A stretch of 51,306 nucleotides of DNA, counting the filler, from Perkinsus olseni (taxonomy: Eukaryota), in NCBI GenBank assembly GCA_013115125.1. It is 2 parts of 2 records of this genome, joined end to end, with 100 filler letters (N's around TTAATTAATTAA, not from the genome) between each part and the next. Parts side by side here need not be neighbours in the genome. Positions count along the whole stretch, not along the records: positions 1 to 25,611 come from JABANN010000493.1; 1 more part is not named here. One strand, given 5' to 3'. The notes under the pieces are model-generated. The model ran no database searches and was not told the DNA's origin. It worked only from the letters and a program-made list of their open reading frames with translations. This document shows, one piece after another, positions 1 through 51,306 of this stretch (position 1 is its first letter; every line of letters begins with the position of its first letter). The position numbers and the translations under genes were made by a program.

Positions 1-3000
1 TTAAAGTTGCCGTTTGCGGTTCTTCTTCCTTGCCGTTTTGTGCCTGTTATCGCAAAACAGCTATGTACACGCGAGTTGCTCTATTGCGTGTTGCTATATT
101 ATAACACAACCGTTTGGAAGTAATAATATGAATGCCTCTCGTGAGAAGCGTACGAAGTGAGGGCTTCGTGGGGAACTTTTCGGGGTGCCGATGACTGATT
201 ACTGGGAACTAAATATTGGTGAAACTCACAACTCAAAGACATAAATCAACACTCTCTTGAAATGAAGCGTTGAGGATCAAGATCTACTGAGAGGGAGGAG
301 ACTCGTGAGTTCCAACGGCCCCTCTCAGTCGCGCCATAGTCAATAATGAAATCCGGATACTACTCTAACTTAGAGTCTCTAAGCTTCTGATATGAGTCCG
401 ACGTGTATGACATAAGAGGCGATCGTTCGTCATCGACGCAGCGTCTCTTGTACCACAACTTGCCGAATTCAGCTTACTTTAATTAGCCGCGGGAGTGTAG
501 CAGGGATATGCTGATCTGTTGTGGCAGCGTTAGGGAGACGACATACCACACCTTTCGTAAATGTTGCCAGCGGTGGTCAGTGGTAAATCGTTCTTCATCT
601 TATCGGTGCGGCAAGGGTCCCTTCTATGTAACATCGTCCTCCTCATGACGGCCATCTATGATCTATGGGACTCGATAATGCGGATTGGTACGGACTGTGA
701 GCGTATGATCGACAGGTAGCAGCCGCAGCAGTAGTGGTAGTCAGATCTCGGAACGCCACGACTTTGCCGTTATTCGAGACGTTACCGACCGCTACCGTAA
801 TTTACCGTTATTGTTAATTTACCGTTCCCCAGGCGGATAGAAGACTGAAGTAGTGGATGTAAACAGTTGTGATTAGTTGAGAAAGATTTTGAGGATCGTG
901 GTGGTGTATAGAGGGTGGTCTGAAGGATGCTATGAGTAGAGCGCCGCAATGCCACCAATTCGCCGCCATTTTAGACGCGCACGTCCACTACATAGACATG
1001 AGCTTTTGATGCTGACTGGCTGCAGTAGTAGGGGCGATATTGTGGCGCGCAGTTACGTTTTTAGGGACAGAATGATCGATTTTCGGATTAAAATCTGCGA
1101 AATTAGTCCGATCTTGAACATTGGTTTGACGTTGACTGGAGTTTCATTCGCGACACGAAAATGTATTTCCTGTTTGCGGGGAACGGCGCTTCATATATGG
1201 CGGATCACACTCCACTGAAATCTACCAGAACTTAGAGATAGACGCAGGACTGGAGAGTTAATTTCGTCGAAGCGTCTCGTATGCCATTCTCTTCTGACGC
1301 CTTCTCGAGAGTAATGCGCTAGGAGGAGTTGTGGGAAAGTTGGTATTGCGGCAGAAGACTGTTCTGGTGCGGTCAGGTTGGATGCCACTATTCATCTTCA
1401 AACGCAGTTCGTCTGTTGGATGGGAGCTGGTGGTGGTAAGGAAGGGAGGGAACTTCGTATCTTTGATGTTGGGAGATAATTGTTAAGGTCACGCTGCCCG
1501 ATCGCTCATCGGCGTTGTCGTTAGTATCCGAATCTGTGATTTCGGGATGGGATGGTATGAAATCTGGCAAAGAAATGAGCATCTTGGCAGCTTTTGACGT
1601 ACAGACTGATTTTTCTTTTCGAGAAAAAAGCGTTCAACTTTTGCTTTTGGATAATTACGATTTTCGAGCTGTTGTTGTTGATGACGAATAATGTTTTACG
1701 AAACGGATTGTAGTGACCTTGACGCCATACATTGAAGCGCTCGTCGATGATACTCCAATTGACGTCCTTGATTGGATTTGGGCTGGAGCGTATCTTACGG
1801 TTTCAGATACCGGATCTGCGCACAGCGTAGATATTGATATTGCTACCTACACGTCTTCAAGGGTTGGATATTCTTCTAGTAACAGTCTGTTAATCGATCG
1901 CGTGATCGATTATGATGCTGGTCAGGTACGATGGTCTGCCAAACTGGCTCTGCGGTCGATGCTCTCGATAATGGTGTAGCTGCCATGGTAAATGTTTTCG
2001 GAATTTTGATCTTGGAAGCCCCCAAGGTGAGTCCGGCCGACAGGTTGCGCATGCGTGCAGTTTACGTACCGCTCCAATCGCGAATCCTGTGTAACCCTGT
2101 CGCATCTCGACTCTTCGGTCTCCTTGGGAATTTTCTACCCATCGGGCGTGGTCGTCTCGTTTGTCCTTCCTCTATCGGAGTAGTTTATTTTCATTTCTTC
2201 ATACTCGATAGCTGATACTGATAATTCAATTCAATATCGTTCGTTTGCGGAGGTCTCCCGTCAGTTACTTTCGTAGTGGTGCCTCGCGAAATCAGAAATT
2301 TATGGTAATTTTTATTCCAGTATCCTATTTTTCTGATCTGAATTACTTGGCTTTGAGGGTTGTAGCTGAGAAATTTGCCCGATTTTTTTACCGAAAAAAA
2401 TTATTTTCCGTGAGGTAATTTTTTCCGGTCAGGTTAACACTAGAATGGCGGTCTACTTGATTTGGCTCATCTCCATAAGAGCAGCACGGACTCTCGCCAC
2501 TACCGTGTGAGCTAGGGGTGGGTAATTTCGTGGCGCGCGGTCATTTGCATGCTCGTACCTCAGGTACTATGTTTTCGCCTTGTCTGTTGGTCGGACGGGC
2601 CTCCGTCGATTTACCCTTTGCTCGGCAGCGTTGGAAGATCTTCCCGGACCGGGAGTTACCTTTGAGGATGATTATAAGCTCGATAAGGAAGGAACCTCCT
2701 GGGCGGCTATTGGTAGTAAGAGGGTTGGTGCGAACGCTAGGCTTTCTGCTGGCTCATGACTGTTCATGCCGCTTCGGAAAATTCCGGTACCTTTTTGGAA
2801 AATATCTCGGATGACTTAGGATGTTGTCCGCGCGAATGCGATATTTTGAATTCGTCGAGGGCAGGGCATTCGGTGAGTACACCCATCCACAGTTAGAAGG
2901 GGCAGCTGTCTCTATGAGAGTGAGGTCATGGGCGTTGAGGGGAGGGGGTGTAGCATCTATCGAGGTATTATACTAAAATAACGCATCTCTGTTTGGTTTC

Positions 3001-3310
3001 ATGATCGTCCTCTTGGTCGCATACTGCTTATGCTAAGGAGTTGGGGAGGGGCGTATTTATTGGTGTTATTGTTATTATTCTCAGACGAGCTTGTCCTCAG
3101 CGCGGTGATTTTTCTCTTCTCCTGTTATCTGATTGTTCTAATAAGCCGCCTCTCGGCCATCGTGCAACTTGGCGGAGCGGGCGATGAGCGGACTGCCAAT
3201 CCTGCAGTGAGTTTCATTGGCGAAAGGGCGGCGGTTCAATCCCCAGTGGAGGTATTCTGAATCAGGTTTTGGCGCTTTTGGAGTCGGACACTCCTCAGAC
3301 GACATTGACA
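1..3310 (-). CDS. Probable multi-exon hypothetical gene; exon structure and ends not resolved
   Basis: Protein-like minus-strand segments bounded by GT/GC..AG, e.g. PNPIKDVNWSIIDERFNVWRQGHYNPFR (~1700-1785), LLLEEYPTLEDV and ELRLKMNSGIQPDRTRTVFC. No family recognised. Confidence 0.35.
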
Positions 3311-3500
3311 ACCTCCTTTCTGAAAGTATCTTTATCGATCAAGTGATCGATTTCGACTTCCTTTTCAGAATTTTCCTGTCCAGTCGGGTGTCCGTGCGCT
3401 GAGCCTCACCAACGGAATACTGTGTGCGGCAGTCATCATCATTCAGGTGAAATTTACCATCACTGAGTTCATACCAACTTTTTCGTTTCAGATAATCCGC

Positions 3501-5050
3501 ATGGCTGCCTGGTGTGGCGAAGAGACTCGACTGGCGGCTCTTGAGAAGGATTGGTGTGTGCCTTATGGTGGAAGTAAAATTGACGAGGGCAGGGGTTGAA
3601 CCAGGGACCTTCGGACTGCCCGTCAGGTGCTATAACGGAGTCGCTAGCAGCGATGGCGGTGTATACTGTGATTTGGTCGAGGAGTCGTCGACTAAGGAAG
3701 TCGCGTGGCGTGAGGTTCTATCCTCATGCTCAGGGGGTGCGCACAGCGAAGAATATCTTTCTTTGCAACGCTCGATGTCCCACGGCTTATGGCAAATCTT
3801 CGTCTTTTTTTGAAAACCTATATTAGATAATTCAGAAGTTGGGGGAAAGTTGGTGTCTCCTGGCATTCCTGATTATTGTGAAGTAGAGAAGTGATGTGGA
3901 AAATGGGATGGCTGTGGTTAAACGATCTTTTCGAAGGAGATGCCCGTGCTGCAGTTGTCGGAGAAGTTGGAGTGATAGCTTTTTTCGCATGAAAATAAAA
4001 TTTTCAATCTCATTCAGTTTTCAGTCCTCTCAGCAAAATGAATATCATTTGTTGTTGAATTTCCAATCGTCGCCTGCAGGTTATGATTCTATCGAGCCTC
4101 GCTATGTTGCTAGGAACATTATATATAAGTGGATCTTATTTCCCGGTAAGGAATCCTGGGTTGAAGCTGGCAAGATACGAAATAGGTCAGGTTGGTCAGG
4201 TATTCTGGTTGGACCTGATGTGTCTGGATGTTTTCTGTTATCTTATCCGCTATGCCGTTGGATGCTGGCTGCTGTGGCTATGCATCTCCTTGTGAGTTCG
4301 GGAGACTTGACATGATTCTGAAACTTGATTCAAGAATGAATTTTCCTTCTATTTTTTCCCAGTCCCTATCACTTTTGGAGAGTTACGTGTAAAATTATTC
4401 GTGAATTGAGTTGTTCTTTAGTTTTTTAGAATGGGGAAAATTTTTTTGAAGGAAATTTTGGATCGATAGATGATCTCATTTCGGTCAGGTCGGTTATCCT
4501 ATCGGTTGGTGGGGATGTCTACGGTAAAAGGAGGGAGAATACATCAATTTTTCGGGCCATTTATGGCGGCGAATTGGAGACGCTCAAAGCCGATGAGAGA
4601 GAGCAGAGAGGTCTGGACCTATTTTGTATCTTGCTCGGATCGAGCTTGGATATGCACCATGATAGATCATGCCTGTCCTCAGCTCCACCGGAACGCTCAT
4701 CAGAGAGTGTTCGGATGAGAAGGAGGGACCAGGGACCGAACTCGGGTACTATATATAAATGGACGTATCTTATGTAGATAGGTCGACCTCTATAAGATAC
4801 GCCGCCTACCTTCTTGAGCCCAATCAGTGGGCTGCTTGGTTGACCATGATGTGCATAATTATCGATCATCAGGGCGAGCGCTTTTTTGTGTCAAGTCTTT
4901 CCCAGGTGGTGGTGATTCATTACAGTTTCGCTCCGCCTTTCTTTCTCAATGGGAAACACTGCCGGTAACTTGCCCTGTTGCGAGTTGCACTGTAAGTCGG
5001 AGAATCATACGCTGCTTGCTCGACCTTTTCTTGATCTTGCTTGCTCGACC
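3501..5050 (+). CDS. Multi-exon hypothetical membrane protein
   Basis: ATG 3501 follows a pyrimidine-rich AG. Exon peptides include MAAWCGEETRLAALEKDW, CYNGVASSDGGVYCDLVEESS and hydrophobic segments MILSSLAMLLGTLYISG, VFWLDLMCLDVFCYLIRYAVGCWLLWLCISL and WAAWLTMMCIII. Model approximate. Confidence 0.4.
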
Positions 5051-5095
5051 TCGAGATACTCATGTCGTTGTTTGTTAGCTGATAGCGCATTCGAG

Positions 5096-6227
5096 ATGAA
5101 CCGCCAGAAATCGGGAGGGGTGATATACCCTAGGGCGGCCTCTGGAGGATCCCAGCGTCGCGCGCCACGAAATTCGAGTAGTCGGAGCTCCCTTGGTACA
5201 CCTGTGCCTAAGGTAGGATCAGGAAGTGAATCGCGCTCGCCCAGACGATCGATTCCTGTTTTCGCAGTTGACTCTTTCTTCCGGCTCGTCGAGTCGCAAC
5301 TCATTACCCGTCGTAATTCAATCGCCTTCGACATCGACTGCAACAAAAAAGGCGGAGCGAAGCGAAATTCGGTACTGTTGGAGGGATTCGATCCGGGGAC
5401 CTTCCGCATAGCAGTCGGGTACTTGCTCTCGCTGCTCCACTCGCCCGCAGTGCAAGCTAAGATGTTGTATTAGTTACTCCGACGGGTCGAAGTACATCGG
5501 GGATATCGTGGATGGTCAGCGAGAGGGAGAAGGTCGATTGGAGTATCCTGGAGGTTACTATCAAGGTTGGAAGATTCCCATTTTTCATCGAATTCTTTTT
5601 TGTTCGAAAACTCTGTTAGGTATGTGGTTGAAGAATGAACCGCATGGAGAGGGAGTACAGACCTGGGCTGATGGCCGAATGTGAGCCGCTTGACCTTTTT
5701 CGTATCTAACTATGGTCAACCTAAGATTCACCTGATTTATTGTGTTAGATACGTTGGGACGTTCAAGGAAGGTAAATTTCATGGCGCCGGTCGAATGGAG
5801 TGGCACGTTGCCGGGCATCGAGGAGGGCCGATGGTGTATCAGGGGCAGTATGTTGAAGATAGAAAAGAGGGATATGGTGAGGGGGTATCTTAGGCTGAAG
5901 CATGCGGGATACGAAAGAGGTTATGAACTACGTACATTGTGATTGTTTAGGGGCCTTCGAGTGGCCTGATGGTCGAAAGTACGCTGGTTGGTGGCTCGCC
6001 GGAAAAAGGCACGGAGATGGAGAGTAGTGATTCTAATCGATTAACTGGGCGCGCGCTCTTGGCGCATCAGGTACACTACTGAGTTCGGCCAGACTCGAAA
6101 GGGTATTTGGGAGAATGATGTTCTCGTGCGGTGGGTGGGGAGTGTTGGCGGGAGCACTCCGTCTGGAAGTGCTGGAGCGGGGGTCGGACCAGTGAGAGTA
6201 TCGAAGAATCTTGAGGTCGAGCAGTGA
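5096..6227 (+). CDS. MORN-repeat protein (multi-exon; start uncertain)
   Basis: Spliced exons give tandem MORN units: YSDGSKYIGDIVDGQREGEGRLEY, GMWLKNEPHGEGVQTWADGR, YVGTFKEGKFHGAGRMEW, YQGQYVEDRKEGY, FEWPDGRKYAGWWLAGKRHGDG. Last exon ends NLEVEQ* at 6225-6227. Confidence 0.85.
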
Positions 6228-6429
6228 AGATACGAAGTAGGTCAAGACGTGGCCAAGTGTGATGATCATCGACATGTTGATGGTTTTTGGTCTATTATGG
6301 TCTCCTGCATGTTATGATGTTTCTTACTACGAAGGTTACTCTGTCTTGAATTGGATAAATTGAGAGTGCATATCTTAGGTTGATGCGTGCAAGATATCTT
6401 TTAGGTCGGCATCTTTACTACTCACCTCC

Positions 6430-9336
6430 ATGGGAATCAAACAGCTGTTCAAGTTCGTATCGGAGAACGCTCCAAAGTCGGTGAGCGAACAGAAAATGGA
6501 GAACTACACCGGAAGGGGCCTGGCATTGGACGCGAGCATGTGCCTCTACCAGGTAGTAGTAGCAGCAGCAGGGGTGGTGGTGGTGGTGGTGGTGGCAAAC
6601 CTATTGTAGTCGGTGAAGTAGCATAAAAACGGCCCTACTGTTAGCGGCCGTTTCGACTATTTTTCCCATGCATGATGAAGGGTGGTGATCTTCAGTTTCT
6701 GATCGCCGTGCGTCTGGGAGGAGATAATCAGCACGTTAATCTGACCAATGCTGCAGGGGACGTTACTTCCCACATATCTGGATTTGTTACGAGGACGTTG
6801 AGGATGATGGAAGCTGGTAGGGGACGGGTAGTGGTCATTCCATTGGATAGGAATGCGGATTGGAGTGGTATTAGTCTCTCTGTTGATTTATTTTGATAAG
6901 ATATCGGTAATCGAGGCACAATGAGCCTCTGACGGTTGGGAAGATTGATATGATGACTAATAGTGATTCACTATCAAAATGATTACTACTGAAGACTCTG
7001 TGGCTGGGACTCACAGTCCGGGAGTTACTAGGTCGTAGAAAGATACTCTCTCGTAATAGCGTCGTCACTGGTAGAGGACTGTGCAGGTATCAAGCCAGTT
7101 TACGTGTTTGATGGGAAGGCTCCGAGCCTTAAAACGGGCGAGCTGGAGAAGAGGAGGGAGATCAAAAAGAAGGCTGAGGAAGATCTGAAGGAGGCTATTG
7201 AGAAGGGTAGTGACTGGCAGTGTTGGGAACGTGAAAGTTGTGATTTTACTGTAATCAAAGTTTACCGTAATCACCACTGGCGAAGTAGCGCTTCACGGCA
7301 TTACGCGGGCTTGGGCTACTATTTAGGAGTGGGAGTGGGGAAGTAATGGAGAGTTTAATATTTTTACCGGAGATCTGGGCCACAGGCGGCACGATACCTC
7401 TTCGCGGACTGATTTGTGTCATTCGGGCTGGCGAGCTTCTTGGTGGATGGGGTATATGAGGAAGTGATGGATTTATAATTAGAATGGTGTTAAGAATGAT
7501 CGCATTTCGTTATGGTCGTGGGACTGCTTGTGGCTGTTTCGTCGACCTACTCCGAATCCTACACGGGTGACCGGAAGATATTCTCGCAGGTGACGATGAG
7601 GGTATCAGAAAAGCCGCCCATCGATCTACCCGAGTGACCCCGAAGATGAACGCAGATGTGAAAAAACTGCTGAGTATTGAGCGGAGCGATGCAGTTTGAT
7701 TATCTTTTAATCGTCCTTTTTTGTTGTTTCAGCTATGATGGGATGCTGCATCGTTGAGGCCCCTGAGGAGGCTGAGGCGAGCTGCGCGGCTCTGGTGAAG
7801 TACGGCAAGTGTTACGGAGCTGTTACTGATGATATGGACGTGAGAAGCCTGCTGGCATTGGGCATTGGGGGTGGCTGCTTCCGAGAAAATTCAGTGGCGT
7901 GAAGGATCCTGTTCGCTATGTTAATCAATTTTCCATGGTTGAATTATCTTCCCTACGACGAACCTAACTGATGATTGCAGCGATTATTATGCAGTCGAAA
8001 GGGTTTGGAAATTTCGGACTTCGGATGGCAGATTGACAGGTACTCACTTTCGGGTCGCCAGTTCAAATCAAGAATTTGTTCAACACGTTGGGAAGCGGTC
8101 AGCAGCATTCTGCTGGGAAGAGTACGAAGCCGGTAGTAGCACGGTGTTTTTGGGCCTTAGCGGAGCGAAGCGTTTCATGTTTGTAGGTTTATGAACTGTC
8201 TTTGTCGGTGGTGTTGGAGCAACTGGACGTGACGATGGGCCAGTTTGTGGATTTCTGCATCATGTGCGGATGTGATTATCTGGACACCATCCGGGGCATC
8301 GGTAGTAGAGGGAGAGAGAGAACTGTGCCTTTTGTCGGGGAGGCAAGGTTCTCCTTCACCGAATGGAATCTTAGGTCGACTCGAGGCAATTGCAGATAGG
8401 TCGGCAGCCTTCCTCATGAAGATATCTTTGTGTTTAGCTCGCGGTTTCGGTGGAATTTTTGGGCGCGCGAAATTGGTTTTCCAGGTCCGAACAACGCTTT
8501 TAAGCTGATTGTCGAGCATAAAAATATCGAGGGTGTGCTTGAGCACATCGACAAGAGCAAGTTTACTGTGCCAGACAGTTGGATTAATGGGGATTATAAA
8601 AAGGTGGAAATTCGACAAATTATGGGTGTATTTAGCGCGCGCCCTGACAGGTGAGAGAGTATTTTCTGGAGGCCCCTGTGGTGGAGAGGGAAAATGTCGA
8701 ATTGAAGTGGCCGACGCCCGATTATGACGGGTTGAGGAAGTTCTTAGTGGACGAGAATCAGTTCTCAGAAGACCGGGTTGAAAAGTAGGAAAAGGCGCAG
8801 GTTCGATCCCCGGAGATATCATCGGCTTTTTGGGAATACGCTGTCGATTTTTAGTGTGTGGAAACAACTATCGAGGACTGATTAGATTTCTTTTGTCTGT
8901 TTCACCGTTGAGGGTGTTTGTGAAGGTACATCAGTCGGCTGAGGAAGTGCAAGCAGGCTAAGACGCAGATGAGGTTGGATACCTTCTTCAAAACGTCCAA
9001 GCCGGCGATTAAGAAGGAGGATAAATTCGACCCTTTCAAGAAGGAAACTAAGAAGAGTACTACTATGGGGCGGGGTGGCGTTTATTCTGTTTTTTTGATA
9101 TTTTGTGCTTTCGAAAATTCTTTTTTTCTCGAATGGAAGCTCGCCTGTTTGCGACCTGTGTGAGTGAATTTTCTTCTCCTGTGACTTCGTGTTTTTCGTA
9201 TTAATTTTTTTCTGGTCGGAATTTTCGGTTTTGCTAACTGTCGATATTATCGTGCTCAGACGGTGTGAGTACTGGTGGCAGGAAGAGAGCAAGCGCTTCG
9301 ACAGGAGGCGCGAAAGCAAAGAAAGTTAAGAAATGA
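6430..9336 (+). CDS. FEN1: Flap endonuclease 1 (about 11 exons)
   Basis: [79 protein letters not shown] (H3TH), PIP box QMRLDTFF and a basic tail AKAKKVKK*. Confidence 0.96.
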
Positions 9337-9491
9337 TGAGATTCCGCAAGAGTGCAAGATTCGCGATTGCAGCATAATGAAGCAAGCAGAGATGATGTTA
9401 AGATTCATAATTAGTGACTGGTATCCTGGTTCGATCCCGGCATGTTGCGTTTTTCTGCGATTTCTAAATTTTGATCTGTAGGCGTCCTGTT

Positions 9492-12206
9492 ATGGTAGCA
9501 GTAGCGGAGGGGCATCATCATGAACTCAGAGGGAGGAAAAGATACAGAATAGAGAAGTTCATCAGTGAGAAGAAAGGAATACTTTGCTTCGCTCCGCTAA
9601 GAGTTGTGAAGTTTAGGTGAGGGAACGTACGGTAAGGTGTTCTTGGCAAAGGATCTCTCGAATGGAGAGGATGTCGCTATTAAGAGGCTGAAGACGGCAG
9701 CAGCAGCGGCTGGTGGGTATCTTAGGTTGAAGCGCGGGTGGAACAGAATTGAGATGTGCATGCGTGCAGGCACTAGTGGTGGTATCGGTGGGATACACTT
9801 TACCTGTATCAGAGAGATGAAGGTCATGAAAGCTGTCCATAGCGAGAACGTGATGTCTCTAGTCGATGTAAGTAGTTCTCGCGCGCCACGAAATTGCCGA
9901 TGACCGCGATCTGGAAGTTGGGGAATCCGCAGGGAATTAACATGCAATCGTGCAGATGACCTGACACGGGGAAGAGGCTCTTCGACAAGGTCCCCAGCCT
10001 CCTTATTATTAGCTGCTCCACCTTCCTCGCGTGAAGGATGTATTTTTCCTGCGTATTCTCGCAGTGGCCTTCGGAATGAAATTTGGCCGTTGGCTGCCTG
10101 CTGATTAAGGTTTGACGGACTCGGCACTTCCACCCTTGAGGCATGAATTAGCGCTAAGTCCTTGCGTGTTGCGTCTTGTGTCACCACCTGATGCCCCCGG
10201 TTGCTAGGCAGTCTTTGGGCAGGTCTTTGCATCAATTAACGAGGATGAGGCCTCGGCGGAAGAATCGGCGTCGACTGCTACGCCCCGCCACAAACAACCC
10301 CAGTTGTCCTTGGTTATGAAGTTCATGCATTGTGATCTCAAGAAAGTCTTGAGTGAGAGAGATTCTCCTAGCGGAGCGAAGCGTTTCACGAATTGCCATT
10401 TTCAGGTTCGCGGAATGTAACGTTATCATTAGCGTGTATCAAGACCATGGTGTACCAAATCGCCTCGGGCGTCAAGGCTCTTCACGACGCATGGTTCGTC
10501 CATCGGGATCTCTCCTCGGGTAACGTTCTTTGCGACATAAACACCGGAACCCTCAGTCTCACCGATTTCGGCCTGGCTCGGCAAATCGGTCAGCCGCCAC
10601 CGGTAAGCTCACCGTGGATCAGTATCATGAATACAGTAATTTTGTCCGGTGATTGATACTGTGTAGTGAGTCCTGGTTTGTTTGAATGGTCGAAAAAGTG
10701 AGAACGTGTACTCCGATGAAGCTAAGCTGGATGCATTGGAAAAGATACGTGAGGGTGAATGCCCTTTTCATCGTTGTTGGTACGGTATGTGTTTACAGAT
10801 CCTGAGATCATGACGTTTCTCGTGAAATGAAATTCTCGGAGATAGAATTATCATGGAACCGAGTCATGCCCCCAAGCTACCTATCGGCATGACGCTGGAG
10901 GGTCTCATTTAACTATTTCATAGAAGAAATTCGGTATGGTATTAAATCACCATTACGACGCCTCCTTTCGAATTTCTCGGGAAAGTACTCGACAGCGGCA
11001 AGAAAATCATCGTTTTCTCGCCTTGTCCAGAGAAACTGAGCACTGTACGCTGCTGCTGGTTGACGGCGATCAGGCTGCTATAATGTGCTTCCTCTCAGGG
11101 ATGCTTCAGCCAGTCGAAGCGATCTTTCGGCGGGAACATGACCTTCAACGTCGTAACGTTGTGGTACCGAGCACCCGAGCTGCTGTTCGAGTCCTCGTAC
11201 TACTCCCCAGCCGTGGACATCTGGTCTGTTGGTACGCTGATGGCTGAGATGCTCCCGAGGGGTGAGAGAAGTCGACCGAGCACGGTGAAGCGGAGGGCCC
11301 CGCTGTTCCAGGTAGCCAGGGGAGATCATCATCGCTGTTAACCCGCATCCTGGACAGCGAGACTCGACATAATGACACTCGATGACGTTATGAGGCTGAA
11401 GTAAGGATTGGAAAAACAGGATTGGATGACGTCTCGGCCAGTGGGGAATGATGTGGAAAAAGAAAAATTTTTCCGCAATGTAGTCTAGTCGTGCCGAAGC
11501 ATTGCTAGATGGGAATATCTTCAGAATTTCGAAACTCCAGAATCCACTCACTGTTTCGGCCTGTGGGGCTTCTCATAAAATTTTTCTCCGAAAGTTCTGA
11601 GATTCTCGGTGGGCAAACTGCGTGATATCCTTCCATTTCTCCAGCGACAGGGGCATCCACAGTTCCGGGGTTCAGGTACCCTCAGAGCTTGACCTCCTCA
11701 AGGCCATCGTAGAGCTGCTCGGCACACCCTCGGAGCAAACGTGGCCTGAAGCATCCAGTCTGCCCAGCTTCCATGAGTTTGCTTATTTGCCGGAACCCGA
11801 TAATTGGCCGCGGGAAATGTTCGGGGATGCTTGCAAGGAATCGGAAAAGTTGGATGAGTTTCTGAAAAGTGGGTTTGGCGCGAAAAAAGATTCAGTCGTA
11901 GCTTTTCGCTCCCGGCTTCCTTTATTTTCCTTGATCTTTTTCACTTTTCCCCTCCATTTTCGCCGTATCGTGTTTTTTTGTCTTCTAATTCTCGTCATTT
12001 TTACTCTTAGCCGTGGAAATTTCCAAGTTGCTCACCACCCTCTTGGTTTTCCCAGCTCCGTCCGTTCAGGTATGCTGATGTTGAACCCGTCGGCGCGGCC
12101 ATCCAGTGCTAACCTCCTCGAGCACGACTACTTTACTTCGGGCCACCCGAGTATGGCCAGCAAGGAAGAGCTAGCGAAGGCACTCCGCCCAGCTGTGGAT
12201 GGATGA
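9492..12206 (+). CDS. Cyclin-dependent kinase, CDK7/MO15-related (Pfmrk-like), multi-exon
   Basis: [29 protein letters not shown] (cyclin-binding helix), [52 protein letters not shown] in place of HRDLK recalls apicomplexan MRK. The activation segment seems to carry extra small exons. Confidence 0.9.
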
Positions 12207-12618
12207 TGGAATTTCACGACGATTTACCATTTCTGAATTCCGCGGCTCGTGTTGGGTTGCCTACCAGTAGTTTGCTAGTGGGACACGCAGTACGCATACA
12301 AAGATACGCACAGGACATGGGGGAGCGTTCGTGAGCTTGAAAGGATTCGTGTTTGTGTGGATAATCCACAGTGGATTCTATTATCTCTTTATTATTAAGG
12401 GGATCTCCGGGCAGCGTTACTGTTGACTTTCGTCAGATATTGCTGTCTGAGTCAGGTAACTTGACCTGCTATATTTCTGACAATACCCTTTGGAGACGCT
12501 GAGGAAAGCGACGCGATTTGCGAAACCGTCAACCGGTTTCGCGTACGATTGGCGAAACCGAGCGGGAGCGTGGAGTTGGACGTTGATTCTAACAACGCCC
12601 GAGTACCGTTGTTACCTT

Positions 12619-13325
12619 GGGTGTATTACGATTCGAACACCGAAAACTCGTACACTATCACTTAGTACACGGCTCGTACACTGAATACTCGTTCACTCAT
12701 TGGATCCGTACATCGTCATTCCGTACACTTGAGAGTCGTGCACGTAGTACTCGTACTCATGATACTCGTACATATAATACTCGTTCACGTAGTGAGTCGT
12801 ACACATAAAGTTCGTACACGTGAATCTCATGCACTAGAAACTCGTACACGAGCGCGACTCGTACACTATGCTTGCTGAGTCGCATTTAAAATGCGGCATT
12901 TTTGAGCCACGCGCTGGGTGCAATGACGGAGCGAAGGAAGTTATATTGTCTATAGGGAGCGAACTGTTCGCGCCACTCTGTGAGAAAAAGATTTTATGTG
13001 AGTGGTATGGTAGTTAAGGTAGCGGACTCTCGATCGGAAGACCGCAGGTTCGGACCTATATGCAGGGACTCCCTTACCAGGGAGGAAGTAGAGTGGTACT
13101 AGGGAGCGCGAGAGCGCCCGCGGAGCCAGCGCGAGAATCTTTCGCGGAGTGCACTGTACGAAATGACGGTGTATGACTTGAAACTGGGGTCGTGTACGAA
13201 ATGAGAGTGTATGAAATGCCGGTATACGAGTTGAAAGTGTACGACTATTATGTGTACGGGTGTTATATGTACGGGTATTACGTATACGAGCATCATGTAT
13301 ACAAGTTTTATATGTTGCACCGCCA
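12619..13325. mobile_element. Foldback-like non-autonomous element with inverted arrays of ~15-bp tandem repeats
   Basis: Left array ~12631-12870 of ACTCGTACAC+5 nt units (12631, 12646, 12661, 12687, 12734, 12749, 12764...). Right array ~13154-13310 of reverse-complement GTGTACGA/GTATACGA units. About 280 bp of unrelated spacer lies between. Confidence 0.65.
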
Positions 13326-14550
13326 CCGCCCAAAAGACTACCGACTGCTACAACTGGACCTCCGCTCTACCTACCGCACTCTCGGGGTGCACGGGGAGGA
13401 GCGCAAAAACGTGTGCTTCACTCAGGAGTTTGGCGACGGATCGGTAGTAGGCCACGAGAATCTGGTGTCGTCCTTCGGCCTCACCTGTTCGGCTTACTGG
13501 TTCGTGAGGTACGCTACCTGCGCGCAAAGATGCCTCGAGGTGGTATTACGCGCTTTCTTGGGCACCGGCGAGGACCCGGGACAGTTCGGTTCGTTTATGT
13601 ACGTCGACGACGGCTTCTTCTGTTTCTTGGCAAGCGTTAACGCTGAAGCCGCGTCTATTGTTCTGATCTTCTGGATCATGCTTGGGTCGGACATCATATA
13701 ATCAAGCAATCGTTGGCTTGCTCCGCGAAAAGAGCATATCCGAGAAGGCCCTTTCCTCGTTGGCAGGGAAGTTGATTCGATATACAGTATATCATATACT
13801 ATGCTGCACTCTTACCTCCGAAGTAACATCCAGCCCTACTATGGCCTGCTCAGCGTCGTCCGCAGACGTGGATTCCACCACGCTCCTTGTCCCGAGAAGG
13901 GTGAGATCTACATTGTCTCGAAGTTCTTCCACGCGGTGGTCAGCGGGTCTAAGTCCTTCCCGCCAGTCGGCCCCATAGGTGATCCTCGGGCATCACTCGT
14001 TCAAGCTAACCAGATGCTAATCATGACGGACGCCTCACTCGGGGCCGTTGGGGGCATCATAGCACTGGCGGAAGGAGCAGCTAGGTCGACAGCGGGCAGC
14101 AGGCAACCGGTCGTGTGGTTCCAAGAAAAGGTGAGCCGTGAGGTGATTGGACAGTGGAAAGGCATCAGCGCTGACGCACAAGTTCCGCTCGAGTCCAGGG
14201 ACATGGTAACGCTAGAGCTGTTGGCTGTGTGCGTCGCGATCCGATCAGCCGAACGGCGCTTCGGGCAGTGAAAGAACGACAGGGTCGCCATTTTTGTTGA
14301 CAACGAGGCGACTAGACGCATCCTATCGAAGCTGTACTCGCGAACCCTAGTGTTGGCCGGTTTGTTGCGGAACATCACGCAGCATCTCGCCGGGCTGGTG
14401 CTCTCCGAGTCGGAGACACGTGGTTTGCCGAGTGGCGTCGGAGAACAACACGATAGCTGACAAGCTTTCAAGATCGGACGCCTCCGGCATCCCGCAGCAC
14501 TGGATAAGAGGAACTGTCGAAAAGGAGTGGATGTCCGCCGCCAAGTAGCC
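13320..14550 (+). pseudogene. RT-RNase H of the DIRS-type element
   Basis: RT motifs LDLRSTYR, SFGLTCSAYWF, FMYVDDGF; thumb LSSLAGKL. RNase H motifs IMTDASLGAVGG, MVTLELLAV, AIFVDNE, NTIADKLSR. Stop/deletion near 13700, frameshift near 13800, TGA at 14269-14271. Confidence 0.85.
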
Positions 14551-14689
14551 GTACGCGGAAGGGTCGGTAAGCTAGCAGTGAGAAGTCAAATCATGTATGA
14601 CGAGGCGCGAGTGAGTTGTGGCTTTGTTTCCAAACGCGTGTGGTTACGTTGGAGTGCGAAGAGGCTAGGGAGTAGTTGCCCTGTAGGCT

Positions 14690-15765
14690 CCATGATCCGC
14701 CGTCGCGAGGCCGCAGGTCTACTCAGCGGAGCAGAGAGGGCCGGAGTCAACGTGGACGCGGAGGTGGCCGCGCTCGTCAAAGACGCCCTCGCCGAAAAGA
14801 CGAGGAAGTCGTATTCCTCGGCGGCCAACTTATATTCGGCCGTCTTTCGCGCCGGAATCCGCGAAGGAGACCCTCCCACGGAACCGTTTCCCCTCTCAGG
14901 ACGCTCTGTAACCCGGTTCTTATGGGTGATGTGGTCCGCGGGCTACCCTTACTCCACCATACGGTCGTACGTCTCGGCGATAAAAACGCTAAACACGGAA
15001 TCGGAAAACTCGCTGAGAGAGACAGAATCCGAGTTGGTATCTAGAGCCTTGAAAGGCGTCACGAGACGGTTGTCAAGACATGGCCACTTCCGCAAGGCCA
15101 ATATGAAAGTCCGACCTCAGAAGGATAATGCAGGCTGCGGGAAGCTCCGAAGAGGAGAGCCCAGCGACGGCCACGTTGTTGTCGACGTTCGACTTGTTGA
15201 GGGCCGAAGAGTGCCTGGCTTTAAACGTTGGGGAGGTCACCTTCGAAGCACGGCACGAGGTCGACGTAGTGCGTCTGAGCATCAGAGGGAGTAAGACCGA
15301 CCGAAAGAGAGTAGGGGCTACGAGGAAAGTCGGATGCGCTCAAAGGAGCACCACGAGGCCGTGTGCCGAGCCGGCTTGCGCAGTCCATCGCCTCCACAAT
15401 TACATGTGCAGGTCAATGCGAGAAGTTCGAGTGGGAACCGCCTGCGGGACTGCGATACTCGTCAACGGAAGGGGGACCGCCTAGAGTACAAAGAGTACCT
15501 GGATGGTATGCGGGATGTAGTGCGCCGGCACACAGGCATAAGAGACTGGTCCGCAGTAGGAACGCACAGCATGAGGCGAACCGGTGCTCAATGGATGTGG
15601 GCCGAAGATACCCTGATACAACAGGCTCGCGTACGGAAGATGGGCCGTGACGGCCCGGCCGTCAGGACGTCGTCCCTGGAGAAGGACTATCTGGACGGCG
15701 TGGCCAGATCACAAGAATATAGATATGCCTACGCCATGCTGTCGGGGGTATATGACGGTGCATGA
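14690..15765 (+). pseudogene. Tyrosine recombinase of the DIRS-type element (two frameshifts)
   Basis: N-terminal ALAEKTRKSY..SAANLY and YSTIRSYVSAIK. Catalytic motifs LLRAEE, SKTDRKRVG, GTHSMRRTGA, MGR and a downstream Y. Split over ORFs 14527, 15128 and 15334. Confidence 0.85.
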
Positions 15766-16452
15766 CTGTATGCTCATGTCGTGTGAGTCGGTTTCGTGAG
15801 GGGAAGCACGCGTTTAGTACCGGGATGCAACCGTAGTACCGTACTCGGTTCCGGCGCACACCAGCCGAACGCGCGGAGCTCGGCGTACAATGGGTCCGAT
15901 CGGGCGCAAGGGCGTGAGTCGCACACCGACTCCGCCCTTTCTAGTGAAGGGACGTAAATCGCCCTCAACTGGGACCCACGTGCCTGGAGCGGAGGATTTA
16001 ACTGACATCGAACCACGTCGATGTCGTGTTTGTTGCAGAAAACAACGGTCCGACTACAGTCGTCGACGCTACCCATGGTCGCAAGAGCCACTGGGGCCCT
16101 AGCCTAGGGCCCCTAGGAAAGTCGTTGCACAGATGTCTATATTCAACTTCACCGTGAAACGCCAAACCACTATCGGGAAGTGATTCAAATAGTTAGTTCA
16201 AATAGTACTCAAAGTGCACTCCGTAGAGATGAGGATGACAAGTTGTCATTGACAACTTTCATCCGTCGCGCGCGCCCAGTGATCAGTTGAACAGATTCTG
16301 TTCTACTACGGCAGGCAGCAACATTGCCTTGATTGAATGCGAGAAGATTAGTCGAATCAATGAGTAGGTGGTCTTGCATAATGTAAGTTACACTTTATTG
16401 TTCGTTGGAACAATCCCGGTTTGGTCCACATTTACTAACCTGTGCTGCTGCG

Positions 16453-17262
16453 TGCACTGTAACTCAGTACAGTGTGGCTATTTGAGACGGGGCTCAAAGA
16501 GAGGTAAAATTGGACTGGATAGGTGCTAAGCAGTGATGCGATTCACAGCTTACTGAGCTAAGCTAAGCTTAGTGTAGCACGTATACTCACGCACGCGAGT
16601 GCAGGGCGCATAGTGAGATCAGACGGTTATCTGATACTAATGATACGTAGTAGCAGCCAAGGTAAGCCCATAGTAGTACTGAACCAGTCTATACCTGTCA
16701 CATAGCGTACACTGTAGTCGTCACTATGTTGCCACTATAGTGCAGTTCTCTTATGCCTAGATAGCTGAGGGAAGATTATCGATCGTCTGATCGAGCGCAT
16801 GCGTTCTGTCTCCTGTCTCGGTGGCTCGCATCTATTCAGAAGAACTGAGGTTTGGTTCTTTAGATATACTGATGAAACATTATAGGCATTCGGGACTGGG
16901 ACTTCTTAATCTCACCGCCGCATCGTGGCAGCAGCAGCATAGCAGGGACGGACCGCGAATCTGGAGCGTTCTGCACTATAGTGGCAACATAGTGACGCCT
17001 ATAGTTTACGCTATGTTATAGCTACAGCCTGGTTCAGTACCACTCAGTTCTTAGTTTGCTGCTACAACGTATCATTAGTATCAGATAGCCGTCTGACCTT
17101 ATTCTGCACCTTGCACTCGCGTGCATGAGTACACGTGCTACACTAAGCTGAGCTCAGCTCAGTAAGCTGTAAATCACATTATTGCTTAGCACCTATCCAG
17201 TCCAAGCTTACCTCTCTTTGAGCCCCGTTTTGAATGGCCACACTGTACTGAGTTACAGTGCA
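16453..17262. mobile_element. Two inverted ~290-bp arms around a ~225-bp spacer (MITE-like)
   Basis: 16453-16744 (TGCACTGTAACTCAGTACAGTGTGGC...GCCACTATAGTGCA) is the reverse complement of 16972-17262 with scattered substitutions. Confidence 0.8.
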
Positions 17263-17331
17263 GTTCTCACAGTGAACTTCCCGTCGTTCTGTGTAGCTTA
17301 CATTCTCCCCTTCTGCAGCAGAAGCTCTCGC

Positions 17332-17805
17332 ATGTGGACCTGGTCCATCATCCACCCACTCTTCTTGGGGATTTCTGCCGTGCTGCCTGGTGCGTATGGC
17401 GACTCCAAGTTTAAGGTTAGAGCGCGGTCTGGTCACTTTGTCTATATCAGCGTCTATATGAAAGACTCTCCCACCAAGCGTGGCGAAATGACCATCACTT
17501 ACCAAGCTGTGTGCTACACACCCGTGCCAGGAGGAGATGTGGACCTCAGGACTGTCCTCAGGTATCGACGGGATATTATCACATCATCATCTCCAGGCCC
17601 TCTTTATCGTTACAACGATCTCTACAACAGCTACGACTTCTCTGACGGTGGGAACCCTCTTGAAAATTGGAAACGAGACGTTAAGAAGACATGCGACTTC
17701 GAGCTCAAAGAAACGGACATGACTTACTTCCAGAGGAATCATAGGCGAGATGTCTACTTTACTCTCATAAGTGGTAAAAATGCAGTTTTATCTCGGATTT
17801 CATAG
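17332..17805 (+). CDS. Intronless secreted protein, 157 aa, unknown function
   Basis: ATG 17332 follows a pyrimidine tract plus AG (TTCTCCCCTTCTGCAG). Signal-like N-terminus MWTWSIIHPLFLGISAVLPGAYG. Uninterrupted frame with two Cys. Confidence 0.7.
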   Translation: MWTWSIIHPLFLGISAVLPGAYGDSKFKVRARSGHFVYISVYMKDSPTKRGEMTITYQAVCYTPVPGGDVDLRTVLRYRRDIITSSSPGPLYRYNDLYNSYDFSDGGNPLENWKRDVKKTCDFELKETDMTYFQRNHRRDVYFTLISGKNAVLSRIS

Positions 17806-18869
17806 ACATTGTCCGGCTGGATTCGATTCTTTGGGCCAGCCAATCAATGAATCCATCAGGAGGCAGTATCGTGATGAAGCTCTGCCTGTTAGCTTATGTG
17901 TCGCTTTTTTCTGGTGAGTCCCAAGTTCTTTGAGGTAGCTTACCCCGGAGGCACGTCTAAGGTGAACAGCAAAATCTGTCCGCCGCTGTAGGACTCCAGT
18001 TTCTGGCAGAGTGGTGTGATGCAACATCACAATTTCGAGCTCTAACTAGTGTTTTCTCGTATCATATCAGATGATAAGATATAATAGGTTATCTTTCTGA
18101 GAGGTGAGGTTACGTTGCGCTACCGTAGCGCTCGTAGCGCCGCTGCGAGATGTGAATCAATCATCAATAGCGGAAAGCTGATAATGGTGCCCGCTGAAAG
18201 GGGTTGTTCCCGACAGTTTGTCGGCGACAAAATTTTATGGCGGAGTAGGGAGGGTCCCACATAGCCACCGATGGCAACGCGCCACGAGCATCATATCTGA
18301 ACAGGGGTCATAAATGCGAACTTCCAAACGAGCCTAGCGATTTTCCTGTAAATCTGCGATGGCATATTGAATGGGCCAAACGCGTCCTCTCGCGTCCCTG
18401 TAGCCTGGGAAAACTCTGCAAGTGCTTTAACGATACGATTAAGTACAGTGGGCGAGCGTTCTTTTCTCCGGCCCTTTTCTTCCGAGGAATCGGTTTCGCT
18501 ATCTGTTAAGCGCTGGTTCAGCTAGCATCTGTTGTAGTTCATGCGCTCACTCGTGCCAGCACTCGTGAGCGCCTCGTGTGCACAGTGGATCAAGGGCAGG
18601 GCAGGCGTACTGAAATCGTCATGGGCAAGTTCTTTTGAGCATGGCGCTAACCTATCTCACTTCGATCAGCTCTCTCGGGTTGCTCGTGTTGTCTGGCTCG
18701 AGCAGCCCTTTGGGCGCCTTCGAGACCTCAGCTGGCAAGCTGACTGTGACAGAGCTTGCTAGCTGACTCAGCTGAGCTGAGGCAAGATTAGGACAAGGCA
18801 TCTAGCCTAGATGATCTAGACATATTATGGCAAGACATAATATTAGGGCAAGACAGGCACATTATTGTG

Positions 18870-19330
18870 ATCCAACTTGCGGGTCTCAGTGCGATTGCCT
18901 CTTCGTAGAAGGTCCCCATAAAGACTGCATACGCCAGTGCCCTTACTAATTGCTACAGTTCTCTTGGTATATTCGACGTAATTCTCTATTGGACATGTTG
19001 CTCTACATCTGCCGAGTATGATAATGAATCCGATTTAATCGGATCTTCGTTGACTATCGACTGGAGCAGTCATCGTTCTATTCGGTTCATCCCATTATTC
19101 ACTCATTGTCCGCTAGCTGTTCGACGGTGACACTGATGCCTCCACGGTCATCCGTGTTCCCATATTGATCCCAATCCTGTTCACGGAGTGTACGCCGTAT
19201 AATTCGGCTGGAGCTATTGTGTCGTACATGACGTTGTTAGAGCCCGTATCCCACTTTTGCAACTGACCGGAGCTATCCCCAGTCACTCCAATCGACATAA
19301 TTTCTCTCGTCCGGCGAAATTCAGAGTTCA
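18870..19330 (-). mobile_element. Possible degenerate retrotransposon integrase (rve) relic
   Basis: Broken minus-strand peptides LYGVHSVNRIGINMGT and NNGMNRIER*LLQSIVNEDPIKSD..ITSNIPREL loosely follow the YGVPxxIxxDxG / NGxxER..WD..TPxEL pattern. Many stops. Confidence 0.3.
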
Positions 19331-19371
19331 TGTTCTATGGCGGTGAAGGGCCTTAACCAATTATTAAATGA

Positions 19372-20466
19372 AAGAAATTCGGTATGGTAGCTATTCACCA
19401 TCATCACGACTTCTTTCGAGTTCAACGAGAGAGCGCTCGACAGCTGCAAGGAATTCATAGTTTTCTCGCCTTATCCAGAGAAACGGAACACGCTACGTTT
19501 CTTTCACATTGCTGCGGCTGTTGCTAGTTGACAGCAGGTGTGATCTTCTCCTTCCACTCAGGGATTCTTCAGCCAGTCCAAGCGTTCCTTCGGCGGGAAC
19601 ATGACCTTCAACGTCGTAACGTTGTGGTACCGAGCACCCGAGCTGCTGTTCGAGTCCTCGTACTACTCCCCAGCCGTGGACATCTGGTCTGTTGGTACGC
19701 TGATGGCTGAGATGCTCCCGAGGGGAGAGAGAAGTCGACCGAGCACGGTGAAGCGGAGGGCTCCGCTGTTCCAGGTAGCGAGGGGAGATCACCATCCTTC
19801 TTTCTCGGAAATCTCGGTAGGTAAACTGTGTGAATATCATTCCATCTCGTCAACAACACGGACCATCCGCAGTTGCCGTCTTCAGGTACCCTCAGAGCTT
19901 GACCTCCTCAAGGCCATCGTAGAGCTGCTCGGCACACCCTCGGAGCAAACGTGGCCTGAAGCATCCAGTCTGTCCAGCCTCCATGAGTTTGCTTATTTGC
20001 CCGAACCCGATAATTGGCCGCGGGAAATGTTCGGTGATGCTTGCAAGGAATCGGAGAAGTTGGATGAATTCCTGAAAAGTGGGTTTGACGATTCAACGCG
20101 GAGGATTATTCAGTCGTAGTTTTTTGCTTCCGGCTTTCTTCATTTTCTTTGATCTTTTTCACTTTTCCCCTCCATTTCCCCCGTATTTTTGTCTTCATGA
20201 TTTTTGTTACTTCTAGCATCACTTAACGGCTGTGTGAATTTCCAAGTTGCTCACCACCCTCTTGCTTTTCCCAGCTTCGTCCGTTCACGTATGCTGATGT
20301 TGAACTCGTCGGCGCGGCCACCCAGTCCCAACTTGCTCGAGGACGACTACTTTACTTTGGGCCACCCGAGTATGGCCAGCAAGAGCTAGCGAAGGCACTC
20401 CGCCCAGCTGTGGATGGATAATATTCCACGACAATTTTTCATTTTTGGTTTCCGCGCCTCGTGTTG
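19372..20466 (+). pseudogene. Partial duplicate (last three exons) of the CDK7/MRK kinase gene
   Basis: Aligns to 10924-12253. The last acceptor is mutated (TTCAG to TTCAC, 20288) and there is a 4-bp deletion near 20383 (AAGGAAGAGCTA to AAGAGCTA). No 5' kinase exons upstream. Confidence 0.92.
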
Positions 20467-20703
20467 AGCGAGTTGCGGGCAGTTCGCTCGTGATGTCGAA
20501 GGTTTGGACGGTGAGGGGATTGTCGCATAGCCGCCCACGTGATGACTGAACTCAAGACCATGAGAGATGCTGCCTGCTCATGATACATGAGGATTATTCT
20601 CAATTAGAGATTATCACTGTAGAGTAAGTGATAAAAGTGATAAAATGGTTGGGTGCCACTCAATGAATGGATTTACGATTAGTTTCTTTGCAACAGTAAT
20701 GTA

Positions 20704-21423
20704 CTAATGGACGATGATGTCGGAGCAAGTTGCGTAATAAACGCCTTGGAACTTCGACCACATGTAGAGGATAGTGTAATTGCCGGGCTGAATGTTAGCG
20801 GGTATGATAAGATCAGCAGAGGAGGGATCGGTGTGAACATTCTTATGATAAAAAGGTAAGCAGTCCTCCAACGGCAAGGTGAAATCTTCCCATGAAGGAT
20901 CCTCCTTGTAAGGGGCCATCTTGAACACGATACATGTACCTAACACATGAGAGGTCGAGGTGACGATAAGATATGCCATCACCATCAGAGACCGAGTTAG
21001 TGTGACCATTGCCCATCCAAGAGATATGAAGCTTCCCACCTGAAGAGGATACATCAGAGGTTGAAAGAAGATCTTCGGGGGGGGGACCTCGAGTAACCTC
21101 CGCGCGACTTAGCATGTTCGGAGCACCGTCAGAGCCAGCACGCCTGCAAGGCCTCAGAGAGGTCTCGTCTAACGGCTTGTACGGCGGGGGTAAACCCTCG
21201 CACTGACTTAACGACGGCTTGGGACACATCGGGCGCTGAAGAGGAGCATCACCGGTATGAGTCAAAGGGAGCTGCTCACCGCATAATACTGGTCGGGGTG
21301 GTTGTGGGTTGTTGGCCCCATCCTCGGAAGCCCACTCTTAATGTCGCCCTTCAGATTGAACACCCAACTGTGAGCAGAAGCCCCAGTGATGCTCATGATG
21401 ATAATAACAATACCACAGATCAT
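20704..21423 (-). CDS. Secreted His-brace protein, LPMO-like (4 exons, 194 aa)
   Basis: Exons 21423-21280, 21235-21088, 21039-20983 and 20939-20704 join through GT-AG introns of 44, 48 and 43 nt into 585 nt. Signal MICGIVIIIMSITGASA, then HSWV; later ISWMGNGH, IPANIQPGNYTILYMW and YYATCSDIIV*. Confidence 0.75.
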
Positions 21424-21692
21424 TATTGAAGAGTACTGGCAGGATGAGAGATTCACCATAAATTCAGCGGATAAACGAGTCATCAATCAGGGTTGAACCC
21501 GGCCCGGAAACGTTCCATGAAATGTTGTTGTTAGTAGCAACACCCAGCAACCGTTTCATGCAACGAATAATGGGCGAACGAGATTCAAGAGTGTGCGCCA
21601 CCAGTAGTCCGCACAATGGGACACCTCGTGTCCCGGTGGCGCCTCCCACGGCTCGAGCTAGTGCCCAGAGCACCAGCTCGAGCCGTGGGACC

Positions 21693-21848
21693 TCATTCTG
21701 CGCCTTGCACTCCTGTACATGAGTATACGTGCTACACTTAGCTTAGCGTAGTAAGCTTTAGTGCACATTATCACTAGGCTCCTCTCAGAGGAGTCCTCTG
21801 GAGTCTTTGAGCCCCGTCTCAAATAGCCACACTGTACTGAGTTGTAGT
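21693..21848 (+). repeat. Third, partial copy of the ~290-bp element
   Basis: ATTCTGCGCCTTGCACTC..GTGCTACACTTAGCT..TTTGAGCCCCGTCTCAAATAGCCACACTGTACTGAGTT matches 17100-17256. Confidence 0.85.
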
Positions 21849-22081
21849 TCATCTTCGGCCTCGGCATAGTGTGCCTTCGCGTTACCCTCCCCCACCTTAC
21901 CGACTCCAGTGGGGTGCCACGCCATTGGCCACCGTCAAACAGCGCCAACCTGTCCCTGTTCTCCAGCGGAGAAATGTGTGTTGATTATTGTGCGGAGAAT
22001 CTCAGCACAACAGACACGATAGGGACACTCATCCAACCATTCAAGAACGCAAGATTCATTTCAAAGAAAACGGCTCCCTCT

Positions 22082-24750
22082 CTACTCACACGATAAACAG
22101 GAAGCAACTTTTTCGCCATACAGTTCGAACCTCTTGGGAACTGCAACCACTCGCCGTACCACAGCCAACGGGTCCTCGGAACCATCGTATTTGCACAGCT
22201 CGTCAACTTCCCAGTCCGTCAGAATCTTCTGCGGGGGCATCTCGCCATCCACAGTAGCAGCAAGCTCACGCCGCCCTTCATGCAACCGTCTCTCGCGTAT
22301 CTTCGATTTCCTCCCATTCACACGTTCACCCGCTTGCCAAGTCTCCGTTTCAAAGACCCGAGAGAAACTGCCGTCAATCCCCGCCCGAGGGGGCTCCCAT
22401 ATCGAGTGAGGGAGGGTCCGTCGACTGGACGTCCTGTTTATGTACGAGTAGACTGAGTAGGCGGTGGCATCGAAGGTCTCCCGCAAGTGACCGGAGTGGA
22501 GGAGGCAGACGATCGCAACCGCGACCCTCTCGGTTTCACAATGAAGGCCTTTTCGGCATTTTTCGCTTAGCTTCAAGACCGTTAGCTTTTCATCTTTTGC
22601 AGCAGCTTTCTCGAGCTGGCAGAAGATATCCTCAATCACCCTTCCCTCATCGGGAGCTTCTTTGAGACGTTTGCTCGGCGGAGCGGAGTCCTCCACGCCA
22701 CACACGTCGCAATAGCCGTCACAGACTGGCCGCTGATGGTCCCCCATGTGCGCAGCAAGATACGCTCTTCGACACTGGGTCGTGGAGAAGGCGTACTCGG
22801 CAAGAGCATAGAGTTCCTGCAGGGCGTTGGGCTTCCAGTACACCATCACACTTTGCCGACAGATGTCGAACGGTGATGCCATCAACACCGAAATTGCAGG
22901 CCGACCGTCGCGACCACAACGACCTGAGAAAATGGCATCTCCTCGGCGCGAGTGCGGTATCCCGTTGAACGGTTTGTAGCAGTAGAATGAACGAAGTAGA
23001 GCAGATAGAGTATGGAGTAGCCGAGAGAATAGGAGCTACCACCGCGAGGCGAGTAGCAGGAAATAATTTTGTACTGCCTGTGGGAATATCCGTAAATTCA
23101 CGGGAACGGTAAGAATGATCCATTCACCCCACTTTTGGACCACCCTGGCCAATACGGTGGTTATAGTGAACACAGGGCTAGTGAGGCGGCGCTCTCCTCC
23201 TCTGGCCTACCCGATTCCTGTTGATAGTGCTGAATACTCGGAGGCATCGAATAGTGGACGACCCAGCGTACACCAGAGTGATGGACACCCATACCGAAGG
23301 CGACCGTCGCCGCGATCACCTTGCTCTCACCTGAGGTGCTGCAATGCCTCAATCAATTGTGACAGAACGAAGACTGCAACCTCTGGCGACTGGAAGAGTT
23401 TTTAAAGACGACTATTTTGTAGAATTGGCGTGATGACAGCCGGCGGCGGCGCCCGTTGTGGTGAGAGACGTGGCGATCATACCATTTCCAGAACGATGTA
23501 CAAGGAAAGCTTCCATCGACTCACCAACCCTCTCACCCGACACCCATGATTTGTGAACAGCAGCCCGACTGTCCGTGGCGAGGTCGCCATGATACCACAC
23601 TGCAGAGATACCAGCATCCCTCAGGCTTCCACAGGTATCTTCCGTCTCCTTCCTACTCAGGCAATACACGATGCCACAAGATTCGCTCGCCCGGTCCGCA
23701 GCACACAACCTGAAGCTCGATCATACTCAACTGACGCGGATGAATTCTGCAGCTACTTTTTCACTGTAGCCAAGAGGAGCTCGGTGGCCTTCACTTTATC
23801 CCGCGGTTTGTACAGAACAGAGTAGAAGATGTTGGCTCGATCGCAGGGAGCTCGCTTGATGTTAGTCCGGGAGCGATTGAGGTCCAGCCGAGTGCATATA
23901 TCTTCAACAACTTGCGGCGTCGCCGTAGCCGTGGTCGCGACTATTGGCACGCCCGGGAAGTGCTTTCTGAACGCAATGACTGCTGGTCACCATATGCTTG
24001 GCCTCCTACCGGAGCATCCCAAGTTTGAGGTAATCCTGGCGGAAGTCATGGCCCCACTGGGAGATGCAGTGGCTCTCGTCGACAGCTATCAAACCAATAC
24101 CCTCCGACTTGTGAAGATGACCGAGAAGATTCATAAACTGGGCACTCTTCGCAATCCTCTCGGGAGTTACGAAGAGTATCTGAGGTCGAAGGATGCGCGG
24201 AATCTTTGAGGTAGGAAGAGGGATGCTCTCTCCTTGGGGAGTGGGGATGTATCAGCTGTGGTACATCGACTCTCCTCTCCTTCATCTCTTTCCGTACTGC
24301 CGTCTGCCGCTGCCTCGTCTCCTGCGCGCTCAGTAGACGTGCCGCGACCCCGACGGCCATCAACGACGATACCTGAACTACCCAGCATCTTCGAACGAAG
24401 CTCTTCTTACACATCCTGCTGTGCATGGTACCTTCACCACGTCTCACGACACGAAGGGCCCAATTCTGTGGTGATGGTAGAGACTCTTCCAACACCACCC
24501 TTACAGTAGCGTTAGTCTCGCAGCTCACCTGGTCGTGCATGAGAGATATCAAGGGCGACACCACCACAGTCATCTTCTTATCGGCGGCAGTAGCAGCCTG
24601 AGTGCCTGGCCGAAGGCATGGCCACTGACGTTGAGCAAGCTGCTCACCGGTGATGATCGCCGGCAGCTGATAGACCAGACTTTTGCCGCTCCCTGTCGGT
24701 GCGACCATCACAGCATCAGCGCCACTCATGAGGGCGTTCAGGATGCTCAG
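22082..24750 (-). CDS. RecQ helicase (RECQL1-like), 5' end cut by a hAT insertion
   Basis: [80 protein letters not shown] zinc motif [14 protein letters not shown]. Coding sequence stops abruptly at LSILNAL (24750). Confidence 0.92.
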
Positions 24751-25611
24751 TAGAGGTGGGCGAGAGTACGGGTACGGTTTGGTACGGAGTACGGTACGGG
24801 TACGATTACGGTTCCGTACCCGTACAACCCGCCACCGCCGTACACAGGTACGGCTGCACAACTTGCCCCCGGGGACGCTAGCAGCGTCACGCAACGAAGC
24901 TAGGCACTAGCGTTATGCTGAGTACACTCAGCATCATATCCTATGAATCGATTTGTGATAACCGCCAGTCGCTAATGGAATACCGAGTCATTGTAGTGTC
25001 ATTCCTCACATGTCCTCCCCATCCGATGCTACCCAAGCCACCGACAATCGTTTGTCGAAGGGTTGCAAGCGCTTCCCAGACTGGGAAAGGCACGAAGGCA
25101 ACAAGCTAAAGTGCCCTAGGTGTCACAAGCTCATCGCGGTCAACAAGGGGTCTTACAGCGGGGTGGCTAAGCATGAAGATTCGTGCAAGAAGCAGCATGC
25201 TGAAGCGAAGAAGACCGATAACAAGTTGCTGCGAGATTTCGTAAAGGCTGGTGTTTCTGCGGAAACCGAGGCTCTTCTCATCGAGTTCGTCATCAATAGT
25301 GGCAGCCCACTCAACTTGGTCGACGACAAGCATTTCAGAAAGTTCGTCACTGCCCTCAATCGTAATTATAAGCCCCCATCACGCCGTGCTTTATCGAACC
25401 GCATCCTAAGCAGGATGGACAATCATTTCCAGGCTGTTAAAGGTAAACAGGGTCTCACTGGAGCTTCACTCTAGATCTCGTCTCTTTCAGCGTGGCTCCG
25501 TGAAGCTCGGAGCGTCAATCTCACGATGGATGTATGGAGCCGAAGCTCTAGATCAAGCTTTCTCAGCTTGATGGGGCATACAATCATTGAGAATCAATTG
25601 AAGGCGGTCGT
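24751..25611 (+). mobile_element. hAT DNA transposon, left end and start of transposase; runs into the gap
   Basis: Terminus TAGAGGTGGGCG at 24751 and clustered subterminal GTACGG/CCGTAC repeats at 24766-24853, followed by the transposase gene. Confidence 0.85.
25010..25611 (+). CDS. hAT transposase, N-terminal part (intron 25443-25490)
   Basis: BED-finger-like CPRC..KHEDSC and PLNLVDDKHFRKFV..YKPPSRRAL. After the intron, VNLTMDVWS..SFLSLMGH contains the first catalytic D in a DxW motif. Confidence 0.88.
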
Positions 25612-25711
25612 NNNNNNNNNNNNNNNNNNNNNNNNNNNNNNNNNNNNNNNNNNNNTTAATTAATTAANNNNNNNNNNNNNNNNNNNNNNNNNNNNNNNNN
25701 NNNNNNNNNNN
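25612..25711. other. Assembly gap with artificial six-frame stop linker
   Basis: 100-nt N run containing TTAATTAATTAA at 25656-25667. Confidence 0.95.
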
Positions 25712-25756
25712 CTATGGCTCATAAGACCATCGCTCTAACCACTGAGCTACAGGACC
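25712..25756 (-). tRNA. tRNA-Ile(UAU), 5' 45 nt; 3' end lies in the gap
   Basis: Reverse complement reads GGTCCTGTAGCTCAGTGGTTAGAGCGATGGTCTTATGAGCCATAG. Confidence 0.85.
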
Positions 25757-25864
25757 GACGAGGGGCGGGGGGAACCAAAACTTCTGGAAGGTGTGCATGC
25801 AGGCGAGCAAGCATTTGAGTTGGCAACCCTGGTTGACAGCGAATGTAGAGTCCACCCAATACCG

Positions 25865-25937
25865 TAGTCTCGGCGGGGGTCGAACCCACGGCCTATGGCT
25901 TATAAGACCATCGCTCTAACCACTGAGCTACAGGACC
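25865..25937 (-). tRNA. tRNA-Ile(UAU), intronless, one acceptor-stem mismatch
   Basis: 73 nt: GGTCCTGTAGCTCAGTGGTTAGAGCGATGGTCTTATAAGCCATAGGCCGTGGGTTCGACCCCCGCCGAGACTA. Folds as a cloverleaf with anticodon TAT. Confidence 0.85.
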
Positions 25938-26023
25938 GACATGGTGTAGAAATGCATGCAGCAGCGCGAACACTCGAGTTGGCAAGTCTGGATGACAGCG
26001 AATGTGGAGTCTAGCCGACAACA

Positions 26024-26093
26024 TAGTCCCGGCGGGGGTCGATCCCACAACCCACGACTAAGATCATTGTTCTAATCACTGTGCTACAAGAGC
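26024..26093 (-). pseudogene. Degenerate tRNA-Ile copy
   Basis: TAGTCCCGGCGGGGGTCGATCCCAC..TCTAATCACTGTGCTACAAG aligns to copy 2. The anticodon arm is damaged. Confidence 0.75.
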
Positions 26094-26201
26094 GAAGCAT
26101 CGCGCAAGGAAGAGATTGCCCAGAAAGCGAGCATGCAAACGGCGGAACATTGGGATGTACAACTTTGTTTAATGGCAAGTCTAGAGCTCAGCCAGAAATT
26201 A

Positions 26202-26415
26202 TAGTCACAGCGAGGCTCGAACCCGGCATCTGACTCGTGAGACCTTCGCTCCAAACCCCTGGCTACGCGCGCACTAAATGAGAATTCACTGATTTTGTGT
26301 AGGCAGTCGATAGAACCTCGGGATACATTGCGTCAGGCATCTTGCCTTAATGGAGGCTCGATGCAGTTCTCAGCAGATTCTACAATCCCGGCGAAGGTCC
26401 AATCAGTGGCCTACC
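26202..26415 (-). pseudogene. Two further, heavily degenerate tRNA-Ile copies (26202-26272 and ~26381-26415)
   Basis: TAGTCACAGCGAGGCTCGAACCC..GAGACCTTCGCTCCAAACC..GGCTAC and TCCCGGCGAAGGTCCAATC..GGCCTA occur at ~180-bp spacing. Confidence 0.55.
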
Positions 26416-26569
26416 GGCGAGAAAATCTACAGCGTAGATTCTTCACCCAGTTTTAGTTGAGGCGCCGAATCCTAACTGCGTATTATACACGATGTGACGA
26501 TGCCTTATTAGGCGATGTGCTTGAGGTCAGTGTACTTTTGCACCTCATTTCCGGTAACTTAGCTACCAA

Positions 26570-28716
26570 CTAACACATCACCGCAGAGTTATGTCCACAC
26601 GCGGTGGCGTGGAGAAACAACAAGGCAATTAGTGGCCGGTCGGTATCATTTACTGCATCCGCATAGTGCAGCCAGATGACCCCCCCCCAAATCATCCGGG
26701 CGGGGCGGTTGCTCGTTAGGTTACGTTTACGCAACGTTTGGTTCAGAGTACGGCGAGCCAAGTCGAGCCCAAGCTCCTCACGACTGAGCCCACGATTAGC
26801 CCCTAATGGAAAATCCCATCTCCCCAGCCCCGGATTCGGCAGAGAAGTGACTATAACTTTCGACTACGCTTTCGTCACCGCATCTACAAGCTGTGGGACG
26901 CAGCCCTGAAATCTTTCGCACACTCCTTTCCAGACCTGAACTTGACCCAAAACTCGAGGCTAATTCAACTAAAAAGACCACCTTTATTTCACGACCATAT
27001 CACATCATTCGTCCGCAGTCCCGCTGGATCCTTAGCTCAGGGTATTCCGAAGGAGTTCAGGAGGGTGTTCAACATCGGTAGAACGAGGGTGTTCAACATC
27101 GGTAGAACCTCTGGTGACAAATGTACCTCACGGAAGAGCTCAGGATACGGCATCCATAACGACCCGTGGCATACCATGTACCTGGCGCAACCTAGTGCCG
27201 ACCACTTTGGATGCATCTGGCTGCAAAATTCCCCTACTACCATTCAAACGACCATCCTAATTTGACTCTGGGACAGAAGACCCTGGCGACTGCGAGTCCA
27301 ATCCGTAGTTCGACACGCCCCCAACTTTCGTGATCCTGAAATTATCCGTCTCATCAGACCGCACAGGCGTTGACTCTTGCCGGCGATCTTACATCTGTCT
27401 TTGAATTTTGACTAGAGCTCGGGAAGACCGTATCAACACCGCCGAGATAGCCGGTGAAGCGCGAAGTTCCGGCACGGCCTGAATTCAGCGTAGTGGACAC
27501 TGAACAGTTCTTCAGACCTGAGCTGAAAGGTGGCTCACTTCCACTGCAGCTTTCGCGTTCTCGTAGGCTCGCACAGCCTCTGACGCGTTGTCCCCCAACG
27601 ACGCTATCTGAGGGGGTGAATCTAGCTCAAACTACGCTCTGCCATGACTGGCGTGAGGCCACACCGTTCTATCCAGCATAAGGAGCTCAGCCACTGAGTC
27701 GACTAGGTCTCTAGTGGCCGCTAACTCTGTGATCCGCTTCATCTTGTCCATTGGGAGATCGCTACTTGCCAACTGAGAGAGCGAGACAAGGCCATACCTC
27801 GAACATTTCTATTGCGTCACCTGCTGAAACGAATACGCGCAAGTAATCGGAAGAGTGAGTGTCCGCCGAGAAAGCCAAGACCTACTCTACGGCAATCCTC
27901 ATCGATTTGGGATACTGCTTGGATGAGGGCTTCCGCTTGTTCTCTATATCTACCAACCTGCGAGGCAACATAAGATACTCGGCTCGCCCCTCAACCAACC
28001 TGCCTTTGCAGTGTTCAGTAGTCCTGTTGATGGGTTACACGTCTGCACTAACAACTCATAGTCGTTGTAGATTCCTTCCTCCACCTGAGGACCCTCAACC
28101 ATCATCGTGCACAAACTCGAGCAGAACAGCACCCACCCTCTGGCGGAGCTGTCTTATTTCTCTTGACAGAGCATGCTGTGAGCCCTGCAGTGATGTACTG
28201 AGGGGAACGGTGCTGCCGTTCACGCAGTCTTCAGAGCCCAACAGGACGCCTGAAGCACGCAAGCTACACTCCCTTATCTTTTGCCCGGAGGCGGATAGGA
28301 GTAGCTCGCCGAGAAGTCTTGCCCTACCGAGGTGTGGCTCCGAACGTGAATCAGGGCCACTTTCTATCGCCCGTTCGCTTCCGTGGTCCCCTGATAGAGA
28401 TGGGGCCCGTGAGGGAGAGGAAGAAGGGTGGGACTGAAGGAAAAAGGTCAAAACGAGGACTTAGCAAGAGCAGGGAACGGTCGATTTTCGGCAATGACAG
28501 ACACATAATCCTGAGCTTTACGAGGCCCGAGATTCATCGAATAGATGAGCCAATCTCAGTGCCTTCATCATTTGATTGTACATACTCCCAAGAGGAACCC
28601 AGAGAGCTAGACGTCGGGTATGCTCCTACCTCCGAGTCCGCCCTCGAGTAGTACGCAGAAAGCAAATGCCCTACTCGACGCTTCCGCTCGCTACTGCCAG
28701 AGACATTGCTTGGCAT
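26570..28716 (-). CDS. Vps51-like (GARP/EARP subunit) multi-exon gene; 3' end uncertain
   Basis: N-terminal RKRRVGHLLSAYY, ALSREIRQL..EGIYNDYELLVQT (compare EIRxLDxxMQxLVYENY), KRITELAATRDLVDSVAELLML and GDNASEAVRAYENAK occur in the order expected for Vps51. Divergent. Confidence 0.5.
27061..27108. repeat. Perfect 24-bp tandem duplication
   Basis: GAGGGTGTTCAACATCGGTAGAAC occurs twice. The length is a multiple of 3. Confidence 0.9.
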
Positions 28717-29029
28717 GCCCAGGAAGTCTCAAAAAACTAAACTCAGTGCTCATGATCACAGCGAGGACATTCGGCCAATGTACTCGACGTAGCTCGTTGT
28801 AGAGAGGTAAATGTTAGCTAGTTATGCGCAATTTGCGTTGCTCGCTCTCTTACCGAGCTCATCCAACGCTACCCTGGCTTTACCATATTTCCAGAGAACC
28901 CCGAGGTTGAAGTATTCTCCTTCCCCGGCGAACACATCACGAATGTTCACTAACACGAATTCAACATCCTGGGCGGTGAAAGCGAAACACAGAGAGGATG
29001 AAATGAATACCAAAATTCATCAGCAAGCA

Positions 29030-32000
29030 TCACTTGCGCTTGCGCTGGTTCTTCCGCCGCTTCTGATGTTGCGTCTGTCTCTCTGTGGACACTTCTAACT
29101 GAGCTGTGCTCGGTCCAGTCTTCACGTTCTCCCCATCGGTGGGGACGACACCTGAAGGACGACCTATAAGGAACCCAGTCTGCACGCCAGAATCTCCCTG
29201 TACCTTGGGGACCGCGCATCAGCTGCATCTGCTTCTTCTTCATCTTGCGACGGTAATCAGATCGCTCGTGTTTAGGAAGCCACCTGCACCAAGTACCATC
29301 TACTTTACGAAGCTCTCGGTATCTCCCATTACCTCTCAGGGTCCGGCTTCTTGAAGGCTGACGGGTTCTCAGGATCGAATCCCTTCGGGTAGCGAGGCTT
29401 CCGCTTTCGATGGCGCTTCTTGACCTAGCAGGGCACGGCATCATCGTTCTGTACCACAGTACCCAGCACGAAGTGTGAATACCAGCTACCTCAACATCCT
29501 CTCCCTCTGCTGCGGGAGCGGTGGCAACCTTCCAACTCCCAACACTGACGTCCATCCCTTCCAGCTCCTCAGGATCAACATCATCAATAGAATCCTCAAT
29601 AGTCTCCGCCTCAGGTGATCTGTCAAGACGGTGGAATCCGATAGGAACGCTGATGCTCAGTCTGTTCACCTCTGCACCAGCCGCTCTACCAACATCGAGG
29701 CATTCTCCAGGCTCTCCGAAGACGGCGCGCTCACGCGGGAGATAGCTGATACCTGTGAGCACCATAATGCGACTTGGATGATACATTCCTGCCCAAACTC
29801 ACCAGTCCATGGATTGCTTCACCCGCCCCAGCGTCCCCAACCTTCGTGCCGTACAGCTCCCAAGCCTTGACGGCCTCCTCATAGAACTTGTTACGGGTAG
29901 CGACATCAGCCACGTATCTATCAGCGAAACGGATGGTCCACGCTCCACTACGAATAGTAGCGAATCGTGTAAACCTGTGCCCACGAAACTCCCAAGGGCG
30001 AGCTTGAACGGATATTTTGTAGCCCAATGCATCAGAGATCCTCGGATTTTCATGCTTCTTGACATTCGAGAACGCCAAGCCCGACTTGCGCACCTCAGGA
30101 CGCCGGCAGCTTCTCCCGATGAACGTTTCTCCCAGAAGCTCAGGACCTGAGGGCATTGAGGTTTGAGCACAGAAGTCAAGCAATAGCCTCAGAGTACCTC
30201 GGGGATCTCTTTTCTCAACGCGTCTCGGTCTTGAGGTGTATCTCCACCGTGAGCACCGAATCTCTGCCTCACAGCCTCAGGCCGACCCATGCTTATCTGG
30301 AATGCAGAATGTAACGGTACGTAACAAAGCTACCATTCTTACTTCGGGGCCGAGCTCGGCAAGCATCTCCGCCGCCTCTGATCTTGTGGCGGGAGTTTCC
30401 GCCAGGAGGCCAGCCAAAGACAGACGGACGAAAGTTGCATCTCCAGATGTGCCATTGCTAGCCAGCCAGCTCTTCAAGGTGTCCACCTGAAATACTTCCG
30501 AGGTTGCAGCATCCTTCCACTCCATCAAACTAACTTACAGCCTCACTCTTCCCCTCCCCACCACTGGCATATTGCGTTACAGCCTTGCCAACAGCGGCGG
30601 CACCGCTCTTCGTGAAGCTGTCTCCAAGCTGCGACTCTAACTGTGATAGTACCGCCCGAGCTTCAGAGAGCTTCGATCGACTCGAAAAAGCCTAACCGGA
30701 AGGCCACTACCAGTCAGAGGGACTGGCCGTGAGCAAGAGCAAGTATGGCTTACGATGCTCTTATTAAGACCCAGAATTCTCAACTGCCCGGAAGTAAGCT
30801 TGCTCTCGAGGGACTCAGCTTTGCTGGCTAGGCGAATCCTCTTGAGTGCGTCAAAGAGTGAGCTGCCCTTAGGCCTCAAAGAAACTGAGAGCAGCACGGA
30901 AGGCATGATGCGCCATAACATCTCTCACCGCGGACAAGAGAGTGAAGCTAGTACTACCAAGGTTGTTGCATGCCGTTGCCATAACTGAGACGTCATTCTT
31001 CATGCCTCCAATCACGGGCCGCATTATCTTCTCATATATCCTACCGAGCAAAGAGAGCTTCCACGTCTTCAATTGGAAAGTCCCCTACTCTGCAGCCTCT
31101 CCAGTCCGTCCTTGCAGTTGACGGAGGTATCTAACGATGAATCAAATCTTCCGGCGCGTAGAGGCCATGAGTCAATACCCTAGTTGAGCGTTAATCCAAT
31201 TGAGCTCGGGGTCCGAGTCCGTATCCACACCGAGCTCGCTCTTGCAAAGAGAGGAAGCCAAAGTCTGAAACAAAAACAGATTTCAGGCTAGGGGATACCA
31301 GAGCAGGGAGAGGTCGTAGTCTGAGTCGCAATACGACACTAGAACCCGCGTCATTACGAGCATCTGTTCAGCCTTTACATAATCGTCCTTGAGTAGATAG
31401 GCACATGCCAGGTTATAAGCGAGCTGAAATCCATATAAACTCTTCTTTGAAAAAATGGCAAGGTATAACAACCACCACCTCGTAGGCATCCTCGGGCTCG
31501 CCGAGATCCTTCATTAGTTTATTCAGGTTAGCTGACTCACGATTGGAGTCCTCCGATACGTAGCTCGCCAGAAGGTTCACCTAGCGCAAGTTGAAAAACA
31601 GAAGAAACAGTAGCCATTACCGTGAGCAATAGAGACGCTTCAGAGTCATCTCCACTTGCGCCCTCCTTAACATCCTTAAGCAACTTCTGATAAAGCCTAG
31701 TAGTTTCCGAATACCTAAAACAGAGCCATACCAGCAAGAGTAGAGAGCCCGAGCCGCATTCGAGGCGGCCAATGAGTGCTCACTGGTGGAGTCTGTATCG
31801 GCACTGGGCCTCCAAGACCTGCCATTTCTCGGAGTTGTCACCATTCTTCACTATCTCATCCAGACACTCCTGAAGAAGATCAGATGATGTGCAATGTACT
31901 GTTGGACACTACCGTCTCTCTATTCAGCCTATACAAGCAGTATGCTCGGTAGTAGCTCAATGTAGCGCGTTCTTCCGAAGTACCTAGGGAGCATGCATCG

Positions 32001-32527
32001 CGGTGGCCATAGACCGAGAGTCCCAGTCACATCGGGGTAAACTGATACGAAATATCGGAGGCCATAGCCCAAACGCTAAGCCTTCTATATCTCCCGGTAA
32101 TACACTTATCTAGGGCAGTGCTGGCCTTCGAATCCAGAAAGTTTAGACAAGCTTTCCATTGCGATAACTGAATCTGGCTATACCTAGGCAGAAGAAGACA
32201 GACACGTTCACGATCATCACATACTTAGGATAGAAGAGAGGAACTTCCAGCCGTAGAATCCGCGCATAATCGAGGTATCACGAGAGCGAACGCCCTTCTA
32301 CTACAGATAGCACATAATGGCCTGCATGTTATCCGGATCCTTGTTCAGAACTGAGAATGATGAGCGATGATAGACCTCCTGTCCAACCTCACAGGCCGAC
32401 CATTACTCTGTTTCGAAGTTCTGGTTGCTTCTTGATAAGCCTCATCCTTGAAAGAGCGGTCAATCTGATAGAACTGCTCCGATAGAGTGGCAGCCGAAGG
32501 AGCCTTAGCCACGGTCGCTGCCGACAT
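29030..32527 (-). CDS. SRP72: Signal recognition particle subunit SRP72 (many short introns)
   Basis: TPR-like N-terminus (YRAYCLYRLN, LAYNLACAYL, ACNNL). C-terminal RYPKGFDP..KPDPERWLPKHERS..RGPQG signature, ending QRKRK*. Confidence 0.9.
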
Positions 32528-32823
32528 TGCACGACCTCAGCAAAAAACTGATTATATTCTACTCCTGCTCGATCGCGGAGAGACCAAGTCGTGGTGCTGA
32601 TTGCCACCCCGCAGCACGGCGAGAGCCTGTATTACCCATTCGTCGTTCGCCAGAATCTCCAACTAGTAACTCAACCGCCAGTATAATGGATAACTCTTCT
32701 ACGGAGAAATTCTCTGTCGTTGTCGACAGGTTAACATACCACTGCTATCACTACGACAGTTGACACTTTTTGATGAAGTCGCAAGATATGACAGAATCTA
32801 CGGAGTAACGTATGTCTACTATT

Positions 32824-35169
32824 CTAATCCTTATATCCGTCCACGTGAACAGTGGTCATGGCGCGGCCACTGGGATCGTCATGCTGCATAAATGACTTAT
32901 CCCACTTCATGGCGGCTCCCGTGGAGCAGGCGATGGATGGCCCATAAGGCACAGTCTTGACTGCACAGGACTGAGGGAAATGCTTTTCGAAGATCTGACG
33001 GTACAGATAAGCCTCCTTGGTGAGTGGCGTAGACTCGGGGTAACGGAACCTGAATGGCCCCAACAAAATGTCCGACAATTCCCTCGTGGAAGCAGGCCCG
33101 AAAATCTTACTCAGCAGTATCCATCATTTCATCGCTGATCTTCTCTTCCGCGTAGTCTCTCAGTCTGTCGATCCAACCATATCCGACGCCATCGGAGAAC
33201 TGCTCCTTCTGCCTCCACAATACCGAATCGGGCAGATAGGGATCCTCGGGAGTATCAAACGCAGCTCTGAAAGCAAGACACATCCCTCACCTTTGTTGGC
33301 ACTACTTGAAGAACCTACCGGAGGATCTGCTTCTCCATAGTGCGGCCACCACGACCGATCATCTTCAGCTCGGGATCGATGTTCATAGCTACCTCCAAAA
33401 ACTCGCGGTCGAGAAAGGGGACTCGGGCCTCAACGCCGAAAGCGCACATGGACTTGTTAGCCTACATAAAGAGCCGATGAAACTAGGGATACAAGTATGC
33501 GCAAATTTTTCAGAGCACACAATGATATTGATGACTATTACTCTCAAGCAATCGAACATATGCAACTGGTCTATCTTCCTGATACATTCCTCATGGAACT
33601 CCTTCGCGTTGGGAGCCTTGTGGAAGTAGAGATAACCTCCGAAAACTTCATCAGCTCCCTCGCCGCTGAGAACCATCTTGACACCTATAAAAGAATCGTA
33701 TTGGGTGGAGGCTGCAAAATGTAGTATCCCTCACCAGTGGCCTTAATAAGCCTGGTCATAAGGTACATAGGAGTGGAAGCGCGCACAGTAGTAACATCAA
33801 AAGTCTCCAAGTGATAGATGACATCCTCGAGAGCATCAATGCCATCCTGACACCAGCAAAGTGGAGAATGTGTGGGGATTACTGATGCAGCCGCCCTACC
33901 TGCAAAGTGAAGGTGAACTCTCTGTGATGAGTGCCGAGGAACTCAGCGACTTCCCTGGCAGCCTTGACATCAGGGGAGCCCTCGAGACCAACACAGTAAG
34001 ACCTGATCGTTACAACCAGTGCTCGAGCGTTGAGTCGGCAGCGGAATTTTATTGGCTTACCTCAAGCGTGCGATCTGCGGGAGCTTTCCGGTCTTCCTTA
34101 GTTTCCGGCAATAATCCTCGTCATCGCCGCAAGCCTGTCGCATGCGGATACGGGAGGCAATGCTAGCCACGAGGCTTGAATCCAAGCCACCAGACAGTAG
34201 CACTCCGTAAGGGACATCGGCCATCATGTGGGACTCTACGGACTTCACCAAAGCGCTACGAAGCTCCTCAGGGGTTGGCCTCTGAGTGGGGATCTCGAGC
34301 CTCCACGAGGGGTTGTACCACCTCTCGAACTTGTGGACGCCTGCAAGGATTGATCTTAATCCCTCGAATTGTTACTCGGTAACGACCCACCATGCTTGGT
34401 TGAGTCGTAGTAGTGTCCAGGAGGGAACTGCATGTAGTTGGTGCATCTGTCGCAAAGAGCCTTCATCTCACTGGCGAAGTAGACCGTGCCATCAGGACCC
34501 CATCCAATGTATAAAGGGATAATGCCAATCTGACGAACACCCAGTTTAACGTTATGCGTCGCACAGATTTGTCACTCGTACATGGTCCCTAGCCGCAACA
34601 TACTTCCCGGTAGTGGCATCATAAATAACAAAAGCGAACATACCACGGAGTTGGTTGAGGAGGTCCTCCATGGAGTCACCGCGGTCGTACCTACACCCGG
34701 GGGTTCAGCCCACCCCAACTGCGTTTCCCGACTCGTTACATGTGAAGCATAACTTCGCAATCGCTGCCGCTGGAGAACTCGAATCCCTCTTGGATTAGCT
34801 GTTGGCGGATGGGCTGATAGTTGTAGATCTCGCCGTTAACAGCCAGGACCTGCCGGACTGGTGTAGGCGGTACCGCGATGTAACTGCCGTTCCCCCTACC
34901 GTGGTGTGATCCTTGTTGTACAGTGGCTGGGCGCCAGACTCGACGTCCACAATTGCCAATCGCTCATGAGCGATGAACACGTCGTTGTGACAATAGCAAG
35001 AGCTCCAATCGGGACCGCGATGTCGAATGCGCCTGGGTGTGACCATTCAGATACCCTCCCCCCCTGGTAAGTTTAATATAACCCCTTATTACCTCGAGAG
35101 CTGCAATCCGGTAGGTCGAAAAACGTCGGCGTCCTGCTTGAGGCCGAATACTGCCAATATACCGCACAT
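32824..35169 (-). CDS. ASNS: Asparagine synthetase, glutamine-hydrolysing (AsnB type)
   Basis: [74 protein letters not shown]. Confidence 0.96.
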
Positions 35170-35372
35170 AGTGAGGTGGGAATGAAAAATCTGAGTAAAG
35201 CAGGCGACTTAGCGACGAGCTGCGCAGAGGCGAAGGTTAAAAGATACAACTCGGCAATTTTAAGATGCCACTTGCATTCTTGATTTCCCTCAACGAACCT
35301 CTCAGACGCATAATAGAAGTTGCCTTCTTGGCGTTCTCTTTATCACCTGATCCTCAGGGTCCTTCTTCTGCA

Positions 35373-35912
35373 ATGTCGGAACACCATGGGAAAGGTAAAG
35401 GTTATCGTGGGGGTAAAGGAAAAGGCGGACGAGGAGGTAGTGGGGCTCGGAGTACGACCATTGGCCAAAATGTCTGTGTAGGAGATCACCGCCGTAGTTC
35501 TATAAGGCCCTCCGTAATCGACCTAGAACGGCTGATGCACCAACGCGTTACAGTCAAGCTCACCGGAGGACGTGAAGGTACAAGCCAGCACCCGGGGCGC
35601 TTCACCGACCGACTTATTTCCATTGTTAGTAAGCGGTGTTTTGAAGGGCTTCGATCCTGTGCCCAATCTCGTCCTTGACGAATGCATCGAGTACCTGAGG
35701 GATCCGGAGGACCCCTACAAGCTGTCAGGGAAGACACGCAATTTAGGTATGATTTGGTATTTGCCGGCGGCACCTCGCCAAGTATCGTGCATACTTCCTC
35801 GACGTGGTCCTCAGGTCTACTGGTGGCTCGAGGTACCTCCGTGGTGTTGGTGTGCCCTGCCGCCGGCGTTACTGAGATCGACAATCCCTTCACGGAGGAA
35901 TCTTCCGAATAG
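35373..35912 (+). CDS. LSM7: Sm-like protein LSm7 (4 exons)
   Basis: SVIDLERLMHQRVTVKLTGGRE / VSGVLKGFDPVPNLVLDECIEYLRDPEDPY / GLLVARGTSVVLVCP..EIDNPF. Confidence 0.92.
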
Positions 35913-36009
35913 TCGACTGAGTGCACACACATTTCCTCACGTACTCGGTTGATGTAGAGTTGCAGTCTTTAATCGCAAAGGATTCTTGGGTCTTTGTTTT
36001 GCCCTCGTC

Positions 36010-38318
36010 ATGTCGTCTGCGGCAAAGTCGACTCAGTCCATGACTGATGCTTTATCGGCTATTCGCCGAGCGTTGAATCCCGATCTTGAGACCGAGAAGG
36101 CCTCAGAAGAAGCTGTAAAGGACAGCCTAGTGCAAGTCGAAAAGGAAAAGCCAGTTGTTAAAGGGCCTGACTGGACTAAGCGATACAACGTAGTGTGGAA
36201 CGGCTGATCACCCATCGGTTAGCCATGAGATCAGGTTGTGAGCTCGCACCTGTCCAGTGTTGATGACTGCCCTGCTGTGACTGAGTTCGGGCTCTCCAGG
36301 ACGTGCCGAAAGGCACTGAAAGGCATGGGAATCAATCGGCTATTCCCGGTGCAGGCTACAGTACTACCGATTGTGATTGGAAGGGAAAGGACACCGGTGG
36401 GAAGCAGGTGAGGAAAAAAGATTCATGCGCTCTCTTATGTCCCGTCGGCTACGGCTCCCCTTCCGACTGACTAGTGCTTCCGCCTTAGGTACGACTGTGA
36501 TCTATGTGTGGCGATACCCACCGGTCAAGGAAAGACTTTAGGCTATTTATTGCCAGTAGCGCTACAGGAGCTGAGCCGTATCGCTTGTGATTCCACAATG
36601 GCTCTCAGATATTTCAACTATTGTCTCATCGGGTTTATCGGACTCTCCGAGCGCTGATTCTCGCACCTACGCGAGACTTGGCTCTACAAGTCAAGGAAGT
36701 AGCTGACCACTTCACGGGTACTAAGGATAATTTCAAGGTCGATTGCGTTGTGGGACAGTATCACGCTCAAACTTTCGCAGAGCAGGACGAAGCCGCGGCC
36801 GGTAGGTTACCCAAGGAAGCAGGCGCACCTTTATGTGCAGCGTGATCAGGCCCTGATGTGTTGGTTGCGACGCCGTCGCGTGCCTTGGACTTGCTCACGG
36901 GGGAACGGATACCTATCGATGGTATCCGATGGGTGGTCCTCGACGAGGCCGATAGACTACTGAATTCTAGTAGAGAGGCGACGGTCGAAGTGGTAAGCCT
37001 GAGAGCAGGTCGAATAGAGATATTGTTATTGTATGTAAGGTCCGGCGGGTGATGGCAGCCTCTCCTCGGTGCCAACGTATGCTTTTCTCGGCAACTATGA
37101 CGTCTAATCCCCAAAAACTCGCGCAGCTCGCACTCAACCGGCCATTCTTTCTACTCAGTACCCAGACGGGCGCACATGCGACGCCGGAGAACCTGCGACA
37201 TAGGTAGGGTATTCGTTCGCTCGCGAAAAGGGAGCAAGCGAATTGTTTTCAGATTCATCGTTGCGCGTGCCGAGCAGAAGAAGCCGGGAGTCTTGGTAAG
37301 AGACTTCTTAGAGCCTATGCCAAGTGGATCTGCTTGATCTCAGTTGTCGATACTTCGCGAGATATACCCTTCTAATACCAGTGCCTCAAGTCGGACTATG
37401 CTCTTCTGCGGCTCAGTCGAGCACGCTCATCGCCTGGCAAGGCTTTTGCAGATATGTGTGGCGGGTGACGAGAGTATAGAGAAAGCGCTACGGGTAGAGA
37501 CAAATACGAAGTGGTTTCATGTCCAGTTGTGACACCCGTGCTGTGCAGATAAGAGAGTTCAGTGCAGCCCTTGATCAGAAGCATCGTGTGAGCATGCTTG
37601 AGGCTTTCCGCACTGGCCGCATACATGTAGGATGGTCAGCTTCATTGATAAGATCAGCTGTATTCTGATTGTAGGTACTGGTTTGTAGTGACGTGGCAGC
37701 CAGAGGCTTAGACTTCCGAGAGGTGGACCACGTGGTTCAATATGATGTCCCGAATAGCGTGCAGGGGTATTCGGGCCACCGGATGAGTTAGAGCCGGGAG
37801 CCGCTACCCTCAGGTACATCCATCGATGTGGAAGGGCTGGCCGAGCAGGGAGAGTGGGTTGCAGCACTACTATTCTAGTATCCCGGCAAGTGAAGCACTT
37901 CAAGAATATGGTGAGTCCGAAATTCGCTGTGGATGAAGAAGTGTGTGCCCTGGCGTAGCTCCGAGAAGAGAACGCGGTCCCTGGCGAGAAGCTCGAGCAA
38001 ATGAAGCCCGTCCCTGATGACATCGCTGAGTATCAGGAGAAGTTGTCGATGTTGGAGCTTTGCCTCAAGAGGGAGAACAAGTAATTCGTTATGACGGGTG
38101 GCGACCGCGTGGAATCGTCCTTTCCCAGGGGAGTGTATTCGCTGACCGAGCCTGTAGACCCCGTTGCCTTGAAGGGTGGGGGAGCTGGGGACGGGCAGAA
38201 ATTGGAGCAGGAGGCCACTGGTGCCCGATCTAGAAAGTCCAAGCGACCTTCTAGTACAGTGTATAAGGAGCTGCTTAGTAACGTACGGCAGCGGTTAGGG
38301 AACGCCCTCCCGGGCTAA
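36010..38318 (+). CDS. DDX51: DEAD-box RNA helicase, DDX51/Dbp6-like
   Basis: LFPVQATVLP, DLCVAIPTGQGKTL, LAPTRDLALQV, DEADRLL, LFSATMTSNPQKLAQLAL, VCSDVAARGLD, YIHRCGRAGRAG. Confidence 0.88.
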
Positions 38319-38449
38319 CTTCTCTTTTGGGTTTACCAAATAACGTCGTCCATTAACGAGCAGTTACTGATCTGTTTTGTTCCGAATCTCACTGCGGGGC
38401 GCGCGATGGATTGAATAGCTTCCACTTTTTCGGCCAGCTCATTCTTGCC

Positions 38450-41400
38450 ATGGCCTTCTGCACCACCCTCGAGAAGCTTAGCTTCCTGACACTGCTCCTC
38501 TTCTGCGGAGCGGCATCGACTGTTAAGATGGTCATTGGAGATTGGAAGAATTCGAAAGTCTCTCGGGAAATAGTAGGACTTCTCTTTGATCGTTCTAGTG
38601 TCGACCTTGTCCCTCCTAGACCCTCCAGGAGAGTACGGTGAAAGTGACAGTCAATGTTGACCTCGACTGTTCTATGTGTACGGGGCCATTGCAGTACACT
38701 TTCCTCAAGCTACCCAACCAGGGTTTGGGGAAGCACGCGGTGAGCTTTTTTGAAGGATTAGGCTACATTACAGTGAGCAAACGGGTGGGAGGAGTTGTCT
38801 AATGTGATGGAGCAGGTGGCGGACAGCGAGTCTGGAGATCAGCTGGTTGTTGAGGACTTGGGAGTGGACGGTGCAGACAGATATCTGAGAGTGACTCTAC
38901 CGGAAGCGAAGAGTAAGCGTCACCTCGATGCTAGTTTGTGAGTTACTAGCCTCATTTCAACAGACAAGGCTTCTCTTAATGTGGAGATGATATTCGGTAG
39001 AATGTACAGACCCTTGCCTGAAGAGATATTGGAAATGCAAGAACAAATGGTCGAGTAAGCCTTGGGCGTCGGTGGGGAATACTTCGTGAACTAAGCTCTT
39101 CGTGTGATTAGTGATGGCTCACCTTTTCTCAGGTATGTGGATGCTATGTACTGGCCCTCGCCCTATCCAACGGCCAAGGAAACTACAACTGTCAGGTTGA
39201 TGGAGGAGGAAAAGATGGAGTAAGGAGGAGTGGTGCAATTTCGAGTATAGAATTTTTTTTTCGATCAGACGGGTTCTGCCCGAGGGTGCGGCCAATATTA
39301 AGGGACGATCGATCACCTTTGGGCCGTACGAGGATATTAAAGCCAGCAAGTAGGGCCCAACAGGATGGGCTGGAGGCTCGAGCTGAGTACATAGCATTCA
39401 CTGAACTATTGCTGTCAGGGCGCACCCCGATCTCATCCACGTACATGTTTCCCATCCATTCCCTCTGCCCTATTTCGCCACGAGCTCTCGAGTGATAGAG
39501 GTCTCTCACTGGGGTATGTTGTCAATGATTAGTAGTATTGTGAATAGGGCGGGTGCTGCTTTCAGGTAGTGTATCAGTCACTGGGAGGTACGAGCTGGTC
39601 AATGAGGCCGCTAGACTGGGAGGGGAGTTCTCGAGGATACCCTTCAGTATCGACAAGTGGGGGAGTCCTGGGTAGTAGCAGCATCGAGGGTATTTGCTTC
39701 ATTGACTCAGAGTCGATGATGTTGTCTAGTTTTCTCTTACATAATCCGTCCCTTTGCTGATTCGCTCCAATATCGTGTTTTCGACTGCTCTGTTCGACCG
39801 AACTCTCGTCGCACGTATACATGCTTTTGCACCGGCACAGTCAATTCGGCACGGAGCTGTCGTACTTGTATATAAGTGGCGGTCAACTTGGCCCCAAGTC
39901 TTGGGGTGCAAGACGTTAGAGAGTTCTAGTGTTCACCTCACTGGTGGATTACTGCGTATTTCAGGGAGAATCCTTACAGCGTTACATCATGCGTGAACAA
40001 AATTGAGGCGGTCCTACCAAGATCAGTCTGTAACATCAACTACAGAGATGCTATTGGCAACGTTTCCTGTAATACATATTGCCACCACATCCCTTTGGAT
40101 TTCTCCTTCCACAGCAACTCACGCGCGACGAGAAGGCAAGAAATACGTGTCGGTGGAGCTCGCCCCCAGGTAATCAGATTGTGCAAGGTGAAACGTCATT
40201 GTTGCTGGACTTAGGTTCCCCATGCTCGGTGGATGGAAGGACGAGTTTGAGTTTTCTTATGATCTGCCAGCCAGAACAACCTTACAGGTATAGTCCGCTT
40301 AATTTTCCGCAGAGCCCTTATCTTAATTTTCAGGTCTCGTCAAGCGACAGTAATCAATACGTGCTCAGCGTGGCTTTCAATCAGCCTTTCGTGAGGGTTT
40401 TTGCCCAGCAGCAAGAGCTTGAGGTGAACATAAGAATTCGAGACGTGTTTGATAGAGCTAGTACGTGTGGGCTTGACAGGTTGTTCTGCCCGCTGGTGCC
40501 ATGGACATCAAAGTCAACTCCCCGCGGGGTCTAGGAACATTCGACTACATCCCCGAGGGACGATACTCCTGGTTGGACTTCACTACTCCGCGGAAGCTAA
40601 TTCGCTTGACTTCTTCTGGAATTATTGTGCCAGAGCGGAATGCCCTGAATACCAAGATTCAGGTGAGGATAGGGGCCTGCGGTAACGGGACTCGATGACG
40701 ACCTCATCCTGGCCATTGCGAGCTACCCTGCATTCGTACCACATTTCACTACCCTTATTCCTAATTTATAGATCGCCTACCGCATGCCGTCCGGTATGGG
40801 CGTACTGGACAAGCCTGCCCTCTTGGTTATGTACGTGTTCGCCCTTTTCCTGGCCTACATAATCTTCAACAGGGTTAACTTAAGGATCGTCACGGGCAAG
40901 GCTGAGGTAAGCGCCTACGTCCTCGCTCGAGATAGGACGAAAGGGTAGTCCCCATGTGTATTCTCTTACTTAAGTCATGTATGTCAGGCGTCCAAGATCG
41001 ACTCTCGAGCCTGGGATTATTCTGTGTCGCTCAAGGTGGCGGATCTTTTCGAAGATCTTTGCCACGTGAATGAAAAGATGTTGAGATCCGCCAAAGGACC
41101 CGTCCACAAGCTGGAGAAGGTGGTCATATTTGACCTGCTCCGTTGCTCGTGTCCAGGCGTTTTGCATGCCATAATAATTGTCAGGCTATTGTCCAGCAGA
41201 CGGCAGCTGCCGGGTCCCTCTGCTCCAAAATGAGGTCTGTTATGGGTATGGATACTACTCCTACTGAGGGATCGAGAAAGTATCGGCAAGTGATGGAGAC
41301 GCGATTTCGAACCCCTCTTTCCGATAGGTTCACCGACGGGGATCTGGCTAAACGTGTGGTAGCCACCTGTGAAGAGTATGCCTCTACAGCTAGGTCTCTA

Positions 41401-41731
41401 TCCAAGACCGTGTCTAAGATGGCAGTCTCGGAGAGTGATACCAAGGTGGGTGCGGAGGGATGCTTTGGTTGTGTCGAGTTCTATCCGACTTAGAACTACA
41501 ATGTCGTCATGGCTGAAGAGAAGTCTGCCGCCGCTAAATACAGCGATGTTGAGAATCTATGTGCCAATCTTATCCAAAAGATGGAGGAGCAAAGCAAACC
41601 ATCAGTAAAACCTGGCAAGTGCCATCCGTTGTAAGCTTGGGCTCCTTCAGTCTCAGCGACCAGAGATGGGGTACAGCACAGGTGAGGAGCAAGGGGCAGA
41701 TACTACGGCCGAATCAAAGAAGAGAAAGTGA
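38450..41731 (+). CDS. RPN1: Ribophorin I (oligosaccharyltransferase OST1)
   Basis: Signal-like N-terminus, PLPEEILEMQEQMV, SPYPT, GPYEDI, IEVSHWG, YRDAIGNVS, PMLGGWK, YSWLDF, TM segment KPALLVMYVFALFLAYIIF, and a tail ending KKRK*. Confidence 0.88.
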
Positions 41732-41893
41732 AGAGCACTGGCATCGTAGTGGGATGCCCATCGAGGGGCTTCTGTTTTTTTGTGAACGGCTTCACACGCA
41801 CGGTTGAGTAGTTGAGTTGTTCAATAATTTTAGAGGAGACACCAATCTGAGCTGCGTGGGCAGTCAGGTCTGATAGGATCGTTCGAAGTCACA

Positions 41894-44800
41894 ATGAGTC
41901 GACTGATCTTGACATCTGGACTCCATATTCTGGAGTACTATGGGTAGTCTCGCTCAAGCTAGCGAGCAGGAACTTGAACCACCTTGAGATCGATTACACT
42001 TGGACTCCATGCGGAAGATTTGTTCCCAATGACTTCACGTGGTGTCATATCACAGCGATCCAGCGCGCAACTGAACGACGTGCTTCGTACACTGCGTCGT
42101 CGCTACACGCGGATGAAAGGAAGTGCTGTAAGACCCGAGTCATGTCGTTGTCCTCGAATCGTTTGATAGGCCGATTTTTCATATGCTGAACGCAACCGAA
42201 GCTATAGGAAGTGTCGATGAAATGGCGTGAGAACGGCCATGAGCTGCTCATATTGACGTTCGTTTGCAGGCGGTTTCGGTGGTGGCAGCCGTAGGAGTAT
42301 TGGCCTTGTATCGTTATCTGCAAAAATCCAAGGGAGAAGCTTCGGTGGGCGGCGATGTCCCTCACAGGCCCAAGAAGAAGGAGCATGGGGTCGACGCCAG
42401 GTTCCTTCTCAGACTGGCGAAGGTGGGTCGCTCAGCTACAGTATGGCTTCTAGTGGTTTGTGTCCATCAGCTCCTCCCAGTCCTCATCCCTGGGCTCCGT
42501 AGCAGAGAAGCGCTGACTCTCGCTCTGCAGACATGTGCTTTGATATCGAGAAGTGTGCTGTCCATCCATATCGCCGAGGTACGCCGAGACTGAAATGGTT
42601 CTTTGCGCATGAGGCTACTCCAGGTGTCTGGGAAAGGGTTGGAAGCTGTCGCCAGGAGGGACGGCAAACTGTTCCTCAGCTCAATCGCAGATTTTGTGGT
42701 GAGTGCCCACCGTGACCAAACTGCTCTCCGTCGGCGGCAGTCAGTCCGTTCAGGTAACCGGAGTGACAGCCTCTATCGTTAACTCGGGGCTCAAGTTCAT
42801 GACCAACATACTCGGAGCATGGTTCGCGTAGGAATGCGGACTCAGGCTTCAGTGTCCAGCGTTGTGCAGCCATTACGCGTCTCAGGGAGAATTTGACCCA
42901 TCATATCCACAAGACCTACCTTAACAACAAGAACTACTATTTCGTATCTGCACACCCGGCTTTGGCAAACGCCGTCTCGAGCGCGGTAGATCCTCTGTTT
43001 TCCAACTCGGACGATCGCTTCGCTTTCAGGATAACCCGGATGCCCCGCTGAAGGGTGCTACCGTGTTAGATAACGTAGACCATAGACTGGTGGTAGATGT
43101 AGACAACTTCGCCAAGCAGTTGGCTGATTTGTACTCCAGGACCTTCAAACCGGCACTGGATGTCGTGCTATGCACGGCTCGATTGGGCACAAGCCTCAGA
43201 GGGTGAATCTTGGGGTTAGGATGAGAATCTTTCTTCTATTAGGGATACAATCTAGGTCGGAAAGCTACTGCTCTCAGGTATAGTGGGCCCATTCTCTTAT
43301 ACGCATATTTCATTGGAATATCAGCAGCAATTCGAGCGACTTCGCCTCCCATGTCGAAGCTGATCGCTCATCAACAGTCGTTAGACGGTAGGGGGCGCCG
43401 CACAGTATCGAATGCATCTTTGCTTTTCCTCAGGCAACTATAGACGAGCCCAAGCCCGACTAGTTTCTCACCATGAAGAGATCGCCTTCCTTGACGGTGG
43501 AGCGGCGGAAGTGAGCTTGGCTCTCGGAAGAGGTTCACGCATGTCGTTATGAACAGGAACGCCTCTTAAACGAGAGGCTGGCTTCAGCAAGCGGCTGGAA
43601 AGAGAAGCTCGCGGCCATACAATTTCGGCAGGGTTGTATAGATCAATTTGGCCTCAAGTAGATGAAGAGCGCGAAGTTGGTCTATCAGGAATGGTTTCCG
43701 GCATTAGGTACTTCGCTTCGGTGGTGGGGTGGCCTGTTATCGCCTTGCCATTTATCACTATGGAAGCCCCGACGAACGGGAAGGATCAGCTGAAACGTCT
43801 CACCCAGTAGCTCTTCCCAGTCGGCGCTCTGCGCTAACTTTCTTCCTCCATCAGATACAGAGTCGCCGACAACCTGATCCAAACGTCTAGCGCGTCCCTG
43901 TGTGATCTGATCCTCACGTACAAGAAGGTGAGGCGTGATCGGTGCGAGTCAGGATCCTCTTGAGAGCTGCCTTCCAGGTCCAAACGCTGGCCGGATACAC
44001 CGCCCGGGTCTCCGAGCTAATGGAGGCGTTAAATCGTTCTGATGAGCGGACGAGTCGGATTCGTCGGTCTTCCGAAAAGGAGGTCGTTCGGAGCAAAGGA
44101 TGCAAGTTTGGAACCTGACGTCTCTCAGGGCGATCTTATTCCTGATGCTATCTTCTCGGCGAGTGAGGTCACCATCAACACGCCTGACCAATCCCGTACG
44201 CTACTCAGCAACTTTGACTTTGTGGCTAAGCCCGGTGAGCCCTGGAGACCAATTGCTCGCTCGGTGGTATGGCTCTTGATTGTCTCTAGGTGACCGTGTG
44301 CTTATAACTGGGCCTAACGGTGCTGGTAAGACCTCCCTCTTTCGTGTTCTAGCGGGCCTCTGGCCAGCATCAGCGGGAGATATCAGAATGCACACAGGCT
44401 CAGAAGAAGGCCAACGACAGGTGGTAGTTTTGCAAGCCTAGCAGGCGGGGGCGATATTTCTCATGTCTTCTACAACTCGTTTAATAGTCAACAAACCTTA
44501 TGAAATTCTCTGCCAAATTCGCCAATGGCGAATCGCCATCACATCTCCCTACTGAGTAACATAACTTATCTTGTCTGTCTTGCGCAGAACTCCGTTATGT
44601 ATCTACCCCAAACTCCGTATCTGGTACTGGGTACTCTCAGAGACCAAGTTACGTATCCCAGACTCAGTGATGTACATGGCTCCGATAACTTCATCTCCCA
44701 GTGCTTGGAGAGAGTGGGATTGGGTAAGTCGCTCTCATGTCTACAGAAGTCCATGATTTCCTATCCTTCAGGTCGGTTGTTGTCAACGTATTCTTTGGAT

Positions 44801-45198
44801 ACTGAAGTGTGGGAATGGGCCGATGTCCTATCGGGTGGAGAAAGGCAGCGAATAGGCTGGGCACGACTGCTCTTCCACCGCCCCTCGGTATCATCATCTT
44901 CACGACTGTGTCCATCTTGGAAAGTTTCATTGTCATCTATTAGGTGGTAGTCCTTGACGAAGCTACCTCGGCAATAGCAGTGGACGACGAAGCCCCTCTT
45001 TATGAGCTCCTTATTGGCTTGAACCCCAAGATGTCCATCTTCTCTATTGCTCACAGACCGAGCCTCAGACGGCTGCATACCTGTGAACTCCAGATTGATG
45101 GAGACGGCCACGGCCACTGGACGTTGAGGAAGCTAGAGGAGGACGTGAGCTCCAAGGCCGATTTGTCCGTTGTTGAGGTCAGCGAGACCCCAACATAG
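41894..45198 (+). CDS. ABCD-family (peroxisomal-type) half ABC transporter; start uncertain
   Basis: [13 protein letters not shown]-like [11 protein letters not shown], Walker [51 protein letters not shown]. Confidence 0.92.
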
Positions 45199-45739
45199 AA
45201 TTAACTCGGTCTACGCTCAGATGGGAGATTATGCCGAGACCACGAGTCCTCCGGGCCGAACACCGATAGGCCTGTTCGGCGCTGAACCCTCCTCGCCGTA
45301 GCCATGACGTTTTTTATAGAAAGATTTCACTAAGAGTCTCGTCTTTTTGAAGTTACCTGGCTACCTATCCAGAGTTGTGTTCGAGACGGGAGCCAGTGCT
45401 CCTTCACAGCCTCAATAGCCGCCAGCATATAGTGAACGACACCATCCGGGTCGAGTGCCGAAGAAATGATGGTCGGCACGAAACGCCGCGCGGAGAAAAA
45501 ATTTTCCTGAGTAACTGTCAGTTATTGTCGATAATTTATTGAAGCGCACAACTGCTATACTAAAAACAAGCTAAAGAAGCTTTGTGGCCACTGTTGGGTG
45601 ATTGAGATGGATTTTTCCGACCTCGCAAAATCGCTAAACGCGGAACGCTTCGCTCCGCTCGGCTTTGAACTTAGCTCATCATCGTGGGCGCGCTGACCCT
45701 ACCTTTTTTGGCACATTAGAGTTGTGATAAGTCGACATC

Positions 45740-46581
45740 ATGTCATCTACTGCTGCTTCTTTCAACCCCTACCTGGACCCCTGTTACGACGAGTCATGGG
45801 GATGCACTTTCAACAGCATGTCCCCTTATATGTGGTAAGAATCTTACAGGTCGGCTCTAGCTTAAGTTCACTATTGTTGCTGTGCCGCATGGCCTGATGG
45901 TACCATGAATTTGCTGTCAGGGCTAACCTCGGCATCACCTTCTCTCTGGCCTTCTCCGTCATCGGCGCTGCCTGGGGTATCTTCCTGACCGGTTCTTCGT
46001 TGGTTGGAGCTGCTGTCCGCGCTCCTAGGATCAAGTAATATGGAAAGAGCGATGGAGTATCTTGAGATTAATCGTGCGAGATACGGAATTTGTCGGATTA
46101 GATCATGAGTATGCCCTTACTGTCGCTCTCCTGTAGGTCCAAGAATCTTGTGTCGATTATCTTCTGCGAAGCTGTCGCTATCTACGGCGTTATCATGAGT
46201 ATTATCATGAACTCCAAGATGGAGGGCGCCAAGGAGTTTGTTCCCCCGGCCATCCCCACTGGTAAGCGAGTGCTCTTATCTTTGTGTTCGCCGTATCACT
46301 CACCTTCATCAGGTAACATGGCCGTTGCCCAGGCCGCCGGATACTGCCTCTTCGCATGCGGTCTCTCCGTTGGCTTCTCGAACCTCTTCTGCGGTGTCTG
46401 CGTTGGCGTCTCTGGTTCCGGATGTGCTTTGGGTGATGCTCAGAAGCCCGAGTTGTTCGTCAAGATGCTCGTTGTTGAGATCTTCGGCAGTGCTCTCGGT
46501 CTTTTCGGTATCATTGTTGGTATTATCCAGGCTGGCCAGGGTACCTTCCCTAAGGACATCACTCCCCAGATCCCCATGTAA
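45740..46581 (+). CDS. ATP6V0B: V-ATPase proteolipid subunit c'' (Vma16)
   Basis: [70 protein letters not shown]. Confidence 0.95.
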
Positions 46582-47119
46582 ATGAGGAGTCTCATGGTGG
46601 TGATGCTCGTTAGTGAAATGGCAGTAGTGGGATGAGCAGCAGCAGCATTCTCTCCGTTACTGAGTGTCTTAATGGTTGCTAAGACTCGCGGCATCTTCAG
46701 TCTAGAAGTCCTTAAAGGCTTCAGGGGCCAGTAGTAGCAGCTGCTCTCCCGTTCATTGAGTCGATTGTTGTTTAACAGCGTATGCGTCATCATCATAGCC
46801 ATTCTCGGGAACGCTAATCAAGTGTCGTCGCCGCCACTGTCCCTAGTTTTTGAGGCGTCGCTCTTGAGAATAGTACCATTACAGTTGCTGAAAACCCTGG
46901 CGGACGGATGTCCTAGTGCTAGTTGACGATCCTACATCACTGCTCGTAGAGAGAGTGTTTTCCTGTCCTCTACACTGGTGACTGTCTCTACGCTCCGGGT
47001 TAATCGCGTTAATCTGGCGTGAATAATTCTCCGTTTCTTGGGCTTGTGTTGGTGAGTAGTAAATGGAAGTGTTGAAGTCCGTGGTGGTTTCATGTCTTGG
47101 GTGGATAGCAGCTACTTGG

Positions 47120-49266
47120 AGTGGGGACCGTGGAGTGTTCTCCTAGTCAGTGTGCTATGCCTACTGATATTTGTTGTCTCTGCAAGGTGCTGGGAGGGGT
47201 TCACGAGATATCGTGGTGTCAGCCAGGGCTCAGGTACCTCATTCTAGGAGTTCAGCCCTTCGGTGCGTTACTGGAGTTCATTCTGGCGTGCTCAGCGGAT
47301 GTCCGCAGGATGATGCGAATTGACAAAAGGTGAGGCCGTACCTGAGGCATCGGGCGGCTATCGGTTTTTGCCATGGAGGGGTCCTAGTCGAATGGTCCCT
47401 CGCGACTGCGGTGGTGACCGAGGAACATCAGTGGGCTCTGGTAGGTTCCATGTGATCGGGAAAGTGCGCCTTCTCATTGCCTCTACAGATTCTGAGGACG
47501 GGCGCGGCTCGAGTGGACGAGTGACGGAGTCGTATGTACTCTTCGAGAAACCTCTACCGGCTGAGTGTCCGTGGACGGATGTTCTAATGTGATGATATTG
47601 GAAATGAGGGTGGGTCAAGATTAGCTCCCTTTCAGCAACGTTACAGACCTCCCCACGGCCATCGACGCTATCTGGAGTGCTGTGATCGAGAATGATCGCG
47701 GGAATGATCGTAAAGTAGCTCGCGGACGAGGTGTTTCGCTAGTAAGAGCCGCAGCGATCAGAGTCGTTACAGTGAAGAGGATAAGAGCGAGGGCGAGCCT
47801 GGTCTGGCTACCACATTGAACCTGCTCAAGCGATCCTGCCAGGAGATCAGGATAGTATGGACAGGGAGTTCATGGCCATCGGATCGAGGTCGTGGTACTC
47901 GGCAGTGTATCGACGGCGCCCGATGGAATTACAGCCCGTTGACTCTAGCAAGCAATCCCGATTAGTCCGGAGTAAGACCGTATACGTCTGCTGTACAAGC
48001 TGCTCTGCGTTTGCAAAACTTTGATTCATTCTGACCGTACTCTAAGAGCCGGAATGAACGCCAGAGGTGAGAAATGATGCTACAGGGCTGTTGTTTCCGA
48101 GCGCCCATCCGTGGTGAGATAGGATACTACCTACTCGAGGGACAGCACACCATATGGCAGCACGGTGGTTTCGGCTAGAGCGGTTCATCTTCCACGAGCA
48201 GGTGAAGCTAGAGTTGAGCTTGGAAGTTGATCCAGACTCTGATGACGAAAAGACATGGGCGGCCAGGGCTCCGACTGCGAGAAAAGTTTCAGTGGAAAAG
48301 CGTCGAGGGCTGGTAGTGAGGTAAGCTGATCATTGAAAGACCTCTACTGAGCTAGTTACTGGGTGCGTTTTAGATGGTTTATGCTCTATAAGCTCTTGGA
48401 CGGGACATTCATGTTCGGCGGACAACCTCAGGTGCTCAACTCTTCCGCCGTGCTCTATTTCTGCCGTATGGCTTCCCTGCAGGTCGATGGTAGGCTCTCT
48501 TCTGCGACCACTACGGGTCGATCCTGCCCGGTCAACAGCGGGAAAGTAGTACCCACAACTGTCGTACAGGAGGCGCGGGGAAGCTCGTTCTCGGAGAGGT
48601 CGCCTCAACCGGCTGCTGATGAATCTTCCAATATCTCTACCGATGCCGTCGAATGTGTAGTACATAAGGCTGTGATTCGTTCATCGCTATATCGTCATCC
48701 GTGAGGTTATCCCAGACCATTATCGGGGCATCGACTACCACGAAAGGAACGGCAAGTGAGAGGTATTTGCCTCAAGACCTTGTCACATTCTATACCGTGC
48801 ACGATGGAAGTGAGGCGTATAACCCGAACTACATTACTGGGTGTACTCACCCTGCTTTACTGGCTTTTTCCAGTTGGGATACTTCATGAACTGGATCATC
48901 TGCCGCACATAACCTGCTCGCCAATCACCCCTTACGGGACTGGCTCAACATACTACGTGAGTTCCCTGAGTACGCTGCGGCGAATAATCCAGCAGGTTTA
49001 CCCGTTGGTCGCTATATGCCCTCTTCCTCGGCACCGCACACTATCAGCATTTGGCCGAGTTGACGGATTCTCCGTTGCGACATTCAGCTCTAAGCAAAGA
49101 AGGGATCTGGTACGTTGCTGATTCGTGCAGGCATGGCAAAGTTAGAGGGCAGGTTGTGTTCGCCGAGCGAGGAGTCCCTCTCGTCGGCGATGATGTCACC
49201 CACATCAGTGTCATGACCTTCATTATTGATACATTACACAGTCTGGTCATGCCGTCTCTTGGATGA
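47120..49266 (+). CDS. Multi-exon hypothetical gene(s); structure unresolved
   Basis: Protein-like segments flanked by AG/GT, e.g. PFGALLEFILACSADVRRMMRIDK, DLPTAIDAIWSAVIEND and EGIWYVADSCRHGK..LVMPSLG*. No family recognised. Confidence 0.35.
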
Positions 49267-49487
49267 GTATCAAGATGGAGATGTTGCGTTGCCAAGTTGG
49301 TGGGGTGAAATGAATGATACAATCAGACATTCCAGCCTGGCGATAGCCGGGAACGGATCGCTTTGAGATCGTATCTATGGATTGTAGTCGGTTGGGAGTG
49401 CTCTAGCAGATGCATTCTGTATTAGAATTGATCACTTTCCCCCTTGTTTGGACGAAACTTCCCAGCGCATTTGCTCAGCTCTCGTCG

Positions 49488-50120
49488 ATGCCGGCCTTTA
49501 AAGGTGATGGAAACTACATCGCAGACGGCGGCGCTATTCTGCAGAAGCTTTGGGAAGGTCACAAGTGGAAAGAGATCAAAAACTGCCCCGGTCGTTATGT
49601 ATCACCACGCAACAAAACGATATGTAGCTTAACTCCGACGGAGGTACTCGACAGCCTTATTGGCTCGGTGCGGTGGGCCCCAGTGACTTCCACGACTACC
49701 CTGTCGGCCGTTGAAGGTCGTCTTGGATCCCGTGTTATATTCCGAGGAGCTCACATGACTGCTACTACCAGCAAAGACGCTTGTTGGTTTTTCGCGTTCT
49801 TTGATGGTGGAGGATCTTGTTCAGTTGAACAAGATTGAGAGATGGATCCTCAACGTGTTGTCATTCCTTGACGATGCTTCCCAGAATGGTGGAGCATACC
49901 CGTTGATAGTGGCAACGAAAAAATTCCTCAGGTATTTCTGATAACTGACCTTTGAGTTTGTTGAGTCAATCTATGGAGATGTGCAGCGGTCATCCTCAAC
50001 ACGGAGTCTGTAGGCACTTTGCTGTGATTAATTACTGATGTCAACAGAAGTGCGTACAGCCGAGAACAAACCCTCCGCTCGCTTGGACTAACACAAGACC
50101 TGGGCGTCCTGACCGGATAA
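49488..50120 (+). CDS. Conserved hypothetical protein with WKEIxNCPGRY motif
   Basis: LWEGHKWKEIKNCPGRYV..FFAFFDGG in the first exon. Later segments VILNTES and TLRSLGLTQDLGVLTG*. Confidence 0.55.
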
Positions 50121-50291
50121 CCGCTTGTATGGTGCTAAGACTAATACCACTGTTCCCCCACTATAGTCACTAACGTGTTATCAGAAAAAGAATGATATTG
50201 ACGAAAGACAGCCGCCGTGACGACAGCCATCAGTCGATTTGCCAGAGTGCTTCTCCCGTGCTCAGCGAGGACCACGTGACAGCAACAAAGG

Positions 50292-50780
50292 TTAGTACCA
50301 ATACCTGTTGAACGGAGAACAATATGTAACAAGCCATGCGCAAAAAACTGCTCACCTCGATCGAGTACCCTCTTCCACGTCGTTCTTGCACATTAAGAAG
50401 CCCGTATACCACATCAGAGAAGGTATCAAGAAGTCGGACCACTTCGTAAAACGCCAGAAGTATCTAGAATTACAGTCGTGTACGGAGGACATTCCAGCCA
50501 AGACGAGGCATACCTGGTCGGAAGATTCCACCACCACTGGAAGAAGATCTTCTGCTGCATCGGAGAAACACCTTGCTGGATCTGTCCGCCTGGCACCTGA
50601 CCACAGTCGGATTGCCCAGAGCAACTGGCTATTTTCTCATGGGCTAACCTGAAAGCGTCCTCGCCAGAAGTTCTTCGACTCGGGCGGAACAGGATAACTT
50701 CCGAGTCGTCTGATATCACGCTTGGTATTCGGGCGCATAGGGCCCACTGCACGGGCGCTCGCACGCACTAGATTAACCAT
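50292..50780 (-). CDS. QCR8: Cytochrome bc1 subunit 8, myzozoan type (4 exons)
   Basis: Spliced MVNLVRAS..RRLGSYPVPPESKNFWRGRFQVPGGQIQQGVSPMQQKIFFQWWWNLPTRYFWRF..NDVEEGTRSRYWY*. Matches my recollection of apicomplexan QCR8 motifs (LGSYPVxPE, GGxIQQxxSP, DVEE..YWY). Confidence 0.8.
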
Positions 50781-51306
50781 TGCGGTCTCAAATAAAAAGC
50801 CACCCTGAAGGGAAACTTGACAGGTGGTTCATCAAAAAATTCACGCGAACCCGCAATGCGAATAGACATTTGATAAGGAACTCCGGCAGGCAATGCCCTC
50901 GAAAGAGTTCACCGGTGCAATCGAGCGCGACGGAGTTGAACTTAAACGAATGAAAACGAAAATTTGCAACCCGCGAGTTCCTGCCTAGAATAAACCGACG
51001 CGGTTTAACGCCTGAACTGCGAGAATGAACGACGCTTATTGGGAACGACTTGCTACCGGCTAACGAAGCTAGCAGTATTTCACGCTAAAAGGTCGCGAAC
51101 AGTCGCGCAGCTGCAGTCGCCACTCCTTCCCAAGGCTACGTCATGCTCTATGTCTATGCTTCCTACCTAACTGGATCTTGCCCGGACGGTTCAGCATTTT
51201 TCGATTAGCGCGCGCCATGACGATCGATTGAAACGCGTGTTGTAGTTCCATGGAGACCCTGTGTTGTTTGATGAACCCGAAGCCATGGTGAGTGAATGAT
51301 AACAGA

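Follow-up and report, generated by a model that had tools for sequence, protein, structure and literature searches.

A spliced Perkinsus gene for a putatively secreted single-domain protein with a predicted LPMO-type fold

The window (the whole stretch of DNA that was analyzed, 51,306 nucleotides with filler) comes from a species of Perkinsus, with P. olseni as its nearest match, and contains a real gene that is spliced and also trans-spliced to a spliced leader (SL). As shown in Table 1, four exons separated by three introns lie on the minus strand between positions 21423 and 20704. Joining the exons by their coordinates gives 585 nt encoding a 194-aa product, and the first ATG downstream of the SL acceptor (21423-21421) is the start codon of this frame. 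A gene with three GT-AG introns and a product of this length had been proposed by a sequence-only reading, with which the coordinates, the translation and the contigs of all four sequencing runs agree.

Table 1. Features of the gene and its transcript (positions in the window).
Feature	Position	Strand	Description
5′ UTR (short)	21424..21437	-	spliced-leader acceptor AG at 21437-21436; contigs end at 21436/21437
Exon 1	21280..21423	-	48 aa: predicted 17-aa signal peptide (21423-21373), His1 (21372-21370), first beta strands; from translation
Intron 1	21236..21279	-	44 nt, GT..AG; joint 21235/21280 in contigs of 4/4 runs
Exon 2	21088..21235	-	loop region rich in Cys (three Cys), RPCR motif; from translation
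Intron 2	21040..21087	-	48 nt, GT..AG; joint (cut +2) in contigs of 4/4 runs
Exon 3	20983..21039	-	one strand, then WMGNGH motif with second His of the predicted brace (21004-21002); from translation
Intron 3	20940..20982	-	43 nt, GT..AG; joint (cut +2) in contigs of 4/4 runs
Exon 4	20704..20939	-	C-terminal half: IPANIQPGNYT, YMW, axial Tyr (20736-20734), CSDI; TAG stop 20706-20704; from translation
3′ UTR, end approximate	20571..20703	-	contigs reach 20571 (run X1), 20577 (X7), 20640/20641 (X4, X2); true 3′ end not fixable from contigs

Intron-less contigs with exactly these three joints were recovered from each of four public runs, which come from four studies (the RNA type of the runs is a guess, “RNA?”, and is not on record). 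Two of the contigs (661 and 667 nt) span all three joints with 0 mismatches. At its end, one contig of run X1 carries 10 extra letters; their reverse complement corresponds to positions 11-20 of PmaSL1, a spliced leader of Perkinsus whose sequence was taken from PMC3101222. When compared with Pfam, the single exons matched no family, as would also be the case if unrelated ORF fragments had been linked through GT-AG pairs present by chance. The probability of such an origin is practically nil, since it is already refuted by the contigs of the four runs, by orthologs from three Perkinsus species whose exons join at identical places and by 54 homologs found in a profile search. A 109-aa frame on the opposite strand (21100-21429, +) was considered and rejected: it gave no match in Pfam, and GT-AG splice sites are present solely on the minus strand.

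The gene had been described as hidden. This is not so, because a P. olseni hypothetical protein (P0004) with 92.3% identity to the window protein over its full length is annotated in the public data, with the same exon joins. Other orthologs are likewise annotated in public Perkinsus genomes, including P0007 of P. marinus (77% identity), in which the exon joins, among them that of exons 1 and 2 (also found in P0004), are again the same. Of the five public Perkinsus gene models found, two contain errors: a fusion to the neighboring helicase in P0005 and a frameshift in P0008. In UniRef, the name of P0007 starts with “Chitin-binding type-”, a hint at an earlier link between this protein and the LPMO_10 family made by some automatic pipeline. 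In Perkinsus the protein consists of the domain alone, with no carbohydrate-binding module; it stops at the last beta strand, and has no C-terminal hydrophobic tail of the kind expected for a GPI anchor.

The residues on which the sequence-only reading had based an assignment to the lytic polysaccharide monooxygenases (LPMOs) were all found where it had placed them. The first His is residue 18, directly following ...GASA, the second is the final residue of WMGNGH, and the terminal Tyr is the second Y in VYYATCSDI. The 194-aa product contains six Cys residues after residue 17, i.e. in the mature part.

The profile search returned 54 matches with E≤1e-3, of which 45 had E≤1e-10. An alignment of 42 sequences (A2) was built from three Perkinsus proteins and 39 of these matches. 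The remaining 15 comprised a near-duplicate of P0012 (P0014), nine fragments (P0043, P0046, P0050, P0051, P0053, P0055, P0056, P0057 and P0060) and five long multi-stretch proteins (P0031, P0054, P0059, P0061 and P0062). P0031 was rejected as a relative, being an unrelated repeat protein with a short motif match only. The non-Perkinsus relatives carry source tags such as MMETSP. These proteins probably form an uncharacterized clade shared by Perkinsus and marine microbial eukaryotes.

Within A2, the first His (His1) is present in 33 of 35 homologs and the His of the GNGH motif (His2) in 39 of 42. An aromatic residue occupies the axial position in all 42 sequences (Tyr in 22, Phe in 20), and the conservation anticipated for the His residues was indeed observed. 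All three residues are found in each of the five Perkinsus proteins with a readable N-terminus (the window protein, P0004, P0006, P0007 and P0009). An Asn located two residues ahead of His2 occurs in 40/42 sequences, and each of the six Cys residues is conserved in 39 to 42 of the 42, with C54, C62 and C80 (P0004 numbering; exon 2) being invariant (42/42 each). The two sequences without His1 are without His2 as well; this pattern, in which the two residues are kept together or lost together, argues that the histidine brace is under selection. The position preceding His1, which follows a hydrophobic stretch, is occupied by Gly, Ala or Ser in all 35 homologs (the window protein reads A-S-A|H), a pattern in line with the predicted cleavage that would expose His1. 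Two positions ahead of the axial aromatic residue, all sequences but one (41 of 42) have a hydrophobic residue, and the exception has Asn (F 36, V 3, I 1, L 1, N 1). Glu or Gln is found in none (0/42), which extends to the whole family the absence of this residue reported for the window protein.

Several relatives have a more complex architecture. P0016 contains a GH16 domain (51.3 bits, cut-off 22), GH16 domains were found in 4 of 27 matches of a further homolog search, and Thr/Pro linkers and repeated Cys-rich modules are also present among the relatives. That GH16 and the Cys-rich repeats are fused to the domain suggests that these proteins work on carbohydrate. The Cys-rich module itself gave no Pfam family, no usable Atlas match and, in the PDB, a chance match only (E 8.7).

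An AlphaFold model of P0004 (the ortholog 92% identical to the window protein), computed with A2, reached a pLDDT of 89.2 and a pTM of 0.84; an earlier model from three sequences was poor (pLDDT 49) and was discarded. Among the matches listed, every Foldseek match of the P0004 model was an LPMO, and 50 of 50 VIA entries were LPMOs or LPMO-like. In an exhaustive VIA search of 48,161 chains (PDB representatives), ranks 1-23 were all occupied by LPMOs or LPMO-like proteins (Z 12.2-8.7), while generic beta-sandwiches scored lower (Z≤8.0). The best match was AA15 5msz (Z 12.2, rmsd 3.6, 147 aligned residues), followed by representatives of other families such as AA10 3uam (Z 11.1) and AA11 4mai (Z 10.9). 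Residue 20 of the P0004 model, the His following the leader, was aligned with the first residue of the mature LPMO chains. Language-model neighbors included LPMO-type clusters at 0.92-0.94. The fold is thus predicted to be the LPMO beta-sandwich, in agreement with the Ig-like beta-sandwich that had been anticipated.

The same fold is common to binding or structural proteins, including fusolin (4yn2, Z 9.5 with the P0004 model) and GbpA-type colonization factors (8gul, Z 9.7). Moreover, a subclade of the relatives (P0058, P0066 and P0045) has lost both His residues but retained the fold motifs and the Cys-rich modules, which indicates that the scaffold can serve without a brace. The Perkinsus protein might accordingly be a non-enzymatic glycan-binding or structural component of the wall (an adhesin, for example), in which copper has no functional role. 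We regard this as improbable, given that His1, His2 and the axial aromatic residue are intact in all five readable Perkinsus proteins and that the two His are kept or lost together across the family.

Comparison of the A2 profile with the PDB produced five matches with E≤10, all to LPMOs, the best being AA11 proteins 9exj (2e-5) and 4mah (1.2e-4). AA11 (AoAA11 4mah/4mai, AfAA11B 9exj/9hdg, AfAA11A 7p3u) is the sole family with a significant sequence link to the Perkinsus family, and the link (E 2e-5) covers only about 50 C-terminal residues. The family profile was needed to reach significance: with exon 4 by itself the AA11 matches were weak (E 0.063 and 1.6), and a phmmer search of the PDB with full-length P0004 gave only noise. 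Both families share the C-terminal pattern IP..I.PG.YT..W.W...Y..C..I, and in the HMMER alignment the axial Tyr/Phe (in the window protein, the Tyr of exon 4) falls on the axial Tyr of AA11, numbered Y141 in AfAA11B, with E139 as its second-sphere partner, in PMC12186267. Further similarities are an N-terminal His, secretion (predicted for the Perkinsus protein) and the fold (Z 10.6-11.0 with the P0004 model, with 16-18% identity in the structural alignment). However, the Tyr-Glu second sphere of AA11 was not detected, since the position aligned to E139 is without Glu/Gln in 42/42 sequences, the Glu being replaced by Phe or Val in the Perkinsus family. The spacing of His1 and His2 also differs (92 residues here versus 60 in AA11, whose second His is His61 according to the same source), and the features that set the Perkinsus family apart from AA11 include an HSW start, the motifs RPCR and W.GNGH, and six Cys residues.

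The lead of AA15 5msz in the fold search amounts to about 1 Z over other families and has to be read as a tie. The identity of this protein to the P0004 model is 13%, and it was not among the PDB matches of the A2 profile at E≤10. The arrangement His1/His91/Tyr184 of TdAA15A, as given in PMC5823890, resembles His1/His93/Tyr168 of the Perkinsus protein (mature numbering). In contrast, the residue two positions before His2 is Ala89 in TdAA15A (same source) and Asn here, and AA15 members are said there to match the Pfam LPMO model, which the Perkinsus-family proteins do not. The same paper (Fig. 2 legend) bears on the claim that alveolates have no characterized LPMO: the claim stands for characterized enzymes, but AA15-type sequences of Alveolata, as well as of other protists, were already reported in 2018.

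AA9 and AA10 proteins match the P0004 model with Z 10-11.5. In both families the histidine brace is completed by an axial aromatic residue, Tyr in AA9 and Phe in AA10; a brace is likewise predicted for the Perkinsus family. Many AA10s also end in a (Y/F)xxCxD(I/V) pattern resembling that of the Perkinsus family. The Gln/Glu at the second-sphere position of AA9 is missing in the latter. None of the proteins reached the gathering score of the AA9 family PF03443 (27.8), the best values being 17.6 bits (P0026) and 16.1 bits (P0007). Pfam LPMO_10 (PF03067, AA10) had no match at E≤10 in P0004, P0006 and P0007, and none at E≤0.01 in the 42 members. Sub-threshold matches to DUF7492 (PF24320) were obtained for 24 of the 42 members (best E 9.1e-6, about profile positions 189-243 of 265) but for none of the Perkinsus proteins. 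Even the best score, 26.8 bits for P0064 (positions 189-240 of 265), fell short of the gathering score of 27 bits. The DUF7492 matches lie on the C-terminal strand motif seen in the AA11 comparison and span no more than a fifth of the profile. A literature search on DUF7492 found nothing. In Pfam, no family exceeded its threshold for the LPMO-like domain, an observation that counts against the LPMO reading. In these sequence comparisons the protein was claimed by none of the known families, and in the predicted fold the clade is equidistant from AA9, AA10, AA11 and AA15.

Taken together, these results support the LPMO-like reading of the gene. We consider it probable, although far from certain, that its product is a secreted single-domain protein of the LPMO superfamily, from an uncharacterized clade, which binds copper in a brace and oxidatively cleaves a structural polysaccharide. 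Signal peptidase would cut after Ala17 and leave His18 as the N-terminus. A histidine brace holding one copper would be built from His18, through its free amino group and its side chain, and from His110 (mature His93). Tyr185 (mature Tyr168) would occupy the axial position, and the six Cys may pair as three disulfides, giving rigidity to the long loop region. Once reduced, the copper would react with H2O2 or O2 and oxidatively cleave the glycosidic bonds in a beta-linked structural polysaccharide. The target may be the wall of the parasite itself, during growth or zoosporulation, or chitin/glycans of the host; any effector role is conditional in the same way.

Several observations speak against LPMO catalysis: the second-sphere Glu/Gln of AA9 and AA11 is absent from all 42 sequences, the Perkinsus proteins have no carbohydrate-binding module, and non-catalytic relatives are nearly as good fold matches, namely X325 (LaX325, 6ibh; Z 10.1, rmsd 3.0, with 121 of 150 residues in the alignment) and 7ze9, an LPMO-like protein of AA16 (Z 9.6). 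They are compatible with a non-catalytic copper binder like X325/Bim1, which would take up or buffer copper or provide redox protection at the surface of the parasite without cleaving polysaccharide. X325/BIM1-like proteins are also small single domains lacking the canonical catalytic second sphere, and an Atlas cluster in which 36% of the members have a BIM1-like domain is close to the Perkinsus protein (0.90 by features, TM 0.72 by row). According to PMC12186267, histidine-brace LPMO-like proteins can lack peroxygenase activity, none having been reported there for those without the right second sphere. That paper also describes SmAA10A, in which the Glu is supplied from a different sequence position, so that absence of this residue at one position is no proof of its absence in space. 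A non-catalytic role is further weakened by the axial Tyr/Phe retained in 42/42 sequences, by the GH16 and Cys-rich module fusions of the relatives and by the slightly higher scores of bona fide LPMO families (Z 12.2-10.6). X325 proteins are GPI-anchored through a C-terminal signal and have an extra Asp as copper ligand, whereas the Perkinsus protein has no hydrophobic tail for such an anchor. We judge a purely copper-binding function rather unlikely, and retain the polysaccharide-cleaving LPMO as the preferred reading.

More tentatively, it is possible that the gene and its roughly 50 cluster-level relatives constitute a new LPMO family of the CAZy AA class, found in marine protists and Perkinsus, with a novel second sphere, a beta-glucan or chitin-glucan substrate and, in Perkinsus, a role in wall remodelling or in attack on mollusc glycans. 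Such a family would be marked by the signature HSW...RPCR...W.GNGH...F(W/Y)(Y/F)SSC.DI. Its brace would be tuned by a non-canonical second sphere with no Gln/Glu, a near-invariant Asn two residues before His2 and one invariant Arg. The recurrent GH16 fusions would point to a beta-glucan/chitin-glucan substrate that no current LPMO family covers. Literature searches found no paper in the library covered that connects Perkinsus with LPMOs and, among the matches listed, none linking LPMOs with AA18, AA19 or AA20. To our knowledge, a new substrate or new biology has come with each of the new LPMO families, AA13 to AA17.

A clade with the LPMO fold and a predicted brace, but without the usual second-sphere residue, offers a natural test of what makes a histidine brace catalytic. 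Follow-up would be cheap, as the protein is small, consists of one domain and is expressed. If the proposal of a new family is true, the stripped-down secreted form of Perkinsus may remodel the wall or attack mollusc glycans with host-derived H2O2. Perkinsus causes major disease in oysters and clams, and a secreted copper oxidase using H2O2 on structural glycans would, if confirmed, be a candidate for a part in wall remodelling, tissue invasion or defence against the oxidative burst of the host.

The gene on the minus strand is divided into four exons by three GT..AG introns of 44, 48 and 43 nt. Joining the exons by coordinates with a script gave a 585-nt coding sequence for a protein of 194 aa with six Cys beyond residue 17, which confirmed the three-intron structure proposed in the sequence-only reading; the exon peptides quoted there match the exon translations exactly. 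The codons of its key residues were also correctly assigned: 21372–21370 encodes His18, immediately behind GASA, 21004–21002 the His of WMGNGH (His110) and 20736–20734 the second Tyr of VYYATCSDI (Tyr185). The gene is single-copy within the window.

Exons of the LPMO-like gene and adjacent features
Feature	Position	Strand	Basis
ATG	21423	minus	start codon, read from sequence
Exon 1	21423–21280	minus	sequence and translation
Exon 2	21235–21088	minus	sequence and translation
Exon 3	21039–20983	minus	sequence and translation
Exon 4	20939–20704	minus	sequence and translation
RecQ-like helicase	22082–24906	minus	DEAD and RecQ_Zn_bind Pfam matches, tblastn matches to P0005
Protein-kinase fragment	19544–20119	plus	open frame, Pkinase E 3.3e-10

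Of the words sampled from region 20500–21700, 20 public runs from 11 studies contain roughly a quarter to a half. Contigs of four runs (four studies), whose libraries were only guessed to be RNA, were compared with the window. In all four, a contig lacked exactly the three predicted introns; the skipped segments have CT..AC ends in the plus orientation and hence GT..AG when read on the gene's own strand. All three joints occur, free of mismatches, in two contigs of 661 and 667 nt that span positions 20640–21437. One contig extends beyond 21437 by 10 letters, whose reverse complement is identical to positions 11–20 of PmaSL1, the Perkinsus spliced leader sequence used for comparison (PMC3101222). 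Since this end matches PmaSL1 and the genomic AG at 21437–21436 (minus strand), 13 nt ahead of the coding start, is the acceptor, the mRNA is trans-spliced; the 5′ UTR is about 13 nt long and the ATG at 21423 is the first one. The DNA at 20704–21423 is a genuine gene. One public run also contains contigs differing from the window at 5 and 11 places over 21141–21235 and 21298–21427, one of which continues into unlike sequence; these differences suggest that the sample has another allele or a paralogue.

A search with exon 4 identified five Perkinsus proteins, including P0004 of P. olseni (196 aa; 92.3% full-length identity with the spliced product), P0007 of P. marinus (77% identity) and P0009 of P. 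chesapeaki. Identical exon joins are present in the orthologue sequences, and the gene, earlier described as hidden, is therefore already annotated elsewhere, as “hypothetical protein” in public Perkinsus genomes. The displayed part of one orthologue's UniRef name begins “Chitin-binding type-”. Two of the five public models are wrong. P0005 (P. marinus, 702 aa, “eIF4A, putative”) consists of exons 2–4 fused to the adjoining RecQ-like helicase; two genes have apparently been merged in annotation, which shows conserved synteny, the helicase lying directly upstream of the LPMO-like gene on the same strand in the window. P0008 (P. olseni FOZ60_005903), compared with positions 20660–21337, contains parts of exons 1 and 4 in the wrong frame. 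Because its peptides correspond to out-of-frame ORFs of the window, it is either an allele or assembly with frameshifts or a faulty gene model. The kinase fragment, downstream and on the opposite strand, probably represents a single exon of a CDK-like kinase gene. Both neighbours are functionally unrelated to the LPMO-like gene.

A profile of three Perkinsus proteins, run against 1.84 billion representatives, matched 54 proteins at E≤1e-3 (45 of them at E≤1e-10). The non-Perkinsus relatives were drawn from MMETSP, JGI, ENA and similar sources. Relatives are mostly 250–765 aa long and carry a leader, an N-terminal LPMO-like domain, Thr/Pro-rich linkers and 1–3 Cys-rich modules. The three Perkinsus proteins were aligned with 39 of the 54 matches, 15 being left out (alignment A2). 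The His following the leader (His1) is kept in 33 of the 35 sequences reaching this position and is preceded by G, A or S in all 35; the His of GNGH (His2) is kept in 39/42 and the Asn two residues ahead of it in 40/42. The proposed His pair is thus conserved among homologues. The axial position holds Tyr (22/42) or Phe (20/42), one Arg is invariant (42/42), and each of the six Cys occurs in 39–42 sequences.

The two sequences without His1 (P0045 and P0058) also lack His2, and P0066 is a third relative with this double loss; the His residues therefore persist or disappear together. In these three, Y or K replaces His1 and VND or NGL replaces GNGH; the Cys pattern, axial Tyr and Cys-rich modules are retained. 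Judged by these residues, the three appear to belong to a side branch of the family that does without copper. The Cys-rich module itself (about 45–55 aa; Y..GC...FC....G.SYCK.W..D.CGRS.C) is repeated behind the LPMO-like domain of non-Perkinsus relatives (e.g. at ~212–275 and 320–365 of P0011; also in P0013, P0015, P0023, P0030 and P0058). It had no match in Pfam, PDB or the Atlas, and could represent a carbohydrate-binding module not yet described.

The AlphaFold model was built for the orthologue P0004, not for the joined window product. With three sequences it was poor (pLDDT 49); the A2 alignment raised it to pLDDT 89.2 (pTM 0.84). An LPMO fold is predicted: Foldseek returned only LPMOs among the listed matches (52 at E≤1e-3), and in an exhaustive VIA comparison with 48,161 chains ranks 1–23 were all LPMO or LPMO-like. 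These included AA15 5msz (Z 12.2, rmsd 3.6, 147 aligned), AA10 3uam (Z 11.1), AA11 4mai and AA9 5nns (both Z 10.9), AA13 4opb (Z 10.6), X325 6ibh (Z 10.1), AA16 7ze9 (Z 9.6), fusolin 4yn2 (Z 9.5) and AA14 5no7 (Z 8.7), followed by generic beta-sandwiches (Z≤8.0). The top LPMO families are tied within about 1 Z unit and none stands out. Residue 20 of the model, the post-leader His, aligns with residue 1 of entries numbered from the mature N-terminus. ESM Atlas neighbours were LPMO-type clusters (0.92–0.94) and a BIM1-like cluster (0.90).

For the LPMO-like domain, no Pfam family scored above threshold: AA9 reached at best 17.6 bits (cut-off 27.8), DUF7492 26.8 bits (cut-off 27) over one fifth of the profile, and LPMO_10 gave zero matches. 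The A2 profile matched five PDB sequences at E≤10, every one an LPMO: two AA11 (E 2e-5 and 1.2e-4), and a third AA11 with two AA9s (E 0.4–1.2), in alignments restricted to the last ~50 residues. There, the family has Tyr/Phe where AA11 has its axial Tyr, and Phe or Val where AA11 has Glu (Y141 and E139 of AfAA11B; PMC12186267). The Gln/Glu reported as missing before the axial aromatic is therefore indeed absent, throughout the family (0/42). The His1–His2 spacing (92 residues) is closer to that of AA15 (His91; PMC5823890) than to that of AA11 (His61; PMC12186267).

The interpretation put forward in the sequence-only reading is thus supported by the conserved His pair, the axial aromatic and the LPMO-fold model. 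The protein is a member of the LPMO superfamily, a kind already known; earlier reports describe AA15-type sequences in Alveolata (PMC5823890) and, for a rhizarian protist, sequences of AA11 type (bioRxiv 10.1101/2021.12.30.474559). The literature searched contained no mention of this clade or of any Perkinsus LPMO. The clade falls below every family threshold tried, is equidistant in predicted fold from the known families, has its own motif set and lacks the canonical second-sphere residue. These comparisons were with Pfam and PDB; in CAZy the clade might be placed with AA11 or AA15 as a distant member.

The secretory-type leader ends in a small residue at −1, directly followed by His. Cleavage after Ala17 would expose His18, whose amino group and side chain would form, together with His110, a copper histidine brace with Tyr185 in the axial position. 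It is very probable that the product is a secreted histidine-brace protein of LPMO fold; that it is a catalytic LPMO is somewhat favoured. By analogy with X325 and some AA16-like proteins, it could instead bind copper without catalysis, which we regard as rather unlikely. The missing second-sphere Gln/Glu is the main doubt on catalysis, but a Glu might come from elsewhere in the sequence, as in SmAA10A, where it is supplied by a different part (PMC12186267). A catalytic LPMO would cleave a structural polysaccharide as a peroxygenase or monooxygenase. The LPMO-like domain is fused to GH16 in P0016, P0042, P0073, P0075 and P0076 (2/42 A2 members; 4/27 matches of a separate homologue search), a recurrence that gives a hint of the kind of substrate, GH16 being suggestive of beta-glucan or chitin-glucan material. 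In the case of Perkinsus, the parasite's own wall is one candidate substrate and chitin or glycans of molluscs are another.
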